64,000 bases of DNA from an uncultured Chloroflexia bacterium (lineage in GTDB: Bacteria; Chloroflexota; Limnocylindria; Limnocylindrales; CSP1-4): the NCBI GenBank assembly GCA_963713975.1, contig OY970218.1, positions 320,001-384,000 of the forward strand. Direction: 5' to 3'. The notes under the pieces were generated by a model. It made no database searches and had not been told where the DNA came from. It saw only the letters and a list, made by a program, of their open reading frames with translations. This document shows positions 1 through 64,000 of the stretch, in pieces. The position numbers were made by a program, and so were the translations under genes. The stretch's first letter is position 1, and the number at the start of each line of letters is the position of its first letter.

Positions 1-2
1 TC

Positions 3-1271
3 GCGATCCCGCCGCTCGACCGCACGGCGATCCCGCACGACACCGTGAAGGGCGCCTCCTCGCTGGAGCCGCTGTTCGAGTTCAGCGGCGCCTGCGCCGG
101 CTGCGGCGAGACGCCGTACATCCGGCTCGTCACCCAGCTGTTCGGGGACCGGATGGTCGTGGCCAACGCCACCGGCTGCTCCTCGATCTATGGCGCGAAC
201 CTGCCGACCACCCCGTACACCGTCAACGGCGACGGCCATGGGCCCGCGTGGGCCAACAGCCTGTTCGAGGACAACGCCGAGTTCGGCCTGGGCATGCGCC
301 TGGGCATGGACGCGCAGACCCTGTTTGCCAGGGAGCTCGTCGGGCGCCTGGCCCCGGTCATCGGCGAGGATCTCGCCCGCGATCTGCTGGACAGCCCGCA
401 GGCCACCGAGCCCGAGATCGCGGCGCAGCGCGAGCGGGTCGGGCGGCTTCGCCAGGTCCTCGAGGGCGTCACGGGCGAGCACGCCGTGGACGCCCGCCAG
501 CTGCTGGCCCTGTCCACGGACCTCGTGAAGCAAGGGGTGTGGATCATCGGCGGGGACGGATGGGCCTACGACATCGGCTTCGGTGGGCTCGACCAGGTCC
601 TCTCGTCCGGCCGCAACGTCAACATCCTCGTCCTCGACACCGAGGTCTACTCCAACACCGGTGGCCAGGCGTCGAAGGCCACGCCTCGTGGCGCCGTCGC
701 CAAGTTCGCCGCCGCCGGCAAGCCGACCGGCAAGAAGGACCTGGGCGCGATCGCCCGCTCCTACGGCAACGTCTTCGTGGCCCAGATCGCGCTCGGCGCC
801 AACGATGCCCAGTCGATCAAGGCGCTCCTGGAGGCCGAAGCGTGGGACGGGCCATCGCTCGTGATCGCCTACTCGACCTGCATCGCGCACGGCATTGACA
901 TGAGCAAGTCGATGTCCCACCAGAAGGACGCCGTCAAGAGCGGCTACTGGCCGCTCTACCGGTTCCAGCCGAGCGAGGTGCAGGACGGCCAGCCGTTCAA
1001 GCTGGACTCAGCGAAGCCCTCGATCCCGATCAAGGACTTCGTGTCGTCCGAGACGAGGTTCGCGATCCTCGAGCGCACGGACCCGGAGCGGGCGGCCGAG
1101 CTGGCCGAGCTGGCCCAGGCCGACGCCGACGAGCGCTGGCGCTACTACCAGCAGCTGGCGGGCATGCACCGCAGCATCCCGCACATCGCCGTGCCGGCGG
1201 ATGAGGATGCACCTGACACGGTCGCCGCCGCGGCGACCAACGGCACCGGCGAGAAGGGAGACGAGGCATGA
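3..1271 (+). CDS. nifJ: Pyruvate:ferredoxin (flavodoxin) oxidoreductase, C-terminal TPP-binding part (5' truncated by window edge)
   Basis: FEFSGACAGCGETPY, ANATGCSSIYG, GGDGWAYDIG and DTEVYSNTGGQ motifs; frame is open back to position 3. Confidence 0.96.
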   Translation, partial: AIPPLDRTAIPHDTVKGASSLEPLFEFSGACAGCGETPYIRLVTQLFGDRMVVANATGCSSIYGANLPTTPYTVNGDGHGPAWANSLFEDNAEFGLGMRLGMDAQTLFARELVGRLAPVIGEDLARDLLDSPQATEPEIAAQRERVGRLRQVLEGVTGEHAVDARQLLALSTDLVKQGVWIIGGDGWAYDIGFGGLDQVLSSGRNVNILVLDTEVYSNTGGQASKATPRGAVAKFAAAGKPTGKKDLGAIARSYGNVFVAQIALGANDAQSIKALLEAEAWDGPSLVIAYSTCIAHGIDMSKSMSHQKDAVKSGYWPLYRFQPSEVQDGQPFKLDSAKPSIPIKDFVSSETRFAILERTDPERAAELAELAQADADERWRYYQQLAGMHRSIPHIAVPADEDAPDTVAAAATNGTGEKGDEA

Positions 1272-2293
1272 ACCCCGACCTGCGCACCCGCTACCTCGGG
1301 CTCGAGCTCCGCTCCCCCATCGTCGCCTCTCCGACCCCGTTGACCGGCGACCCCGCCTTCGTCAAGCGCCTCGAGGATGCAGGCGTCGGCGCGGTGGTGC
1401 TGCCGTCGCTGTTCGAAGAGGAGATCCTCAACGACGAGATCGAGCTGAGCCGCGCCCTCGACCAGGGCACAGAGCAGTTCGCGGAGGCCCTCGGGTACTT
1501 CCCGAACATCGACGAGTTCAAGGGGGTCGGCGACCGGTACCTGGCCCGCCTCGAGCAGACGAAGAGCTCGGTCTCCGTCCCGGTGATCGCCAGCCTCAAC
1601 GCCGACACCAACGGCGGCTGGATCCGCTACGCGAAGTTGATGCAGGATGCCGGGGCCGATGCCCTGGAGCTCAACCTGTACCACGTCGCCGCGGACCCCA
1701 CGCAGGACGCCGCCACCCGGGAGCAGGCCGACATCGACCTGGTCGCCGACGTGCGGGCCGCCATCTCGATCCCGTTCTCGGTCAAGCTGAGCCCGTACTA
1801 CGCGGCGCTGGCCAACGTCGCAGGCAGGATCGTGGATGCCGGGGCGGACGGCCTCGTCCTGTTCAACCGCTTCTACCAGCCGGACCTCGACCTCGACACG
1901 TTCGATGTGGTCACCAGGGTCGCGCTCAGCCACCCCACGGAGCTGCGCCTGCCACTCCGATGGATCGCCATCATGCGGCCCCAGCTGGGGGCCGGTGTCG
2001 GGCTGGCCGCAACGTCGGGCGTCCACACCGCGACCGACGCGATCAAGGCCCTTGCCATTGGCGCCGACGTCGTGATGATGGCCTCGGCGATCCTGCGCCA
2101 CGGGGCCGAGCACGTCACCGTGGTCGAGCGCGATCTCGTCGCGTGGATGACCGAACGCGAATACGAGTCCGTGTCGCAGCTGCGCGGGTCCGCCTCCGCC
2201 GCGACGGTGGCCAACCCGACGGCCTTCGAGCGCGCCAACTACCTTCAGACGCTCCACTCCTGGTCCACGCCGCCCGAGCTGGCGACGCACTAG
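1268..2293 (+). CDS. Dihydroorotate dehydrogenase-like FMN protein (nifJ-associated type)
   Basis: YLGLELRSPIVAS, VLPSLFEE, VKLSPY, LFNRFYQPD, FERANY; ATGA overlap with the nifJ stop. Confidence 0.9.
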   Translation: MNPDLRTRYLGLELRSPIVASPTPLTGDPAFVKRLEDAGVGAVVLPSLFEEEILNDEIELSRALDQGTEQFAEALGYFPNIDEFKGVGDRYLARLEQTKSSVSVPVIASLNADTNGGWIRYAKLMQDAGADALELNLYHVAADPTQDAATREQADIDLVADVRAAISIPFSVKLSPYYAALANVAGRIVDAGADGLVLFNRFYQPDLDLDTFDVVTRVALSHPTELRLPLRWIAIMRPQLGAGVGLAATSGVHTATDAIKALAIGADVVMMASAILRHGAEHVTVVERDLVAWMTEREYESVSQLRGSASAATVANPTAFERANYLQTLHSWSTPPELATH

Positions 2294-2309
2294 CCCCGGG
2301 GACTTCAGC

Positions 2310-2345
2310 AAGCGGGCGCCGGCTCCGGCCGGCGCCCGCTTCTTC
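2310..2345 (+). terminator. Intrinsic terminator-like hairpin after the nifJ-DHODH operon
   Basis: 14-bp perfect stem AAGCGGGCGCCGGC-TCCG-GCCGGCGCCCGCTT followed by CTTC. Confidence 0.7.
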
Positions 2346-2372
2346 GTGTCTGGAGGGCTGAATCCGGGGGGG

Positions 2373-2420
2373 TTGACAACGGTCATTCATCGTGCAACAT
2401 AACGTTCAATATCTATTGAA
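2373..2420 (+). promoter_or_regulatory. sigma70 -35 (TTGACA) plus palindromic operator TTCAATA-TC-TATTGAA
   Basis: TTGACA at 2373-2378; perfect 7-bp inverted repeat at 2405-2420 in an AT-rich island just before the regulator gene. Confidence 0.75.
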
Positions 2421-2442
2421 TATTAGACGGACGCCGAACACC

Positions 2443-3102
2443 ATGACCCCGGCCGACGAGACACCCCTGGATCCCGACTTCATCCCGGAACCCACGCGCC
2501 GCATCGCGAGCGTGGAGACGCTCCGTGTCGTCTCGGACCCGACGCGCATGCGGCTGATGGAGACGATGGTCCAGCGCCAGGACCCACCGTGGTCCGTCCG
2601 GGAGCTCGCCGCGGAGCTCCAGGTCCCGCAGACCCGCCTCTACCACCACATCGAGCAGCTGCGCAGCCACGACATCATCCGGCCGGTGGAGAGGCGCGTT
2701 GTCTCGGGGATCATCGAGACCCGCTACCGGATCAGCGCCTTCTCGTTCCAGCTCGACCGCCGCCTGTTCGAGGGCGGCGAGGACGAGCGCCGGACGATCC
2801 TCCACGACACCCTGGTCGCGGTCTTCGACACCGCGCGCGACGAGATCGAGACCGCGATGCGTGGCGGGGCCCTCAAGCCGCCTGGCAGCCCCAGGGACGA
2901 GCCTCTGCTCGTCGTCCGCAGCGTCGCGCGACTGACACCGGACCGTGCTGAGGAGTACCGCCGTCGACTCAAGGAACTCGAGGATGAGTTCAGCGATCCG
3001 GACGGTGACCAGGGCGGAGGCCGGGCATGGGGCGTGGTCCTGGCGCTGTATCCCCTGCCCCAGGCTCCGGCACCCGTCTCCCCCACCCCCGATACGGAGT
3101 AG
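2443..3102 (+). CDS. ArsR/HTH_20-like winged-helix transcriptional regulator
   Basis: LRVVSDPTRMRL...SVRELAAEL...TRLYHHIEQL...GIIETRY; start placed at ATG 2443 downstream of the operator. Confidence 0.88.
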   Translation: MTPADETPLDPDFIPEPTRRIASVETLRVVSDPTRMRLMETMVQRQDPPWSVRELAAELQVPQTRLYHHIEQLRSHDIIRPVERRVVSGIIETRYRISAFSFQLDRRLFEGGEDERRTILHDTLVAVFDTARDEIETAMRGGALKPPGSPRDEPLLVVRSVARLTPDRAEEYRRRLKELEDEFSDPDGDQGGGRAWGVVLALYPLPQAPAPVSPTPDTE

Positions 3103-3106
3103 CACC

Positions 3107-4459
3107 ATGGCCGACGTCCCGGTCGAGCGCGCCTTCGGCGTCCGCGATCTCCTGCGCCTCCGCGACTACCGCCGCCTGTACCTTGCTCAGGCGATCTCGG
3201 ATGTCGGCGACGGCATGACCTACCTGGCCCTGTTCCTGGTGGTGCTCGAGATGACCGGATCCCCGGCGGCGATCGCGCTCATGTCGATCCTGGTCGCCCT
3301 GCCGCCCGTCACGATCGGCCTGCTCGCGGGCGCCTGGGCGGATCGCTCCGACCGTCGCCGGATCATGATCGGCTCCGACGTGCTGCGATCCGGCGTCGTC
3401 CTGGCCATCGCGCCGGCGGCCATGGCCGGAGCACTGCCGGCCATCTTCGTCCTCGCGGCCATCCAGGCCGTGATCGGCACGTTCTTCGCGCCGGCCCGAA
3501 CGGCCCTCATCCCACGCGTGGTGCCGGGCGAGGGGCTCCTGGCCGCCAACTCGCTGGGCCAGATGACCCGGATGGTTGCGGGCGTGATCGGCGCCGCCGT
3601 GACCGGGGTGATCGCGGGCGTCGCCGGCATCGTATGGCCGGTATTCCTCGCGGACTCCGCCACGTTCCTCGTATCGGCTGCGCTCGTCGCGGGGGTGGGT
3701 CGAGAGTTGGGCCGCCCGGAGGCCATAGCCGCCGCTGGCCTCAAAGCGCGGGGTATGGGCGGCGCGGTCCTCGACGGCCTCCGGCTGATCGGCGGCTCGG
3801 CACCGCTGATCGCGGCCCTCGGCGGCGTCTCGGTGACCATGCTGGGTGTCGGGGCGATCAACGTCCTGTTCATCCCGTTCCTGGTGGGCGACCTCGGGGC
3901 GAGCGTGGCCTGGGTGGGACCGCTCGAGGCCGCTCAGACGATCGCCATGGTCATCACCGGCGGCCTGCTGGCCGGTCGCGCGGCGCGCCTCAGCGTGCCG
4001 CGCCTGTTCGTGGGGGGGCTGGCCGGGCTGGCGGCGTGCATCGGGCTGCTGTCGGTCGTTCCGGGGCCGCTCGCCCTGATGGCCGTGATGTTCGGCGCCG
4101 GTGCGTTCACGATGCCGGTGCAGGCGACGACCATGACGATCGTGCAGCAGGCCACGACGGACGGGACACGCGGACGCGTTGCCGGCGCCCTCAACGCCGC
4201 CATCCAGACGGCCTCGATCGCCTCGATGGCGGCCGCTGGCGTCCTGGCCAGCGTTCTCGGCATCCGCTCGGTCTTCGCGTTCGGCGCGGTACTGACCCTC
4301 ACCGCGGCCGTCGTCGCCTGGGCCCTGTTCCGGCGCGTGCCCACCGCAGCCGGCCAGGCGCAGGCCGGCGTGTCCGAACCCGCCCGGGTGGCGGGGCAGG
4401 GTCAGCCCGAGCGCCAGTCCCCGACCGTCGTGGTGAGGAAGCCGATCACGGACCGGTAG
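3107..4459 (+). CDS. MFS transporter (DHA3/MefA-like)
   Basis: About 12 hydrophobic helices; AGAWADRSDRRRIMI motif A; RGRVAG in the second half. Confidence 0.9.
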   Translation: MADVPVERAFGVRDLLRLRDYRRLYLAQAISDVGDGMTYLALFLVVLEMTGSPAAIALMSILVALPPVTIGLLAGAWADRSDRRRIMIGSDVLRSGVVLAIAPAAMAGALPAIFVLAAIQAVIGTFFAPARTALIPRVVPGEGLLAANSLGQMTRMVAGVIGAAVTGVIAGVAGIVWPVFLADSATFLVSAALVAGVGRELGRPEAIAAAGLKARGMGGAVLDGLRLIGGSAPLIAALGGVSVTMLGVGAINVLFIPFLVGDLGASVAWVGPLEAAQTIAMVITGGLLAGRAARLSVPRLFVGGLAGLAACIGLLSVVPGPLALMAVMFGAGAFTMPVQATTMTIVQQATTDGTRGRVAGALNAAIQTASIASMAAAGVLASVLGIRSVFAFGAVLTLTAAVVAWALFRRVPTAAGQAQAGVSEPARVAGQGQPERQSPTVVVRKPITDR

Positions 4460-5247
4460 TAGCGGCCCCGCGCGTAGGGATCCAGGATCCCGTTTGCCCC
4501 ATCCGTGCGGACGGACGCGAACGAGCTGTCGTACTTGCGCGTGCGCGCCGGATCCGCCCAGAACAGCTGCTTCATCGTCGTCGCCGCGGAGGCATGGAAC
4601 AGGCCCCGGATCACGTAGCCGACGTTCGTGATGCCGCTGGCGAACACCGCCGTCGCACCTGCCTTGAAGAAGCCGGACCCATAGTTGTCCACCCGCTTCC
4701 TGGCCGTCGACTTCGTCGGGTTGCCGGCACCCCACTCGTTGTTGCCGGAGGCGTAGCACAGGCGGTTGAGCACGACGACCGCGTTCGGCGCCAGCCCCAG
4801 GGTGGCCATGTACGTCTCGCCGTAGTACTTCGTGTTGCGGTTCCCGGCGCCGGCTGTGCGGTTCAGGCCCATCCCGTCCTTGGAGGTCGCTGCAAAGGGG
4901 GCGTGGACGCTCGGCCAGCCGTTGCCGTGGCCGAGGTAGATCAGCAGGTTGGCGCCCTTGGCGGCGGCCCGGACCCGGGACCACGTGGCATTGGGGCTGA
5001 AGACCTTGGTGACCGATGCACCGTAGCTGCGAGCCTGTTCGGCGAGCTTGCGGGCTCCGGCCTTGTAGCTGGCGGTCGCGGACCCGACGGGACCGACCAC
5101 GATCACGACCCTGTGGGTGGCCGCCTGGACCTCGGGCGCCGTGACGGTCGCGGTCGTCGCGAGGAGAAGCGCGGCGAGGACGGACGTCAGGAGCGACCGG
5201 ATCCTCCTGGATGACGCCCTTTGGGCGCCTTCATGATGCTCGTGCAA
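4402..5247 (-). CDS. Secreted hypothetical protein, possible clan CD (caspase/gingipain-fold) peptidase
   Basis: Signal peptide RRIRSLLTSVLAALLL...VQA; LLIYLGHG and VVLNRLC motifs; start uncertain (in-frame TTG at 5247). Confidence 0.7.
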   Translation of the reverse strand: MHEHHEGAQRASSRRIRSLLTSVLAALLLATTATVTAPEVQAATHRVVIVVGPVGSATASYKAGARKLAEQARSYGASVTKVFSPNATWSRVRAAAKGANLLIYLGHGNGWPSVHAPFAATSKDGMGLNRTAGAGNRNTKYYGETYMATLGLAPNAVVVLNRLCYASGNNEWGAGNPTKSTARKRVDNYGSGFFKAGATAVFASGITNVGYVIRGLFHASAATTMKQLFWADPARTRKYDSSFASVRTDGANGILDPYARGRYYRSVIGFLTTTVGDWRSG

Positions 5248-5606
5248 TCGTCTTGCCTCGTCTCTGCCGGAACACCGCGGCGAGCCGCGGCGACGGTGTG
5301 CATGGTGGCCATCCACGGCGACACGGGAGAGCGGCCGCACATGTGGTCGGCCAGGGCAGACGTGCGATCGCCTGGGGGCGATCGGCGGACTGGGCGGCGG
5401 GGACCACCCGAGGGGAATGACAGGGTGCCTGCCGGGGGACGGCTCTTCGGTTGTGGGGCCTGTCTGCGATCGATGCTCGACCCTGTGGGTCGACGCCGAG
5501 TATGCCAGACACCGTCCGGACGGCCCACCTGCCACGTGGCCCGTCGATGACGAGGCACGGCAGTCTCTCCTGTGGTCCCTCCGGCACCCCCGGGGAACGC
5601 GGGCGG

Positions 5607-6107
5607 TCAGGCGCGGCGGGCAACGGGCGCCACGAATCCGGACACCGCCGCCACCAGGTCCGCAGCCGCGAGCTCGATCTCCAGGCCCCGCCGTCCGGCC
5701 GAGACGTGCACCGTCGGGAAGGTGCTCGCCGAGGTGTCGACCACCGTCGGCAGTGGCCTCCTCGTGCCGAGGGGCGAGATGCCTCCCAGCACGTAGCCCG
5801 TTGCACGTTCGGCGTCAGCCGGTGGGGCGATCACGGCCCTCCGGCCGCCCAGCGCGTCTGCGACCGCCTTCAGGTCCACGTCGCGATCGGCGGGCACCAC
5901 GACGATCGCCGGCCGCGCGTCGACCAGCACGACGATCGACTTGAAGACCCGTGCGGCCTCGATCCCGAGCGCCTCGACGGCCCCCAGCGCATACCCATGA
6001 CCGCCTTCCCGCAGCGGGGCACGGGCGTTGTGTACATATTCATGCACCGTGTGCGGAATGGCTTTCTGCCGCGCCATGGCGACCGCGCGCGTCCCCCGTG
6101 AGCCCAC
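5607..6107 (-). CDS. ybaK: Cys-tRNA(Pro) deacylase YbaK/EbsC
   Basis: [31 protein letters not shown]; GATAAT -10 directly before the GTG. Confidence 0.93.
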
Positions 6108-6239
6108 GTGGCGATTATCGCGTATGCTCCGACCCGTCCGGCGGTCGCCGCCGCCCAGCCTCCCCGCGAGGGCGCCGCGCCGGACGACCACATCAGGTGG
6201 CCGCCGCCCAAGCGGTCCGGACGGAGATCACGACACACC

Positions 6240-7487
6240 TTGCGATTCGAAGAGCTGGGGCTCTCAGCCGACCTCCTGCGCACTGTCATCGAGGAGGGCT
6301 ACACGGAGCCGACGCCCGTCCAGGAACGGGCCATCCCCTTGGTTCTCGGGGGTCGGGACGTCCTCGCCGCCGCCCAGACGGGCACCGGCAAGACGGCCGC
6401 CTTCACCCTCCCCATCCTCGACCGCCTGCGCCCGTACGCGAACACTTCGTTCTCGCCCGCGCGCCATCCGGTCCGCTGCCTCGTCCTGACCCCCACGCGA
6501 GAGCTGGCGGTCCAGGTCTCGGAGGCGATCAGGACCTACGGCCGGAAGGTCCCGCTACGCGCGTCCGTCGTCTATGGCGGGGTTCCCCTCGATCCGCAGA
6601 TCAAGGAGCTGCTCGCCGGTGTGGAGATCCTGGTCGCGACCCCGGGCCGCCTCCTGGACCTCGTCGGCCAGCGCGCCGCGAACCTGACCCAGGTGGAGAT
6701 CCTCGTCCTCGACGAGGCCGATCGGATGCTGGACATGGGCTTCATGCCGGACATCCGGCGGATCCTCGACCTGCTGCCAAACCGCAAGCAGACGCTGCTC
6801 TTCTCGGCCACGTTCTCGGACGACATCAAGCGCCTCGCGGGCTCGATCCTCAACAACCCCGAGACCATCGAGGTCGCCCGCCACGGGACGGCCGCCGAGG
6901 CCGTCCGTCAGCTCGTCTACCCGGTCGATCGTGACCGCAAGGAGGAGTTGCTCGCGCACCTGATCATCGAGGGCGACTGGCGTCAGGTCCTCGTGTTCAC
7001 GCGAACCAAGCTCGCCGCGTCCCGCCTCGCCTCGTGGCTGGACCGGCACGGGGTCGCCGCCACGGCCATCCACTCGGACCGTGCCCAGTCGGATCGGACG
7101 AAGGCCCTGGAGGCGTTCAAGGCTGGCGAGATCCGGGTCCTGGTCGCGACGGACGTCGCCGCCAGGGGGCTCGACATCGAGGACCTGCCCCACGTCGTGA
7201 ACTACGAGCTGCCGTGGAACCCCGAGGACTACGTCCACCGTATCGGCCGCACCGGCCGGGCCGGAGCCACGGGCGATGCCATCAGCCTGGTCACCATCGA
7301 CGAGGCGGACCTGCTCCGCGGCGTCCAGCGGCTGCTCCAGGTCGCCATCCCGTGGGAGGTCGCGGACGGCTTCGTGCCCCGTCGTGACGCGGAGGCCCAG
7401 CCGCTGCGCGCACCGCGCGGGGCCGGTGGGTCGTCGAGCAGCGCCCGTGGGCGCTCGAGCGCACCGCGGAGCGGTCGCCGCCGCTGA
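6240..7487 (+). CDS. rhlE: DEAD-box RNA helicase (RhlE-like)
   Basis: Q motif, [34 protein letters not shown]; GGAGA RBS before TTG 6240. Confidence 0.93.
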
Positions 7488-7535
7488 GTCTCGGCCGCGG
7501 CCACCCATCCCGGTACCGAACCCGGCGCGTACCGG

Positions 7536-9008
7536 CTAGGGCGTGGTCGAGGCGGACGGTGAGGGACCCGGGAGCGGTGGGAGCACGATCTTGAGCATCG
7601 CCTCCGCGATCCGGGCCGGGTCCTGCACGCCCTGGTTCGTGAGCACCGCGATGGTCACGCCCTCCTCCGGCAGGTAGCGGGCGACGTTCCGGAAGCCCAG
7701 GAACCGGCCGGAGTGGCCCAGGGCCGGCCGACCGGCGATCGGCAGTGCCTGGATGCCCAGGCCGTATGGGATCGCGGCGCCGAGCTTGGTCGTGCGCGCG
7801 ACATCCGCCAGCATCTCCTGGTGGGTCTGGGCAGAGACCACCCCGTCCCCGCCCCAGGCCTGCATCCAGCGGGCGGCATCGAGCGCCGTCGCCGCGATCG
7901 AGCCGGCGCCGGCGGCGGCCGTCACCACGGATCGGAAGGGCATGACGTCACCCGCCGGCGCCACCGGCATATAGCGGACGCCGCCGCCGGCCCTGGCAAC
8001 CAGCCGGTAGGCCAGCGTGCCCCCCACCCGTGGCTCCTCGACGCCCTGGTACCAGGCCGTCTCGAGCCCCAGGGGATCGAGAAGCCGGTCGCGGACCTCC
8101 GTCGAGAGCGGCCGGCCCGTCACCTTGGTCACGAGCTCGCCGAGCAGGAGGTAGTTGGCGTTGGAGTAGATCCAGCGCTTGCCAGGTTTGGCGTGCTTCT
8201 TCGGCACGTACGCCCATGTCCGCTCGGCACTCCAGGCCGCATCGGGCTGCCGCTGGAGCGGCCGATCGATCCCGACGTTGAGGAAGTAGTCCCCGAGGCC
8301 GCTGGTGTGGTCGAGGAGCATCCGGACGGTGATCCGGGAGTCGAGCCCGAAGGCGGGCAGCAGCGGGGCGACCTTCTGGTCCAGCGAGAGCTGGCCCTCC
8401 TCTACCAGCTGGAGCACCACCGCCGCAGTCAGCGTCTTGGAGATCGAGGCCAGCGCGAAGGCGGTCCCGGTGGTCATCGGCTTCTCCGCGGCCATGTTCC
8501 TCATCCCGGACGCGCCCAGCCAGCGGCGACCGTCGTCCCACAGGATCGCGACCGAGACGCCGGGGATCTTGAGCTTGGTCCGGATCTTCTCGAGGCGAGC
8601 CTGGAGGGCCACCGCCGGGATCGATGGATCCGACGACGTATCGTCCGGGGGGGCCGGGGGCACATCTGTCGCGGTCGGTTGCGGGCCGGATGGTTGCGAG
8701 CCGGGCGGCGCCGTGCCGGCACCGGCGGACGGGCCGGGGCCTTCGCTGGAGGTCGTCGCCTGGCCGATGGGGGTCGGGTCCGCGGACGAGCCCGCGGCCG
8801 TTGCCGGCGACGACGAGGACGGGCTGGCCGCCACGACGGCGCCGCCCCCCTGGCCGACGCCACCGAGGAGCCCACTGATCGCGATGAGGATCGCGATCAC
8901 GACCACGGCGGCGATCACGATCCCGGCCGGGGTGCGCGCGGCCGCCGCGAGGCGGGCGCCACCGCCGCCTGCGGACCCGGGATCCCGCTCGCTGGGTGAG
9001 TTCGGCAT
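7536..9008 (-). CDS. Membrane-anchored serine hydrolase, beta-lactamase class C/D-Ala-D-Ala carboxypeptidase family
   Basis: SISK (SxxK), YSN and HSG motifs; N-terminal TM helix and Pro/Ser linker. Confidence 0.88.
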   Translation of the reverse strand: MPNSPSERDPGSAGGGGARLAAAARTPAGIVIAAVVVIAILIAISGLLGGVGQGGGAVVAASPSSSSPATAAGSSADPTPIGQATTSSEGPGPSAGAGTAPPGSQPSGPQPTATDVPPAPPDDTSSDPSIPAVALQARLEKIRTKLKIPGVSVAILWDDGRRWLGASGMRNMAAEKPMTTGTAFALASISKTLTAAVVLQLVEEGQLSLDQKVAPLLPAFGLDSRITVRMLLDHTSGLGDYFLNVGIDRPLQRQPDAAWSAERTWAYVPKKHAKPGKRWIYSNANYLLLGELVTKVTGRPLSTEVRDRLLDPLGLETAWYQGVEEPRVGGTLAYRLVARAGGGVRYMPVAPAGDVMPFRSVVTAAAGAGSIAATALDAARWMQAWGGDGVVSAQTHQEMLADVARTTKLGAAIPYGLGIQALPIAGRPALGHSGRFLGFRNVARYLPEEGVTIAVLTNQGVQDPARIAEAMLKIVLPPLPGPSPSASTTP

Positions 9009-9085
9009 GCAGGTGAGACGATACGCTGGACAGCCCGGGAGCACCTCCGGACGCCATCGCCACCCACCGTCACGAGCCGGAGCCC

Positions 9086-10303
9086 ATGCCCGACGACCGC
9101 AGCGCCTCCAATCTGATCCGCGAGGTCGGCCTCATGGCCGATGGCCCAGTGACCTGGGGACGGCCCATCCGCCATTCCGGTCCCGGCATCTTCGTGGTGG
9201 AGCTGACGGCGCCGCTGGCCTCGGCTCCCCTGGACCTGGCGCGGGTCGGCAAGTGGCTCGAACGGGTCCCGGACCTCCGCCTGGACGGCGCCCGACCGGG
9301 GTCGAAGGACCTGCTGCATCGGCTCCGGGCGTTCTGGCTGCCCTCGCAGCAGGTCGTATTCATCGGCAGCTCGACGGGGTCCGTCTCCGGCCGCCTGTCC
9401 TCGATGGCCAAGACCGTGCCGGGTGACCGCAAGCCGGCCTGGACCGGGTTCTGGCTCCACTTCCTGCGCGACGTGCAGGAACTCCGGATCTGGTGGGCGG
9501 CGACCGATGCGCCGGAGGAGTACGAGGACGCCCTGCTCGACGCCTTCGCCGCCGGAGTCCCCGACGCCGAAAAGGCCGCGACGCACGGACCAGGGATGGC
9601 GATGCCGTGGGCCGTCCTGCGCACCCCGTCGGGGATCCGGAAGGCGACGGGGCTCGTCAACCCGCTGCTCCCCGAGGTCAAGGCCCCGCAGCCCAAGCCG
9701 GTGTCGCGGATCGTGCACCTGCCGCCCGCAGAGGCCGACGGCGCTCGCGACGAGGCCAAGCGCGGCCGGCGTCCCGCACCGGGCCGCGGGACGGGGCGCA
9801 TTGCCTCGGCGGCCGCATACGCAGCCCAGGGCTCACCCCGCAAGGTGACCGAGCCGATCATCCTCTCGCCGGAGGGCCGGGAGCGGCTCGAAGCGGAGCT
9901 GGCCGGGCTGCTGGCAGAGCGGCCGGGGGTGATCAGGCGGATCGCAACCGCGCGCGAGCACGGGGACCTCAAGGAGAATGCGGAATACCATGCCGCGCGC
10001 GAGGAGCAGGGCTTCCTCGAGGGCCGGATCAAGGCCCTCGAGGGCAAGCTGAAGATCGCCGTGGTCGTGGCACCGACGGAGCGTGGGGCAACCGTGGGCC
10101 TGGGGTCGCGCGTCCGCGTCGAGGTGGAGGGGGACGAGTCCACGATGCAGGTCGTGAGCTCCGCCGAGGCCAACTCGCGCGAGGGCCGGATCTCCAGCGT
10201 GTCACCCGTAGGCGCCGCGCTGATGGGCCGCAAGGTCGGGGACGCCGTGACGATCGTGACCCCTGGCGGCCCGATCCGGTACCAGGTGCTGGAGGTCTCC
10301 TAG
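9086..10303 (+). CDS. greA: GreA transcription elongation factor fused to an N-terminal GIY-YIG-like domain
   Basis: C-terminal ~150 aa has HGDLKENAEYHAARE and ISSVSPVGAALMG; ~250-aa in-frame N-terminal extension with no stop. Confidence 0.85.
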   Translation: MPDDRSASNLIREVGLMADGPVTWGRPIRHSGPGIFVVELTAPLASAPLDLARVGKWLERVPDLRLDGARPGSKDLLHRLRAFWLPSQQVVFIGSSTGSVSGRLSSMAKTVPGDRKPAWTGFWLHFLRDVQELRIWWAATDAPEEYEDALLDAFAAGVPDAEKAATHGPGMAMPWAVLRTPSGIRKATGLVNPLLPEVKAPQPKPVSRIVHLPPAEADGARDEAKRGRRPAPGRGTGRIASAAAYAAQGSPRKVTEPIILSPEGRERLEAELAGLLAERPGVIRRIATAREHGDLKENAEYHAAREEQGFLEGRIKALEGKLKIAVVVAPTERGATVGLGSRVRVEVEGDESTMQVVSSAEANSREGRISSVSPVGAALMGRKVGDAVTIVTPGGPIRYQVLEVS

Positions 10304-11043
10304 ACGCGCGGCTGCGAGCGGTTCCGCCGGCGACCTCCGCCGAAGAAGCTGAGCACCACCATCAGCACGCCAAGGCCGATCACCGCGTAGGGCAGGATCT
10401 CGTCGAAATTCGCGATCGGGCGCCCGGACAGGCCGATCACGCCCTCGAAGAAGAGCGCAAAGCCGCAGAACAACCCGAGCCCGATCAGGGTGAGCCGCAA
10501 GCCATCCGCCACGAGCTCGCCGTCGCGATAGACCAGGCCGTACAGCAGCATGCCCAGGCCGGGACCGGTCGGAGCGACCAGCGCCCAGGCGTAGGCCCAC
10601 GTCGCGTACAGGCCCCATGCGGCCTGGGCCCAGAGCACGAGACCGACCATGGTCACGATGGCGCCGGGGATCGCGAGCCCGAGACCGCCACGCGGCGGGA
10701 TGAAGAAGGAGCCGACGAGCATCGCCACCCCGGGGACCACGATCCACAACGGCCAGGTGATGCCGTCGAAGGAGACCTCGACCACGCGCGCGACCAGGAA
10801 GGCGGCGCCGATCACGACGAGGATGACCCCGGCGACAAGGCCTGGGGGCGTGGAGCGGGCCACCCGCGCCGGCGGGGCGTACGCCGGGGCCACGCCCGGA
10901 GGAGGTACCTGACCCGGAGGAGGCACGTCGCCGGGTGGCGGGGGCGGCCCGGCCGTGCCGCTCCCATCGATCGCAGGGGCGCCCCCGGCCCGGGACTCGT
11001 CCGGGGTCGACCCTGTTCCTCCTGTCGGTTCCTGTATGGTCAT
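10300..11043 (-). CDS. Multi-pass membrane protein (LiaF/LiaI-like TM repeats)
   Basis: About 6-7 TM helices, G-x-x-L-I-x-x-G and WP motifs; GGAGG RBS. Confidence 0.75.
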   Translation of the reverse strand: MTIQEPTGGTGSTPDESRAGGAPAIDGSGTAGPPPPPGDVPPPGQVPPPGVAPAYAPPARVARSTPPGLVAGVILVVIGAAFLVARVVEVSFDGITWPLWIVVPGVAMLVGSFFIPPRGGLGLAIPGAIVTMVGLVLWAQAAWGLYATWAYAWALVAPTGPGLGMLLYGLVYRDGELVADGLRLTLIGLGLFCGFALFFEGVIGLSGRPIANFDEILPYAVIGLGVLMVVLSFFGGGRRRNRSQPRV

Positions 11044-11171
11044 CGGTCAACCTCCCTGCCTGGACCGATCCTACGCCGGAGCAGCGCCCCGGTCACGGCC
11101 GACGGGCGTCCTGTGCACGGGCCACCGCCGCCTGCGATGCCCCCGCTCGTGCTGAGCGGTAGAGTTGGCCG

Positions 11172-12089
11172 ATGCTGGAGGTTCGAGGGCTCACCAAACG
11201 CTACGGGACGGTCACGGCCCTCGATGCCGCCACGTTCAGCGCCAGTCGCGGCCGCCTCGTCGGGTTCCTGGGACCCAACGGCGCCGGGAAGACCACGACC
11301 ATGCGCTGCGTCTTCGGTCTGGCCACCCCGGATGCCGGGGACGTCCGGTGGGACGGCGCGGCGATCGATGCCCGCATCCGCCTCCGCTTCGGGTACATGC
11401 CGGAGCAGCGCGGCCTCTACCCACGAATGCGGGTCGCGGAGCAGCTCGCGTACTTCGGCCAGCACCACGGACTTTCCGCGCGGGACGCAGGGACGCGCGC
11501 GGTCGCGTGGCTCGAGCGATTCGGCCTCGCCGACCGCGCGAAGTCCAGGCTCGAGGATCTTTCACACGGCAACCAGCAGCGAGTCCAGCTGGCCACGGCG
11601 CTGGTGCACGATCCCGAGCTCCTTGTCCTCGACGAGCCGTTCTCCGGCCTCGATCCCCACGGCATCGCCACCATGTCAGAGGTGCTGCGCGAACGGGCGG
11701 CCGCCGGCGTGGGCGTCGTGTTCAGCTCCCACCAGCTGGACCTGGTCGAGGAGGTCTGCGAGGACGTCGTGATCATCAGCCGTGGCCGCGTCGTCGCCGA
11801 GGGCGGCATCGATGAGCTCAAGGCCGCGTCGGGCCGGCGGCACCTCGAGGTCGAGGTCGCGGGCTCAGGCGGTGCGTGGCTCACCGCGGCGAACCACCAG
11901 GTGCTGGAGCAAGACGGAGACCGGGTCAAGGTGCTCGTCGACGAGGGCGTGGACCTGGACGCGCTGCTGGTGGCGGCCAGGGAGGCCGGTGACGTGCGGC
12001 AGTTCAGCTTCGGGCCGCCGAGGCTCTCGGAGCTGTTCATGGAGGCCGTCACGGAGCCCCGGCCCGCCGCCACGGAGGGTGCCCGATGA
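11172..12089 (+). CDS. ABC-2 exporter ATP-binding subunit
   Basis: GPNGAGKTT, LSHGNQQR, LDEPFSGLD. Confidence 0.93.
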   Translation: MLEVRGLTKRYGTVTALDAATFSASRGRLVGFLGPNGAGKTTTMRCVFGLATPDAGDVRWDGAAIDARIRLRFGYMPEQRGLYPRMRVAEQLAYFGQHHGLSARDAGTRAVAWLERFGLADRAKSRLEDLSHGNQQRVQLATALVHDPELLVLDEPFSGLDPHGIATMSEVLRERAAAGVGVVFSSHQLDLVEEVCEDVVIISRGRVVAEGGIDELKAASGRRHLEVEVAGSGGAWLTAANHQVLEQDGDRVKVLVDEGVDLDALLVAAREAGDVRQFSFGPPRLSELFMEAVTEPRPAATEGAR

Positions 12090-13243
12090 GGTCCTGGCGC
12101 GCGGTCCGCCTGGTGGCGATGCGCGAGATCCTCGAACGCGGTCGGACGCGCGGCTACATCCTGTCGCTCGTCTTCACCCTGTTCCTGCTCGCGGCGGGCT
12201 TCATCCTGCCCTCGCTCCTGCTCGTGGACCAGGCTACGAGGCTCGCCTACGTGGAGCCCGTACCGGCGGGCCTCGCTGACCAGGTGGCGACGATCGCAGA
12301 GACCTACGAGCTCAAGCTCGCGACTTCCACCGTCCGGGCCCGGGACGATGCCGTGGCCGCCCTTGAGGCGGACACCATCGATGCCGCGCTCCTGGTCCCG
12401 GCCGACCTCCTGGGCCCCGGTGAGCTCATCGTCCTCGAGGTCGCGAGCCCGCAGCTGCAGGCCGTGACGTCGGCGGCGGTCATCTCGCTCCGGGCCGGGG
12501 GGTCCGCGGGCCTGCTCGCGCCGCCCAGGGTGACAGCCATCTCGCCGCCCACCGACGAGGACATGACCGCGCTGGTCTTCGCCAACGCGGGGATCATCCT
12601 GATGTTCATCGGCATCTTCTCCTACGGCACCTGGGTCCTGACGGGCGTCGTGGAGGAGAAGCAGAGCCGCGTGGTCGAGGTGGTCCTGTCGACCGTGCGG
12701 CCGCGGGACCTGCTGATGGGCAAGGTCATCGGGATCGGTGTGCTCGCGCTGGCGCAGCTGGTGATCCTCGTGGCCGCCGGCATCGTGGTCGCCCAGTTGA
12801 GCGGGCGGCTCGCCCTGCCGCAGACCACCGCGGGCGCCGTGACGCAACTGCTCGTGTGGTTCATGCTCGGGTTCGCGCTGTACGCGACGGCCCTCGGGTT
12901 CCTGGGCTCGCTGGCCTCGCGCCAGGAGGAGGCGTCGAACGCCTCGATGCCGGTGACGATGACCGCGACGGCGTGCTACATCGCCTCGATCGTCCTGGTC
13001 CAGCAGGAGCCGGCGGGGACGCTGGCGCGGATCATGACGTTCTTCCCGCCGGCCGCGCCCATGGTGGTGCCGCTCCGCGTAGCGCTCGATGCCATCGAGC
13101 CCTGGGAGGTCGCCCTCTCGATCGCGATCATGGTGGTGTCGATCTGGCTGATGTTCGTGGTCGGGGCACGCGTCTACGCGGGCGCCGTGCTGCAGATGGG
13201 AAGCCGGATCCGGATCCGCGACGCCTGGCGCGCCCGGAGCTGA
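12086..13243 (+). CDS. ABC-2 exporter permease (NatB/YhaP-like)
   Basis: VVEEKQSRVVEVVLS...LLMGK motif; 6 TM; ATGA overlap. Confidence 0.9.
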   Translation: MRSWRAVRLVAMREILERGRTRGYILSLVFTLFLLAAGFILPSLLLVDQATRLAYVEPVPAGLADQVATIAETYELKLATSTVRARDDAVAALEADTIDAALLVPADLLGPGELIVLEVASPQLQAVTSAAVISLRAGGSAGLLAPPRVTAISPPTDEDMTALVFANAGIILMFIGIFSYGTWVLTGVVEEKQSRVVEVVLSTVRPRDLLMGKVIGIGVLALAQLVILVAAGIVVAQLSGRLALPQTTAGAVTQLLVWFMLGFALYATALGFLGSLASRQEEASNASMPVTMTATACYIASIVLVQQEPAGTLARIMTFFPPAAPMVVPLRVALDAIEPWEVALSIAIMVVSIWLMFVVGARVYAGAVLQMGSRIRIRDAWRARS

Positions 13244-13262
13244 CCATCCGCGGACGCCCCAT

Positions 13263-13883
13263 TCAGCGTCCGGTCGACTGCACCTCCGCCCAGCGGAAGC
13301 ACGCTGTCTCGTGGTCGTTCACCAGGCCGGCCGACTGCATCAGGGCGTAGCAGATCGTCGGTCCCACGAAACGGAACCCGCGAGCCCGGAGATCTCTGCT
13401 CATCGCCCGCGACCTGTCCGTTTCGGCCGGGATCTCGGCCCTGCCCTCGAACCGGTTGACGACCGGCACCCCGCCCACGAAGGACCACAGGTGGTCCACG
13501 AGGGTCAAGCCCCCGGCTTGGAGCGCGAGCGTCGCTCGGGCATTGCCGATCGCGGCGCCCACCTTGGCTCGGTTGCGGACGATCCCGGGATCGCCCAGGA
13601 GACGGTCGACATCGGCCCCGTCGAATGCCGCGACCGACGCGACGTCGAAGTCCGCGAATGCCCGCCGGTAGCCCTCGCGCTTGCGCAGGATGGTGGACCA
13701 GGACAGGCCGGCCTGGGCACCTTCGAGGATGAGCAGCTCGAACAGGTGCCGCTCGTCACGGATGGGAACGCCCCATTCCAGGTCATGGTAGGCGCGATAC
13801 CGGGCATCTGGCCCGGATCCCCACTGGCAGCGGCCGATGGTCTGTCCGGCCGGGGCCGGTATGGCTTGCGTCACGTCGCTCAT
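13263..13883 (-). CDS. tag: DNA-3-methyladenine glycosylase I
   Basis: YHDLEWG, LEGAQAGLSW, GIVRNRAK, GFRFVGPT, NDH...C. Confidence 0.95.
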   Translation of the reverse strand: MSDVTQAIPAPAGQTIGRCQWGSGPDARYRAYHDLEWGVPIRDERHLFELLILEGAQAGLSWSTILRKREGYRRAFADFDVASVAAFDGADVDRLLGDPGIVRNRAKVGAAIGNARATLALQAGGLTLVDHLWSFVGGVPVVNRFEGRAEIPAETDRSRAMSRDLRARGFRFVGPTICYALMQSAGLVNDHETACFRWAEVQSTGR

Positions 13884-13997
13884 GCCGGGATTCTGGACCG
13901 GATCACTCATCGGCCGCTCAACTCCCGCACACGGGGCCCTTGCACCATCCGCGTATCATCCGGCCAAGATCTGGCAACCGCACCAGGGAGATCCAAC

Positions 13998-14561
13998 CTG
14001 AGCGAGCGCGATCCGTATGCGGTCGTCGGCCTCCCCGTCCATGCGAGCGCGGAGGCGATCCACGTCGCTTGTCGGGATCTCGCGCGCCGTTACCACCCGG
14101 ACGTGTCGACCTCCCCCGACGCCCAGCGCCGCATGGCCGAGATCAACGCGGCCTGCACGATCCTGCGTGATCCGGACAAGAGGGTAGCCTGGGACCAGGC
14201 CCACCTGCGCGTGCCCGGCACGGTCGTCCGTTCGCCGGCGGCTCCCGGTCAGGGCAGCGACTCGTCCGTCCCGGGCGGCCCTCCAGACGGTCCCGTCGCG
14301 TGGCGCCGGGGCCCCTTCGGCGAGGGTGGAGCCGGCCCGCCCCCGGGCCCCCGCCGCGGCTCGGTCCTGCCATTCGGCCGCCACATCGGCTGGTCCCTCG
14401 GCGAGATCGCGCGCGTGGATCCCGGCTACCTCGCCTGGCTCCGGGACCGGCGGGAGGGGACACCCTGGCGCGCAGAGATCACCGCGCTGCTCGACGGCAT
14501 GCGGCGGCCGGGAGATCCGGCTGCTGCCCCAGCGCGCCGGCGGCGCGGCCTGTTCGGCTGA
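13998..14561 (+). CDS. J-domain (DnaJ-type) protein with C-terminal PFG-x-H-x-G (DUF3820/ExoX-C-like) domain
   Basis: DPYAVVGL...YHPD...MAEINAA...LRDP; C-terminal LPFGRHIGWSLGEIARVDPGYLAWL; probable CTG start after GGGAG. Confidence 0.78.
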   Translation: MSERDPYAVVGLPVHASAEAIHVACRDLARRYHPDVSTSPDAQRRMAEINAACTILRDPDKRVAWDQAHLRVPGTVVRSPAAPGQGSDSSVPGGPPDGPVAWRRGPFGEGGAGPPPGPRRGSVLPFGRHIGWSLGEIARVDPGYLAWLRDRREGTPWRAEITALLDGMRRPGDPAAAPARRRRGLFG

Positions 14562-14609
14562 TCCGGCTCGCCACGCCCATCGGGCGGCCGGGCCCAGGCG
14601 ACCATCGCC

Positions 14610-15158
14610 TCAGCCCCCGACGGCCTCGACCTCGGCCAGGAAGGCCACGATCCGGTCCAGTGCCGTCTCGCGCATCGGGAGCAGCCCGTGCCCCACTTTG
14701 GGCCACGTCTCGAGGCGACCACGCACGAGCATCGGCATGGCGGCGTCCAGGAGGTCGATCCGCGCGAACGGGTCGGATGTGCCGGACAGGAGCAGCGTCG
14801 GGATCCGGATCTGCGACCAGTGCCCCGTCCGCGCCGCCGCCGTCTCGGGCGCGCCGGGACGGTGGAGAGGGTAGCTGAGGCAGACGAGTGCCGCGTACCG
14901 TCGTTGGGGCGCACCGTCGGGCCTGTCCACGCCGGCTGCAGAGAGCGAGGCGACCCGCCCGCCGAATGAGTGCCCGCCCACCACGACACCGGGCTCGTCG
15001 GGCACCTGCGCCTCGAACGCAGCGACCGCATCCTCTGCCCTGCGTCGCGGCAGCGTGAGCGCGTGCGCCTCGAAGCCTCGGGCAGAGAGGCCATCGACCC
15101 ATGGGGCCATCGACGTGGCGCTGCCGGACGCCCCATGCCCGAGATAGATCCGCAACAT
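14610..15158 (-). CDS. Small alpha/beta hydrolase
   Basis: HGA oxyanion loop, GGHSFGG nucleophile elbow, SGTSDPF, GH. Confidence 0.88.
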   Translation of the reverse strand: MLRIYLGHGASGSATSMAPWVDGLSARGFEAHALTLPRRRAEDAVAAFEAQVPDEPGVVVGGHSFGGRVASLSAAGVDRPDGAPQRRYAALVCLSYPLHRPGAPETAAARTGHWSQIRIPTLLLSGTSDPFARIDLLDAAMPMLVRGRLETWPKVGHGLLPMRETALDRIVAFLAEVEAVGG

Positions 15159-15265
15159 GCGCCCACGGTACGCCACCGGCATGGCATGCTGGTACCCCGG
15201 TCCGGTGGCGGCATGGTCCCGTCGGCCCATGGCCGGTGCGCGACGACACCTCCACAATCGGGAGC

Positions 15266-16831
15266 ATGGGCATCGCCAGACAGCACAGTCCGACGCCCGG
15301 ACACGATCGACCCGCCCGCTGGCTGACCGCCGGCCTGGTCGCAGCCTCGATCCTCGCCGCCACGGTGATGCCGGCCCTCGCCGCCGATCCCGGGGCGACG
15401 CCGGTCCCGGCTGCCCAGGTGAACCCGTTGGACGCCGCAACCCCGACGCCCACGGCGACCCCGTCCGCGTCGCCGACTCCGATGCCGTCGGCATCGCCGA
15501 GCCCGACGGCCACCCCGGATCCCGCCCCCGATCCCACCGCGTCGCCCACGCCCGCGCCGGACCCGACGCCAACCCCCACGCCCGCACCCTGGCCGACCCC
15601 CGAGCTGCCCACGGCCGTGACCACCCTGGACAGCCACGTCACGTTCTACGGCCAGGGCTACGGCCACGGCGTGGGCATGAGCCAGTACGGTGCCAAGGGC
15701 CGCGCGGAGGCCGGCCAGACCGCGGAGCAGATCCTGGCCGCCTACTTCGAAGGCTCCACCCTGTCCACGGTCACACCGACGCGCGCCGTCCGGGCCCTGG
15801 TGCTGTCCGGCTTCGCGGCCCCGGCGCCATCGTCACCGCTGGTCATCCGCGGCCGCTACGGCCGGTGGGGGCTGTCCGGCACCGACAAGACGTTTCCCGC
15901 CGGCGCACGGCTCAAGGTCTGGCGGACCACGACGACGGTCGATGGGGCCAGGAAGACCACCTGGAAGGCAAAGGTCTACACGAGCAACAACAAGACCCTC
16001 CTGTACGCAGCGACCCTCACCGGCAAGCCGGTCGTGCGACCGCTGTCGGCCGCGACGCGCCTGAAGGCCGTCTCGCGGCCCGGTTCCTACGACACGTACC
16101 GGGGCACGCTCACGCTGCTCCTCGGCGCCAGCACGGCGAGCGTGGTCAACACGCTGGGCCTGGATGACTACCTCCGGGGCGTGGTGCCCGTGGAGATGCC
16201 ATCAAGCTGGCCGATCGAGGCGCTGCGGGCGCAGGCGATCGCCGCCCGGAGCTATGCCGTCAAGGAGCTCAACCCGGACACCGGCAACTACGATGTCTTC
16301 GACGACACGCGGTCGCAGGTCTATCGGGGCGTCAAGGCGGAGCGATCCGTGAGCGATGCGATCATCGCCGCCGAGCCGGGCGCGGTCCTGCGCTACGGGA
16401 CCAAGGTGCTGAAGGCCTTCTTCCACTCCACTGGTGGCGGGGCGACGGAGAACAACGAGTACGCCTTCGTGGGCTCGAGTGGCAATCCGGGCACGAAGGT
16501 GGGCTACCTGCGAGGGATCGCGGATCGCGCGGCGGACGGTGTTCCGTATGACGCCGCCGCACCCTACTACCGCTGGTCCACGAGCAGCCTGACCCGCGCA
16601 CAGCTCTCTGCGATGCTCGCCAGGGACAGCCGGACGAAGGTGGGCGACGTGACGCGGCTCGACCTGCGGAGGCGCGGCGTCTCGGGTCGGCTGTACCAGG
16701 TGGTGCTGTACGGCTCGTCGGGGACAAAGACCGTCTCGGCCGACGTCTTCCGATACGTCTACAACGCGTACCGGCCGTCGGGCACGGCGATGCTCCGCAG
16801 CAACCTGTTCACGACCACGCCGCTCCCCTGA
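15266..16831 (+). CDS. SpoIID/LytB-domain peptidoglycan lytic transglycosylase, secreted, with Pro/Thr linker
   Basis: Signal peptide; GYGHGVGMSQYGA, YLRGVVPVEM, ALRAQAIAARSY, SQVY. Confidence 0.9.
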   Translation: MGIARQHSPTPGHDRPARWLTAGLVAASILAATVMPALAADPGATPVPAAQVNPLDAATPTPTATPSASPTPMPSASPSPTATPDPAPDPTASPTPAPDPTPTPTPAPWPTPELPTAVTTLDSHVTFYGQGYGHGVGMSQYGAKGRAEAGQTAEQILAAYFEGSTLSTVTPTRAVRALVLSGFAAPAPSSPLVIRGRYGRWGLSGTDKTFPAGARLKVWRTTTTVDGARKTTWKAKVYTSNNKTLLYAATLTGKPVVRPLSAATRLKAVSRPGSYDTYRGTLTLLLGASTASVVNTLGLDDYLRGVVPVEMPSSWPIEALRAQAIAARSYAVKELNPDTGNYDVFDDTRSQVYRGVKAERSVSDAIIAAEPGAVLRYGTKVLKAFFHSTGGGATENNEYAFVGSSGNPGTKVGYLRGIADRAADGVPYDAAAPYYRWSTSSLTRAQLSAMLARDSRTKVGDVTRLDLRRRGVSGRLYQVVLYGSSGTKTVSADVFRYVYNAYRPSGTAMLRSNLFTTTPLP

Positions 16832-16885
16832 CGGCTGCGTCCGGGCGTTCGGCAGACGTTCCCCAGGCGCTCGCCGTCCGGCGCC

Positions 16886-17752
16886 TCAGAGCTCGCGTCT
16901 ACGGAACATGGCGATCCCACCCAGCAGGACCAGCAGGACCCAGGCCACGGCCCAGGCCATGAACGCGGCCGGCGGCGGCGCGTCTGCGAAGAACGGGTTG
17001 GCGCGCATGGCCTCGACGTCGCGGCTGGCCGCCATCAGCAGCACCACCGGTGGCTCGAGTCCGTAGATCACACCGCGCCACAGGCCGTCCGTGGGGATCA
17101 GCACCCGGGCCGCGTCGCCAACGCCGGCCAGCGGCGCCGCCCCGAAGGCAACGGCGACATTGCCCAGGACGCCGGCGAACCAGCCGAGACCGAACACGAC
17201 GACGGTGATCGCCCCGGCGGCGATCGCCGGCAGGCGCGTGCCGAGCGCGAGGGCCAGCGTCATCACCACCACTGCCTCGAGGGCCAGGTACCCGACGGCC
17301 ACCAGTGGCGCAGGCGGAAGGTGGCCGCTGACGAGGGCCACCGCACCGATGGCAAGCAGCCCCGACAGGACCGCGTACCCGGAGACGACGACCGCCAGCC
17401 CGAGCCAGCGCCCGATCACGAGATCCGACCGCCGCATGGGGCGCGCCAGCATCGCGTGGACCGTGCCGGTCTCCACGTCCGATGCGATCGCGGGTGCGGC
17501 CAGGAACGCGGCCGACATCGCGAGCACGAAGCTGAACATGAAGGCGATCATGATCAGGACCTGGCTCACACCGATCCGGATCTCGAGCTCCTCGACATGC
17601 TCCATGCGGGCCGTCGCGACCAGCCGGTCCACCCCCCAGCCCACCAGGATGACGCTCCCCACCGACAGGGCCAGGAGGACCCACAGGATCCGGCGGCGGG
17701 CGATCTCGCGCAGGGTCAGGCCGGCGATCGCAAGGACCAGGCGCGCGCTCAC
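16886..17752 (-). CDS. ABC-2 exporter permease
   Basis: IASDVETGTVHAMLARPMRR motif; 6 TM; GTGA overlap with the ATPase stop. Confidence 0.88.
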   Translation of the reverse strand: MSARLVLAIAGLTLREIARRRILWVLLALSVGSVILVGWGVDRLVATARMEHVEELEIRIGVSQVLIMIAFMFSFVLAMSAAFLAAPAIASDVETGTVHAMLARPMRRSDLVIGRWLGLAVVVSGYAVLSGLLAIGAVALVSGHLPPAPLVAVGYLALEAVVVMTLALALGTRLPAIAAGAITVVVFGLGWFAGVLGNVAVAFGAAPLAGVGDAARVLIPTDGLWRGVIYGLEPPVVLLMAASRDVEAMRANPFFADAPPPAAFMAWAVAWVLLVLLGGIAMFRRREL

Positions 17753-18681
17753 CCGTGGGTCTCCCCGGGCCCGCCCGGCGCGGCCACACCACGGACAAGC
17801 CCCAGGAACAGGTCCTCGAGCGAGCGGCGTGCCGGGTCCACCGCGTGGACCCGGCCTCCCGCGACGACGACGGCTGCCACGATGTCCGGTATCCGATCGG
17901 GATCCACCGGGCGGACGACCCGCCACTCTCCTTCGATGGTCACGTGGCCAAAGGTGTCCAGTGTCGAGTCACCAGGGGCGAGGCCGGTGACACGCAGGCG
18001 GACCGCCTGCTCGCCCAGCAGGTCGCCCAGGGACCCGGCAGCTACCACCCTCCCGTGGTTGATGATTGCGACGCGGTCACACAGCCGTTCCACCTCGCCA
18101 AGGAGGTGCGAGTTCAGCAGCACCGCGGATCCCCGCTCGCGCGCACCTCGGATGATCGAGCGCACGTCCTCACGCCCGAGCGGGTCGAGCGCCGACGTGG
18201 GCTCGTCCAGGATCACCAGCGCTGGGTCACCGAGCAGCGCCGTGGCGAGGCCGAGCCGCTGCTGCATGCCCTTGGAAAAGCCGCCGATCCGCTCCCGGTC
18301 GCGGTCCGCCAGCCCGACGAGGTCGAGCACGCGGTCAACCTCCGGCCGCCGGCCGGCTGCGGGCAACCCGGCGAGGTGCGCGTGCAGTCCAAGCACCTCG
18401 CGGGCCGTGAGCCACGGCTGGTAGCGGAACAGCTCCGGGAGGTAGCCGATCCGTCGCCGCGCCTCGCGGTCGCCAACCGGCCGGTCCAGCACGGTGCCCC
18501 CGCCACCCGTGGGGCGCGTCAGCCCGAGGAGCAGCTTGACGGCCGTCGTCTTGCCCGCGCCGTTGGGGCCCAGGAAGCCGAAGACCTCGCCGGCCTCCAC
18601 CCGCAGGTCGAGCGCCTCGAGCGCGACGGTGCTGCCATAGGTCTTGCGCAGGCCCCGGGTCTCGACGGCGGGGGAGGTCAT
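17749..18681 (-). CDS. ABC-2 exporter ATP-binding subunit
   Basis: GPNGAGKTT, FSKGMQQR, LDEPTSALD. Confidence 0.93.
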   Translation of the reverse strand: MTSPAVETRGLRKTYGSTVALEALDLRVEAGEVFGFLGPNGAGKTTAVKLLLGLTRPTGGGGTVLDRPVGDREARRRIGYLPELFRYQPWLTAREVLGLHAHLAGLPAAGRRPEVDRVLDLVGLADRDRERIGGFSKGMQQRLGLATALLGDPALVILDEPTSALDPLGREDVRSIIRGARERGSAVLLNSHLLGEVERLCDRVAIINHGRVVAAGSLGDLLGEQAVRLRVTGLAPGDSTLDTFGHVTIEGEWRVVRPVDPDRIPDIVAAVVVAGGRVHAVDPARRSLEDLFLGLVRGVAAPGGPGETHG

Positions 18682-18807
18682 GCCTGCATTCTCGGGCCGA
18701 TGGCGGGATCCGTCATCCGGCGTGACAGGCTAGATGGCACAGACGGGCTGGAGGATCGGCGCATGAGGAACGCGCTCCCGCTCCCACGCCACCAGGAGAT
18801 CGGCCCG

Positions 18808-18948
18808 ATGCTGTTCACGGACTGCCCGCTGTGTGACCAGCCGGCCTCCGTCGACGAATCCTCGGGTGTCGTCGAATGTCCCGCCTGCGCCGTGCGCCTG
18901 GAGATCGCCGAGGAGCGGGAGGTGATGACGCTGGCCGCGGCTGCCTGA
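18808..18948 (+). CDS. 46-aa zinc-ribbon small protein (CPLC...CPAC), ends LAAAA
   Basis: AGGAG RBS at 18794-18798; ATG 18808; two CxxC pairs; fills an intergenic gap. Confidence 0.65.
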   Translation: MLFTDCPLCDQPASVDESSGVVECPACAVRLEIAEEREVMTLAAAA

Positions 18949-18962
18949 CCGCCTGGGCGGGA

Positions 18963-20033
18963 TCAGCCCTCGACCAGCCAGCACGCTGCCCGGTGGCCAT
19001 CCCCAACGTCGAACAGCGGGGGCTCCTCGACCTTGCATCGGTCGAAGGCGACGGGACACCGCGGGTGGAACCGGCATCCGGTCGGGATGTGCGCGGCATC
19101 CGGCGTCTCTCCCTGCAGGATGGTCCGCGCGGCTCGCGTTCCCTCCTCCGGCGGATCCGGCGACGGGCTCACCGAGACGAGCGCCTGCGTGTACGGGTTG
19201 CGCGGATGCTTGATGACCTGTTCCGCGGGTCCGATCTCCAGGATGCGGCCCAGGTACATGACCGCGATCCGGTCGGCCAGCACCCAGGCCACGGACAGGT
19301 CGTGGGTGATGAACAGGTAGGCCAGTCCCCGCTCGCTCCGGAGGTCGAGCATCAGGCGCAGGAGCTCCGTGCGGATCGAGACATCCAGCATGGAGACCGG
19401 CTCGTCGGCGACCACGAGGTCGGGGTTCATCACCAGCGCCCCGGCGATCACCACGCGCTGCCGCTGGCCGCCGGACAGCTCGTGGGGGAAGCGGCTGGCG
19501 AAGTCGGCCGCCGGGCGCAGGCCCGCAGTCTCGAGCGCGGCCAGGACCCGCTCGTCGCGGTCCTGGCGCGAGGTCCCGATCCCGTTGACCTCCAGCGGCT
19601 CGCGCACGAACTCGCCGATCGAGTGCTTGGGATTGAGGGTCTCGTAGGGGTCCTGGAAGATCAGCTGGACGCGACGCCGGTAGCCCTTCAGCTTGCTCGA
19701 GCCCCACAGGTCGGTGACGTCGTCGCCATCGAACACCACCCGTCCGCCGGTCTGCTGGGTGAGCTTGACGACCACGCGGCCCGTGGTCGTCTTGCCGGAG
19801 CCGGACTCTCCCACGAGGCCCACGATCTCGCCCTTGTTGATCGTCAGGTCGATCCCGTCCACCGCTCGCACGAAGCCACGCGGGCGCCTCCGGATCTGGT
19901 CGAGCAGACCGCCCCGGACCGGGAAGAAGACCTCAAGGCCCTCGAGCCGCAGCAACTCCTGGTCCGGCTTCGCGTCCGACGCCGCTGTCGCCGAGGCAGG
20001 CTCGACGCCGGGAGTGGGCCGGTCATCGGTCAT
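18963..20033 (-). CDS. oppF: Oligopeptide/dipeptide ABC ATPase (OppF/DppF)
   Basis: GESGSGKTT, LSGGQRQR, C-terminal GCRFHPRC. Confidence 0.92.
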   Translation of the reverse strand: MTDDRPTPGVEPASATAASDAKPDQELLRLEGLEVFFPVRGGLLDQIRRRPRGFVRAVDGIDLTINKGEIVGLVGESGSGKTTTGRVVVKLTQQTGGRVVFDGDDVTDLWGSSKLKGYRRRVQLIFQDPYETLNPKHSIGEFVREPLEVNGIGTSRQDRDERVLAALETAGLRPAADFASRFPHELSGGQRQRVVIAGALVMNPDLVVADEPVSMLDVSIRTELLRLMLDLRSERGLAYLFITHDLSVAWVLADRIAVMYLGRILEIGPAEQVIKHPRNPYTQALVSVSPSPDPPEEGTRAARTILQGETPDAAHIPTGCRFHPRCPVAFDRCKVEEPPLFDVGDGHRAACWLVEG

Positions 20034-21148
20034 GCCGCGGACTCGCCCGCCGGTGTGGCGCCATCCGACACCGGCTCCTCGCCGGCCGCTGATCCCGTGG
20101 CGCCGGAACCGGCCATCGGTGCATCCGAATCGGGGTACAGATGGCACGCGACCCGGACGCCATCCGCGAACGTCACCTCGGGGGGGACGACCTCGGTGCA
20201 GACCGGCATCGCGAACGAGCAGCGTGGCGCGAAGCGGCACCCGGAGGGCGGGTTACGCAGGTCGGGCGGCATCCCCGGGATGACGTCCAGGGTTCGCCGG
20301 TCGGTCTCGATGTTCGGGAACGAAGCCAGCAGCTTCTGGGTGTACGGGTGCCGCGGCGCGGTGAACAGCTTCCGTGCAGACCCTTCCTCAGCGACGCGGC
20401 CCGCGTACATGATCATCGCCCGATCACAGGTCTCCGCAATCACCGAGAGGTCGTGCGTGATCAGGATCAGGGACAGCCCCAGGTCACGTCTGAGCTGCTC
20501 TAGGAGCTGCAGAATCTGGGCCTGGACCATCACATCCAGCGCGGTCGTGGGCTCGTCTCCGATCACGATCGCGGGATCGCAGGCGAGGGACATCGCGATG
20601 ATCGCCCGCTGCCGCATGCCGCCCGAGAGCTCGTGCGGGTAGGCGTCGGCACGCTGCTTCGGAATGCCCACCAGCTCCAGCAGCTCGCCGGCCCGCTTGC
20701 GGGACGATTCGCGCGGCTGGCCCAGGCGGATCTCGATGGGCTCAGCGATCTGGTCGCCGATCCGTTGCACCGGATTGAGCGCGTTCATCGCACCCTGGAA
20801 CACCATCGAGATCTCGCGCCAGCGGTAGCGGGCGATCTGGCGCTCGGTCTTGGGCACGAGGTCGATTCCGAACAGCTCGACCTTGCCGCGCTTGATGTAC
20901 CCGTTGGCCGGCAGGAGGTGGACCAGTGACAGGGCGGTGGTCGTCTTGCCGCAGCCGGATTCGCCCGCGATGCCCAGTGCCTCGCCGTCATCGAGCCCGA
21001 AGCTGACCCCGTCCACGGCCTTGACGCTGCCGTTGGGCATCCGGAAGCGGACGGCGAGGTCGTCGACGCGCAGGAGCGGTGCCTTGGGATCGGCCTGCTT
21101 GGGCAGCGGCCATCGACGCTGTCCCCGGATGTCCGGATTCACCGTCAT
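20030..21148 (-). CDS. oppD: Oligopeptide/dipeptide ABC ATPase (OppD/DppD)
   Basis: GESGCGKTT, LSGGMRQR, DEPTTALDV, GCRFAPRC. Confidence 0.92.
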   Translation of the reverse strand: MTVNPDIRGQRRWPLPKQADPKAPLLRVDDLAVRFRMPNGSVKAVDGVSFGLDDGEALGIAGESGCGKTTTALSLVHLLPANGYIKRGKVELFGIDLVPKTERQIARYRWREISMVFQGAMNALNPVQRIGDQIAEPIEIRLGQPRESSRKRAGELLELVGIPKQRADAYPHELSGGMRQRAIIAMSLACDPAIVIGDEPTTALDVMVQAQILQLLEQLRRDLGLSLILITHDLSVIAETCDRAMIMYAGRVAEEGSARKLFTAPRHPYTQKLLASFPNIETDRRTLDVIPGMPPDLRNPPSGCRFAPRCSFAMPVCTEVVPPEVTFADGVRVACHLYPDSDAPMAGSGATGSAAGEEPVSDGATPAGESAA

Positions 21149-22098
21149 CGCCGGATCCCCGACTTCGGATTGAGGATGTCGTCCAGCGCGTTGCCGACGA
21201 GCGTGAACGCCAACACCACCAGGACCACACAGACCGCGGGCGGGGCGATGTACCACCAGGCCCCCAGACCGGGGGCGCCGGCGCCCTGGGCCGAGTTCAG
21301 GATCTGGCCCCACGAGGGGGCAAACGGATCGCCGAGGCCGATGAACGCGAGTGTCGTCTCGGTGAACACGGCGACCGCGAAGGTGAGGACCGCCTGCGCG
21401 ACGATCAGGTTGACGACGTTGGGCAGCACGTGGCGGCGCATGATCCGGCCCGGTCCCGACCCCACGACACGGGCACGGTCGACGAACATCCGCATCCGGA
21501 TCGAGAGCACCTGGGAGCGGATGACCCGGGCTGTCGTCGCCCAGCTGGTCATGCCGATGACGATGACGATGACGAGCATCGTCGCCCGGATCCCGAACAG
21601 CTCGGCGTCGGCCCCGACGATGTCGAGGATGACCGGGGCCAGGATGATCGCGAGGACGATGGTCGGGAGCACCAGGAAGAAGTCGGAGATCCGCATCAGG
21701 ACCAGGTCGGTCCTGCCGCCGACATAGCCCGCGACGATCCCCACGACCGCCCCGAGGAAGACGGTGATGAGCGTCGCCATGAGCCCGATCGTCATGGAGA
21801 TCCGGGCGCCGTGGACGGTCATGTTGAGCAGGTCCCGGCCGAGCTCGTCGGTGCCGAACGGGTAGCCGCCACCGGGTGGCTGGAGCGACTGGCCCGTCGC
21901 CGTGGTCACCGTCTGCAGCTTGCCAACGAACAGCTCCGGGAACAATGCGAGCACGGCGAACATGACGAGGATCGCCAGCCCGAACCGGCCGTCGTTGCGG
22001 GACAGGAACTGGCCGGCGAACTCGCGCGCGCGCCCGATGGACCGGTGACGCGGCACCGGGGCGGCAGCGGCGGGCGCCGGCGCGGTCGCGGTCGTCAT
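21145..22098 (-). CDS. oppC: Oligopeptide ABC permease (OppC)
   Basis: PFGTDELGRD, EAA-like loop, RHVLPN. Confidence 0.92.
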   Translation of the reverse strand: MTTATAPAPAAAAPVPRHRSIGRAREFAGQFLSRNDGRFGLAILVMFAVLALFPELFVGKLQTVTTATGQSLQPPGGGYPFGTDELGRDLLNMTVHGARISMTIGLMATLITVFLGAVVGIVAGYVGGRTDLVLMRISDFFLVLPTIVLAIILAPVILDIVGADAELFGIRATMLVIVIVIGMTSWATTARVIRSQVLSIRMRMFVDRARVVGSGPGRIMRRHVLPNVVNLIVAQAVLTFAVAVFTETTLAFIGLGDPFAPSWGQILNSAQGAGAPGLGAWWYIAPPAVCVVLVVLAFTLVGNALDDILNPKSGIRR

Positions 22099-23066
22099 AC
22101 CCGTACCCGTGGGTCGAGGAACCCGTACACGATGTCGGCGATCAGGTTGGCGATGACGACCGACACGGCGACCAGCAGGAAGATGCCCTGGAGCACCGGG
22201 TAGTCACGCGCGCTCAGGGCCTGGATCGTGAGGGTGCCCAGTCCCGGCCAGTTGAACACGATCTCGGCCGTGATCGCGCCGGCGACAACGTAGCCGAGGT
22301 TGATCGCGATCAGCGTCACCATGGGCAGCAGCGCGTTGGGGAAGGCGTGGTGGCGCATCACGTAGCCATCCTTCAGGCCCTTTGCCCGGGCCGTGGTGAC
22401 ATAGTCCTCGTTGCGGATGTCGATGATGGACGAGCGCATGAGGATCGAGTAACCGCCCAGGAGGCCGAGGCTCACCGCGAGGAGCGGCAGGACGAGATGC
22501 CGGCCCAGGTCCCAGGCCTGGTTCACCAACGACTGGTCCGACATTCCGGGCGTGGTCATGCCCGAGGTCGGGAACCAGCCGAGCCCGGCGGCGAAGACGA
22601 TGATCAGCGGCATGCCGATCACGAAGTACGGCATCGAGTACAGGACCAGGCTGGCGCCGGTGCCGATCGAATCCACCTTTCCACCCCGCCGCCAGCCGGC
22701 ATAGGCGCCGATGGTCAGGCCGCCGAAGATCGCGACCGCCTCGGCCAGGCCGACCAGCAGGATCGTCGGACCCACCTTGGCCGCGAGCACCTCGGTGACC
22801 GGCTGCCCCCGATAGAAGATCGAGTAGCCGAGGTCCCCGGACACCGTGGCCCCCAGGTAGGACACGAGCTGATCGGGGAGGAGCGGCTTGTCGAGCCCCC
22901 AGCGGGCGCGGGTGGCCGCGATCGTCTCGGGCGTGAGGTTGGGGTTCTTGATGACGCGGTCGGGCGATCCCGGCATCATCCGGAACATCAGGAAGTTGAG
23001 GATCAGGATCGCGACGATCGTCACGAACGCCTGGGCCAGCTTGCGGGCGAGGTAGTGGGCGCTCAT
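22095..23066 (-). CDS. oppB: Oligopeptide ABC permease (OppB)
   Basis: GDLGYS, DYVTTARAKGL, RDYPVLQG. Confidence 0.92.
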   Translation of the reverse strand: MSAHYLARKLAQAFVTIVAILILNFLMFRMMPGSPDRVIKNPNLTPETIAATRARWGLDKPLLPDQLVSYLGATVSGDLGYSIFYRGQPVTEVLAAKVGPTILLVGLAEAVAIFGGLTIGAYAGWRRGGKVDSIGTGASLVLYSMPYFVIGMPLIIVFAAGLGWFPTSGMTTPGMSDQSLVNQAWDLGRHLVLPLLAVSLGLLGGYSILMRSSIIDIRNEDYVTTARAKGLKDGYVMRHHAFPNALLPMVTLIAINLGYVVAGAITAEIVFNWPGLGTLTIQALSARDYPVLQGIFLLVAVSVVIANLIADIVYGFLDPRVRV

Positions 23067-23081
23067 GGACGCGCGCTCAGC

Positions 23082-23135
23082 CGGGCATGCGGTAGGGGCC
23101 GCCGAAGGCGACCCCTACTCCGTGGTGCATGCCCG
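23082..23135 (-). other. Strong intercistronic stem-loop between oppA and oppB
   Basis: Minus strand CGGGCATGC...GTAGGGGTCGC-CTTCG-GCGGCCCCTAC...GCATGCCCG (9 bp outer + 11 bp inner stem). Confidence 0.7.
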
Positions 23136-23148
23136 TGGTCACGCGGGC

Positions 23149-25056
23149 TTACTCGTCGTCGTCGTCGATCGCAGGCTTCCGGCGACGGCTGAGGATCAGG
23201 CCGCCGATGATCACGATCACGATGACCGCCCCCAGCCCGAGGATGAGCATGGAGCTGGAGTCGCTCCCGGCAGCGCTTCCGCTGTCGGGTGCGGGCGTCG
23301 CCGGCGCGGCCGTGGCACCCGGCTCGACGGGTGCCGCGGTGGTGCCGGGCTCGGTCGGCTCCGGGCTGGCGACGGCGGTGGCGTCCGTGAGGAGGCTGTA
23401 GTTGAGATCGCCGTAGGTGAACAGCGGTGTGCCGTTGTCCGGCATGTTCTGCCAGCCGGCGAACCGATCGGTTCGGTAGGCGTCGAGGTTCGCGTCGTAG
23501 AACAGGACGTCGTACGGCGCCTCGTCGTAGATCAGGTTCTGGATCTGGGCGAGCGTGGCGTGCCGCTCCTCGCCGGCCTGCGTGAGCTGGAGCTCGTACA
23601 GCCTGTCGAACTCCGGGTTGCAGTACTGGCTGTCGGAGGTGCTGCCGATGGCGTCGCAGGTGAAGATCTGGAGCAGCGCGTTGGGATCCGGGTTGCCGGC
23701 CCAGCCCCACAGCTCGATGTCGTACTTGGCCTTGGCGTCGGGCGGCGGGAGGACGAGCTCGCCCAGCGCTGCGCTGGTCAGGACCTGCGCAGACACGACG
23801 ATACCCAGCTGGCTGTACCAGTCCTTCACGAACTCGGCGACCTTCGAGTAGTTGGCATCCGAGTCGGGCGCGTACAGGCGCAGCTTGATCGGGTTGCCTT
23901 CCTTGTCGAGCCGGTTGCCGCTCCCGTCGAGCTTGTACCCAGCGGCGTCGAGCTTCGACTTGGCGAGCTCGATGTCGAACGTCCGCGGCACGTCGGGGGT
24001 GACGTGCCATGCCTCGAGAACCGGCGGGACGATGGTGTCCCCGAGATCGCCGAAGCCGCCCAGGACGCGGTCCACCAGCGCCTGCTTGTCGACCGCGTAG
24101 CCGAGCGCATCACGGAAGGCCGGGTCCAGCAGGGCCTTCGTGGACGGGCCGCCGTCCTTGATCGTCTTGCCGGTGCCGGTCCCGTAGGTGTTGAAGGCGA
24201 GCTGCGTCCAGCCGTTTGCGCTGCCGGCAACGGTCGCGTACTGCGGGTCCGCCTGGAGCTGCTTGAACTGGTCCGCGTTGACGTTGTGCGCATAGTCCAG
24301 CTCGCCGTTCTTGAGCGCCTGGAACATGCCGTCGACGTTGTCGGGGAAGAAGCGGAGGACGACCTCGTCCTGGAAGCCCTGCGGGCCCCAGTAGTTGGGG
24401 TTGCGGACGAACCGCGCGTACTCACCGGTCTTCCACTCCACGAGCTGGTATGCGCCGGTGCCGACGAGCGGCGCCTCGAACTTCTCCTCCGCCATCTGCT
24501 TGTAGTCGATGTCGCCGAAGGTGTGCTTCGGCATGATCGGGATGTACGTCTGGAAGATCCGATCGGACTGGTCGGTTGTGTAGGCGACGAACGTGCTGTC
24601 GTCGGGGCACTCGATCTTGGTGACGCCGCTGTCCACCAGGTTCGGGTCGAGATAGCCGGCACCGATGTTCGTCTCGTCGGCGATGGCCGCCATGGCGAGG
24701 CCCCACGAGAAGCAGACGTCCTGCGACGTCGCAGGCTTCCCGTCGGACCACGTCATCCCGTCCCGGATGTGGTAGGTCACCTTGTCCGGGGAGCGAACCC
24801 AGGTGTCGGCGAAGCCCGGACCGGGCGACGTGTCCTGGGCGAAGTTGGTCAGCAGGTCGTAGGTGAGCTGGAACGCCTCGTAGCCGACGACCAGGTACGT
24901 GTTGAAGGGGTTCGTGGAATCCAGGTCCTGCGTCGTGCCAACGGTGAGGACGACCGGATCGGCAGCGGCAGCCGGCGTCGCGGCCGGGACCAGCAGTGTG
25001 AGCGCGAGCAGTGGCGCAGCGGCCCGCCGCGCAATCGTCCTACGCGCATGGAGCAT
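23149..25056 (-). CDS. oppA: ABC substrate-binding protein family 5 (OppA-like) with C-terminal TM anchor
   Basis: Signal peptide; TWSDGKPATSQDV, VGTGAY, RNPNYWG; C-terminal hydrophobic helix + RRRK; GGAGGAG RBS. Confidence 0.9.
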   Translation of the reverse strand: MLHARRTIARRAAAPLLALTLLVPAATPAAAADPVVLTVGTTQDLDSTNPFNTYLVVGYEAFQLTYDLLTNFAQDTSPGPGFADTWVRSPDKVTYHIRDGMTWSDGKPATSQDVCFSWGLAMAAIADETNIGAGYLDPNLVDSGVTKIECPDDSTFVAYTTDQSDRIFQTYIPIMPKHTFGDIDYKQMAEEKFEAPLVGTGAYQLVEWKTGEYARFVRNPNYWGPQGFQDEVVLRFFPDNVDGMFQALKNGELDYAHNVNADQFKQLQADPQYATVAGSANGWTQLAFNTYGTGTGKTIKDGGPSTKALLDPAFRDALGYAVDKQALVDRVLGGFGDLGDTIVPPVLEAWHVTPDVPRTFDIELAKSKLDAAGYKLDGSGNRLDKEGNPIKLRLYAPDSDANYSKVAEFVKDWYSQLGIVVSAQVLTSAALGELVLPPPDAKAKYDIELWGWAGNPDPNALLQIFTCDAIGSTSDSQYCNPEFDRLYELQLTQAGEERHATLAQIQNLIYDEAPYDVLFYDANLDAYRTDRFAGWQNMPDNGTPLFTYGDLNYSLLTDATAVASPEPTEPGTTAAPVEPGATAAPATPAPDSGSAAGSDSSSMLILGLGAVIVIVIIGGLILSRRRKPAIDDDDE

Positions 25057-25217
25057 CGGGTCTCCTCCTCCTGAGTCACCCCTGCCCCCGCGCAGGGACC
25101 GTCGGCGTCCGCGATTGCGCGCGGTCGACGTCCGGAGCGTTGCACATGGCCCGAAACGTCGCAACTGCCGTCGGATACGGCCCGTACACCGCAACAGGTT
25201 CGCTGCGACGATCCTGA

Positions 25218-26408
25218 TCAGATGAGGAAGCGCGCGACCGGCCGCGGATCACGCAGCGCCGGACGGTCGATCCGGAACGCACCGAGCTCGCCCGCCGAGG
25301 GTGTCTCGCCATCTACGGCCAGCTCCGTCGCGATCCGTCCGAGCACCGACGCGAACTTGTAGGCGTGCGCCGATCCGAGCACCACGTGCACCAGCGGGTG
25401 TCCGGGCACGGCGTCGACCACGAAGTCGCGGTCCGGCGTCATCGTGTAAAGGCAGGTCTTGGTCAGGAATGGGTCGCCGGCCATGTCCGGGAGGTGCGCC
25501 TCCAGGAACGCGGCGGTGCGCGAGAACGCCACCTCGTCGCGGTCGAAGGTCCGCGTTGCCGGCGTCACCTGAGGACCGCCCACGTCCTGTCCGATCTTCG
25601 GGCCCGGGTGACCGTGCGCCGGGAAGCCGTAGAACGACGGCTCGTCCATCCAGATCCAGACGGGGAACCGCTCCGGGGAGAAGAGCTCGGGATCGGCGCG
25701 TGGGGTGAACCAGGTGACCTGCTCCTGGGTGACCGTCAGCGGCAGGGCGAGGCCCAGGGGCGACAGCAGGTCGTTCGTCCAGGCATCCGTGGCCAGGATC
25801 ACGCGGCCGGCCCGCACGCGCTCGCCCGACTCGAGCCCCAGGACGACCTCGCCGCCCGCATCCTCCAGGCGCGCCACCGGCGCGTGCTCGCGCAGCACGG
25901 CACCGTGCTCCAGCGCCAGGCGCCGGTGGGCCGCGTTGCCGCGGGACGGATCCGCGATCCCTGTGTCGGCCTGGTACAGCCCGGCGTGGTCGTCGTCGAG
26001 CCGCCACGCGGGCCAGCGGCGCATGATCTCCGCCGCGTCCAGGCGCTCGAAGGGCACCCCCTCGGCGGCCATCGCGGTCGCGTAGACCTCGATGTCGACG
26101 TCCCCGCCCCCGGCCGGACGACGCGGGCCCACGTCGAGACCGCCCGTGCGGAAGACCACCTGCGTCCCGCTCTCGCGCTCCAGGTGCCCCCAGCCGTCGT
26201 AGGCCCGTGCCGTCAACCGGACGTAGTCGCGCCGGTGGTAGCTGCGCCGGATGATCCGGCTGACGTCCTCGGACGCGCCGTAAGGGTGCCCGATCTCGAA
26301 CCGCTCGAGGGCCAGCACCCGCAACCCGGGGCGCTGCGAGAGCCAGTACGCGGCAGCCGAGCCCAGCCCGCCCAAGCCCACGACCGCGACGTCGAACTCC
26401 CGGGTCAT
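25218..26408 (-). CDS. solA: N-methyl-L-tryptophan/sarcosine oxidase (MSOX/MTOX family)
   Basis: GLGGLGSA FAD motif, SRIIR, TCLYTMTPDRDFVVD. Confidence 0.88.
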   Translation of the reverse strand: MTREFDVAVVGLGGLGSAAAYWLSQRPGLRVLALERFEIGHPYGASEDVSRIIRRSYHRRDYVRLTARAYDGWGHLERESGTQVVFRTGGLDVGPRRPAGGGDVDIEVYATAMAAEGVPFERLDAAEIMRRWPAWRLDDDHAGLYQADTGIADPSRGNAAHRRLALEHGAVLREHAPVARLEDAGGEVVLGLESGERVRAGRVILATDAWTNDLLSPLGLALPLTVTQEQVTWFTPRADPELFSPERFPVWIWMDEPSFYGFPAHGHPGPKIGQDVGGPQVTPATRTFDRDEVAFSRTAAFLEAHLPDMAGDPFLTKTCLYTMTPDRDFVVDAVPGHPLVHVVLGSAHAYKFASVLGRIATELAVDGETPSAGELGAFRIDRPALRDPRPVARFLI

Positions 26409-27637
26409 GCTCCGGGTCCGGCGTCGAGGTCCACGGCCACGGCGGCCTCACCGATCCGCTGCGCGAGGTACCGGCGGATGTCCAGGCTCATGTCCTCCAT
26501 GGGCGCGTACCAGCCGAACCGGAAACGCCTCGAGGTCATCCCGTCCTGGACGCTCTCGCAGACGACCCAGTCCTGGCGGTTGACGAGATCCCAGAACTCC
26601 ACAGCGTCCGACGGGTCGAACGTGTCCTTCGCCATCTCCTCCGGGTGGAACAGGAAGTCCACCATGACCAGCGTCCGATCGGGGGCCCGGGGCAGGAGGG
26701 TGAACGCCGCGACGTGATCGGCGGACAGGCTGATCATGAGGTTGGGGTACACGAGCTCGCCCTTGTGGCGCACCCGCTCGTCCGGGTGGAGCCCCGGGAA
26801 CGGAGCACGGTCGGTGGTGCCCGTCAGGGTGAACGTGAAGGTGCCCTCGGCCTGGGGCACGCCCGCGTCCCAGTCCAGGTTCGCGCCACCGCGCTCCTTG
26901 AACGCGGGCACGATCCGGCACAGCTCGGGGTGCACGCCGCCGCAGTGATAGCACTCGTTGTAGTTCTCGACGATGACCTTCCAGTTCGCCCTGACCTCGT
27001 AGACGATCCGCCTGGCGACGCGCAGGTCCGCGAGCGGGTAGCGGGCGATCCGGCCAGGACCGTCGCCGAGCTGCGCCGCCAGGGTCTCGCCGCTCCCCTC
27101 GGGGGTGCCGCCATCAGCCGCGGCAGGCGCGAGGCTCACGAAGATCCAGCCGCCCCAGGTGTCGACGGCAACACCGTGAAGCCCGAAGTCGGCCGGGTCG
27201 AAGCTGTCCGCCTCCCCCAGGAACGGGGCGTTGCGGACGCGTCCGTCGAGCTCGTAGCACCAGGAGTGATATGGGCAGCGGATGACGCCGCGGAAGGTGC
27301 CGGACGGGCCCGGCGTGTCGCAGGTCGCGGGCTCCGGGCGCTGGTCCGCGCTGGTCAGGCGGGCGCCCCGATGCCGGCACAGGTCGTAATGGGCACGCAG
27401 CGCGCCCGCGCGGTCGCGGACAACGATGATCCGTTCGCCGGCGATGTCGAGGGCCAGGAAGTCCCCGGCGGACACGAGCTGCTCCTCGCGGCCGACGGCC
27501 ACCCACTCGTTCCACCACACGCGCTCGCGCTCGAGATCCAGAAACCCGTCGTCGACGTACGAGGCGCGCGGAAGGCTGGCCTCGAACGCGGCGCGAGCCA
27601 TGCGGCGCTGCGCTGGGTCGGGAGGGACAATGGGCAC
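26405..27637 (-). CDS. Rieske non-heme iron oxygenase alpha subunit (glycine betaine/choline monooxygenase-like)
   Basis: CRHRG and CPYHSW Rieske ligands; ANWK..ENYNECYHC..VHP and QDW mononuclear iron site. Confidence 0.9.
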   Translation of the reverse strand: MPIVPPDPAQRRMARAAFEASLPRASYVDDGFLDLERERVWWNEWVAVGREEQLVSAGDFLALDIAGERIIVVRDRAGALRAHYDLCRHRGARLTSADQRPEPATCDTPGPSGTFRGVIRCPYHSWCYELDGRVRNAPFLGEADSFDPADFGLHGVAVDTWGGWIFVSLAPAAADGGTPEGSGETLAAQLGDGPGRIARYPLADLRVARRIVYEVRANWKVIVENYNECYHCGGVHPELCRIVPAFKERGGANLDWDAGVPQAEGTFTFTLTGTTDRAPFPGLHPDERVRHKGELVYPNLMISLSADHVAAFTLLPRAPDRTLVMVDFLFHPEEMAKDTFDPSDAVEFWDLVNRQDWVVCESVQDGMTSRRFRFGWYAPMEDMSLDIRRYLAQRIGEAAVAVDLDAGPGA

Positions 27638-27714
27638 GACGACAACCCTCGGGCGGGACGCTGGTCAGGTGCATCCTACGGGCTCGGGGCCCGCGCCGCC
27701 CGCCTCCTCGCCGG

Positions 27715-28293
27715 TCAGCGCCCTCCCCTCGTCGCCAGGTCCAGGGCATAGCGCGTGACCCCGGCGATGGTCATCAGGTCATGGATCCCACCGGCCCCGA
27801 TCTCCGCCTGGACCTCCTCCAGCGTTGCCCAACGGTTGACCAGGTCCTCCGACGGCTCGGGAGCCGCCACTCCGGGACGCAGCCCGGTCGCGAGATAGAT
27901 CACGCCGCTCTCGTCCGTCACGGAGTTGGAGAGGGTGAAGCGGAGGAGCTCGCGAAGGTGCGAGGCAGCGAACCCGGTCTCCTCCTCGAGCTCGCGCAGG
28001 GCTCCATCCTCGGGCGACTCGCCGGGCCACGAGCCACCCTCCGGGATCTCCCAGCTGTAGCGGTCGAGCGCGTACCGGAACTGGCCGACCAGCAGGATGC
28101 GACCGTCGTCCGCCACGGGCACGACCCCGACCGCAAGGTTCCGGAAGTGGACGACGCCGTAGATCCCTGGGCTGCCGTCGGGCCGCTCCACCTCGTCGTG
28201 GTGGACCTCGATCCAGTCGTTCGCATAGGCGGTGCGGCGCGAGCGGCGGACCCAGCGGCCGACGGGGATGGATGACGCGTCCTGGTCCGGCAT
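27715..28293 (-). CDS. NUDIX hydrolase (ADP-ribose pyrophosphatase-like)
   Basis: Nudix box GGSWPGESPEDGALRELEEETG; QFRY. Confidence 0.92.
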   Translation of the reverse strand: MPDQDASSIPVGRWVRRSRRTAYANDWIEVHHDEVERPDGSPGIYGVVHFRNLAVGVVPVADDGRILLVGQFRYALDRYSWEIPEGGSWPGESPEDGALRELEEETGFAASHLRELLRFTLSNSVTDESGVIYLATGLRPGVAAPEPSEDLVNRWATLEEVQAEIGAGGIHDLMTIAGVTRYALDLATRGGR

Positions 28294-28365
28294 GCAACAA
28301 CCGTACCGCGCATGGCGTCAGTACTGCGGCACCTGGGTACGGCCGGGCCACCCGAAGGCGATGGC

Positions 28366-29388
28366 ATGGGCGACGAGCAGGCTGGACGGTCGAGACGCTG
28401 GTGGACGGGCGTGGCATTGGGGGCCCTCGCCGTGCTCGCGACCCTCGCCTACGGGGTGGCCTCGCTCGTGGTCTGGGACGGTGTGAGCACGGCACCCGGC
28501 CGGTGCTGGCCCAAGGACCAGGCCAACACGCCGGAGGCCTGGACCATGCCCGATGGCTTCGACGACGCGATCGCCGAGTCCAACCAGATGCCGGCTCCGG
28601 ACGCGGTCCGGTTCGCCTCGCGCGATCCCGGCATGGCCGGCAGGGACCTTGTCGCGTGGTGGATTCCGGCCGCCGATGTGCATGCCCCGGCCGTGGTCCT
28701 GGTCCACGGGATCCAGTCCTGCCGGCGTGAGGCCAACGTGTTGCTGCCGGCCGGGATCCTGCACCGCTACGGGTTCTCGGTGTTCCTGATGGATCTCCGC
28801 GACCACGGCGATTCGCAGGGCGACGACGGCCGGTTCGCGGGCGGCAGCGAGGAGTACCTCGATGTCCTGGGTGGCTGGGACTGGGTCCGGGGGCAGGGCG
28901 TGCCAGAGGCAAGGATCGGCCTGATGGGCCTGTCCTTCGGGAGCGTCAGCGTGATCGTCGCGGGCGCCCAGGAGCCGGCCGTGGCGGCGGTGTGGGCGGA
29001 CTCCGCGCCGACCCGCATGGACGAGGCGATCGGCCTGTTCCTCACGGACCAGCTGAAGGACCGGACCGGCCTCTCGAAGGCCCTCGTCCCGGGAGGGATC
29101 CTGTGGGCGCGCATCCTCGCGGGCGACAACCTGACGAGGTTCAACCCGATCGAGCAGGTCGACGCCTATGGCGGGCGGGCGATCGCCTTCGTCCACGGCG
29201 CCGTGGACCCCGTCCTGCCGGCGCGGCTTGCGGTGGAGCTCCACGACCGGGCCGTGGCGGCGGGCGCCAGGACCCCCGACGCCTGGATCGTCCCCAATGC
29301 GGGCCACACCGAGGGTGTGTACGTCGATCCGGACGGCTACGCGCGGCGCCTGGTCTCGTTCTTCGGCGAGGCGCTCAGCAAGGCTTGA
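28366..29388 (+). CDS. Membrane-anchored alpha/beta hydrolase
   Basis: N-terminal TM; VLVHG, DLRDHGDS, GLSFG, HGAVD, AGH. Confidence 0.87.
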   Translation: MGDEQAGRSRRWWTGVALGALAVLATLAYGVASLVVWDGVSTAPGRCWPKDQANTPEAWTMPDGFDDAIAESNQMPAPDAVRFASRDPGMAGRDLVAWWIPAADVHAPAVVLVHGIQSCRREANVLLPAGILHRYGFSVFLMDLRDHGDSQGDDGRFAGGSEEYLDVLGGWDWVRGQGVPEARIGLMGLSFGSVSVIVAGAQEPAVAAVWADSAPTRMDEAIGLFLTDQLKDRTGLSKALVPGGILWARILAGDNLTRFNPIEQVDAYGGRAIAFVHGAVDPVLPARLAVELHDRAVAAGARTPDAWIVPNAGHTEGVYVDPDGYARRLVSFFGEALSKA

Positions 29389-29416
29389 CGCCGGCCGATC
29401 CGCCTAGACTGAGCGG

Positions 29417-31534
29417 ATGACCCAGGACGACCACCAGCTCGCCGACGAACGCGCCACCGGTCGCCCCCGTGACGAGCAACGGTCACGGCACGTACCGGAG
29501 GTCCGGTGGGACGTCCGTGTCCCGGTCCGTGACGGCCTCGAGCTATCCGCCAACCTCTGGCTGCCGGTGCCCGCCCCCGAGGCCCCGGACGAGCGGTTCC
29601 CGGTCATCCTCGAGATGATCCCGTACGGCAAGGACAACTGGCGCCGGAACTCGGACACGGCGCGTGGCGAGTGGCTCGCTGAGCGCGGGTTCGCCCTGTG
29701 CCGGCTCGACGTCCGTGGCACGGGCTCCTCCCCCGGGATCGCCAGCGACGAGTACACCGAGGCGGAGACCCTCGACGGGTACGACGCCGTGGAGTGGCTG
29801 GCCGAGCAGCCCTGGTGCAACGGCAGCGTGGGCATGTGGGGCATCAGCTACGGCGGCTTCACCGCGATCCAGGTGGCGAAGCTCCGGCCCCCCCACCTGC
29901 GGGCGATCCTGCCGATGTACGCGACGGACGACCGCTATCGCGACGACGTCCACATCCGGGGCGGCTGCGTCACGGCCAGCGAGAAGTGCCAGTACGCCGT
30001 GAGCCAGCTGGGCATGAACGCGATGCCGCCCCACCCACCGTTCCGCGGCCAGGGCTGGCGGGAGGAGTGGCTCGCCAGGCTCGACCAGACACCACCGTGG
30101 CTCCTGAACTGGATCCGGGAGCAGACCGACGGCCCGTACTGGCGGCGCGGCTCGCTCGCCCCCGACTATGAGGCGCTCGAGTGCGCCGTCTTCCAGGTCG
30201 CGGGCTGGACGGACGCGTACCCTGACGCCGCGTTCCGGATCCAGGAGCGCTGCACCGGTGCTGCCGTTCGGACGCTCGTCGGCAACTGGGTCCATTCCTT
30301 TCCGGACGACGCCTATCCGGGCCCGAACATCGACTGGCTCCACGAGCTCGTCCGCTTCTTCGACCGCTACCTGCGGAACGTGGACAACGGCTGGGATCGC
30401 GAACCGGCGCTGGTCTGGTACGAGCGCGACTGGGCGGAGCCGGAGCCCTTCCCGGGCGCCTGGCCCGGCCGGTGGCGGTCCGCGGCGGCCTTCCCCGTGC
30501 CGGGCACGTCCCGGCGGGAGCTGTGGCTCGGACCTCGCTCGCTGGGGGCGGCGCCCGGGGCCGGCACGCTCGGGCCCGGTGCGCCCGTGGCCGCCTCGGC
30601 AGACTCGCTCCCCCACCGGGCGACGGTCGGGACGTCCGGCGCCCTGTCCTGGGGTGCCGGCTGGCAGCCCAACGGGCTGGCCCGGGACCTGCGCCCGGAC
30701 GAGCTGCGCGGCCTCACCTACACCTCAGCGCCGCTCAACGAGGCGCTCTCGGTCATCGGAGGGCCGGAGGCCATCCTCCACCTGTCGGCGTCGATGCCGG
30801 TCGCCACGTGCGTCGTCCGCCTCTCCGAGGTATCCCCGGGCGGAGTGTCGTCGCTGGTCGCCACGGGCGCGCTCAACCTGACCCACCGGCGCTCGGACAC
30901 GGACCCGGTGCCGATGCCGACCGGCGCGGGGGCCGTCGAGGAGGTCCGCGTCCCGCTCCGTGTCACGGGCTACCGGTTCAGCGCCGGCCACCGGATCCGC
31001 CTGACGGTGCTCACCTCCTACTGGCCCGTCCTCTGGCCGTCCCCGTTCCCCGGCGAGCTCCGGGTCCATCACGGCCCCGCGGCGCCATCCCGCCTGGTGC
31101 TGCCCGTCCTGGGCGACGAGGTGGCGACCCTGCCCGTCCCGCCGTTCAGGACGGAGCCGGTCGAGATGCGCGAGGTTGGCACGTACGCGGAGGATCCCCC
31201 GGAATGGCGAATCGAGGAGGACGTGCTCCGGGGCAGCGTGGCGGTCACGATCTTCGATGGCGGGGCCAGCACCCAGGAGGACGGTTCCAGCGTCTACAGC
31301 TCGGAGCGCCTGGTGCTCACGACCTCCGATGCGGACCCGGCCCATACGCGGCTGGAGAGCGATGTCGTCTACCGCTGGCGGGGGTTCGGGTCCGAGGCCG
31401 ACATCCGCGCGCGCGGGACGATCGCCTCGGATGACGCCGCGTTCGACGTGCGAGTCGCGCTCGAGGTGCGCCTCGACGGGGAGGCCTTCTTCGCCCGTGA
31501 GTGGCGGGAGCGGATCCCGCGGAACCTGGTCTGA
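29417..31534 (+). CDS. CocE/NonD family hydrolase (peptidase S15)
   Basis: VRDGLELSA, PYGK, DVRGTGSSPG, GISYGG, GWTD, GNWVH. Confidence 0.92.
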   Translation: MTQDDHQLADERATGRPRDEQRSRHVPEVRWDVRVPVRDGLELSANLWLPVPAPEAPDERFPVILEMIPYGKDNWRRNSDTARGEWLAERGFALCRLDVRGTGSSPGIASDEYTEAETLDGYDAVEWLAEQPWCNGSVGMWGISYGGFTAIQVAKLRPPHLRAILPMYATDDRYRDDVHIRGGCVTASEKCQYAVSQLGMNAMPPHPPFRGQGWREEWLARLDQTPPWLLNWIREQTDGPYWRRGSLAPDYEALECAVFQVAGWTDAYPDAAFRIQERCTGAAVRTLVGNWVHSFPDDAYPGPNIDWLHELVRFFDRYLRNVDNGWDREPALVWYERDWAEPEPFPGAWPGRWRSAAAFPVPGTSRRELWLGPRSLGAAPGAGTLGPGAPVAASADSLPHRATVGTSGALSWGAGWQPNGLARDLRPDELRGLTYTSAPLNEALSVIGGPEAILHLSASMPVATCVVRLSEVSPGGVSSLVATGALNLTHRRSDTDPVPMPTGAGAVEEVRVPLRVTGYRFSAGHRIRLTVLTSYWPVLWPSPFPGELRVHHGPAAPSRLVLPVLGDEVATLPVPPFRTEPVEMREVGTYAEDPPEWRIEEDVLRGSVAVTIFDGGASTQEDGSSVYSSERLVLTTSDADPAHTRLESDVVYRWRGFGSEADIRARGTIASDDAAFDVRVALEVRLDGEAFFAREWRERIPRNLV

Positions 31535-31538
31535 CCCG

Positions 31539-32582
31539 CTACCCGAGCGTGGCCAGCGCCGCCCTGGCGACCAGTGCGGTGACGAGCGCGACCGACACGC
31601 TGGCCAGGGTGCCGAGCAGGTAGTACTCCGCGAACCCGCGATCGTCGAGCTGTCTGAACCGGGCGAGGGTCTTGGCGGCGATCACGAAGCCGACGGCTGC
31701 CTCCGCCCCGGAGAGCACGAGCGTGACGATGAGCAGCCGTTCGAGGGCCCCAATGGTCGCCCCGATGCGGGCCGGGGCGCCGCTGGGCACGGACGAGCGC
31801 AGGCGTGCGGGGGTGGCGGCTGCGGCCGCTCCCGCCACGGGGGTGGCCGCCGATGGCGTCGGTGCGACGACGCCCGGCTCCACGGTGGCGACGAGCGGAC
31901 CGACGCGCACGGTGTAGCCGGCCGGCACCGCACTGGCGGCCGGAGCCGGACCGGCGTCCGCCACGACGGGCTCCGGCATCTCGCGGGGCGACACGAGCGC
32001 AAGGACAAAGTAGTAGGCGGCCCTCGTATTGACGATGAACAGCGAGACCATGACGACGCTCGTCAGCACGACGGCATTCACCACCTGCCGGTCCCAGGTC
32101 TTGAGGATCGCGTTCACGACGTCCACGAACCCCGGCAGGAGCGCGACGCCCTCGAGCAGGACCAGCCAGCCCACGATGGCGATCGTAAGGTGGAGCGCCT
32201 GGTCCGCCAGAAACAGCAGCCCGGGCCACGGTGTCCAGGCGGCGCCGAGGCCGGACGTCGGCACCTCGCCGGTCCCCGTCATGCGGCGCCGGGCCGTCGC
32301 GAGGGCCGCGTGCTCCGCCCGGCGCGTCGCCTGGACCTTCCAGCGGTCGACGGCGACGTGCGACAGGCCCACGACCAGGAGGTAGGCGACGCCGGGCAAC
32401 CCGAACGCCAGCACGACCGGGATGAGACACAGGGCCACGTGGAGGCCGTGCGTGGACAGCGCGGCCCAGCCACGGCGTCCACCCGCGCCCTTGTTGATCG
32501 CGATCCAGTCGTTCTGGAGCACGAAGTCCGCGATCAGGTGCGCCAGCACGAGCCAGGCGACGACCAGCACGGGATCGGTCAC
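31539..32582 (-). CDS. DUF3307 family membrane protein (SatE-like)
   Basis: LAHLIADFVLQ, H..H..SH..VD, DQALH, IGALER, AAKTLARF, AEYYLLGTLAS. Confidence 0.85.
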   Translation of the reverse strand: MTDPVLVVAWLVLAHLIADFVLQNDWIAINKGAGGRRGWAALSTHGLHVALCLIPVVLAFGLPGVAYLLVVGLSHVAVDRWKVQATRRAEHAALATARRRMTGTGEVPTSGLGAAWTPWPGLLFLADQALHLTIAIVGWLVLLEGVALLPGFVDVVNAILKTWDRQVVNAVVLTSVVMVSLFIVNTRAAYYFVLALVSPREMPEPVVADAGPAPAASAVPAGYTVRVGPLVATVEPGVVAPTPSAATPVAGAAAAATPARLRSSVPSGAPARIGATIGALERLLIVTLVLSGAEAAVGFVIAAKTLARFRQLDDRGFAEYYLLGTLASVSVALVTALVARAALATLG

Positions 32583-33256
32583 GACGCGCTCCCTGCAGCA
32601 TCTCCGGCCGCGGCCGCGGCATCGCCGGCTCTCGTGACACCGTCGCAGAAGATGGTCGCGAGCGCGGTCGCCAGCCGCCCAAGGTGCCGGATCCGGCCGC
32701 GGCTCGCGATCACGGAGACGGTCGCCCGGCTCACGCCGAGGCGCTCCGCTGCGTCCGCCCGTCGGAGCCCGTCGACCAGCAGGAGCCGTCCGACCTCGCG
32801 CTGGCGCTCCGTCAGCTCATCGAGCAGCGCGGGAAGGAGTGGTCCGAGGTCGGCGAGCAGCCCATCGGCCACCGGGTCACCGGTCACCGCGAGCAGCCCC
32901 TCCCGGTGCGTCCGCGCCTGGTCCAGGAGCTGGCGAGCCGCGTGGAAGGCAGGCCCGGTGCGCTCCGTCGCAGGTCCCTGGCCCGGCTGGACCTCCCCGG
33001 CAACGATGACCCACCGGAGGACCCGCGAGCCGGGGAGCAGGGCCGCGCGCACGACCGCCGTGAACGGGTCCGCGTCCGGGGCGAGCAGCAGCTGGACCTC
33101 GTCGCCCTGCGTGAACCCTGCCGGCGCGATGCGCTGGCCGGCATAGGCTCGCTCCAGCTCGTCCCGGAGGGTTCGGAGGTAGTCAGACGCGCCGGCATCA
33201 CGCCGCGAATCCACGACGTCCCCGAAGACCACGGTCGCCGCGATGTCCGATGTCAC
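32579..33256 (-). CDS. satD: SatD family protein (nucleotidyl-cyclase-like palm domain + C-terminal HTH)
   Basis: FGDVVDSR, TQGDEVQ, GPAFHAAR; HTH LTERQRE...DAAERLGVSRATVS. Confidence 0.85.
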   Translation of the reverse strand: MTSDIAATVVFGDVVDSRRDAGASDYLRTLRDELERAYAGQRIAPAGFTQGDEVQLLLAPDADPFTAVVRAALLPGSRVLRWVIVAGEVQPGQGPATERTGPAFHAARQLLDQARTHREGLLAVTGDPVADGLLADLGPLLPALLDELTERQREVGRLLLVDGLRRADAAERLGVSRATVSVIASRGRIRHLGRLATALATIFCDGVTRAGDAAAAAGDAAGSAS

Positions 33257-33263
33257 GCGCCGG

Positions 33264-33327
33264 AGCCTACTCCATCACGAGTTAGCCACAAATGGCTATG
33301 TAGCCCACAGGTAACCACAAATGGCCA
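33264..33327 (-). promoter_or_regulatory. satD promoter (TAGGCT -10) with tandem palindromic boxes
   Basis: TAGCCA-CAAA-TGGCTA (33283-33298) and TAACCA-CAAA-TGGCCA (33312-33327); -10 at 33269-33264, 7 nt before the GTG. Confidence 0.7.
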
Positions 33328-33340
33328 TCAAGCCGCAATG

Positions 33341-34870
33341 TCAAACCGGCGACACCCCGGATCGAGCGACGAGACCTTCGACCGCGACCTCCAGGGCTGC
33401 GTGGTGGGCGTCCGTCGCGAAGTCGAGGAGCGGGTCTGCCTGGAGGACGTGCTCGCTCAGCGCCCCACCCACGCGCACGTATACCACCGGGTAGAGGCCG
33501 CCTTTGCCGTCCGACTCGATCGTCATAGCCGCCAGGTCCGTGGTCATCCCGTCCAGGGCGTGGGCGAGCGGCAGGATCCCCTCGTCACGGAGCCCGCGGT
33601 CCCCCGACGCGGACACGACGCGGGCGAGGTACGCCTTCTGGTGCCACAGCTCGGGGGCGGCGGTCGCCTCGCGCAGGAGATACGGGACCAGGTCCACCGG
33701 GCTCACGGCAGGCGCCTCGACCGTGATCCCGAAGCGAGTCCGGGCGATGTGCCGGGCCAGGACCATGCTGTTGTACCGGTGCCCGTGGACCGCGCCGGAG
33801 TTGGCGGGGATCCCGTGCTTGCGCAGGCCCGGTGCGGCCTGGCTGATGGTCCCGGCAAAGAAGATGCCGGGTACCGTCGTGCTCTCCCAGAACGGCGTGA
33901 CGGCGGGCAGCCGACTGGCGCCGAACGTCGCGACGCCGAGCTCGGGCAGGTCCAGCAGAGGGCAGGTGAAGCCCGTGGCCGCGATGACCTCGTCGGCCTG
34001 CACGCACATCGGCTCGCCGTTGTCGGTGCGCCGGAGGTCCACCCGCACGGCCTCGCCGTCGGGGGTGAGTCCCGTGATCGAGGCGTCCAGGATGCTCACT
34101 CCAAGACCCAGGAAGCCGTCCTCGAACGGCTGGACGTAGCGGGCACGCACGCCCACCAGGGACTTCGTCTGGATGCTGGTCTTCGCGGGCGACGGCGAGC
34201 AGACGGTGATCGAGGATGCCCACGGGGCAAGGCCGGAGGCCAGCTCGAACCCGGAGTTCTGCTTCCCGATGATGAACACCCGCCGCCCCGCATACGAGGC
34301 GGCGTCCCGGGTCTCGGCGTAGTGATTGGCAAGCTCGATGCCGGGCGTCGCCGGGCTCGAGGGTTCGGCGATCCCGACCGCCAGGACGAGGGTCCGACAG
34401 CGGTACTCGCCGTCGCTCGTCTCGAGGATGAAGGTGGCGCCGTCCGGACCGTCCTCCCGGCTCGTCCGCTCCCAGCGACAGTCGTAGCGGACCCGGATCC
34501 CGGCCCGTTCGGCAAATGCCTCGAGGTTGGCCTGCATCCCGGGGCGGGACGGGAAGTACGAGGTCCCGTCGAGGAAGTCAGCCTGGAGGGAGCGCAGCTC
34601 GGGCTCGTCGGCCAGCAGGCTGTTCCAGTCGTAGCGCTCGTACTCGCGGCTGCCGCGCTCGACCGGCGCATAGGGCTTCGTCCACGACAGCAGCCGCTGG
34701 AAGAACGGCCAGCGGCGGAACATCCCGCCCGCGCCGGAGTCCGCGGACAGGACGGCGTGCGGCACCCCGAGCCGGCCGAGCCCATACGAGAGCTGGAGGC
34801 CGCCGGGCCCGGAGCCGACGACGATGACCGGGTAGTCGCCAGGGGGGAAGGGACGGTCGGCTGCGTCCAC
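33341..34870 (-). CDS. FAD/NAD(P)-dependent oxidoreductase (FMO/Pyr_redox_3-like)
   Basis: VVGSGPGG FAD motif, IIGKQNSG NAD(P) motif, ATGF, GIFFAG; starts at the stop of the upstream cNMP gene. Confidence 0.85.
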   Translation of the reverse strand: MDAADRPFPPGDYPVIVVGSGPGGLQLSYGLGRLGVPHAVLSADSGAGGMFRRWPFFQRLLSWTKPYAPVERGSREYERYDWNSLLADEPELRSLQADFLDGTSYFPSRPGMQANLEAFAERAGIRVRYDCRWERTSREDGPDGATFILETSDGEYRCRTLVLAVGIAEPSSPATPGIELANHYAETRDAASYAGRRVFIIGKQNSGFELASGLAPWASSITVCSPSPAKTSIQTKSLVGVRARYVQPFEDGFLGLGVSILDASITGLTPDGEAVRVDLRRTDNGEPMCVQADEVIAATGFTCPLLDLPELGVATFGASRLPAVTPFWESTTVPGIFFAGTISQAAPGLRKHGIPANSGAVHGHRYNSMVLARHIARTRFGITVEAPAVSPVDLVPYLLREATAAPELWHQKAYLARVVSASGDRGLRDEGILPLAHALDGMTTDLAAMTIESDGKGGLYPVVYVRVGGALSEHVLQADPLLDFATDAHHAALEVAVEGLVARSGVSPV

Positions 34871-34872
34871 CA

Positions 34873-35295
34873 CTAGCTCCGCCAGCGGTTGGCGTTGCGC
34901 AGGCGGCGGGCCTGGGCCTGCAGCATCCGCAGCATGACCGTGGGGTTGGCGAGCAGGAACGGCGCCACGGCCGAGGGCCCCATCACGAGGCAGTGCAGCG
35001 TGCTCTTGGCGACCACGTCGGCGGTCGGCGGTTCGCCGAGCAGGATCGACACCTCGCCGAAGAAGTCGCCGCGGTGCAGCGTGCTGCGCACGGTCCCGTC
35101 GATGCAGACCTCGGCGGACCCCTCCAGGATGAGGTAGAAGCCCGATCCGGTCATCCCCTGGCGGAGGATCCGGTCGCCCTCGGCAGCGACGGCCTCCTCG
35201 AACATGCCGGCGACGCTGAGCAGCTGGGGTGACCCCATGTCGGCGAACAGGGCAAACCCGGACAGCGTGTCGGCGAGCTCTTCGCGGCTGGCCAC
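34873..35295 (-). CDS. Stand-alone cyclic-nucleotide-binding domain protein (no HTH)
   Basis: ILRQG...FYLILEG...GDFFGEVSILLGEPPTADV; GGAGGA RBS. Confidence 0.88.
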   Translation of the reverse strand: MASREELADTLSGFALFADMGSPQLLSVAGMFEEAVAAEGDRILRQGMTGSGFYLILEGSAEVCIDGTVRSTLHRGDFFGEVSILLGEPPTADVVAKSTLHCLVMGPSAVAPFLLANPTVMLRMLQAQARRLRNANRWRS

Positions 35296-35458
35296 GAGTC
35301 CTCCATTCTCCCCGGCCAATCGCGGCCCGCGGGGTGGCGTGCATGGTCCCACACTCCGCTCCATCGAGTGGGGGCGGGTCGGGTCGTGGCGGCGGCAATC
35401 CGTTGACGACGGGCCGCCGTGCGGCGCACCATGGCGACCCATCCATCCGGAGGAATCG

Positions 35459-35887
35459 ATGCCGCTTGCCGCGTCCCAGCGCGAGGCACTTGTCGCTGCC
35501 TGCCCGCTGTTCCATGGCCTCGATGCCGAGGGCCTGACCGCCGTGGGCAATGCCGTGATCGAGGTCGACTTCCCGGCCGAGCGGGTCATCGCCCGACAGG
35601 GCGAGATCGGGACCGGGCTGTTCATCGTGGCCGAAGGATCCGTCCGGGTCGTTCGCGAGGGAACGCTCCTCGCGCGGCTGGGCCCGGGTGACTTCTTTGG
35701 CGAGCTCTCCGTCCTCGACGGCGGCCCGCGCAACGCCCATGTGATCGCCGACCAGCCCACGACCTGCCTCGCGCTCGCGACCTGGGACGCGGAGCGGGTG
35801 ATGCGCGAGCAGCCGGGCGTCGCGCTGGCAGTGGTGCGAGTCCTGGCGGCGCGGCTGCGTGAGGCCACGGCGGATTACAGGATCTGA
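35459..35887 (+). CDS. Stand-alone cyclic-nucleotide-binding domain protein (no HTH)
   Basis: IARQGE...LFIVAEG...GDFFGELSVLDGGPRNAHV; GGAGGA RBS. Confidence 0.9.
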   Translation: MPLAASQREALVAACPLFHGLDAEGLTAVGNAVIEVDFPAERVIARQGEIGTGLFIVAEGSVRVVREGTLLARLGPGDFFGELSVLDGGPRNAHVIADQPTTCLALATWDAERVMREQPGVALAVVRVLAARLREATADYRI

Positions 35888-36091
35888 GGGCCCGGCATCC
35901 CGTCGTCGCGAGACGGCGTAGCATGGCGTGGTGCCGGCCGGCGACATCGCCACCGCCCCCGATCCCGGGGCGCCCGGCCCTATTTGGCTGACCACAGGCA
36001 CCTGAGGGAGGGCCCGACGATTGGATGACGGCGCGCCCCGTCCCGGCGTGACCCGGCAGCCCGACCTCCACCGCACGGCTCACGACGGCAC

Positions 36092-37417
36092 ATGAGCGGC
36101 GGCAGGCGGCTCGGACCGATCGCATTCCGGGCATACGGCCAGTTCAGCCGGGACGCCCGCCTGATCCTCGTCACCAGCCTCGTGGTGGGGGCGACGGTCA
36201 GCCTGTGGTGGATCGACTTCAACCTGTACCTCGTCTCGCTCGGCTACTCGACCGCGACGATCGGGCTGGTGTCGACGCTTGCGGCGCTGGCCGGCGGGCT
36301 GATCGCGTTTCCCGCGAGCGCCGCGTCGGATCGGGTCGGGCGACGAATGGTGTTCTTCGCCGGGCTCGTCGCCGCGATCGTCGCCCTGGTGGCGCTGCTC
36401 GCGAGCGAGACGCTGATCGTGGTCGCGCTCGGGGCCGCCCTGTGGTCGATGGGGTTCCAGGCCTTCCAGGTCGTGATCGCGCCCTACATGACCGAGCACA
36501 GCACCCCGTCGCATCGCAACGAGCTGTTCGCGGTGCAGTTCGCCATCCAGAACATGACCAATATCGCCGCCGCCATCCTCGGTGCGGTGGTCGCCACGTG
36601 GCTTGCCGGCGCCCTGGGGATGGCCGCTGACGGCCCGGGCGTCTACCGGATCATCCTCGTGATCATGCTGGCGCTGACGGTGCTCGGGCTCGTCACGGTC
36701 GCCAGGCTCAGGGACGACCGGCCCTCGCGGATCGTGGGTGCCCGCCTCCGCAGCCTCGGCGAGCCCGCCGCGTTCCCGGCCGATCCGCGCCGTCCGAGGA
36801 CGATGCTGGGGATCACGATCCGCGATCGGGCCAGGTTCGCGAAGCTGCTGATCCCGGGCTTGCTCATCTCGATCGGCGCGGGCCAGATCATCCCGTTCCT
36901 CAACGTCTACATCCAGCGGAAGTTCGGGCTCGATCTGGCGGAGCTCAACGCCGTCTTCGCACTGACGTCGCTGGGCACGGTCGCGGCCATCCTCGCCCAG
37001 CCGTGGCTGGCCCGCCGGTTCGGCCAGATCACATCGGTGGTGCTGGTCCAGGCGGCGTCGATCCCCTTCCTCGTGATCCTCGGCTTCTCGCCCATCCTGT
37101 GGAGCGTGATCCTCGCGATGGCCGTCCGGAACTCGCTGATGAACGCGGGCAACCCGATCTTCAACGCATTCGCGATGGAGCAGGTGTCTCCTGTCGAGCG
37201 CGCGTCCCTCTCGGCCGCGATGAGCGTGCTGTGGCAGGTGGGCTGGGTGATCGGCGGCACCTGGTATGCGCTGCTCCAGGCATCACTGGGGTTCGAGGCC
37301 GGCTACACGATCAACTTCATCACGATCATTGCCCTGTACTCGATCGCCACTGCGCTGTACTGGATCTGGTTCCGGGAGGCGGACCGGCGAGCCCTTCGAG
37401 CCCGGCAGGCCACCTGA
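36092..37417 (+). CDS. MFS transporter
   Basis: 12 TM; ASDRVGRR and LARRFG motif A copies. Confidence 0.9.
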   Translation: MSGGRRLGPIAFRAYGQFSRDARLILVTSLVVGATVSLWWIDFNLYLVSLGYSTATIGLVSTLAALAGGLIAFPASAASDRVGRRMVFFAGLVAAIVALVALLASETLIVVALGAALWSMGFQAFQVVIAPYMTEHSTPSHRNELFAVQFAIQNMTNIAAAILGAVVATWLAGALGMAADGPGVYRIILVIMLALTVLGLVTVARLRDDRPSRIVGARLRSLGEPAAFPADPRRPRTMLGITIRDRARFAKLLIPGLLISIGAGQIIPFLNVYIQRKFGLDLAELNAVFALTSLGTVAAILAQPWLARRFGQITSVVLVQAASIPFLVILGFSPILWSVILAMAVRNSLMNAGNPIFNAFAMEQVSPVERASLSAAMSVLWQVGWVIGGTWYALLQASLGFEAGYTINFITIIALYSIATALYWIWFREADRRALRARQAT

Positions 37418-37483
37418 CCGCAGGGCAGGCCAGGGACGGTGGATGGATACCGTCCGTCCGCACCGGCCGGTAGACTGCGCGCC

Positions 37484-38341
37484 ATGGCAGACACCCACGC
37501 CCCCGGTCGCGCGAAGACGGGGATCCCCCGCAACCCGGGCCGCCACGAGCTGGGGATGAGGGCGACGCTCCTGTTCCCCGACAAGGAAATCGTGGAGCGC
37601 TTCTACGTGCCGCTGGTCTACACGGCGTGCCGTACCTGCTACTCGGAGCTGGAGCCCCAGGAGATCTTCCGGCGGGCGGTCGAGGGCGAGGTCGCGCCGG
37701 CCTCCATGCAGCGGCTCATTTCGAACGTGATCGAATCCGGCCACGGCTCCACGATCGAGCACATCGTCTTCACCTTCGGCCTCTCGGGCGTGTCACGGAC
37801 GCTGTCCCACCAGCTCGTCCGCCACCGCGCCGGTGTCGCCTTCGACCAGCAGAGCCAGCGCTATGTGAAGTTCAAGGGCGCGGCCACGATGCTGCCGGCG
37901 ACCATCGCGGAGGCCGAGCCCGACCTCCGCGCGCGCTACGAGGACCAGGTCGACGGGGCGCTCGGCCTGTACGCCGAGCTGGTGGAAGCCGGGGTGCCCG
38001 GCGAGGACGCCCGGTTCGTCTTTCCCAACGCGACGCGCACCAACCTCGTCATGACGACGAACCTGCGCGCCCTCATCCACATGTCGGGACTGCGCCTGTG
38101 CACCATGGCCCAGTGGGAGATCCGCCGGCTGTTCCAGCTGATGCGCCACGAGGTCTTTGGCGTGTCGCCGTTCCTGGGCTCGTTCCTGGCGCCCAAGTGC
38201 GTGCCGCTAGGCTACTGCGACGAGTTCAATAACCGCGACGAGCACTGTCCCATCCGGCCGCACAAGGACAACGTCCTGGGTGCCTGGGCGCAGGGACGCG
38301 ACGCCGCCCGCGCGGCGGGGCGCGACCTGCCGGTCACCTGA
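37484..38341 (+). CDS. thyX: FAD-dependent thymidylate synthase ThyX
   Basis: GHGSTIEH, SHQLVRHR...QQSQRY, EDARFVFP, AQWEIR. Confidence 0.95.
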   Translation: MADTHAPGRAKTGIPRNPGRHELGMRATLLFPDKEIVERFYVPLVYTACRTCYSELEPQEIFRRAVEGEVAPASMQRLISNVIESGHGSTIEHIVFTFGLSGVSRTLSHQLVRHRAGVAFDQQSQRYVKFKGAATMLPATIAEAEPDLRARYEDQVDGALGLYAELVEAGVPGEDARFVFPNATRTNLVMTTNLRALIHMSGLRLCTMAQWEIRRLFQLMRHEVFGVSPFLGSFLAPKCVPLGYCDEFNNRDEHCPIRPHKDNVLGAWAQGRDAARAAGRDLPVT

Positions 38342-38423
38342 CCGATACTGTGTGGCCGCCGCCGTCACAGAGCACAACCGCCCAGGCGCCCGCCGTGGCG
38401 CGCCGTCCAGAGGAGCATCGAGC

Positions 38424-38609
38424 GTGAAGAAGCTTGGCGTCGTCGCCTTTGTCATCGCCGCCGCCATCACCGGCGCGGCCGGGCTGTCGGGAACGGCATG
38501 GTCCGGCTACGACCACATGATCGTGCTGTTCTGCGCGATCTTCTTCGGGATCATCGTGCTCGGCGCAGTCCTCGATCGCGCCGCGCGAAACGCCGCAGGC
38601 GGCGGCTGA
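38424..38609 (+). CDS. Small 2-TM membrane protein (61 aa)
   Basis: AGGAG RBS, GTG start; MKKLGVVAFVIAAA... with two hydrophobic helices. Confidence 0.65.
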   Translation: MKKLGVVAFVIAAAITGAAGLSGTAWSGYDHMIVLFCAIFFGIIVLGAVLDRAARNAAGGG

Positions 38610-38649
38610 CCTCGTCCCTGCCCCGGGAACCAGGGCGCCGGCACCCCGA

Positions 38650-39513
38650 TCAGCTATCGCCGAGCCCGGCGATGAAGCGGCGCAGCACCCTGGCGAGCCG
38701 CGGCCCCGCCTCGGCGCCTGCCTTGAGCACCTCCTCGTGGGTCAGCGGCTGCCCGCTGTAGCCGGCACCCGCGTTGGTCACCAAAGACACGCCACAAACC
38801 TCGAGACCGACCCAGCGTGCCGCAACCGCCTCGAGCACCGTCGACATGCCGACGGCATCGGCGCCCATGGCGTGCAGCATGCGGACCTCGGCCGGCGTCT
38901 CGTAGCTGGGACCCAGCAGCCCCACGTAGACCCCTTCCTCAAGGGGCACACCCTCGGCCACGCCAGCGGCCCTGAGGACTGCCCGGTGGGCAGGGGTCCA
39001 GACATCCGTCATGTCCGCGAACCGTGGTCCGAGCTCGTCCGCGTTCTGGCCAAGCAGCGGCGTCATCCCGGTCAGGTTGATGTGATCCGCGATCACCATC
39101 AGCGTCCCCGGTCCATACGCGGGATTCGCACCGCCCGCTGCGTTGGTCAGGATCACCAGGCTCGCACCCAGCTGCCGGAAGAGCAGCACCGGCTGGACGA
39201 CGAGGCCCGGGGCGTTGCCCTCGTAGAGGTGGAGCCGGCCCTGGAGCGCGGCGACCGGGACACCGGCGAGGCTACCCAGCAGCAGGCGGCCGGCGTGGCC
39301 CGGGGCGGTCGCGACTGGCCACCCGGGAAGGTCCTCGAAGGGGATCGAGACCACGTCCTCGATGTCATCGGCGAGGCTGCCCAGGCCGGAGCCGAGGACG
39401 ATGGCGACACGCGGCACGAGGTCCGTGCGCGAACGCACGGCAGCGACAAGCGCGGCCAATCGGACCGGCTGCTCGGAGGGGGGGATCGGACGGGAGCGGT
39501 CGATGTCTGCCAT
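38650..39513 (-). CDS. punA: Purine-nucleoside phosphorylase (trimeric type)
   Basis: VLGSGLG, GRLHLYEG, TNAAGG, GPSYETPAE, VGMSTVLE, VTN. Confidence 0.95.
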   Translation of the reverse strand: MADIDRSRPIPPSEQPVRLAALVAAVRSRTDLVPRVAIVLGSGLGSLADDIEDVVSIPFEDLPGWPVATAPGHAGRLLLGSLAGVPVAALQGRLHLYEGNAPGLVVQPVLLFRQLGASLVILTNAAGGANPAYGPGTLMVIADHINLTGMTPLLGQNADELGPRFADMTDVWTPAHRAVLRAAGVAEGVPLEEGVYVGLLGPSYETPAEVRMLHAMGADAVGMSTVLEAVAARWVGLEVCGVSLVTNAGAGYSGQPLTHEEVLKAGAEAGPRLARVLRRFIAGLGDS

Positions 39514-39540
39514 GCGAGGAGGATAGGCCGGGCCGACCAC

Positions 39541-39834
39541 GGGGTCTCGCCTGTCGTGCTGGGTGATGGCCGCGGCGGGCCTTAAACTCCGACGCCCGGC
39601 AGGAGTACCGACACCGGGATGCCGGTCGCGTCCTTTCGGGCGCCCAGGCCGACGACCCTCGCGGGCTGTCTGCGCTGGTGAACGAAGTGCCCGAAGCAAC
39701 CGGAGAGCGCCGGACCTTGATGTGATCGCGGTCATGGCGCCGACCTGGCGTCGATGCGATCTCGGCCTGGCCGGGTGGAACGGGCTTGAGGCAATCGCCC
39801 CCGTTCCGGGCCTCCTATCGGCCCCCTCGGGCAC
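39541..39834 (-). ncRNA. Candidate structured non-coding RNA of unknown class (~290 nt)
   Basis: Own promoter; 5' GUGCCCGAGG pairs with CUUCGGGCAC; G-U pairs and GAAA/GCGA tetraloops on the minus strand; H-type pseudoknot. Confidence 0.6.
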
Positions 39835-39839
39835 GACCA

Positions 39840-39868
39840 ACGTTACGACCCGACCGCGCCCAGTCCAA
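39840..39868 (-). promoter_or_regulatory. sigma70-type promoter TTGGAC-N17-TAACGT
   Basis: -35 at 39868-39863, -10 at 39845-39840; predicted +1 near 39834 coincides with the first base of the closing stem. Confidence 0.65.
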
Positions 39869-39873
39869 CGGGG

Positions 39874-39948
39874 TTGTCCACGAACCACCGGCCGGCGGAG
39901 CCGGCTCCGTCCACGACTTTGCCACCGCTGTGGATGGCCTGTGGACGG
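39874..39948. promoter_or_regulatory. Cluster of four DnaA-box-like 9-mers
   Basis: TTGTCCACG (39874), CCGTCCACG (39907), and reverse-oriented TGTGGATGG (39929) and TGTGGACGG (39940), versus consensus TT(G/A)TCCACA. Confidence 0.5.
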
Positions 39949-40028
39949 CAGGCATGGGCCTGCGGGCATACCCGCAACGCTGCGCAAGCGCCCCACGCCA
40001 ACGCTGCACCAGCGCCGCCAGCGAACGA

Positions 40029-41126
40029 TCAGCCACCGAGGGCGAACATCTCCACCTTCGGGAGCCGTTCCGTCGCCGCGCTGCGCAGCTCCGAGTAGCG
40101 GTCAGTCCGGGCGCCCCACGAGGCCCGGATCCGGGCCTCGAGGTCCGAGTCGGTCTCCCCGTTCCGCAGCGGGGCCTTGAGGTCCGTGCCGTCGACGGCG
40201 AACAGGCACGTGTAGAGGTGCCCGTCCGCGGACAGTCGCGCCCGCGTGCAATCACCGCAGAACGGCTTCGTGACCGACGCGATGACGCCGATCTCGCCGG
40301 ACCCGTCGCGGTACCGGTAGCGACCCGCAACCTCGCCCCGGTAGTTGGCGGCGACGGGCTCGAGCGGCAGCTCCCCGTCGACGATGCCGAGGATCTCGTC
40401 CGCCGGCACGACATCGTCAAGGCGCCAGCCGTTCGCAGTCCCGACGTCCATGTACTCGATGAACCGCAGGATCAGCCCCTCGTCGCGAGCCCAGCGGGCG
40501 AGCGGCAGCACCGAATCCTCGTTGATCCCGCGCCGCACGACGGTATTGACCTTGATCGGCGCGAGGCCGGCGGCCCGCGCGGCCGCGATCCCGTCCAGGA
40601 CCCGGGAGACCGGGAACTCCACGCCGTTCAGCGCACCGGACACGGCATCGTCGAGCGAGTCGAGGCTCACCGTGATGCGCGTAAGGCCGGCCTCGCGCAG
40701 CGGCCCCGCGAGCGGTCGCAACGCCGAGCCGTTGGTGGTCAGGGTGAGGTCGACCGCATCACCGGCCGGCGTCCGCAGCCGCGCCAGCTGGCCGACCAGG
40801 AGCGGCAGGTCTCGGCGCAGCAGCGGCTCGCCGCCGGTGATCCGCAGCTTGCCCACCCCGAGGGTCAAGAAGATCGAGGCCAGCCGGCTGATCTCCTCGA
40901 AGGACAGGACCTGGTCGTGGGGCAGGAAGGCGAAGTCACGCCCGAACAGCTCCGCCGGCATGCAGTACGGGCAGCGGAAGTTGCAGCGGTCCGTGACCGA
41001 GATCCGCAGGTCACGGAGGGCCCTGCTGAACCGGTCCGGCAGGCCGGTCGGCTCGTCGAATGCGCCGGTGGCCCCCGGCGCGGCACCCACCTTCGGGGAC
41101 GGATCAGGATTGGTGTCAGGATTCAC
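40029..41126 (-). CDS. moaA: GTP 3',8-cyclase MoaA
   Basis: LRISVTDRCNFRCPYCMP, TGGEPLLR, FCGDCTRARL, C-terminal GG. Confidence 0.96.
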   Translation of the reverse strand: MNPDTNPDPSPKVGAAPGATGAFDEPTGLPDRFSRALRDLRISVTDRCNFRCPYCMPAELFGRDFAFLPHDQVLSFEEISRLASIFLTLGVGKLRITGGEPLLRRDLPLLVGQLARLRTPAGDAVDLTLTTNGSALRPLAGPLREAGLTRITVSLDSLDDAVSGALNGVEFPVSRVLDGIAAARAAGLAPIKVNTVVRRGINEDSVLPLARWARDEGLILRFIEYMDVGTANGWRLDDVVPADEILGIVDGELPLEPVAANYRGEVAGRYRYRDGSGEIGVIASVTKPFCGDCTRARLSADGHLYTCLFAVDGTDLKAPLRNGETDSDLEARIRASWGARTDRYSELRSAATERLPKVEMFALGG

Positions 41127-41359
41127 CCGCCTATGGTAGACCGGGTCGGCGAGCGGGCCCGCGGCCGGCGGGCTCGCGGCGGGCCGGGTCGCGGACGCGG
41201 GCCAAGTCGATCCGACCAGATCACAAATGAGTGGTGCGCCCCGGTACCACCGGGACCACTGGCTGGTACCTCTAGCGAGTGCACCGGAGCCCACTCGGCC
41301 GCCTATGGTGCACGCAGGCCCCGGCCCTGCCTGCCGCTCACGAGGAAGAGAACCCGACC

Positions 41360-43084
41360 ATGGCGACCACCGACACGCGCTCCGGTTTCCGGCTCCCCTG
41401 GAGCTCCGATCGCGCCATCGATGCCGACGAGCATGCGCCTTCCGATGTCGCAGCCGAGACCGACGACGATGCGCCTTCCGATTCGGCCGCGTCAGAAGGC
41501 AGCGACCCCAATGCCAGCGCCGAGCCCGGCGCCCAGCCCCCCGAACCCGCCGCCGCGGGGCCGACCGGACCCCAGGAGCCCGCCATGATCGATCTGTATC
41601 CCACGGCCCCCCAGGTCCAGCAGGCGCCGAGAAAGCCATCCAAGCTCATGGCCGAGCTGACGACGGCGATCCGGGGCACCGCGGAAGCGGCCAGCGAGCA
41701 CGCCCTGACCCAGGTGGACACGGACCTCGCCCAGGTGGTCGAGACGATCCGGAACCTCGCCAAGGACGGCGAGGCCTCGCTGCGCGTCCGGTCTGACGAG
41801 GACACCGCCGCGATCAAGGAGTGGTCGCGCCTGGAGATCCAGCGGATCAAGCAGGAGACGGAGGCGAAGATCGACGCCCGCAAGGCGGCCCTCGACGGTG
41901 AGCTCGCGGCCCATGCGACTGCCATCGAGCAGCGTGTCGGCGATGTCAGCATCTCGGCCGATGCCTTCAGGTCGGAGATGGCCGCCTACGCTGAGCGCAT
42001 GGGGCAGGAGGAGGATCCCTCCCGTCTGGCCACCATGGCCGAGTCGATGCCCGAGGCCCCCCAGCTGGATGCCTGGGCGGATTTCGATGCCTTCCCGCTC
42101 GACCTCCCCGCCGCCGCGCTCGCCGTGGCGGCACAGACGGAGCGAGAGGCCGCTCTCGAGGCCGAGGCCCAGGCGGCGCTGCAGGCGGAGGCCGATGCGG
42201 CCCTGCAGGCGGAGGCCGATGCGGCCCTGCGCGCGGAGGCCAACGCGGCGTGGCAGGCACAGGCCGACGCGGCCGCGGACGAGGACGGCGCCGAGGAGCC
42301 GGAAACGGAAGCCGACTCGCAGGCCCGCGCCGACATGATGCTGGAGCCCGACCATACGGCTGAGGCGGTGACCGTGGACCAGGTCGAGGTCGAGGCCGAG
42401 CCAATCGTGGCCGAGGTCGAGGTCGAGGCCGAGCCAATCGTGGCCGAGGTCGAGGTCGAGGCCGAGCCAATCGTGGCCGAGGTCGAGGCCCAGGCCGAGC
42501 CAATCGTGGCCGAGGTCGAGGCCAGCCCCCCGCAGGCCACGAGGACCACGAACCCGTGGGGCGACGCGGAATCCGGCTGGGGCAGCGGCGCCACCAAGGC
42601 TGTTGCCAGCGCCATTCCCGCGTCAGATGACGCAGCCCGGGCCGCAGAAGCCCAGGCGGAGCTCGAGACAGGCCTCCTGGAGGCAGACGACAGCGTTGAG
42701 CCCGAGGCCGATGCCGCGCTGTCGGCCCGGCTGAGCGCCATGGGGTTCGATGCTGCCTACGCGGACGCGACGGCCTCCCTCGCGCTGGACGCCAACGGCG
42801 TCGCTGCAGGGACCGAGATGCTCGTGACCCAGGTCGTGGTCTCGGGGCTCGTCTCCGTCGCCAGCATCGCCAGCTTCAAGCGCCATCTCGGCCGCATCGG
42901 GGGAGTGCAGGCGGTCGCCGTTGCGTCCGGACCGAACGGAGAGTTCGTGTTCAACGTGACGCATGCGCCGAACGTCTCGTTCCGCGAGGCGCTCCCGACC
43001 CTGCCCGGGTTCGCGGCCCGGGTGACGAGCACCGGGAACGGCGTGGTCCAGGTCACTGCCCGAGATCCAGAGTCCGAGGCCTGA
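41360..43084 (+). CDS. Acidic coiled-coil hypothetical protein with internal repeats and a small C-terminal alpha/beta domain
   Basis: GAGGAAG RBS; long Ala/Glu heptad region; C-terminal VVVSGLVSVASIASFKRHLGRIGGVQAV. Confidence 0.8.
   Translation: MATTDTRSGFRLPWSSDRAIDADEHAPSDVAAETDDDAPSDSAASEGSDPNASAEPGAQPPEPAAAGPTGPQEPAMIDLYPTAPQVQQAPRKPSKLMAELTTAIRGTAEAASEHALTQVDTDLAQVVETIRNLAKDGEASLRVRSDEDTAAIKEWSRLEIQRIKQETEAKIDARKAALDGELAAHATAIEQRVGDVSISADAFRSEMAAYAERMGQEEDPSRLATMAESMPEAPQLDAWADFDAFPLDLPAAALAVAAQTEREAALEAEAQAALQAEADAALQAEADAALRAEANAAWQAQADAAADEDGAEEPETEADSQARADMMLEPDHTAEAVTVDQVEVEAEPIVAEVEVEAEPIVAEVEVEAEPIVAEVEAQAEPIVAEVEASPPQATRTTNPWGDAESGWGSGATKAVASAIPASDDAARAAEAQAELETGLLEADDSVEPEADAALSARLSAMGFDAAYADATASLALDANGVAAGTEMLVTQVVVSGLVSVASIASFKRHLGRIGGVQAVAVASGPNGEFVFNVTHAPNVSFREALPTLPGFAARVTSTGNGVVQVTARDPESEA
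42381..42523 (+). repeat. 33-bp coding tandem repeat x4 (EVEAEPIVAEV)
   Basis: AGGTCGAGGTCGAGGCCGAGCCAATCGTGGCCG three exact copies, a fourth with 2 changes, then a partial copy; a separate 24-bp ALQAEADA repeat lies at about 42175-42250. Confidence 0.9.
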
Positions 43085-43088
43085 CGCC

Positions 43089-44321
43089 GTGGCCACCTTC
43101 CTCACGCGACCGGCAGTCGCCCTCCTCCTCCCGCCGGCCGAGCGCGATCCCGTTGCCAGCGAGCTCCACGCCGGCGGCTTCGATCCACTGCCGGTCGCCG
43201 ACCTTGATGCGCTCGATGCACTCGTGGCTGCTCGTTCAGACCTCGCGGTAGGGATCATCGACGCCGACGTGGAGCCGGAGGTGGCCGCGCAGGCGTGGGC
43301 AATGCTGCACGACCGCGGGCGCTCCATCCCGGCGCTGCTCATCGTCAACCCGTCCAACATGGACGCGCTGGACCTGGACGGGCCCGGCCACGAGGATGAC
43401 GAGTACCTGACGCGGCCCTACTCCGCGGAGGCGATCCGCTGGCGGGTTGAGGCGATCTGCATCCGCTCCATGGCCGTGGACGACGGCTCCGGGCCCGTGC
43501 TCCAGGGCACCTTCGACCCTGGCGAATGGAGCCGGCCCGGGCAGTTCATCAGCGTCTTCAACCCCAAGGGCGGCGTCGGCAAGACGATGCTGGCAACGAA
43601 CCTCGCGGCCACGCTTGTCGCCAAGGGACAGCGCGTCCTCCTGCTCGACGGGGACACTGTGACCGGCCATGTCAACATCTCGCTGGGCATGGATGCGGTC
43701 CCCACCGTCGTCGACGCCTGGCGCGACGAGCTGGAGGGCGGACCCTCGGTGTCGTTCCTCGAGCTCGCCTCGGCCCACTCGACGGGGCTCCGGATTCTGC
43801 CCCTGTCGGCGAGCCCCATCCATACCGAGCTGCTGGACCCCGAACGCGTCGCCACAGCTGTCGCCGTCGCGCGCCGTGCGGTCGACTTCGTGATCGCCGA
43901 TCTCCATCCGTCCTATAGCCCCCTTAACCGCGCGCTAATCGACAAGGCGGACCGGATCCTGGTGCCCGTCACGCCGGACCTGCCCGCGATCCGTGCCGTC
44001 GTCAAGCTCCGTGACGTCGCCGACGAGCTGGGCATGCGCGATCGCCTGACGCTGATCGTCAACCGGGCCGGAACCGGGGTTCCGGTCGAGGACATCGAGA
44101 AGGCGATCGGGGTCCCGTGCTACGCCGAGATCCGCTCCGCGGGCCTGATCGTCGTCAAGGCGGGCAACGAGGGCCGCACGCTCGTGGAGATCGCTCCGAG
44201 GGACGCGATCACGCGCGACTTCGACATCCTGGCCGATCGCCTGCTGGGCCGAACCACGGCGCAGCCCGCCAAGGCCGGCCTCGGCATCTTCGGGCGGCTG
44301 CAGCAGGCGGCGCGGGCCTGA
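43089..44321 (+). CDS. Receiver-like domain + MinD/ParA ATPase (CpaE/TadZ-like)
   Basis: Deviant Walker A KGGVGKT; N-terminal REC-like fold (IIDAD, YLTRPY); C-terminal amphipathic GLGIFGRL. Confidence 0.85.
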   Translation: MATFLTRPAVALLLPPAERDPVASELHAGGFDPLPVADLDALDALVAARSDLAVGIIDADVEPEVAAQAWAMLHDRGRSIPALLIVNPSNMDALDLDGPGHEDDEYLTRPYSAEAIRWRVEAICIRSMAVDDGSGPVLQGTFDPGEWSRPGQFISVFNPKGGVGKTMLATNLAATLVAKGQRVLLLDGDTVTGHVNISLGMDAVPTVVDAWRDELEGGPSVSFLELASAHSTGLRILPLSASPIHTELLDPERVATAVAVARRAVDFVIADLHPSYSPLNRALIDKADRILVPVTPDLPAIRAVVKLRDVADELGMRDRLTLIVNRAGTGVPVEDIEKAIGVPCYAEIRSAGLIVVKAGNEGRTLVEIAPRDAITRDFDILADRLLGRTTAQPAKAGLGIFGRLQQAARA

Positions 44322-44390
44322 ACCGGCGCCGGCCGGGCCTGAACCCAGGTCCTGCGGCGCCTGGCCCGGGCGGGCCGCGCTTTCCGGCTC

Positions 44391-45074
44391 CTAGCTCCGT
44401 TCCTGCCAGCTCGTGCCGCCCATCGGCGCCCCCGGCAGGCGCTGGTGGGGCTGGCCCGTCCGCTTGTCCACCTGGACAACACCCCGCAGGTAGAAGCGGT
44501 TGATCAGGATCACCTCCACGTCCGGGTCGGTGACCTCGACATCCCCCAGACGTGCCGAGGCGTCCGCCACGGCGACGAACATCTCGGTCGAGCGGTCCAG
44601 GAGGCGGTCCGGCTCCGAGCCGGGGTGCAGGTACACGGTGCCGACCACGCGGAACGGCGGAACCTCGAGGGCGACGTCGTAGGCCACCTTGTGGACCTTG
44701 AGCGCGGCCCGCTCCGTATCGGTGAGGGGCGGCAGGCTGCCCTCACCGGCCGTCACCAGGATGAGGTCGTAGGGATCGACGCTCTTCAACCCGGGCGCCG
44801 GGTCCAGGGAGTCCGCGGCCGGCGCACCCCAGGTCACGTCCGTGATCTCGATGGCCTCGCGCTTGTTGAGCGCATCCGACAGGCGGCCCGTGATCTGCAT
44901 CCGGCCGCGGAGACGCCATTCCTCCGTGAGCGCGGTGAACGCGACACCGCGGGCCGCCCCCGCACGCATCTGCGCAAGGTCACGCCCCGCCGGCTGGCCG
45001 GCGCTCCCGGACCCGGCGGCCTCGGTTCCGCTCGTGCTCTCGGGCTTGCTTCGCTTCAGAAATCCGAACGGCAC
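44391..45074 (-). CDS. Hypothetical protein with two tandem DUF6812-like beta domains
   Basis: Repeated pattern WRLRGRMQ..GRLSDALN..IEITDV and FRVVGTVYL..DRLLDR..FVAVADA; GGAGGA RBS. Confidence 0.7.
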   Translation of the reverse strand: MPFGFLKRSKPESTSGTEAAGSGSAGQPAGRDLAQMRAGAARGVAFTALTEEWRLRGRMQITGRLSDALNKREAIEITDVTWGAPAADSLDPAPGLKSVDPYDLILVTAGEGSLPPLTDTERAALKVHKVAYDVALEVPPFRVVGTVYLHPGSEPDRLLDRSTEMFVAVADASARLGDVEVTDPDVEVILINRFYLRGVVQVDKRTGQPHQRLPGAPMGGTSWQERS

Positions 45075-45078
45075 CCGG

Positions 45079-47049
45079 TCATTCCTCCTCGGCCTTGCCG
45101 GTATTCGACCGGATGGTATCCACGACGGTGGCGTCTGCGAGCGTGGTCACGTCGCCCAGCGGCCTGCCCTCGGCGATGTCTCGCAACAGCCTGCGCATGA
45201 TCTTGCCGGACCGTGTCTTGGGAAGGTCCGGGACGAACATGAGGTGCTTGGGCCGGGCGATTGGACCGATCACGTAGGCGACGTGCTCTCGCAGCTGGAT
45301 CGCCAGCGTATCGGATGGCTCCTGCCCGGACTTGAGGATCACGAAGGCGAAGATCGCCTGGCCCGAGATGGCATCGCTCTTGCCCACCACGGCGGCCTCC
45401 GCGACCGACCGGTGGTCGACGAGCGCCGACTCCACCTCGGTCGTGCTGATCCGGTGGCCCGCGATATTCATGACGTCGTCGACGCGGCCCAGCAGCCAGA
45501 GGTAGCCCTCCTCGTCCCGCTTGGCGCCGTCGCCTGCGAAGTACATGCCCGGGAATCGGCTCCAGTACGTCTGCCGGAACCGGTCCGGGTCGCCGTAGAT
45601 ACCGCGGAGCATGCCCGGCCAGGGTCGCTTGAGCACGAGGTAGCCGCCGCCTCCCAACGGGACGGACCGCCCGTCGCCGTCGACCACGTCCACGTCGATG
45701 CCCGGCAACGCGAACGTCGCCGAGCCCGGCTTCGTGGTGGTGACCCCCGGCAGCGGACTGATCAGGATCTGGCCTGTCTCGGTCTGCCACCAGGTGTCCA
45801 CGACCGGCGTCCGGTCGCCCCCGATCACGTCGCGATACCAGCGCCAGGCCTCGGGGTTGATGGGCTCGCCGACCGATCCCAGGAGCCGCAACGACGAGAG
45901 GTCGTGTGCTCGGGGGATCTCCTCCCCCTCTTTCATGAAGGCGCGGATCGCCGTCGGGGCGCAGTACAGGATGCTGACCTTGTACTGCTCGATGATCTCC
46001 CACCAGCGATCCCACGTCGGGGCGTCCGGGGCGCCTTCGTAGAGGACCCCGGTGGAGGCGTTGGCGAGCGGGCCATAGACGATGTAGGAGTGCCCGGTCA
46101 CCCACCCGATGTCCGCGGCGCACCAATAGACGTCGTCGGGCTTGATATCGAACACGGCCCAGTGGGTGAACGCCGCACCCAGGAGGTAGCCGGCCGTCGT
46201 GTGCAGGATGCCCTTGGGCTTGGCGGTCGTGCCGGACGTGTACAGGAGATACAGCATGTGCTCGCTGTCCACGGGCACGGGCCGGCACACGTCGTCCTGG
46301 CGGTCCACGATCTCGTGCCACCAGTGGTCACGGCGCGGGACCATGTGGACCCCGTCCCCGAAGCGGTCGACCACGATCACGTGCTCGATCGAGGGCGTGT
46401 CCGCGACGGCCGCGTCGACGTGGTGTTTGAGGCCCACCTTCTTGCCCCGGCGCCAGCCGCCATCGGCGGTGATCAGCACCTTGGCGCCGCAGTCGTTGAT
46501 GCGACCCGACAGGGCTTCCGCCGAGAACCCGCCGAAGACCACGGTGTGGGGGGCGCCGATCCGGGCACAGGCCAGCATGGCGATCGGAAGCTCGGGCACC
46601 ATGGGCATGTAGATCGCGACCCGATCGCCCTTGCGGACACCCAGCTCCAGCAGGGCGTTGGCGGCCCTGGAGCTCTCGCGCATGAGGTCCGCGTAGGTCA
46701 GCGTTCGGGTGTCGCCGGGCTCCCCGATCCAGTGATAGGCCACCCTGTCACCCAGGCCGCGCTCGACGTGGCGGTCCACGCAGTTGTAGGCGACGTTGAG
46801 CTCCCCGCCGGTAAACCACCTCGCGTCCGGGAGGTCCCACTCCAGGGTCCGGTCATAGGGCGTGAACCATGAGAGGCGCTCCCGCGCCTGCCTGTCCCAG
46901 AACCCGACGTAGTCCGCATCGGCCTCGTCGTACAGGGCGGCGGTGGCGTTGGCCTGGGCGACGAACGCCGGATCCGGCGGAAACGTCCGCTTCTCGGCGA
47001 GGAGGTTCTCGATCTCAGGCCCTGCCTGGGCCTGGGGGTCGACAGTCAC
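45079..47049 (-). CDS. acs: Acetyl-CoA synthetase
   Basis: YTSGTTAKPKG, ADIGWVTGHSY, DTWWQTETG, PKTRSGKIMRR. Confidence 0.96.
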   Translation of the reverse strand: MTVDPQAQAGPEIENLLAEKRTFPPDPAFVAQANATAALYDEADADYVGFWDRQARERLSWFTPYDRTLEWDLPDARWFTGGELNVAYNCVDRHVERGLGDRVAYHWIGEPGDTRTLTYADLMRESSRAANALLELGVRKGDRVAIYMPMVPELPIAMLACARIGAPHTVVFGGFSAEALSGRINDCGAKVLITADGGWRRGKKVGLKHHVDAAVADTPSIEHVIVVDRFGDGVHMVPRRDHWWHEIVDRQDDVCRPVPVDSEHMLYLLYTSGTTAKPKGILHTTAGYLLGAAFTHWAVFDIKPDDVYWCAADIGWVTGHSYIVYGPLANASTGVLYEGAPDAPTWDRWWEIIEQYKVSILYCAPTAIRAFMKEGEEIPRAHDLSSLRLLGSVGEPINPEAWRWYRDVIGGDRTPVVDTWWQTETGQILISPLPGVTTTKPGSATFALPGIDVDVVDGDGRSVPLGGGGYLVLKRPWPGMLRGIYGDPDRFRQTYWSRFPGMYFAGDGAKRDEEGYLWLLGRVDDVMNIAGHRISTTEVESALVDHRSVAEAAVVGKSDAISGQAIFAFVILKSGQEPSDTLAIQLREHVAYVIGPIARPKHLMFVPDLPKTRSGKIMRRLLRDIAEGRPLGDVTTLADATVVDTIRSNTGKAEEE

Positions 47050-47119
47050 GGGTCCCTCCAACAGCTCACCTGGGTCGGGTCATTCTACGCGCCAGCCGGG
47101 CGAGGTCTCGCCGGTCGCG

Positions 47120-48067
47120 TCAGTCGGGCTCCCCGTCGTCCTCGTCACCGGTCTCGGCCCCGTCCGCCCCGGGGGCTCGGGCCGCCGTCCCGGCCGCCGT
47201 CTCGCGCGAGATGAACACTCGGTGCGGGAACGGGATCACGATCCCCGCCTCGCCAAACGCCACGAGCAGCCGGTGGCGGAACTCGCCGGCGGCGGCCCAT
47301 TGCTCGGAGGCCCGGACTGTCCCCGTGATCTTGAGCGTCACGCCCAATTCGTCGAGGGACTGGACGCGCAGCACGCTCGGGGCCTCGAGGACCCGTCGCC
47401 GCCACTCAGGATCCTCGTACATGGCGCGGCCCACGTTGTTGACGACCTCGATGGCGCGATCGATGTCCGTGTCGTAGGCAACCTGGATGTTCTCGTTGAC
47501 CCGGGCCCAGGTCCGCGTGCTGTTGGATGCGACCCGGATCTCACCGTTGGGGACCGTGTGGACCACCCCGGACAGGTCGCGCAGGGTGGTCCGCCGCAGG
47601 CTGAAGCTCTCGACGGTCCCGGTGGTGTCCGCGATCGTGACCACGTCTCCGATGCCGAACTGGTTCTCGACCAGGATGAGGGCCCCGTTGAAGTAGTCCC
47701 GGACGATGCTCTGCGTCCCGAAGCCGACGGCGATGCCCACGACGCCGAGACCGGCGAGAGCCGGACCGATGTTCAGGTTCAGCTCGCCGAGGATCATCAC
47801 GCCGGCGATCAGCAGGATGAACACGCGGATCACGTTCGTGCCCAGCCCGTCGAGGGTGTCGATCCGCTTCTGGACCTCCAGGGCCGACAACTCCTGGGCC
47901 GTGCCCTCGAGCTTCTCCCGGTCCAGCAGCCGCCTCACGACGCCGTGGACCGCCCCACGCGCGATCCGGATCAGGACGAGCGCGATGATGATGATCAGGA
48001 CGATCGGCACGATCGTCCCCTGGAAGAGCGTGAGCAGCCGCTCCTGCATTGCCGGCGAGATATCCAT
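47120..48067 (-). CDS. Small-conductance mechanosensitive channel (MscS family)
   Basis: AGLGVVGIAVGFGTQSIVRD, ENQFGIGD, TVPNG. Confidence 0.92.
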   Translation of the reverse strand: MDISPAMQERLLTLFQGTIVPIVLIIIIALVLIRIARGAVHGVVRRLLDREKLEGTAQELSALEVQKRIDTLDGLGTNVIRVFILLIAGVMILGELNLNIGPALAGLGVVGIAVGFGTQSIVRDYFNGALILVENQFGIGDVVTIADTTGTVESFSLRRTTLRDLSGVVHTVPNGEIRVASNSTRTWARVNENIQVAYDTDIDRAIEVVNNVGRAMYEDPEWRRRVLEAPSVLRVQSLDELGVTLKITGTVRASEQWAAAGEFRHRLLVAFGEAGIVIPFPHRVFISRETAAGTAARAPGADGAETGDEDDGEPD

Positions 48068-48114
48068 CGGCGCCTAGCCTAGCGCCGCCGGGCATGCTGA
48101 CGCGAGACCGAAGC

Positions 48115-48885
48115 TCAGGCCGCCGTGCCCCCAAGCCGGATGGAGACCGCCGCGGCGGACTCGCGAACCTGCTGGACGAGCTCCGGCACGCGGCGCGGCG
48201 TGACCCGAAATGACGGGCCCCAGACGTCCACGGCGGCGGTGACCTGCCCTCGTGCGTCATGGACCGGGGCGGCCACGCCGTTGAGACCGCTGTCGTATTC
48301 GCCGAACGCCGTCGCGTAGCCGCGCCTGCGCACGCGCGCCAGCTCCTCCAACAGCGGCTCGAGCTGCGTGAGCGTCCGATCCGTGAAGCGGTCGAGGCCC
48401 CGCCGGACAAGCCGCAGGATCTCGCGCTCAGGCATGGCGGCAAGGAGCACCTTGCCCGCGGCGACGGAGTGGAGCGGTACGCCACGACCCGTCCAGTCGC
48501 CCACGGCCACCAGGTTGGGACCGTCGGCCTGGGCAACCGTCAGGAACAGGTCCCCGTCCACCACGCCCAGACCAGTCGTCTCGCGGGTGGCCCGGGCGAG
48601 TCGGTCAAGCTCCGGCATGGCAATGGCGCGCAGGTCCAGGGTGCGCTCCGCTCGCTCGGCGAGGCGGATCACGACCAGGCCCAACCGGTACTTGCCGGTC
48701 TCGTCGTCCTGTTCCACGAGGCCGCGCTTCTCGAGCGTCGCAAGCAGGCGCGACGCCGTCGACTTGTGGAGGCCCAGGCGGCGGGCCAGGTCGGTCACCC
48801 CGGCCTCGGCGTGGCATTCGCCGAGGGCGAGGAGGAGGGCCGCGGCGCGATCCACGGACCGGACGGCGTTCCCATCGAGCGTCAT
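48115..48885 (-). CDS. IclR family transcriptional regulator
   Basis: VRSVDRA, LGLHKSTASRLLATL, PLHSVAAGKVLLA, RRRGYA. Confidence 0.94.
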   Translation of the reverse strand: MTLDGNAVRSVDRAAALLLALGECHAEAGVTDLARRLGLHKSTASRLLATLEKRGLVEQDDETGKYRLGLVVIRLAERAERTLDLRAIAMPELDRLARATRETTGLGVVDGDLFLTVAQADGPNLVAVGDWTGRGVPLHSVAAGKVLLAAMPEREILRLVRRGLDRFTDRTLTQLEPLLEELARVRRRGYATAFGEYDSGLNGVAAPVHDARGQVTAAVDVWGPSFRVTPRRVPELVQQVRESAAAVSIRLGGTAA

Positions 48886-48907
48886 GCAATCGTCTCCGCT
48901 CGCGGGC

Positions 48908-50320
48908 TCACTGGGCCGCGGTTTCCGGGGAACCGCCGTAGGCGGCCTCGGTCTCGTGCGGGAGCGGCATGCCCTTCGCCCGCAGGTCCAGGGCCGCATC
49001 GAGCAATTCGCCGAAGATCGTCAGCGTCCGGTCCACGATGTCGCCCTGTGCGTGGGCCTCGCAGATGAACCACGGCTCACGGCTGTCCGGCTCCGGCATG
49101 GCGCCACGCGCATGCATCCCGACGGCGATGGCGTCGTAGAGCTCGTGGTCCGTGACCGCCCAGTCCCGGTACTCGCTGGCGACGTGCTCCGTGAACATGA
49201 TCCCGAACATGGACGGATGGCCCGTGAGCTGGTAGGCGAGGCCCTTGGGGTCCAGCAGCTGGCGGATGCCGGCCTGCACGCGCTCGCCGGTCCGCCGGAT
49301 GGTGTCGAGGGCGTCCGTGTCGCGGATGATCTCAAGGGTCTTGACCGCGGCCGAGGCTGCCACCCGGTTGCCGGCGTAGGTGCCGCCGTGGCTGACCTTG
49401 TCGGGCAGCACCGCCATGACCTCCTCGCGCCCGCCGAAGGCCGCGGCCGGGTAGCCGTTGCCCATGGCCTTCGCGTAGGTCGCGATGTCCGGCGTGATCC
49501 CGAAGAACTCCGCGGCGCCGCCCTTCGCGAAGCGGAACCCCGTCTTTACCTCGTCGAAGATCAGCAGGATCCCGAACTCCTCGGTCAGCGCCCGCATCGC
49601 CTGGTGGAAGCCGGGCTTGGGCATGATGCCCTGGGCGTTGCCCAGCACCGGCTCGACGATGACTGCGGCGATCTCCTCGCCCTGGCGCTCGAACAATGCC
49701 CGCAGGCGATCGATGTTGTTGTACCGGGCCGGGATGATCGTGGTCGCGACCTCGGCCGGGATGCCACGGCCCCATGCCAGGCCGACGGGGTTGTCCTCGT
49801 CGCCCAGGTCGGCCATGTTGTTGGGAGCGACGCTGATCAGGGCGTAGTCGTGGACGCCGTGGTACTGGCCCTCGAACTTGACGATCTTCGTGCGCCCCGT
49901 GTAGGCCCGCGCGACACGCATGGCGTGCATCGTGGCCTCGGTGCCCGACACGGTCATCCGGGCCTGCTTGACCCAGGGGTTGAGCTCCCTGAGGAGCTCC
50001 ATCGCCCGGACCTCGTCCTCGCTGGTCAGGGAGAAGCTGACACCCCGGCGCATGCGCTCGTTGACGTAGTCGTCCACACGGTCGTCGCCGTGACCCAGGA
50101 TCACCGGACCGTAGCCCATGCGCAGGTCGACGTACTCGTTGCCGTCCAGGTCCCAGACCATGCCGCCCTTGCCGCGGTCGACGTAGACCGTGTCGTCGCC
50201 CCACGCGCGGAAGTTGGAGTTCGTGCCCCCGGGAAGCGTCCGCATGGCCCGCTGGTACATCGCTGACTGGCGCTCGCGACGCAGGGTCGGTACGGGGCGG
50301 GCGGTGGGTTCGGCCGTCAT
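48908..50320 (-). CDS. Class III PLP aminotransferase (GSA-aminomutase-like)
   Basis: SGTEAT, FEGQYHG, IFDEVKTGFR, YAKAMGNG, HGGTYAGN; GGAGG RBS. Confidence 0.9.
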   Translation of the reverse strand: MTAEPTARPVPTLRRERQSAMYQRAMRTLPGGTNSNFRAWGDDTVYVDRGKGGMVWDLDGNEYVDLRMGYGPVILGHGDDRVDDYVNERMRRGVSFSLTSEDEVRAMELLRELNPWVKQARMTVSGTEATMHAMRVARAYTGRTKIVKFEGQYHGVHDYALISVAPNNMADLGDEDNPVGLAWGRGIPAEVATTIIPARYNNIDRLRALFERQGEEIAAVIVEPVLGNAQGIMPKPGFHQAMRALTEEFGILLIFDEVKTGFRFAKGGAAEFFGITPDIATYAKAMGNGYPAAAFGGREEVMAVLPDKVSHGGTYAGNRVAASAAVKTLEIIRDTDALDTIRRTGERVQAGIRQLLDPKGLAYQLTGHPSMFGIMFTEHVASEYRDWAVTDHELYDAIAVGMHARGAMPEPDSREPWFICEAHAQGDIVDRTLTIFGELLDAALDLRAKGMPLPHETEAAYGGSPETAAQ

Positions 50321-50513
50321 GGTGCCTCCAGGCTTCTGCCCCGCTCGACCCGGTCGGTCGGTCGCCGCCCGGGGGGCCGGCGTGCGGGGAGCCCGCGACG
50401 TCCTGGTGCATGGACCGGGACAGGCGTTGCGGGCAGTGCAACAGGTGCGGGGATCGTGCCATAGGGTCAACCGGGGCGTCAACACGGATATCGTCCGTCT
50501 TCGCCCGGATAGG

Positions 50514-50528
50514 CTGCGAATATCGCAG
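50514..50528. promoter_or_regulatory. Palindrome CTGCGA-ATA-TCGCAG, candidate IclR operator
   Basis: Perfect 6-3-6 inverted repeat between the divergent aminotransferase-iclR and oxidoreductase genes. Confidence 0.55.
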
Positions 50529-50571
50529 TCATGCGGCAGGTTCCACTTGCAGATCCGCGTACATTGGTCAG

Positions 50572-51963
50572 ATGAAGAGCAACGACGCATCGGCGGGTGG
50601 CAGCTTCTGGTACCTCTCCGGCGATCCCGGCCCGCGGCGAGAGCCGGTTGCCGGCACGCAGCGTGTCGATGTCGCGATCGTCGGAGGCGGGTTCACCGGC
50701 TTGTGGTCGGCGATCGGGTTGCTGGAGGCGGATCCGTCGCTGCGGGTGGCCGTGCTCGAGGCCGAGCGGGTGGGCTGGGGCGCGAGCGGCAGGAACGGCG
50801 GGTTCTGCGCGGCGTCGCTCACCCACGGCCTGGCCAACGGCCTGCTCCACTTTCCGGACGAGATCGAGGAACTCGAGCGGGAGGGGGTCGCGAACCTGGC
50901 CGGGCTGGTGGCCTTCGTGCGAGCCGAAGGCTTCGACTGCGAGCTGGAGGAGACGGGGACGCTCGACGTGGCGACCGAGCCGCACCAGGTGGTCGAGCTG
51001 CACGAGTTCGCCGACCTCGCGAACCGCCACGGCCACGGTGCTGAGCTGTTGGGGCGCGACGAGATCCAGGCCGCGGTCCACTCTCCGCGATTCCTGGCGG
51101 GGATCCGCTCCGGCGGCGACAGGACCGTGATGGTCAACCCGGCCAAGCTCGCCTGGGGTCTCGCTGCGGCGGTCGAGCGCCGGGGCGGCGTGGTCTTCGA
51201 GGGATCGCGCGTGACCGGCCTGCGCCGGCGGGCCGACGGCGTCACCGTCGACGTGGCCGGTGGTGCGCAGGTCGAGGCGTCTCAGGTCCTCGTCGGGACG
51301 TCTGCCTACAGCGGCTGGCTGCGCCGGCTGGTGCCGGCGTTCGTCCCTGTCTACGACTACGCGCTGATGACCGAGCCAATGACGCCGGCTCAGATGGGCT
51401 CGATCGGCTGGCAGGGCCGCGAGGGTCTGGGTGATTCCGGCTACCAGTTCCACTACTTCCGGCTGTCCGCGGACAACCGGATGCTGTGGGGTGGCTACGA
51501 CGCGATCTACCACCCGGGCAACGGCGTGCGGCCCGCGTACGACCGGCGGCCCGCGACCTTCGAAGCCCTGGCCAGGAACTTCGCCGCCACCTTCCCGCAG
51601 CTGGACGGGATCCGCTTCACGCACCGGTGGGGCGGGGCCATCGACACCACGACGCGGTTCCACGTGACCTTTGGCGATGCACTCGGGGGCCGTGTCCACT
51701 ACGCGCTCGGCTACACCGGCCTCGGGGTGGGCGCGTCGCGCTGGGCTGCCGGCATCCTGCGCGACCTGATCCTGGACCCGGCATCACCGCGGCTGCGCCT
51801 GCGGTTCGTCCGGTCGCGGCCGTTCCCGATCCCGCCGGAGCCCCTGCGGGCGCCGGCGGTGGCGCTGATGCGGCGCGCCGTCATCGACGCCGATGCCCAC
51901 GAAGGGCGGCCGGGCATGTTCCTGCGGGCCATGGACGCGCTGGGGATCGGGTTCGACAGCTGA
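50572..51963 (+). CDS. FAD-dependent oxidoreductase (DAO family, PuuB/OrdL-like)
   Basis: IVGGGFTGL, GASGRNGG, WGGAID, GYTGLGV; TACATT -10 6 nt upstream. Confidence 0.9.
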   Translation: MKSNDASAGGSFWYLSGDPGPRREPVAGTQRVDVAIVGGGFTGLWSAIGLLEADPSLRVAVLEAERVGWGASGRNGGFCAASLTHGLANGLLHFPDEIEELEREGVANLAGLVAFVRAEGFDCELEETGTLDVATEPHQVVELHEFADLANRHGHGAELLGRDEIQAAVHSPRFLAGIRSGGDRTVMVNPAKLAWGLAAAVERRGGVVFEGSRVTGLRRRADGVTVDVAGGAQVEASQVLVGTSAYSGWLRRLVPAFVPVYDYALMTEPMTPAQMGSIGWQGREGLGDSGYQFHYFRLSADNRMLWGGYDAIYHPGNGVRPAYDRRPATFEALARNFAATFPQLDGIRFTHRWGGAIDTTTRFHVTFGDALGGRVHYALGYTGLGVGASRWAAGILRDLILDPASPRLRLRFVRSRPFPIPPEPLRAPAVALMRRAVIDADAHEGRPGMFLRAMDALGIGFDS

Positions 51964-52017
51964 GCGACCACCGTGCGGCACAGTGCCGGGGTGGGATCGC
52001 GAGTCACCGCCCCCGGG

Positions 52018-53700
52018 TCAGCCCGCCGGCGCCACCCAGCGGGGCAGCTCCCTGGCCAGGGTCGCGAGCGGCAGGGAGCCGTGGGCGATCAGCTCATCGT
52101 GGAAGAGCCTGAGATCAAACGCCGACCCGTCGCGCGCCTCCAGCTCCCGGCGCAGCCGCCGGATCTCGCGCATCCCGATCATGTACGAGAGCGCCTGGCC
52201 GGGCCACACGATGTAGCGATCGGTCTCGATCACCGCATCGGTCTCGGACAGCCCGGTGCGGAGCAGCCATTCGATCGACCGCTGCCGCGACCAGCCCAGG
52301 CCGTGCATGCCGGAGTCCACGATGAGTCGCGAGGCCCGCCACGCCTGGGCGTCGAGCATCCCGAAGCGCTCGGCCTGGTTCCGATACAGGCCAAGCTCGT
52401 CGGCGAGGCGCTCGACGTATAGGCCCCACCCCTCGGCGTAGGCGCCTCCCACCATCCGGGAGCCCAGCCGGCGGAAGACGTTGAGGCTCGGGTGCTCCAT
52501 CTCGAGGCTGATCTGGAAGTGGTGCCCGGGGATCGCCTCGTGATACGTCGTCGCCGCCAGCTTGGAGTAGGTCCGGCTGGGCAGGTCGTAGGTGTTCACG
52601 TAGTAGATGCCGGGCCGCGAGCCATCGAGCGAGGGCGGGAAGTAGTAGGCGAACGGGGCGTCCCGCTCCTTGAACGGCTCGACCGGACGGACCTCGCACG
52701 ACGCGGCCGGCAGCCGACCGAAGACGCGAGGTGCGATCTCGGCGGCGCGCACGATGTCCTCGTTCGCCCTGGCGACCAGCTCCTCGACGGTCGCGGCCTG
52801 GTTCGCGGGATCCGTCGCGAGGGCAAGCCGGTAGGCGGCGACGTCGTCCCCGAAGCCCGCGTCGCGCGCGATCTCCCGCCGCTCGACGTCGATCAATGCC
52901 AGCTCGTCGAGGCCCACCTGGTGGACGTCGGCCGGCTCCATGTCGAGCGTGGTCCAGGACCGGATGGCGTAGCGGTAGAGGCGGTCTCCGTCCGGCGCCG
53001 AGACGAGGCCGGGCTCCTCGCGCGTTGCGGCAAGGTACTCGCCCTCGAGTGCCTCCAGGTATCGCCGGTCTGCAGGGTAGACGACCTCGCGGACGACGTC
53101 ACGGACCCGCTCCCGGTCCTCGTCGCTGGCGACCCGGGACATCGCCGGGATGATCGCCTCGTCGATCGGGATCGCGAGCAGCTGCCGGAGCTGGCGGATC
53201 GTCCGCTCGGCGACGATCCTGGCCGCGGTCCGGCCGGACTCCCGGCTCTCCGCAAGGATCTGGATGTTGGCGTCGATCAGGTCGCCGTACCCCCGGATCC
53301 GGGCCAGCCAGGCGTCGAGGCGCTCCGGCGTGTCGGCCGGCTGGAAGTGCACGATCTGGGCGAGCACAGTCTGCGGTCCGTTGATCTGGTCCACCGCCCT
53401 GACCTCGTGGACGGCCAGGTCGTCGCCCTCCACAGCGAGGTCCGCCACGATCAGCAGCATGTCCCGCGTGATGCCGTCCTCGACGGACAGGCCCTCCGCG
53501 GGGACGGCAGAGGCCTCACGCCGCACCCGTTCGGCGAGGGCACGTGCGGCGGCACGCCCTTCGGGTCCCGGGTCGTCAAGCCGGTCGTCGAACCGGTCGT
53601 CGCCGTACACCGTCGCTGTCAGCGGCGACAGGCGCAGGTAGTCGTCCCAGAAGCGAGTGGCGATCTCGTCGATGCGGGTGGCGGGCTCGGTCACGTGCAT
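52018..53700 (-). CDS. DUF885 family protein (HExxPGHH metallopeptidase-like)
   Basis: YHEAIPGHHFQ, YAEGWGLYVE, PGQALSY, FHD. Confidence 0.92.
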   Translation of the reverse strand: MHVTEPATRIDEIATRFWDDYLRLSPLTATVYGDDRFDDRLDDPGPEGRAAARALAERVRREASAVPAEGLSVEDGITRDMLLIVADLAVEGDDLAVHEVRAVDQINGPQTVLAQIVHFQPADTPERLDAWLARIRGYGDLIDANIQILAESRESGRTAARIVAERTIRQLRQLLAIPIDEAIIPAMSRVASDEDRERVRDVVREVVYPADRRYLEALEGEYLAATREEPGLVSAPDGDRLYRYAIRSWTTLDMEPADVHQVGLDELALIDVERREIARDAGFGDDVAAYRLALATDPANQAATVEELVARANEDIVRAAEIAPRVFGRLPAASCEVRPVEPFKERDAPFAYYFPPSLDGSRPGIYYVNTYDLPSRTYSKLAATTYHEAIPGHHFQISLEMEHPSLNVFRRLGSRMVGGAYAEGWGLYVERLADELGLYRNQAERFGMLDAQAWRASRLIVDSGMHGLGWSRQRSIEWLLRTGLSETDAVIETDRYIVWPGQALSYMIGMREIRRLRRELEARDGSAFDLRLFHDELIAHGSLPLATLARELPRWVAPAG

Positions 53701-53843
53701 ACCCCGATGCAGCCTGGAACCGGTCGCGGTCACACGGCCGCGGGGACCTGGCGGACAGACAAGAAGCGTACCCCGGTCGGCCCGCCGACCGCGGCCGTGG
53801 TGCCGGCCCGCTCAGCGGCGGAGCCCACTCGCGTGCGGCCGTC

Positions 53844-56672
53844 TCACCCGGCCGGCCCCGGGTCGCCCGCTGCCGCGCCATCCGGCGCCGCGCCATCAGC
53901 GGCCGGGCCGTCCGCCACCTCGCCGTCGGGCGCGTCGCCGCCGGGTGCCTGGGCTGCCGCGCCACCGAAGAGGGCGAGCTGGTCGCCGGTCCGCTCCACC
54001 GCCGGGTCGAGACCGAGGAGCGGCTCCAGATCGGCCAGCTGCACGTCCTCGCGCGCGGCCCAGGCCCGGACATGGTCCGCCTTGACGAGGTGCCAGCCGC
54101 CGGTCTCCAGCCCCTCGCGGAGCAGCGGCGAGCGCTCGAGCTTGTGGCGGACGAGCTCCGCCCGCTCGGGCAGGACGACGAGGAACCGCACCAGCCGGTC
54201 GTCCGGTGGTATCCGTGCATGGCGGCGGAGGACGGTGTCTGACAGCATCGCCGTCCACTCCACCTCCCAGGCGAGGGCTGCACGCCCACGCACGTACCAG
54301 ACGACATCGACGTCCTCGAGGTCCCGCGAGGCGATCCGGCCCAGGCTGGGCGGGCCGTTGAGCTCGCGGTCACCAAGGTGGTCTGCGAGGGTCCAACGGC
54401 CGACCCTGCGCGGCTGCTGGCGCTCCCCGACCCAGCACTGGAACCCCAGCCTGTGGCCGAGGTCGACGAGATCGACGATAAGCCTGCTGTGCTCCTCGCT
54501 GCGGCGCGCCAGGTCGTCGCCGGTGGCGAGGCGCTCCGGCCGGCTGGCCATGCTCCGGTAGCTCTCCAAGCAGGCCCGCACGAGGGCCTCATCCGGGAGG
54601 TCGGGGCCCGTGAACAGGCCGGCGACCCGGTCCAGGAACGCCGCCTCGGACAACGGGCCGGCCGTCGACAGGAGGCTGAACACCGCCCACTCCACGCGAT
54701 CGGCCAGCGGCACCGCGGCGAGCTCCCGATCGGCCTTTTCGCCCAGCCACCAGCGGTCGTCCCCCAACCGGACGAGGCGCCGACCCTCCGCGCCCGCGAG
54801 CGCGGACCGGACGAGCGCGAGCAGCCGGTCGACGTGATCCTGCGTGGCCGGCGTCGCAGCGGCATCCTGGGCCTCGGCCGGGCCCGGGTCCCGCCTGCCG
54901 GCCGCTTCCGGCACGCCACCCGCAGCGGGATCTGCCGCGGCGGGCGGACGGACCAGGCGCCGAAGGTGGCCCGTCCGGTCGAGGCCAACGAGGATCTCAC
55001 CCAGCAGCCCCTCGAAGGAGACGGGCTCGCCGCGCAGCTTGAGAACGTCAACGGCGGCATCGACGACGGCGCGCTCGGCATCGCCGGCCGAGAACGGCGC
55101 GCCGGCCTGGTGCTCGGCGGGGGCGAACAGCCGGCCCGGCGCGATCGCGTCCGGATCCCCGGCTCCGCCGGGCTCGGGAGGGAGCGCGACGTTGGCCCGG
55201 GTGCGCGGGCCCCCGGGCACCGCGCCGGAGCCGGGGGGCACGAGCTCCACGACACCACCTGTGTCACGTCCCGCCTCGGGCAGCCTGGCCCCCGCCATCC
55301 GGTATCCGGCGGACACCCCACCGAGCGCGCAGGCGACGAGCGATTCCGGGCCGTCACCCTCCAGCAGGAACACGACGCGGGCGTCCCGGCCCATCACCGG
55401 CTCGACCGCGCGCAGCGACCTCGTGATCACGGCGGCCTGCCAGCCCCACGTGGGCCGGATCGCCGGCCCGAACAGCGGCTCGAGAGGCAGCGTCGAGGCG
55501 GCCTCGCGCCCCAGCGCCCATGCCGTCGCGTGGTAGGACCAGGCGAGCCGCTCGGCGACCGGGCGGAGCGGCGGTGTCCCGACCGCAAGCCGGACCCTTG
55601 GCCTGATCCCGGCACCAACCTGTCGGCGCGCCTCGAGGCCGAGGGCGTCGATGGCCGCCGGCGTGCCCTGCCTGACGACCGCGGTCGCGGCGCCCTCCGC
55701 CAGGCTCCGCATATCGTCGCCGAGGCGGGCCGGCACGGGTCCCCAGGCCCCGCTCTCCAGGCGCTGGATGAACCCGCGGACCACCCGCACGCCGTCCTCG
55801 AAGGCCAGCCACGGGTTGCGCTCGCGCCATTGGGCGTTGCCCGGCAGCTTCACGTGGCCGCTGGCGATCCGGATCGGCGCCACACGGCCCGTGGACGTGG
55901 CGAGTCGGCTCGCAGGTGCCACCGCGTGCATCAGGGCGAGCCGAAGCGCGGCGGCGATCGGCGCGGCCCGCAGGTCACCCTCCACGCGCTCCAGGATCGC
56001 CGCCAGGGCGACGATCTGGCGAGGGGTGTGAAGGTCGAGCAGCTCGTCCGCGAGCGCCTCGCCCCCCTCGAGGACGGGGAAACGGTCACGCAGCTCGCCG
56101 CGGACCTCCGCGCCTTCCTGGTCGAGGGCCCGGGCGATGTCGGCAGCGTCAACGGGCGCGTGCCGGTTCTCGCCGCCGCCCAGCTGGTCCCGACAGACGG
56201 GGCAGCGGTAGTGCTTGCGCACGGGCCGGGGCCCGGCGAGCTGCCCGTCCTCATCACCGGCATCGGCGGACCAGGTGACATCGTCGAGGATGACCTGGCG
56301 GTCACAGGTCGCACACCTGCTCAGGTAGCGGTCCGTGATCGACGCCTTGAGGCTGGATTCCCGGCGCGCGGACGCGGCAAGGGACTGGACGGCGGCGTCC
56401 AGGTGGCGCAGGTCCGGTGGCCGCAGCACGATCTCCGCCAGCAGCCGGTCCAGGGCCGTGCTCTCGAGGCTGACGGCCTTGCGCTGCCGGTCGATCGCAG
56501 ACCGGGCCACCCAGCCGCCCCGTCCGAACAGGTCCAGGACGATATCGCCCGGCGACGACGACGCCTCCAGCCGGGCCGCGACCAGGGCGGGCGGCGGCGG
56601 CGGGGCGAAGCGCTCGTACGCCGGCAGGCTGAAGCCCGGTTCGGCGCGGAGGAGCAGGGCGCGGCCAGCCAT
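53844..56672 (-). CDS. Large DNA methyltransferase-like protein (degenerate motifs, Zn ribbon) with C-terminal PD-(D/E)xK-like domain
   Basis: PGDIVLDLFGRGG (motif I-like), CATC...CPVC, LAVGTPPL (motif IV-like), DVDVVWY...AWEVEWT. Confidence 0.7.
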   Translation of the reverse strand: MAGRALLLRAEPGFSLPAYERFAPPPPPALVAARLEASSSPGDIVLDLFGRGGWVARSAIDRQRKAVSLESTALDRLLAEIVLRPPDLRHLDAAVQSLAASARRESSLKASITDRYLSRCATCDRQVILDDVTWSADAGDEDGQLAGPRPVRKHYRCPVCRDQLGGGENRHAPVDAADIARALDQEGAEVRGELRDRFPVLEGGEALADELLDLHTPRQIVALAAILERVEGDLRAAPIAAALRLALMHAVAPASRLATSTGRVAPIRIASGHVKLPGNAQWRERNPWLAFEDGVRVVRGFIQRLESGAWGPVPARLGDDMRSLAEGAATAVVRQGTPAAIDALGLEARRQVGAGIRPRVRLAVGTPPLRPVAERLAWSYHATAWALGREAASTLPLEPLFGPAIRPTWGWQAAVITRSLRAVEPVMGRDARVVFLLEGDGPESLVACALGGVSAGYRMAGARLPEAGRDTGGVVELVPPGSGAVPGGPRTRANVALPPEPGGAGDPDAIAPGRLFAPAEHQAGAPFSAGDAERAVVDAAVDVLKLRGEPVSFEGLLGEILVGLDRTGHLRRLVRPPAAADPAAGGVPEAAGRRDPGPAEAQDAAATPATQDHVDRLLALVRSALAGAEGRRLVRLGDDRWWLGEKADRELAAVPLADRVEWAVFSLLSTAGPLSEAAFLDRVAGLFTGPDLPDEALVRACLESYRSMASRPERLATGDDLARRSEEHSRLIVDLVDLGHRLGFQCWVGERQQPRRVGRWTLADHLGDRELNGPPSLGRIASRDLEDVDVVWYVRGRAALAWEVEWTAMLSDTVLRRHARIPPDDRLVRFLVVLPERAELVRHKLERSPLLREGLETGGWHLVKADHVRAWAAREDVQLADLEPLLGLDPAVERTGDQLALFGGAAAQAPGGDAPDGEVADGPAADGAAPDGAAAGDPGPAG

Positions 56673-56740
56673 GCGCGGGATTGTCGCAGACGGGGCCGGG
56701 ATGGGGGTAGTGCCTTCCCGGCGCCCTCGCCGGCGTCCGG

Positions 56741-57622
56741 TTACGGCTCGTCGAGCTCGTCGGTCTCCTCGACGAACGCCTCGTCCGTCGTCTCCTCCGG
56801 CGGCAGGACTCGGTCGAGGTTCTCGATCTCCTCGTCCTCGACGTCGTCCTCGAGATCGTCCTCGAGCTCCTCGTCCTCGCGGACCAGCGTGCCCTTCGTG
56901 TACGGGCGCAGGTCGGTGGACTTGGCCGCGGTCGGGAAGCTGACCTTGCCGTAGTTGCGCGGGTCCTGGAAGATCTCGCGGATGATCAGGCGGACGTCGC
57001 GGTCGCCCAGCGAAGTGACCCCGGCGATGTACCGGTTGCCATCCGCCATGAGCTTGAGCAGGCGGGCGGCCACGCGGGGCTCGACGATGCCGATCCGGAC
57101 CCCGTTGCTGTTGGCGATCAGCCGGTTGCCGTCGGGAACGAGCTCCACCGCGTCACCCGGGTTGACCTGGGCGAGCTCGGCGGGTCGGGCGAGGTTGGTC
57201 AGGTGGGCGAACCCGGTCTTGCCGGTCTCCTCCACGAAGATGCTCACCGGCGCCTTGGAGCCCTTGACCGCCGGCACCGTCTTCTCGCCGGCCTCGACGA
57301 GCAGGACCTTCAGGCGGTCGATGTTGCGCTCCGCGATGCGGTTGGTGGGATCCAGCGCCAGCGCCTTCTGGTAGTGCTCCCGGGCGGTCCCCAGCTCGCC
57401 GAGCTCCCACAGCGACTTGGCCAGGCGGTTCTCGGCCTCGGAGTCCGGACCCAGCTCGATGAGGCGCCGGTTGGTCTCGGCCGCGTCCGCCCACTGGGCG
57501 GCGTTCGCATGCGCGATGGCCTGCTCGACCAGCTGCCGCTTGAGCCGGGTCTGGCCTGCTGGCGTCTGGGCGGCGGCGTCGATCTCGGGGAAGGTCACGT
57601 AGGGGTCGTCCTTTCGGTCCAT
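56741..57622 (-). CDS. TPR protein with HIRAN-like domain and acidic tail
   Basis: TPR helices (AENRLAKSLWELG...YQKALALDPTN); PGDAVEL...RIGIVEPRVAARL; D/E-rich C-terminus. Confidence 0.78.
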   Translation of the reverse strand: MDRKDDPYVTFPEIDAAAQTPAGQTRLKRQLVEQAIAHANAAQWADAAETNRRLIELGPDSEAENRLAKSLWELGELGTAREHYQKALALDPTNRIAERNIDRLKVLLVEAGEKTVPAVKGSKAPVSIFVEETGKTGFAHLTNLARPAELAQVNPGDAVELVPDGNRLIANSNGVRIGIVEPRVAARLLKLMADGNRYIAGVTSLGDRDVRLIIREIFQDPRNYGKVSFPTAAKSTDLRPYTKGTLVREDEELEDDLEDDVEDEEIENLDRVLPPEETTDEAFVEETDELDEP

Positions 57623-57734
57623 CGGGACGCGGCGCGCCGGGGCGTGACGAGACATGCCACACCGGACCGGCGACGAACGCGGGCACTGGTTTCTAGCACT
57701 CCCCGGCCCCGCCGTCAAACGCGTGCGAGCCCGG

Positions 57735-58553
57735 TCAGATGCGCAGGCGGAGGTTCCAGGCCACCACGACCACCGCGAGCACCGCGAGGAGGACCGTCTC
57801 CCACAGGAAGCGGGGCTCCCGGCGCCTCGCCGGGGCGGTGGCATGGAGCGCGTCCCACAGGTAGAACACCAGGGTGAGGGCGGCAGGACCGACGAGGCGT
57901 GGCACGTCCATGGCACGGATGGCGCCCGCCGCGACGGCGATGACGATCGCGTATGTCACCGCCGAGCGCAGGGCGTCACGGGCGTTCCCGTAGCGGACGC
58001 ACGCCACCCGGTAGCCGAGCACCAGCGCGACCACGGCGTCGGCGGCGGCGAGGACCAGCAGCCAGCCCTCGGTCAGTCCCGAATCGGCGCCGGTCGCGCC
58101 GGGTTCCGGCAACCCGCCCGGCACCAGGACGGCGACCCCGGTGAAGGCCACGAAGGCGGTGAGCACCGCGGCTGCCAGGATCCGGGCCCGATCCGCATCC
58201 GTCGTGCCCGTCGCCTGGACCAGGAGCCGCAGCTCCAGCACGAGGATCCGGTCCAGGGCGAAGCCGAACAGGGCGAGCGCCGGCACCAGGCCGAGCCCAG
58301 CCGGCACCAGCTGGATGGCAGCGGCCGTCCCGCCGGTCAGCACGGCGGGGACCAGCAGGGACTCGAAGGGGCGCCTCGGAAGATCGTCGGCGCGAAGGAC
58401 CGCCGACCCGGCGAGGATCATGGCGATCGGGAGCAGGGCGACGACGATGAACGCGTCGGACTGGTCCACGAGCCGCGTGATCGCCACGAGGACGACCGCG
58501 ACGAGCACGAGCTCGCGGCGGGCCAGGGCGGCGTCAGGGTCCCGATCAACCAT
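57735..58553 (-). CDS. Polytopic membrane protein of unknown function (~9 TM)
   Basis: Continuous hydrophobic helices; start overlaps the polX 3' end by 8 nt. Confidence 0.75.
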   Translation of the reverse strand: MVDRDPDAALARRELVLVAVVLVAITRLVDQSDAFIVVALLPIAMILAGSAVLRADDLPRRPFESLLVPAVLTGGTAAAIQLVPAGLGLVPALALFGFALDRILVLELRLLVQATGTTDADRARILAAAVLTAFVAFTGVAVLVPGGLPEPGATGADSGLTEGWLLVLAAADAVVALVLGYRVACVRYGNARDALRSAVTYAIVIAVAAGAIRAMDVPRLVGPAALTLVFYLWDALHATAPARRREPRFLWETVLLAVLAVVVVAWNLRLRI

Positions 58554-60387
58554 CGGGGGCGATGGTACGTCCCGCCGCACGGGCACGGTCGGGTTTCGCG
58601 GCCACCCAGGCCATGAGATCCGGGCGCGACCTCGTGTTGAGCACGTTCCGCGGCTCCAGCCATGCCCGGCGAGCCTGGTCCACGCCCCATCGGACGTAGT
58701 CCAGCTCGTCCGTCCGATGAGCGTCCGAATCGATGGCCAGGATGCAGCCGGCCTCGCTCGCCCGCCTCGCGCGTTCGGGAGCCAGGTCCAGGCGGTGCGG
58801 CGAACCGTTGATCTCCAGGGCCGTGCCCGTCACCGCGGCCGCCTCGAACACTGCGTCCCAGTCGAGATCCAGGTCGTCGCGGGCCTGGATCATTCTCCCC
58901 GCCGGGTGGGCGATCACGTCCACATGCGGGCTCTTGATGGCGTTGAGCGTCCTCCTGGTGAGCTCCGCGCGGGACTGGCGGCGAGCCACGTGGACGGATG
59001 CGACGACGACATCGAAGCGGGCAAGCAGGTCGTCGTCATAGTCCAGGGTGCCGTCGGCCCGGACCTCGAGCTCGCAGCCGTGGAGCAGGCGGAATCCGTC
59101 CGGGGACGCGCCCGCCGGCAGGGCGCCGGCCGACTCCTCCGCGGCGAACCGGGCGTTGAGCGCGCCGATGATCCCGCGTTGCAGCTCCACCCGCGTGCGG
59201 TCCAGGCCATGGGCGATGGCAAGGCCATGCGAGTGGTCCGTCAGGACCTGGTAGGCATAGCCACGACGGCGGGCGGCCTCGGCCATCACCTCGATGCTGT
59301 GCGCGCCGTCGCTCCACTCGGAGTGACTGTGGAGGTCGCCGCGCAGGTCGTGGAGCGCGATCAGGTCGGGCAGGCGTCCATCGCGCGCGGCATCCATCTC
59401 GCCGCCGTCCTCGCGGAGCTCGGGTGGGATCCAGGGCAGGTCCAGGAATCCGTAGACCTCCGCCTCATCGGCACAGGTCCGGAGCTCCTCCGCGTCGCCG
59501 GTGAGCGGCTGGCCGTCCGGGCCGAGACGCAGGAACCCCTTCTCGGACAGGCTCCAGCCCCGGTCGCGCGCCAGCGCCCGCAACCGGACGTTGTGGGCCG
59601 CGGACCCCGTAAAGTGCACGAGGTACGATCCGGCCCCGCCCGGCGGCATGATCATCAGGTCGACCTGCGGCCCGCGGGCGAGGACTACCGAGGCCTTTGC
59701 ACTGCCCGCCCCGAGCACCCGCTCGACGGCCCCGAGGGTCGTGAACCGCTCCACCGCCATCTCCGGCAGGTCCGTCTCGACGAGCAGGTCCAGGTCACCG
59801 ATCGTCTCCCGGCGGCGGCGCAGTGAGCCCGCCTGCACGACCCGCCGGACGCCCGGCGTGTCGGCGAGCAGCGTCGCCAGTTCGTCGGAGATCGACTGCG
59901 CGTGGTGGAGGAGCAGGCGTCGCGACCTCGACTCCAGCTGCTCGATGCCCTCGAGGATCCGCTGCTCCGTGCCGCCGGAGATGCCCTTGAGGCCACGCAG
60001 GTGCCCGGCCTGGGCCGCTCGGCGGAGGTCCTCGAGGCTCTCGATGCCGAGCTCCAGCCAGACCAGCCGGACGGTCTTGGGTCCCATGCCCGGGATGCGC
60101 AGCAGGTCCACGAGGCTGGGCGGGACCTCCTCGTGCAGGCGTTCGAGGAGCGAGATCCGGCCGGTGGTGGCCATCTCGACGATCTTGTCGCCGATCGCCT
60201 TGCCGACGCCCTGGATCGGCCGGCGGTCGCCGCGCGCGTAGACGGATGCGACGTCGAAGGGAGCACGCTCGATCGCGTCGGCCGCGCGGTGATAGGCGAT
60301 GGTCTTGAAGGGGATCTCTCCCTTGACCTCGAGGATGTCACCGATCTCGTGGAACGCCAGAGCGAGGTCGGCGTTGGATTGGGGCAT
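58546..60387 (-). CDS. polX: DNA polymerase X / PHP 3'-5' exonuclease
   Basis: HhH (IPGMGPK), GSLRRRRETIGDLDLL, FTGS, DLHSHSEWSDG, SDAH. Confidence 0.95.
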   Translation of the reverse strand: MPQSNADLALAFHEIGDILEVKGEIPFKTIAYHRAADAIERAPFDVASVYARGDRRPIQGVGKAIGDKIVEMATTGRISLLERLHEEVPPSLVDLLRIPGMGPKTVRLVWLELGIESLEDLRRAAQAGHLRGLKGISGGTEQRILEGIEQLESRSRRLLLHHAQSISDELATLLADTPGVRRVVQAGSLRRRRETIGDLDLLVETDLPEMAVERFTTLGAVERVLGAGSAKASVVLARGPQVDLMIMPPGGAGSYLVHFTGSAAHNVRLRALARDRGWSLSEKGFLRLGPDGQPLTGDAEELRTCADEAEVYGFLDLPWIPPELREDGGEMDAARDGRLPDLIALHDLRGDLHSHSEWSDGAHSIEVMAEAARRRGYAYQVLTDHSHGLAIAHGLDRTRVELQRGIIGALNARFAAEESAGALPAGASPDGFRLLHGCELEVRADGTLDYDDDLLARFDVVVASVHVARRQSRAELTRRTLNAIKSPHVDVIAHPAGRMIQARDDLDLDWDAVFEAAAVTGTALEINGSPHRLDLAPERARRASEAGCILAIDSDAHRTDELDYVRWGVDQARRAWLEPRNVLNTRSRPDLMAWVAAKPDRARAAGRTIAPDG

Positions 60388-60407
60388 GCCCCCATGGTAG
60401 GCGGATC

Positions 60408-61853
60408 CTAGGAGGCCACCACGCGGTTGCGCCCGGCTCCCTTGGCCCGATAGAGCGCCAGGTCGGCCCGTGCGATCACCCGCTCGAGCGGCTCGTCCGG
60501 CTCCTCGCCGACCGCGACGCCGACCGAGACCGAGACCCCGGGGACACCCAGGCGACGAAGGTCCAGCTGCGACACGGCCCCACGCACACGCTCGCCGATC
60601 TCCGCGGCGACCTCCCGCGATGGGTTCCTGAGCAGCACCGCGAACTCCTCGCCCCCGTACCGCGAGGGAACGTCATCGTCGCGGACCGCCGAGGCGATGG
60701 CCTGCGCGACCTCGCGCAGGACGTGGTCACCGACCGCATGCCCGAAGGTGTCGTTGAGCCTCTTGAACCGGTCGATATCGACCATGAGCACGCCCACACG
60801 GTCCTCCGCGCGCCGACGACGGGCCAGCAGCCCGAGGTACTCGTCGAAGTAGCGACGATTGGGGAGACCCGTCAGGGCATCAGACGTCGCCCGCACCTCC
60901 GCGTCCCGCAGCGAGTAGACGCGTGCGAGCGCGGCGGATGCCTCGGCCGCCGCGGCCGCCAGGAAGCGGTGCGTGCTCTCCGGCCACTCGGTGTCCAGCC
61001 GCCGGGAGAGCACGATCGCCCCTTCGACACGTCCATCCACCCGGAGCGGAGCCGCCAGCTGGTTGCGCAGCCCGTACGTGTCGCGCAGGCGGGCCGCGAT
61101 CCGGTCCGCGATCCGCTGTCCGGCACCCTCGCGTGACGATGTGGCATGACCGGGCCGGCGCGTCCTCGGCTGCACGGCCAGCGCGACCGCGCCATTGCCC
61201 CGCGCACGATCCCCCACGGACCCCGCGCGTTCGCCGGGCCGGGCGCCGAGGCCGAGCAATACGAGCTCGGGGTCCCCGTCCGGGTCGGGCTCGATGGCCA
61301 CCGCGGTCAATCGACGGCCCCGCGCCGCCGCGATCGCCAGCTCCGCCATGGCCCGGTCGACCGCTGGATCCTCCAGCTCGCCCAGCGGCAGCGTGGTCCG
61401 GGAGGCCGGAGCGCCGGCGCGGGTCGGCGACAGGATCGCCTCGAGGTTCCGGGTCTCGGGCCGGCGGCGGACCACGGCCACGTAGTCGGCGCCGGTCCCG
61501 GCGCCCAGCTCCTCGACGATCGCAGCGACGATCGCATCGGGCGACACCGAGCGCGCCAGGCCGCGCAGGATCCGCGCGAACGACTCCGCCTCGCCGCGAC
61601 GGCTGCCCTCGGCGCCGGCCACCACGTCACGCTCGCGCACGGCAGCGAGACCCACGAGCCCCACGAGCACGATGCCCAGCAGGTCGAGCGGACCCGGGGC
61701 GAGGACGAACCGGATGACCTCGAGCATGCCCAGGACCAGGAGAGAGAGAAGGAGGGGCCGCCGGACCATGGCCCGCAGGTCGCTGCGCAGCCTATCGCCC
61801 CCGATTGACCGTCCGCGGTGTCTCACCCTGAGTCCCAAGGATGGGGGAGACAT
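60408..61853 (-). CDS. TM-GAF-GGDEF diguanylate cyclase
   Basis: DALTGLPNRR, DIDRFK..NDTFGH, RDDD I-site, GGEEF; start could also be 61769. Confidence 0.9.
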   Translation of the reverse strand: MSPPSLGLRVRHRGRSIGGDRLRSDLRAMVRRPLLLSLLVLGMLEVIRFVLAPGPLDLLGIVLVGLVGLAAVRERDVVAGAEGSRRGEAESFARILRGLARSVSPDAIVAAIVEELGAGTGADYVAVVRRRPETRNLEAILSPTRAGAPASRTTLPLGELEDPAVDRAMAELAIAAARGRRLTAVAIEPDPDGDPELVLLGLGARPGERAGSVGDRARGNGAVALAVQPRTRRPGHATSSREGAGQRIADRIAARLRDTYGLRNQLAAPLRVDGRVEGAIVLSRRLDTEWPESTHRFLAAAAAEASAALARVYSLRDAEVRATSDALTGLPNRRYFDEYLGLLARRRRAEDRVGVLMVDIDRFKRLNDTFGHAVGDHVLREVAQAIASAVRDDDVPSRYGGEEFAVLLRNPSREVAAEIGERVRGAVSQLDLRRLGVPGVSVSVGVAVGEEPDEPLERVIARADLALYRAKGAGRNRVVAS

Positions 61854-61917
61854 CGGCCGGCGGCAACCCGGATGGTTAGTACTGTCGGCGACCCGGTCGC
61901 GGTACTTCAGTACCGGG

Positions 61918-63795
61918 TCAGTGCTCCCCGGACCTCACCTGAGCCTCCACCATCGCCCCGGCAGCCGGCCGCTCATGGCGGCCTGCGCGCGGGCCGTGGC
62001 CGTCCGGCCTGGATGGCCCGGCGTCGCCGGCAGCGTCACCCGCGGACCGGGCGCGATTGCCTCCGTCGTGCTTGGCGTCGTAGAGGCGTACGTCCGCGAT
62101 CGCGATCAGCTCGGTGGCCGACCGCCCGTGCTCCGGATGTGTGGCGATGCCGATCGAGGCGCCGATGGGGATCGGCTGCCGGCCGTCGGCCGCGAACGGA
62201 GAGCGCCGGAAGGCCTCGAGGATCCGGTCCGCCACCACCGCGGCCGCCTCGTCCGCGGTCTCCGGCAGGATGAGGGCGAACTCGTCCCCGCCATAGCGGG
62301 CTGCGACGTCCGAGCCGCGCAGCACGGATCGGATGAGCCCTGCGACGTGGACCAGGACCCGGTCTCCGTACAGGTGCCCGAACGAGTCGTTGACGAGCTT
62401 GAAGTCGTCGAGGTCGAGCATCACCACGCTCAGCGGACGCCGGGTCCGGACAGCGCGGACAACCTCCTCGGCCAGCCGCTCGCGCAGGTACCGGTGGTTG
62501 TAGAAGCCCGTCAGCGGGTCGCGATCCGCCAGGTCCCGGGCGGTCTCGTAGAGGCGCGCATTCTCGAGTGCCATGCCCGCCTCATGGGCCATGGTGCGGA
62601 CCAGGGTGATCAGGCCCGAGTCCGTGACTGGCGGACCCTTGAACGTCAGCTCGACGATGCCGATGCCGGCGTCCTTGGCGACCAGCGGCAGCATGACCAG
62701 GCCCCGCACGCCGTCGTGATGCAACAGGGCGACCTCCGCCGGGTCCGCGTCCGGGTCCTCCACGTCGACGATGGCAATCACCCGTTCCTCCAGGACGCGG
62801 CGGGTCAGCGGATAGCCCTCCAGCTCGTAGTAGTCATCGAGATCCAGTCGCCGCCGCGCCGGGTGGCAGCCCAGCGTGCGCAGCCGATCGCCGGGCACAT
62901 CCCAGTCGCTGATCTGGACCTCCTCCGCGCCGACCGCCCGCGCGAGATGCTCGGCCATCAGGTCGGCCACGGCAACGGGGTCGAGCGAGCGAGAGAGCGC
63001 GCTGCTCATGTCCAGCAGCTGTCGCAGCTCCTCCGCGAGACGCCGGGTCTCGGCCAGGTGGCGGGCGCCCGTGAAGGCGGTCGCCGCCTGGTCCGCCAGG
63101 ATCAGCAGCAGGCGCAGGTCGTCGTCGTCGAACTGGCGCAGGCCCAGCTTCGAGAGCGCGATGACGCCGACCAGCGCTCCGTCGTGGAGCATCGGCACGA
63201 CCAGCATCGACTCCACCACGTCGTCCGTGCCGGGGATCGTCATGCCCCTCGGGTCCGCCTGGGCGTCGTCCACCCGGATCGCGGCGCGGTGCTCGCCGAC
63301 CCACCCGGTGAATCCCTCGCCGAGCCTGGTCCGCAGGATGTCCAGGTCCACCTGCTCGTAGGCGCCCACCCGCCCCTCGAAGGCCACGGGCACCAGCAGG
63401 TTCGGGGGTTCCAGCAGGTACACCCGGGCGTTGTGGTAGTCGATGATCCGTCCCGTCTCCTCCACGACGGCGCGCCCGACATCCTCGTTGGTCATGCTCG
63501 CGCTCATCCGGTGGGCGGCCTGCTGGAGAACCCCCAGCTGGGCGGTCCGGCGGGCCTCGACGGCGCGTGCACGGCCCACCAGCGCGCCCGTGATCAGGAC
63601 GGTCCCGCCGATCGTGAGGTCCAGGACGAGGATCAGGTCCTCGAGCGAGGCCGGTCCTCCGTGCGCAATCCAGCCCGCCACGCCGAGGGAGAGGATGACG
63701 AGCCCACCGCCGAGCGCGAGCAGGTGCAGACGGGCCGACCCGGCGCGGGTGCGTGGGCGGACGTTGCGGCGGGGAACGGCGGACACGCTTGGCAC
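61918..63795 (-). CDS. TM-GAF-GAF-GGDEF diguanylate cyclase
   Basis: Two GAF domains (GEGFTGWV...SMLVVPM); DPLTG, DLDDFK, RGSD I-site, GGDEF. Confidence 0.92.
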   Translation of the reverse strand: MPSVSAVPRRNVRPRTRAGSARLHLLALGGGLVILSLGVAGWIAHGGPASLEDLILVLDLTIGGTVLITGALVGRARAVEARRTAQLGVLQQAAHRMSASMTNEDVGRAVVEETGRIIDYHNARVYLLEPPNLLVPVAFEGRVGAYEQVDLDILRTRLGEGFTGWVGEHRAAIRVDDAQADPRGMTIPGTDDVVESMLVVPMLHDGALVGVIALSKLGLRQFDDDDLRLLLILADQAATAFTGARHLAETRRLAEELRQLLDMSSALSRSLDPVAVADLMAEHLARAVGAEEVQISDWDVPGDRLRTLGCHPARRRLDLDDYYELEGYPLTRRVLEERVIAIVDVEDPDADPAEVALLHHDGVRGLVMLPLVAKDAGIGIVELTFKGPPVTDSGLITLVRTMAHEAGMALENARLYETARDLADRDPLTGFYNHRYLRERLAEEVVRAVRTRRPLSVVMLDLDDFKLVNDSFGHLYGDRVLVHVAGLIRSVLRGSDVAARYGGDEFALILPETADEAAAVVADRILEAFRRSPFAADGRQPIPIGASIGIATHPEHGRSATELIAIADVRLYDAKHDGGNRARSAGDAAGDAGPSRPDGHGPRAGRHERPAAGAMVEAQVRSGEH

Positions 63796-64000
63796 GGTTC
63801 CGATAGTGGCAGCCGTGCGTGCTCGGGGGCACCATCCGAAGGTACCGGCGAGGTTGGGCGGACGGCGGGCTCAGCCGGGGGCGGCGCGTGGCGGCCCGGA
63901 CGGCCCCGGCGGTCAGGTCGCGGTGGACCACCCCGCGCCAAGCCGGAGGACCTGGCGGTCCCGGACGACGCGATCCCGTGAGGTGTTGACGGTGTCCACG

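What the first reader, a model, noticed from the sequence alone, without database searches (positions are those of the whole stretch)
39541..39868. Unannotated ~290-nt structured RNA with its own promoter, GNRA loops, a pseudoknot and alternative pairings, between moaA and punA
Seen on the minus strand: a TTGGAC-N17-TAACGT promoter puts +1 near 39834, exactly where GUGCCCGAGG begins a 10-bp helix with CUUCGGGCAC (39696-39687). The helix continues through GGCCG/CGGUU, GGAG/CUCU and CCGGA/UCCGG and encloses a ~148-nt domain with two inner hairpins (ACGGG/CCCGU, GAUCGC/GCGAUC) and unpaired C/A-rich linkers. A second domain follows: GCCC-GCGA-GGGU and CC-GAAA-GG tetraloop hairpins, an ACCGGCAU/GUGUCGGU stem, an H-type pseudoknot (ACUCC/GGAGU stem whose loop CGGGC pairs with downstream GCCCG, 39576-39606), and long-range CUGGG/CCCAG and GUCGU/ACGAC helices. 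G-U wobbles and GNRA loops work only on the minus strand. A competing helix CCAGGCCGA/UCGGCCUGG links the two domains, suggesting a switch. I could not match it to tmRNA, RNase P, SRP, T-box or common riboswitch cores. Inference: a new RNA motif. Options are a 6S/Ms1-like RNAP-binding RNA, a ribozyme-like RNA, or a cis-regulator of punA. punA has its own leaderless -10 (39525-39520), which favours an independent RNA.
Basis: partly seen in the sequence, partly recalled or inferred. Interest (0 to 1): 0.85.

Follow-up and report, generated by a model that had tools for sequence, protein, structure and literature searches.

The report
New structured RNA upstream of punA
A real, conserved, roughly 250-base folded non-coding RNA that is in no RNA catalogue sits in front of a purine-salvage gene in soil Chloroflexota, and its promoter is flanked by sites that look like binding sites for the replication initiator DnaA.

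Summary
The core of the finding holds. Window 39834-39586 (minus strand) encodes a conserved structured RNA with no Rfam match. Its promoter, TTGGAC-N17-TAACGT, is conserved. In 20 genus copies, 71 base pairs are 97% kept and 18 show compensatory changes; slid controls give 48% or less.

The organism is a Limnocylindria (Chloroflexota), not an actinobacterium.

The RNA has two parts:
- **Domain 1:** a 5' stem enclosing three hairpins, each with the same 13-nt loop (GAUCAC-type). Relatives carry 1 to 5 such hairpins.
- **Domain 2:** a 3' domain with an invariant hairpin.

Domain 1 belongs to a class-wide family of stand-alone 70-180-nt RNAs, with about four copies in this genome. DnaA-box-like clusters sit upstream, most clearly at the punA copy. 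Box 4 is also found at the putative oriC.

punA follows the RNA in 112 of 118 loci. In 54 of 105 distinct loci the RNA runs into a hairpin that hides the ribosome-binding site. In 42, including this window, punA has its own leaderless-type -10.

Function is inferred only: a DnaA-linked regulatory RNA that presents repeated loops to an unknown partner.

The parts
39929..39946 (-). DnaA-box-like sites 1 and 2 (GTCCACA at 39946-39940, ATCCACA at 39935-39929), direct repeats 11 nt apart
   Evidence: Sequence read. Conserved across the genus and family. One of 9 genome-wide clusters with at least 4 box cores in 150 nt.
39907..39914 (-). DnaA-box-like site 3 (GTGGACGG, opposite orientation)
39873..39881 (-). 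DnaA-box-like site 4 (GTGGACAAC; reverse complement GTTGTCCAC), 4 nt upstream of the -35
   Evidence: In relatives it varies as TTGTCCAC, TTTTCCAC or TTATCCAC. The identical CGTGGACAACC occurs in the dnaA-dnaN intergenic region of the same genome.
39863..39868 (-). -35 hexamer TTGGAC
   Evidence: Conserved as TTGGA or TTGAC while the 17-nt spacer varies in sequence. The promoter pattern is found in 106 of 117 loci.
39840..39845 (-). -10 hexamer TAACGT (TAnnnT type)
   Evidence: Not found by the strict sigma-70 scan.
39586..39834 (-). The RNA as inferred, about 249 nt: 5' end inferred 6-7 nt after the -10, 3' end at the end of helix P2
   Evidence: Covariance model R1 matches G000 359580-359836 at 244.9 bits. 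The 3' end is inferred from a poly(A) loose end right after ...GAAGU in an RNA-library contig of a relative. The 5' end is inferred, not mapped.
39689..39832 (-). Domain 1: P1 (39832-39825 with 39696-39689), P1a and P1b, closing a multiloop with three hairpins H1-H3
   Evidence: helix 1 has 4 pairs with compensatory change, H1 has 2, H2 has 4, H3 has 2.
39786..39798 (-). Loop of hairpin H1 (GCGAUUGCCUCAA)
   Evidence: Repeated loop motif GAU[C/U][A/G]C[A/C]UC[A/G]A.
39751..39763 (-). Loop of hairpin H2 (GAGAUCGCAUCGA)
39717..39729 (-). Loop of hairpin H3 (GCGAUCACAUCAA)
   Evidence: This is the form found in nearly all single-hairpin relatives.
39586..39688 (-). Domain 2: P2 (39688-39684 with 39590-39586) enclosing H4 and the long P3-H5 hairpin. 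Found only in the punA-linked copy.
   Evidence: Almost always one copy per genome.
39652..39667 (-). H4, a variable hairpin with a GNRA loop (GCGA)
   Evidence: 2 pairs with compensatory change. Its length varies in the family.
39591..39645 (-). P3-H5 hairpin. The core GGCAUCCCGGUGUC (39623-39610) is invariant.
   Evidence: 20 pairs, 13 with compensatory change, over 111 distinct sequences. The G.U and U.G pairs of the tip never vary.
39526..39585 (-). Unconserved spacer. It begins with UUUAAGG, which is kept in most copies of this genus.
   Evidence: sequence and length (11-275 nt) vary between relatives.
39520..39525 (-). -10-like TATCCT, 6 nt before the punA ATG (leaderless-type promoter)
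   Evidence: TAnnnT lies 5-8 nt before an in-frame start in 42 of 105 distinct loci.
38650..39513 (-). punA (purine nucleoside phosphorylase), 287 aa

Best explanation
**What is shown**
- This is a genuine non-coding RNA gene.
- A TTGGAC-N17-TAACGT promoter, preceded by four DnaA-box-like sites, gives a folded RNA of about 250 nt.
- Domain 1 is a member of a Limnocylindria-wide family of small hairpin RNAs. They share a 5'/3' closing stem and carry 1 to 5 hairpins with one near-invariant 13-nt loop.
- Domain 2 is a second fold, about 100 nt long, found only in the copy in front of punA.

**What is inferred**
- In this genome the RNA is a discrete, stable transcript that ends after helix P2. 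punA is made mainly from its own leaderless promoter 66 nt further on.
- The RNA works by offering its repeated loops and the invariant H5 hairpin to a trans-acting partner. That partner is most likely a protein that it binds in several copies.
- The amount of RNA made is set by DnaA.
- In many relatives the same RNA is also the punA leader and gates punA translation through a hairpin that hides the Shine-Dalgarno sequence.
For: **Structure**
- 71 pairs are 97.3% kept and 18 carry double changes. Slid and shuffle controls are far lower.
- Domain 2 has 13 of 20 pairs with double changes over 111 distinct sequences.

**Not coding**
- Indels of 1-2 nt occur inside the RNA.
- The frame upstream of punA is closed just before the start in many relatives (open frames of 288-290 aa).

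**Distribution**
- 22 of 24 genus genomes by BLAST.
- 108 of 151 family genomes and 37 of 49 genera by model R1, almost always one copy per genome (the count includes unpublished G121).
- 80 of 80 pattern-found loci.

**Repeated loop**
- Among 111 distinct RNAs, 64 have 1 hairpin, 4 have 2, 38 have 3 and 5 have 5.

**Family of stand-alone copies**
- Model R2 hits 94 of 151 class genomes: f1 41/44, f4 45/50, f3 7/49 (includes unpublished G266, G274, G255, G249).
- It hits 0 of 136 genomes of other Chloroflexota families.
- The copies have U-rich tails and no shared downstream gene.
- Four copies lie in this genome.

**DnaA-box-like sites**
- 87 of 109 distinct upstream regions hold 3 or more cores. 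In control windows 104 of 111 hold none.
- The putative oriC beside dnaA holds five box-like sites, one of them identical to box 4.

**Discrete, expressed RNA**
- Short RNA-library contigs of relatives cover 39582-39799 with word depths of up to several hundred.
- One of them ends in a poly(A) run right after P2.

**Independence from punA**
- L009 and L084 keep the RNA without punA downstream.

**Cis link to punA**
- punA lies downstream on the same strand within 400 nt in 112 of 118 loci.
- A Shine-Dalgarno motif precedes the punA start in 54 of 105 distinct loci, and in many of them it sits in a hairpin that hides it.
Against: - No partner is known, and nothing here shows binding.
- The 5' end is not mapped. 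The 3' end rests on one contig of a relative in one run, and the library method (natural or added A-tail) is unknown.
- There is no canonical terminator after the RNA.
- The near-absolute linkage to punA and the Shine-Dalgarno hairpin in about half of the loci fit a plain cis-regulatory leader equally well.
- In genera g16, g47 and g43 Domain 1 sits 28-90 nt before punA with no room for another promoter.
- The stand-alone copies have fewer strict box cores: 0-2 in 29 of 31.
- That the boxes bind DnaA is inferred from sequence only.
- Contig depths sum over many organisms and paralogues, so they are a poor measure of abundance.
- The tie between many hairpins and the leaderless type (30 of 36 RNAs with more than one hairpin are type A) is confounded by shared ancestry.
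Confidence: 0.45

Rival explanations
1. Pure cis-regulatory leader. The whole RNA is the 5' untranslated region of punA. It is a riboswitch or a protein-binding attenuator that senses a purine-related signal in Domain 2 and switches punA translation or read-through. It has no role of its own.
For: - punA lies directly downstream in 112 of 118 loci.
- A Shine-Dalgarno motif precedes the punA start in 54 of 105 distinct loci. In many of them a hairpin that hides it (GCGGGCCUC...GAGGCCCGC-AUG) starts 0-3 nt after helix P2, as in known translational riboswitches.
- Domain 2 occurs only at punA, one copy per genome.
- In g16, g47 and g43 Domain 1 is 28-90 nt from the punA start.
Against: - In this window and 41 other distinct loci the Shine-Dalgarno hairpin is replaced by a leaderless-type -10, yet the RNA is fully kept and often enlarged to 3 or 5 hairpins.
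- L009 and L084 keep an intact RNA with no punA behind it.
- Domain 1 has stand-alone paralogues with no shared downstream gene.
- A variable number of identical loops is unusual for a metabolite aptamer.
- A single gene context gives no clue to a ligand.
Confidence: 0.3
2. A 6S- or Ms1-like RNA that binds RNA polymerase.
For: - The size (about 250 nt), the single copy of the full form and the high word depth in RNA libraries resemble housekeeping RNAs.
Against: - No hit to any Rfam model, even at E up to 10. I did not check which 6S or Ms1 models the library holds.
- The fold is branched, with the 5' end paired to the middle. It is not a 5'/3'-closed rod with a central bubble.
- Length and hairpin number vary from 1 to 5 between relatives.
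- Some genera lack Domain 2 altogether.
Confidence: 0.04
3. The conserved feature is DNA, not RNA: a chromosomal DnaA-binding locus (datA- or DARS-like). On this reading the downstream conservation serves a DNA-level function.
For: - Four conserved DnaA-box-like sites in both orientations.
- Apart from oriC, the intergenic clusters of at least 4 boxes in this genome lie at these RNA loci.
Against: - Compensatory base-pair changes, G.U pairs that work on one strand only, and a conserved promoter with a variable spacer all point to a transcribed, folded RNA.
- RNA-library contigs of relatives cover it.
Confidence: 0.04
4. Chance pairing in G+C-rich intergenic DNA, or translated sequence (an N-terminal extension of PunA or a small ORF).
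For: - The punA frame is open up to 39996 in this window.
- The single-sequence fold is only modestly better than shuffles (z -2.09).
Against: - 72-82% nucleotide identity across the genus, limited to 39947-39579.
- Covariation controls.
- Indels of 1-2 nt.
- The upstream frame is closed in many relatives (open frames of 288-290 aa).
Confidence: 0.01

Closest known systems
CsrB/RsmZ-type protein-sequestering small RNAs (recalled from general knowledge, not tested here)
   Same: - Several hairpins present the same short loop motif.
- The number of hairpins varies between relatives (1-5 here).
- Paralogous copies occur in one genome.
   Different: - The loop motif is a 13-nt GAUCAC-type sequence, not GGA.
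- No partner protein is known.
- There is an extra invariant 3' domain.
- The RNA is physically tied to punA.
- There is no sequence or model similarity.
Translational riboswitch leaders, such as purine-family riboswitches in front of nucleoside and purine genes
   Same: - It sits in front of a purine-salvage gene.
- It has a closing helix (P2).
- In 54 of 105 distinct related loci a Shine-Dalgarno motif precedes the punA start, and in many of them a hairpin that hides it follows P2 directly.
- It has a conserved core with covariation.
   Different: - No match to any Rfam riboswitch model.
- It is much larger.
- It has a variable number of repeated hairpins.
- In this window no expression platform is left.
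- The RNA is kept where punA is lost.
Riboswitch-bearing small RNAs that also act in trans (EutX/Rli55, SreA; a SAM-I riboswitch/sRNA is named in the search listing, seen as abstract only)
   Same: One transcript combines a possible sensor domain with hairpins that could bind a factor. It would therefore have both a cis and a trans role.
   Different: Neither a ligand nor a partner is known here. The comparison is by analogy only.
Orphan structured bacterial RNAs found by comparative genomics (raiA motif, OLE, ROOL, GOLLD; all recalled)
   Same: - Large size.
- Strong covariation.
- Lineage-restricted.
- Unknown function.
- High apparent expression.
   Different: - No model match in the Rfam 15 scan; I did not check which of these families that library holds.
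- This RNA has a DnaA-box-flanked promoter and a modular, repeated loop.
DnaA-controlled promoters (dnaA and nrdAB in E. coli; recalled)
   Same: A cluster of TTATCCACA-like 9-mers lies next to the -35. One box (box 4) is identical to a box in the putative oriC of this genome.
   Different: The product here is a family of structured RNAs, not a protein. I found no description of this in the two literature searches I ran.

Membership tests
Any Rfam 15 family | Covariance-model score at or above the curated gathering score | tested here: not met
   - 0 matches in the whole window.
- At E up to 10 on 39400-40100 there are only three hits: mir-1203 at 19.9, GRIK4 at 17.3 and Twister-sister at 15.2 bits.
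- The stand-alone copies also have none.
6S / Ms1 RNA | Rod-like fold closed by the 5' and 3' ends, with a large central bubble | tested here: not met
   The consensus fold is two branched domains, and the 5' end pairs with positions about 140 nt downstream.
6S / Ms1 RNA | Binding to RNA polymerase | not testable with these tools
   No assay is available here.
Riboswitch (metabolite-sensing leader) | Constant position in the 5' leader of the controlled gene | tested here: met
   punA lies downstream on the same strand within 400 nt in 112 of 118 loci.
Riboswitch (metabolite-sensing leader) | An expression platform (terminator or Shine-Dalgarno-hiding helix) overlapping the aptamer's closing helix | tested here: inconclusive
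   - A Shine-Dalgarno motif precedes the punA start in 54 of 105 distinct related loci, in many of them inside a hairpin that hides it.
- It is absent in this window, where a leaderless-type -10 stands instead.
- No terminator is found.
Riboswitch (metabolite-sensing leader) | Specific binding of a small ligand | not testable with these tools
   This needs in-line probing or ITC.
Protein-sequestering sRNA (CsrB-like kind) | Multiple hairpins showing one conserved loop motif, with the number varying among relatives | tested here: met
   There are three loops in the window. Among 111 distinct RNAs the counts are 1 hairpin (64), 2 (4), 3 (38) and 5 (5).
Protein-sequestering sRNA (CsrB-like kind) | A known partner protein that binds the motif | not tested
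   No candidate was identified. The loop shares GAUCAC with the 16S 3' tail, but that is only a lead.
DnaA-regulated promoter | Cluster of 9-mers close to TTATCCACA or TTGTCCACA | tested here: met
   - Four sites lie at 39873-39946.
- 87 of 109 distinct upstream regions hold 3 or more cores, while 104 of 111 control windows hold none.
DnaA-regulated promoter | Same box type at the organism's own origin | tested here: met
   The dnaA-dnaN intergenic region, which is near the GC-skew minimum, has five box-like sites. One of them is CGTGGACAACC, identical to box 4. An A+T-rich stretch follows.
DnaA-regulated promoter | DnaA binding and an effect on transcription | not testable with these tools
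   This needs EMSA or footprinting and reporter assays.
Y RNA | A Ro (TROVE) protein in the genome and a Ro-binding stem | tested here: not met
   No TROVE match in the window's genome, while the controls give hits. No hit to any Rfam model.
tRNA / tmRNA-like | Recognised by ARAGORN | tested here: not met
   0 genes in 39300-40100 and in six loci holding stand-alone copies.

The most novel reading that the evidence does not exclude
The Limnocylindria hairpin RNAs, with this RNA as their largest member, could form a DnaA-controlled set of decoy RNAs. Their invariant loops begin with GAUCAC, the same letters as the 3' tail of 16S rRNA (GAUCACCUCC). That tail is the segment the ribosome-assembly GTPase Era contacts, according to a passage in PMC6738653. 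The 16S rRNA of this genome ends ...GGAUCACCUCCUUUCU. On this reading the replication initiator would set the level of an RNA that ties up a 30S-maturation factor in 1 to 5 copies per molecule, linking chromosome replication to ribosome production. Even without the Era part, a DnaA regulon made of structured RNAs would be new.
Probability: 0.06. Interest if true: 0.9.

Novelty: new variant of a known kind. Interest (0 to 1): 0.62.

Why it matters
Limnocylindria are abundant soil and freshwater Chloroflexota, known here only from metagenome-assembled genomes (record titles). This RNA is a large, well-supported structured RNA class that is specific to them, and I found no match for it in Rfam 15.

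It combines three features that are each rare:
- a modular fold with 1 to 5 copies of one invariant loop;
- a promoter flanked by sites like those at the origin of replication;
- a position that switches between 'leader of punA' and 'separate gene' within a single family.

It gives a concrete, testable case of how a leader RNA and a stand-alone small RNA can turn into one another. It may also be a first handle on DnaA-dependent RNA regulation.

Tried and rejected
**Known RNA families**
- Rfam at gathering score and at relaxed thresholds gave nothing.
- The strict promoter and terminator scan gave nothing.
- tRNA/tmRNA: none found.
- Y RNA: I considered it because the 5' end (GCCCGAAGG) recalls the start of vertebrate Y RNAs, which I recalled from memory. 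There is no TROVE protein and no model hit.

**Base-pairing targets for the loop**
- In the window's own genome, the only near-perfect complements of the loop are the RNAs' own opposite strands, the punA DHIN site and three unexamined single sites.
- The rRNA operon has no more 7-mer complements than shuffles do: 1 observed against a shuffled mean of 2.4.

**The loop as a copy of the punA codons D-H-I-N**
- The window's coding sequence holds GATCACATCAA. Across relatives, however, the Asp codon is GAC in 83 of 108 sequences, so there is no selection for the loop's letters. I left this as a curiosity.

**Covariation between the 5' strand of the helix after P2 and the Shine-Dalgarno-hairpin strand**
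- I looked for this by eye as a possible anti-sequestor. It was not convincing.

**Sequencing runs**
- Only small-share holders, that is relatives, were found.
- In the laid runs no contig lay on 39400-39567 (the start of punA) or on 39820-40000. These are contigs of relatives laid at 80% likeness, so this says nothing about read-through or about the 5' end.
- A permuted contig in X22/X24, which look like one data set filed twice, joins 39767 to 39601. It is unexplained and may be an assembly artefact.

**Literature and earlier notes**
- Four searches gave no description of this RNA. I saw only listings and abstracts, plus one passage of PMC6738653.
- PMC3121871 is not held.
- The search of earlier findings by place and by sequence gave nothing.

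- Two scripts failed on my own regular expressions and were corrected.
Full report
**Locus**

On the minus strand, moaA ends at 40029 and punA starts at ATG 39513. The 515-nt gap between them holds the feature. Rfam 15 gives no match at gathering score anywhere in the 64-kb window. At E up to 10 on 39400-40100 it gives only three chance-level hits. The single-sequence fold is modestly better than shuffles on the minus strand (z -2.09, 3 of 100 shuffles as good). On the plus strand it is not (z -0.76). The strict promoter and terminator scan finds nothing.

**Conservation**

BLAST of the gap against relatives finds a sharply bounded block, window 39947-39579. It is 72-82% identical in 22 of 24 genomes of the same genus. 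It is absent in 16 of 16 genomes of a small-genome sister family and occurs once in the window's own genome.

The alignment shows five successive zones:
- four box motifs (TCCACA twice, then GTGGA twice);
- a conserved -35 TTGGA and -10 TAnnGT, with a spacer of fixed length but free sequence;
- a block of about 255 nt with indels of 1-2 nt;
- an abrupt loss of conservation after GAAGUUUAA;
- a conserved TAnnnT six to seven bases before the punA ATG.

In about six genomes another 1-1.4 kb lies between moaA and the block. The block therefore travels with punA, not with moaA.

**Structure**

RNAalifold on 20 genus copies predicts 71 pairs, 18 of them with compensatory double changes.

| Measure | Predicted structure | 3' partners slid by 1-3 columns |
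|---|---|---|
| Cells paired | 97.3% | 34-48% |
| Pairs with double changes | 18 | 1-6 |

No shuffle out of 500 reaches the observed values on four of the five measures, and 1 of 500 does on the fifth.

- **Domain 1 (39832-39689).** A closing stem P1, with P1a and P1b, surrounds three hairpins.
- **Domain 2 (39688-39586).** Helix P2 encloses a variable GNRA hairpin (H4) and a long P3-H5 hairpin.

Over 111 distinct family sequences aligned without a structure model, 13 of the 20 P3-H5 pairs show double changes. Examples are GC 41 / AU 37 / GU 23 at one pair and CG 61 / UA 45 at another. The tip, GGCAU-CCCG-GUGUC, never varies, including its G.U and U.G pairs.

- ACUCC/GGAGU: one pair is kept in only 3 of 20 sequences.
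- The 'switch' helix: 64% paired, no better than shuffles.
- CCGGA/UCCGG: 70% paired.
- The helices at 39541-39580 lie in unconserved DNA.

**Organism and spread**

The record titles of the 80 loci returned are Chloroflexota MAGs, mostly named Candidatus Limnocylindrales, Limnocylindria or uncultured Chloroflexia. Four titles name other phyla and may be mis-binned. All 80 loci hold the full RNA.

Model R1 finds it in 108 of 151 family genomes and 37 of 49 genera, almost always as one copy. That tally includes one unpublished genome, G121; no other claim rests on it.

**Modularity**

All three hairpins of Domain 1 end in the same loop, GAU[C/U][A/G]C[A/C]UC[A/G]A. Among 111 distinct RNAs, 64 have one such hairpin (length about 190 nt), 4 have two, 38 have three and 5 have five (length about 345 nt).

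**Link to punA**

punA lies on the same strand within 400 nt in 112 of 118 loci. Three of the other six loci simply run out of DNA.

Among 105 distinct loci:

| Class | Loci | Feature |
|---|---|---|
| Type B | 54 | A Shine-Dalgarno motif before the punA start. In many of these loci P2 is followed directly by GCGGGCCUC ... GGAGGCCCGC-AUG, a hairpin that buries it. |
| Type A | 42 | A TAnnnT box 5-8 nt before the start codon (leaderless type). This window is of this class. |
| Unclassified | 9 | — |

Two loci, L009 (of the window's genus) and L084, keep an intact RNA followed by a convergent gene and thyX, with no punA. No close punA was found elsewhere in the L009 genome, which is 86% complete. 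The L084 genome has only a 48%-identical paralogue elsewhere.

punA itself is present in 137 of 151 family genomes. In genera where R1 found nothing I fetched the punA upstream regions:
- g16, g47, g43 and g15 keep the boxes, the promoter and Domain 1. g16, g47 and g43 have a single hairpin; g15 has extra hairpins. All lack Domain 2. In g16, g47 and g43 punA starts 28-90 nt after P1.
- g13 and g9 have neither the RNA nor the boxes.

**A wider family**

A model of Domain 1 alone (R2) hits 94 of 151 genomes of the class: f1 41/44, f4 45/50, f3 7/49, f2 0/6. This tally includes four unpublished genomes, G266, G274, G255 and G249, from which I fetched nothing. R2 hits 0 of 136 genomes of other Chloroflexota families.

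Most genomes have 2-4 hits. The extra hits are stand-alone 70-90-nt hairpin RNAs with these features:
- the same closing stem;
- mostly the same loop;
- a U-rich tail;
- the same promoter layout;
- no common downstream gene.

The window's genome has four members, at about 359.7 kb (this RNA), 1,770.4 kb, 2,498.9 kb and 3,040.3 kb. The last two carry other inner hairpins. I take this as agreement, not as evidence.

**The boxes**

In relatives, box 4 reads on the opposite strand as TTGTCCAC, TTTTCCAC or TTATCCAC. These are variants of the DnaA-box consensus, which I recall from memory.

In this genome dnaA lies at 1,071,494-1,073,210 and the GC-skew minimum at 1,079,330. The dnaA-dnaN gap holds five box-like sites, including CGTGGACAACC, which is identical to box 4. 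An A+T-rich stretch follows.

Genome-wide, only nine 150-nt windows hold four or more box cores. They are oriC, this promoter, the 2,498.9-kb RNA promoter, and six that lie in or next to open reading frames.

Box cores in the 140 nt upstream of the punA-linked RNA, counted over 109 distinct regions:

| Cores | 1 | 2 | 3 | 4 | 5 |
|---|---|---|---|---|---|
| Regions | 4 | 18 | 43 | 43 | 1 |

Of 111 control windows, 104 hold none. The stand-alone copies have fewer strict cores: 0-2 in 29 of 31. DnaA binding itself is inferred, not shown.

**Expression**

No public run holds this strain. Small-share holders, that is relatives, include six RNA libraries. I laid four of them at 80% likeness; X22 and X24 look like one data set filed twice. 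Short contigs of 39-271 nt cover 39582-39799, with summed word depths of up to several hundred. One contig in X23 runs from Domain 2 into ...CGACGAAGU and then at least 21 A, which is exactly the end of P2. This is a weak hint of a discrete 3' end. The contig comes from a relative, and the library chemistry is unknown.

**Reading**

- **Shown:** a conserved, folded, modular RNA with its own promoter, and its family relations and contexts.
- **Inferred:**
  - control by DnaA;
  - a discrete transcript in this genus;
  - a partner that reads the repeated loops and the invariant hairpin;
  - control of punA translation through the Shine-Dalgarno hairpin in type-B relatives.

The pure-leader rival remains strong, at 0.3. 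I prefer the dual reading for four reasons:
- The RNA persists, and is enlarged, where punA has its own leaderless start.
- It persists where punA is lost.
- Its 5' domain has free-standing paralogues.
- A variable number of identical loops is the mark of multivalent binding rather than of a metabolite pocket.

**Literature**

Searches for punA with riboswitch, for Limnocylindria with RNA terms, and for DnaA box with small RNA returned nothing about such an RNA (listings and abstracts only).

Noticed in passing
Outside the window: G000 1,770,373-1,770,453 (-), 2,498,780-2,498,958 (-), 3,040,223-3,040,348 (+): Three more RNAs with the same closing stem (GCCCGAAGGGGC... / ...GGUUCCUUCGGGC) and U-rich tail, each behind a promoter with DnaA-box-like sites. 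The third carries two hairpins with a different repeated loop (A/G-GUGCUUGCAC).
   Followed up: partly
Outside the window: G000 1,073,211-1,073,734: The dnaA-dnaN intergenic region has five DnaA-box-like sites and an A+T-rich stretch, near the GC-skew minimum (1,079,330). It is the putative oriC.
   Followed up: partly
window 39077-39087 (-), inside punA: The codons for the conserved D-H-I-N motif spell GATCACATCAA, identical to the H3 loop. Across relatives the coding sequence reads GA[C/T]CAC[A/C]TCAAC, with the same A/C variable position as the loops. GAC predominates, so this looks like coincidence.
   Followed up: yes
window 37439-38341 (+): An ORF convergent with punA has the RHR...SQRY signature of flavin-dependent thymidylate synthase (ThyX). 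The name is recalled from the motif and was not searched. It stays next to the RNA in L009 and L084, where punA is lost.
   Followed up: no
window 41279-43084 (+): A 601-aa ORF with an acidic, Ala/Glu-rich tandem repeat (EAEPIVAEVEV, repeated several times) upstream of moaA.
   Followed up: no
window 40029-41639 (-): The moaA reading frame is open for about 190 aa upstream of the radical-SAM core, through Arg/Pro-rich sequence. The true start is probably much further downstream.
   Followed up: no
L185 (G094:C45), upstream of punA: In genus g13, which lacks the RNA, the punA upstream region holds about eight tandem copies of a 14-nt unit (GGCGATCGGGCAGC).
   Followed up: no
G067:C1:1492817-1493434 and G089:C123:86390-87235: The punA matches in these two relatives each contain one in-frame TGA. 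This could be a frameshift, a sequencing error or a broken gene.
   Followed up: no
Runs X22/X24 laid on window 39601-39767: One 219-nt RNA-library contig joins the 3' part of Domain 2 to the H1 loop region in permuted order. It may be an assembly artefact or a rearranged relative.
   Followed up: no
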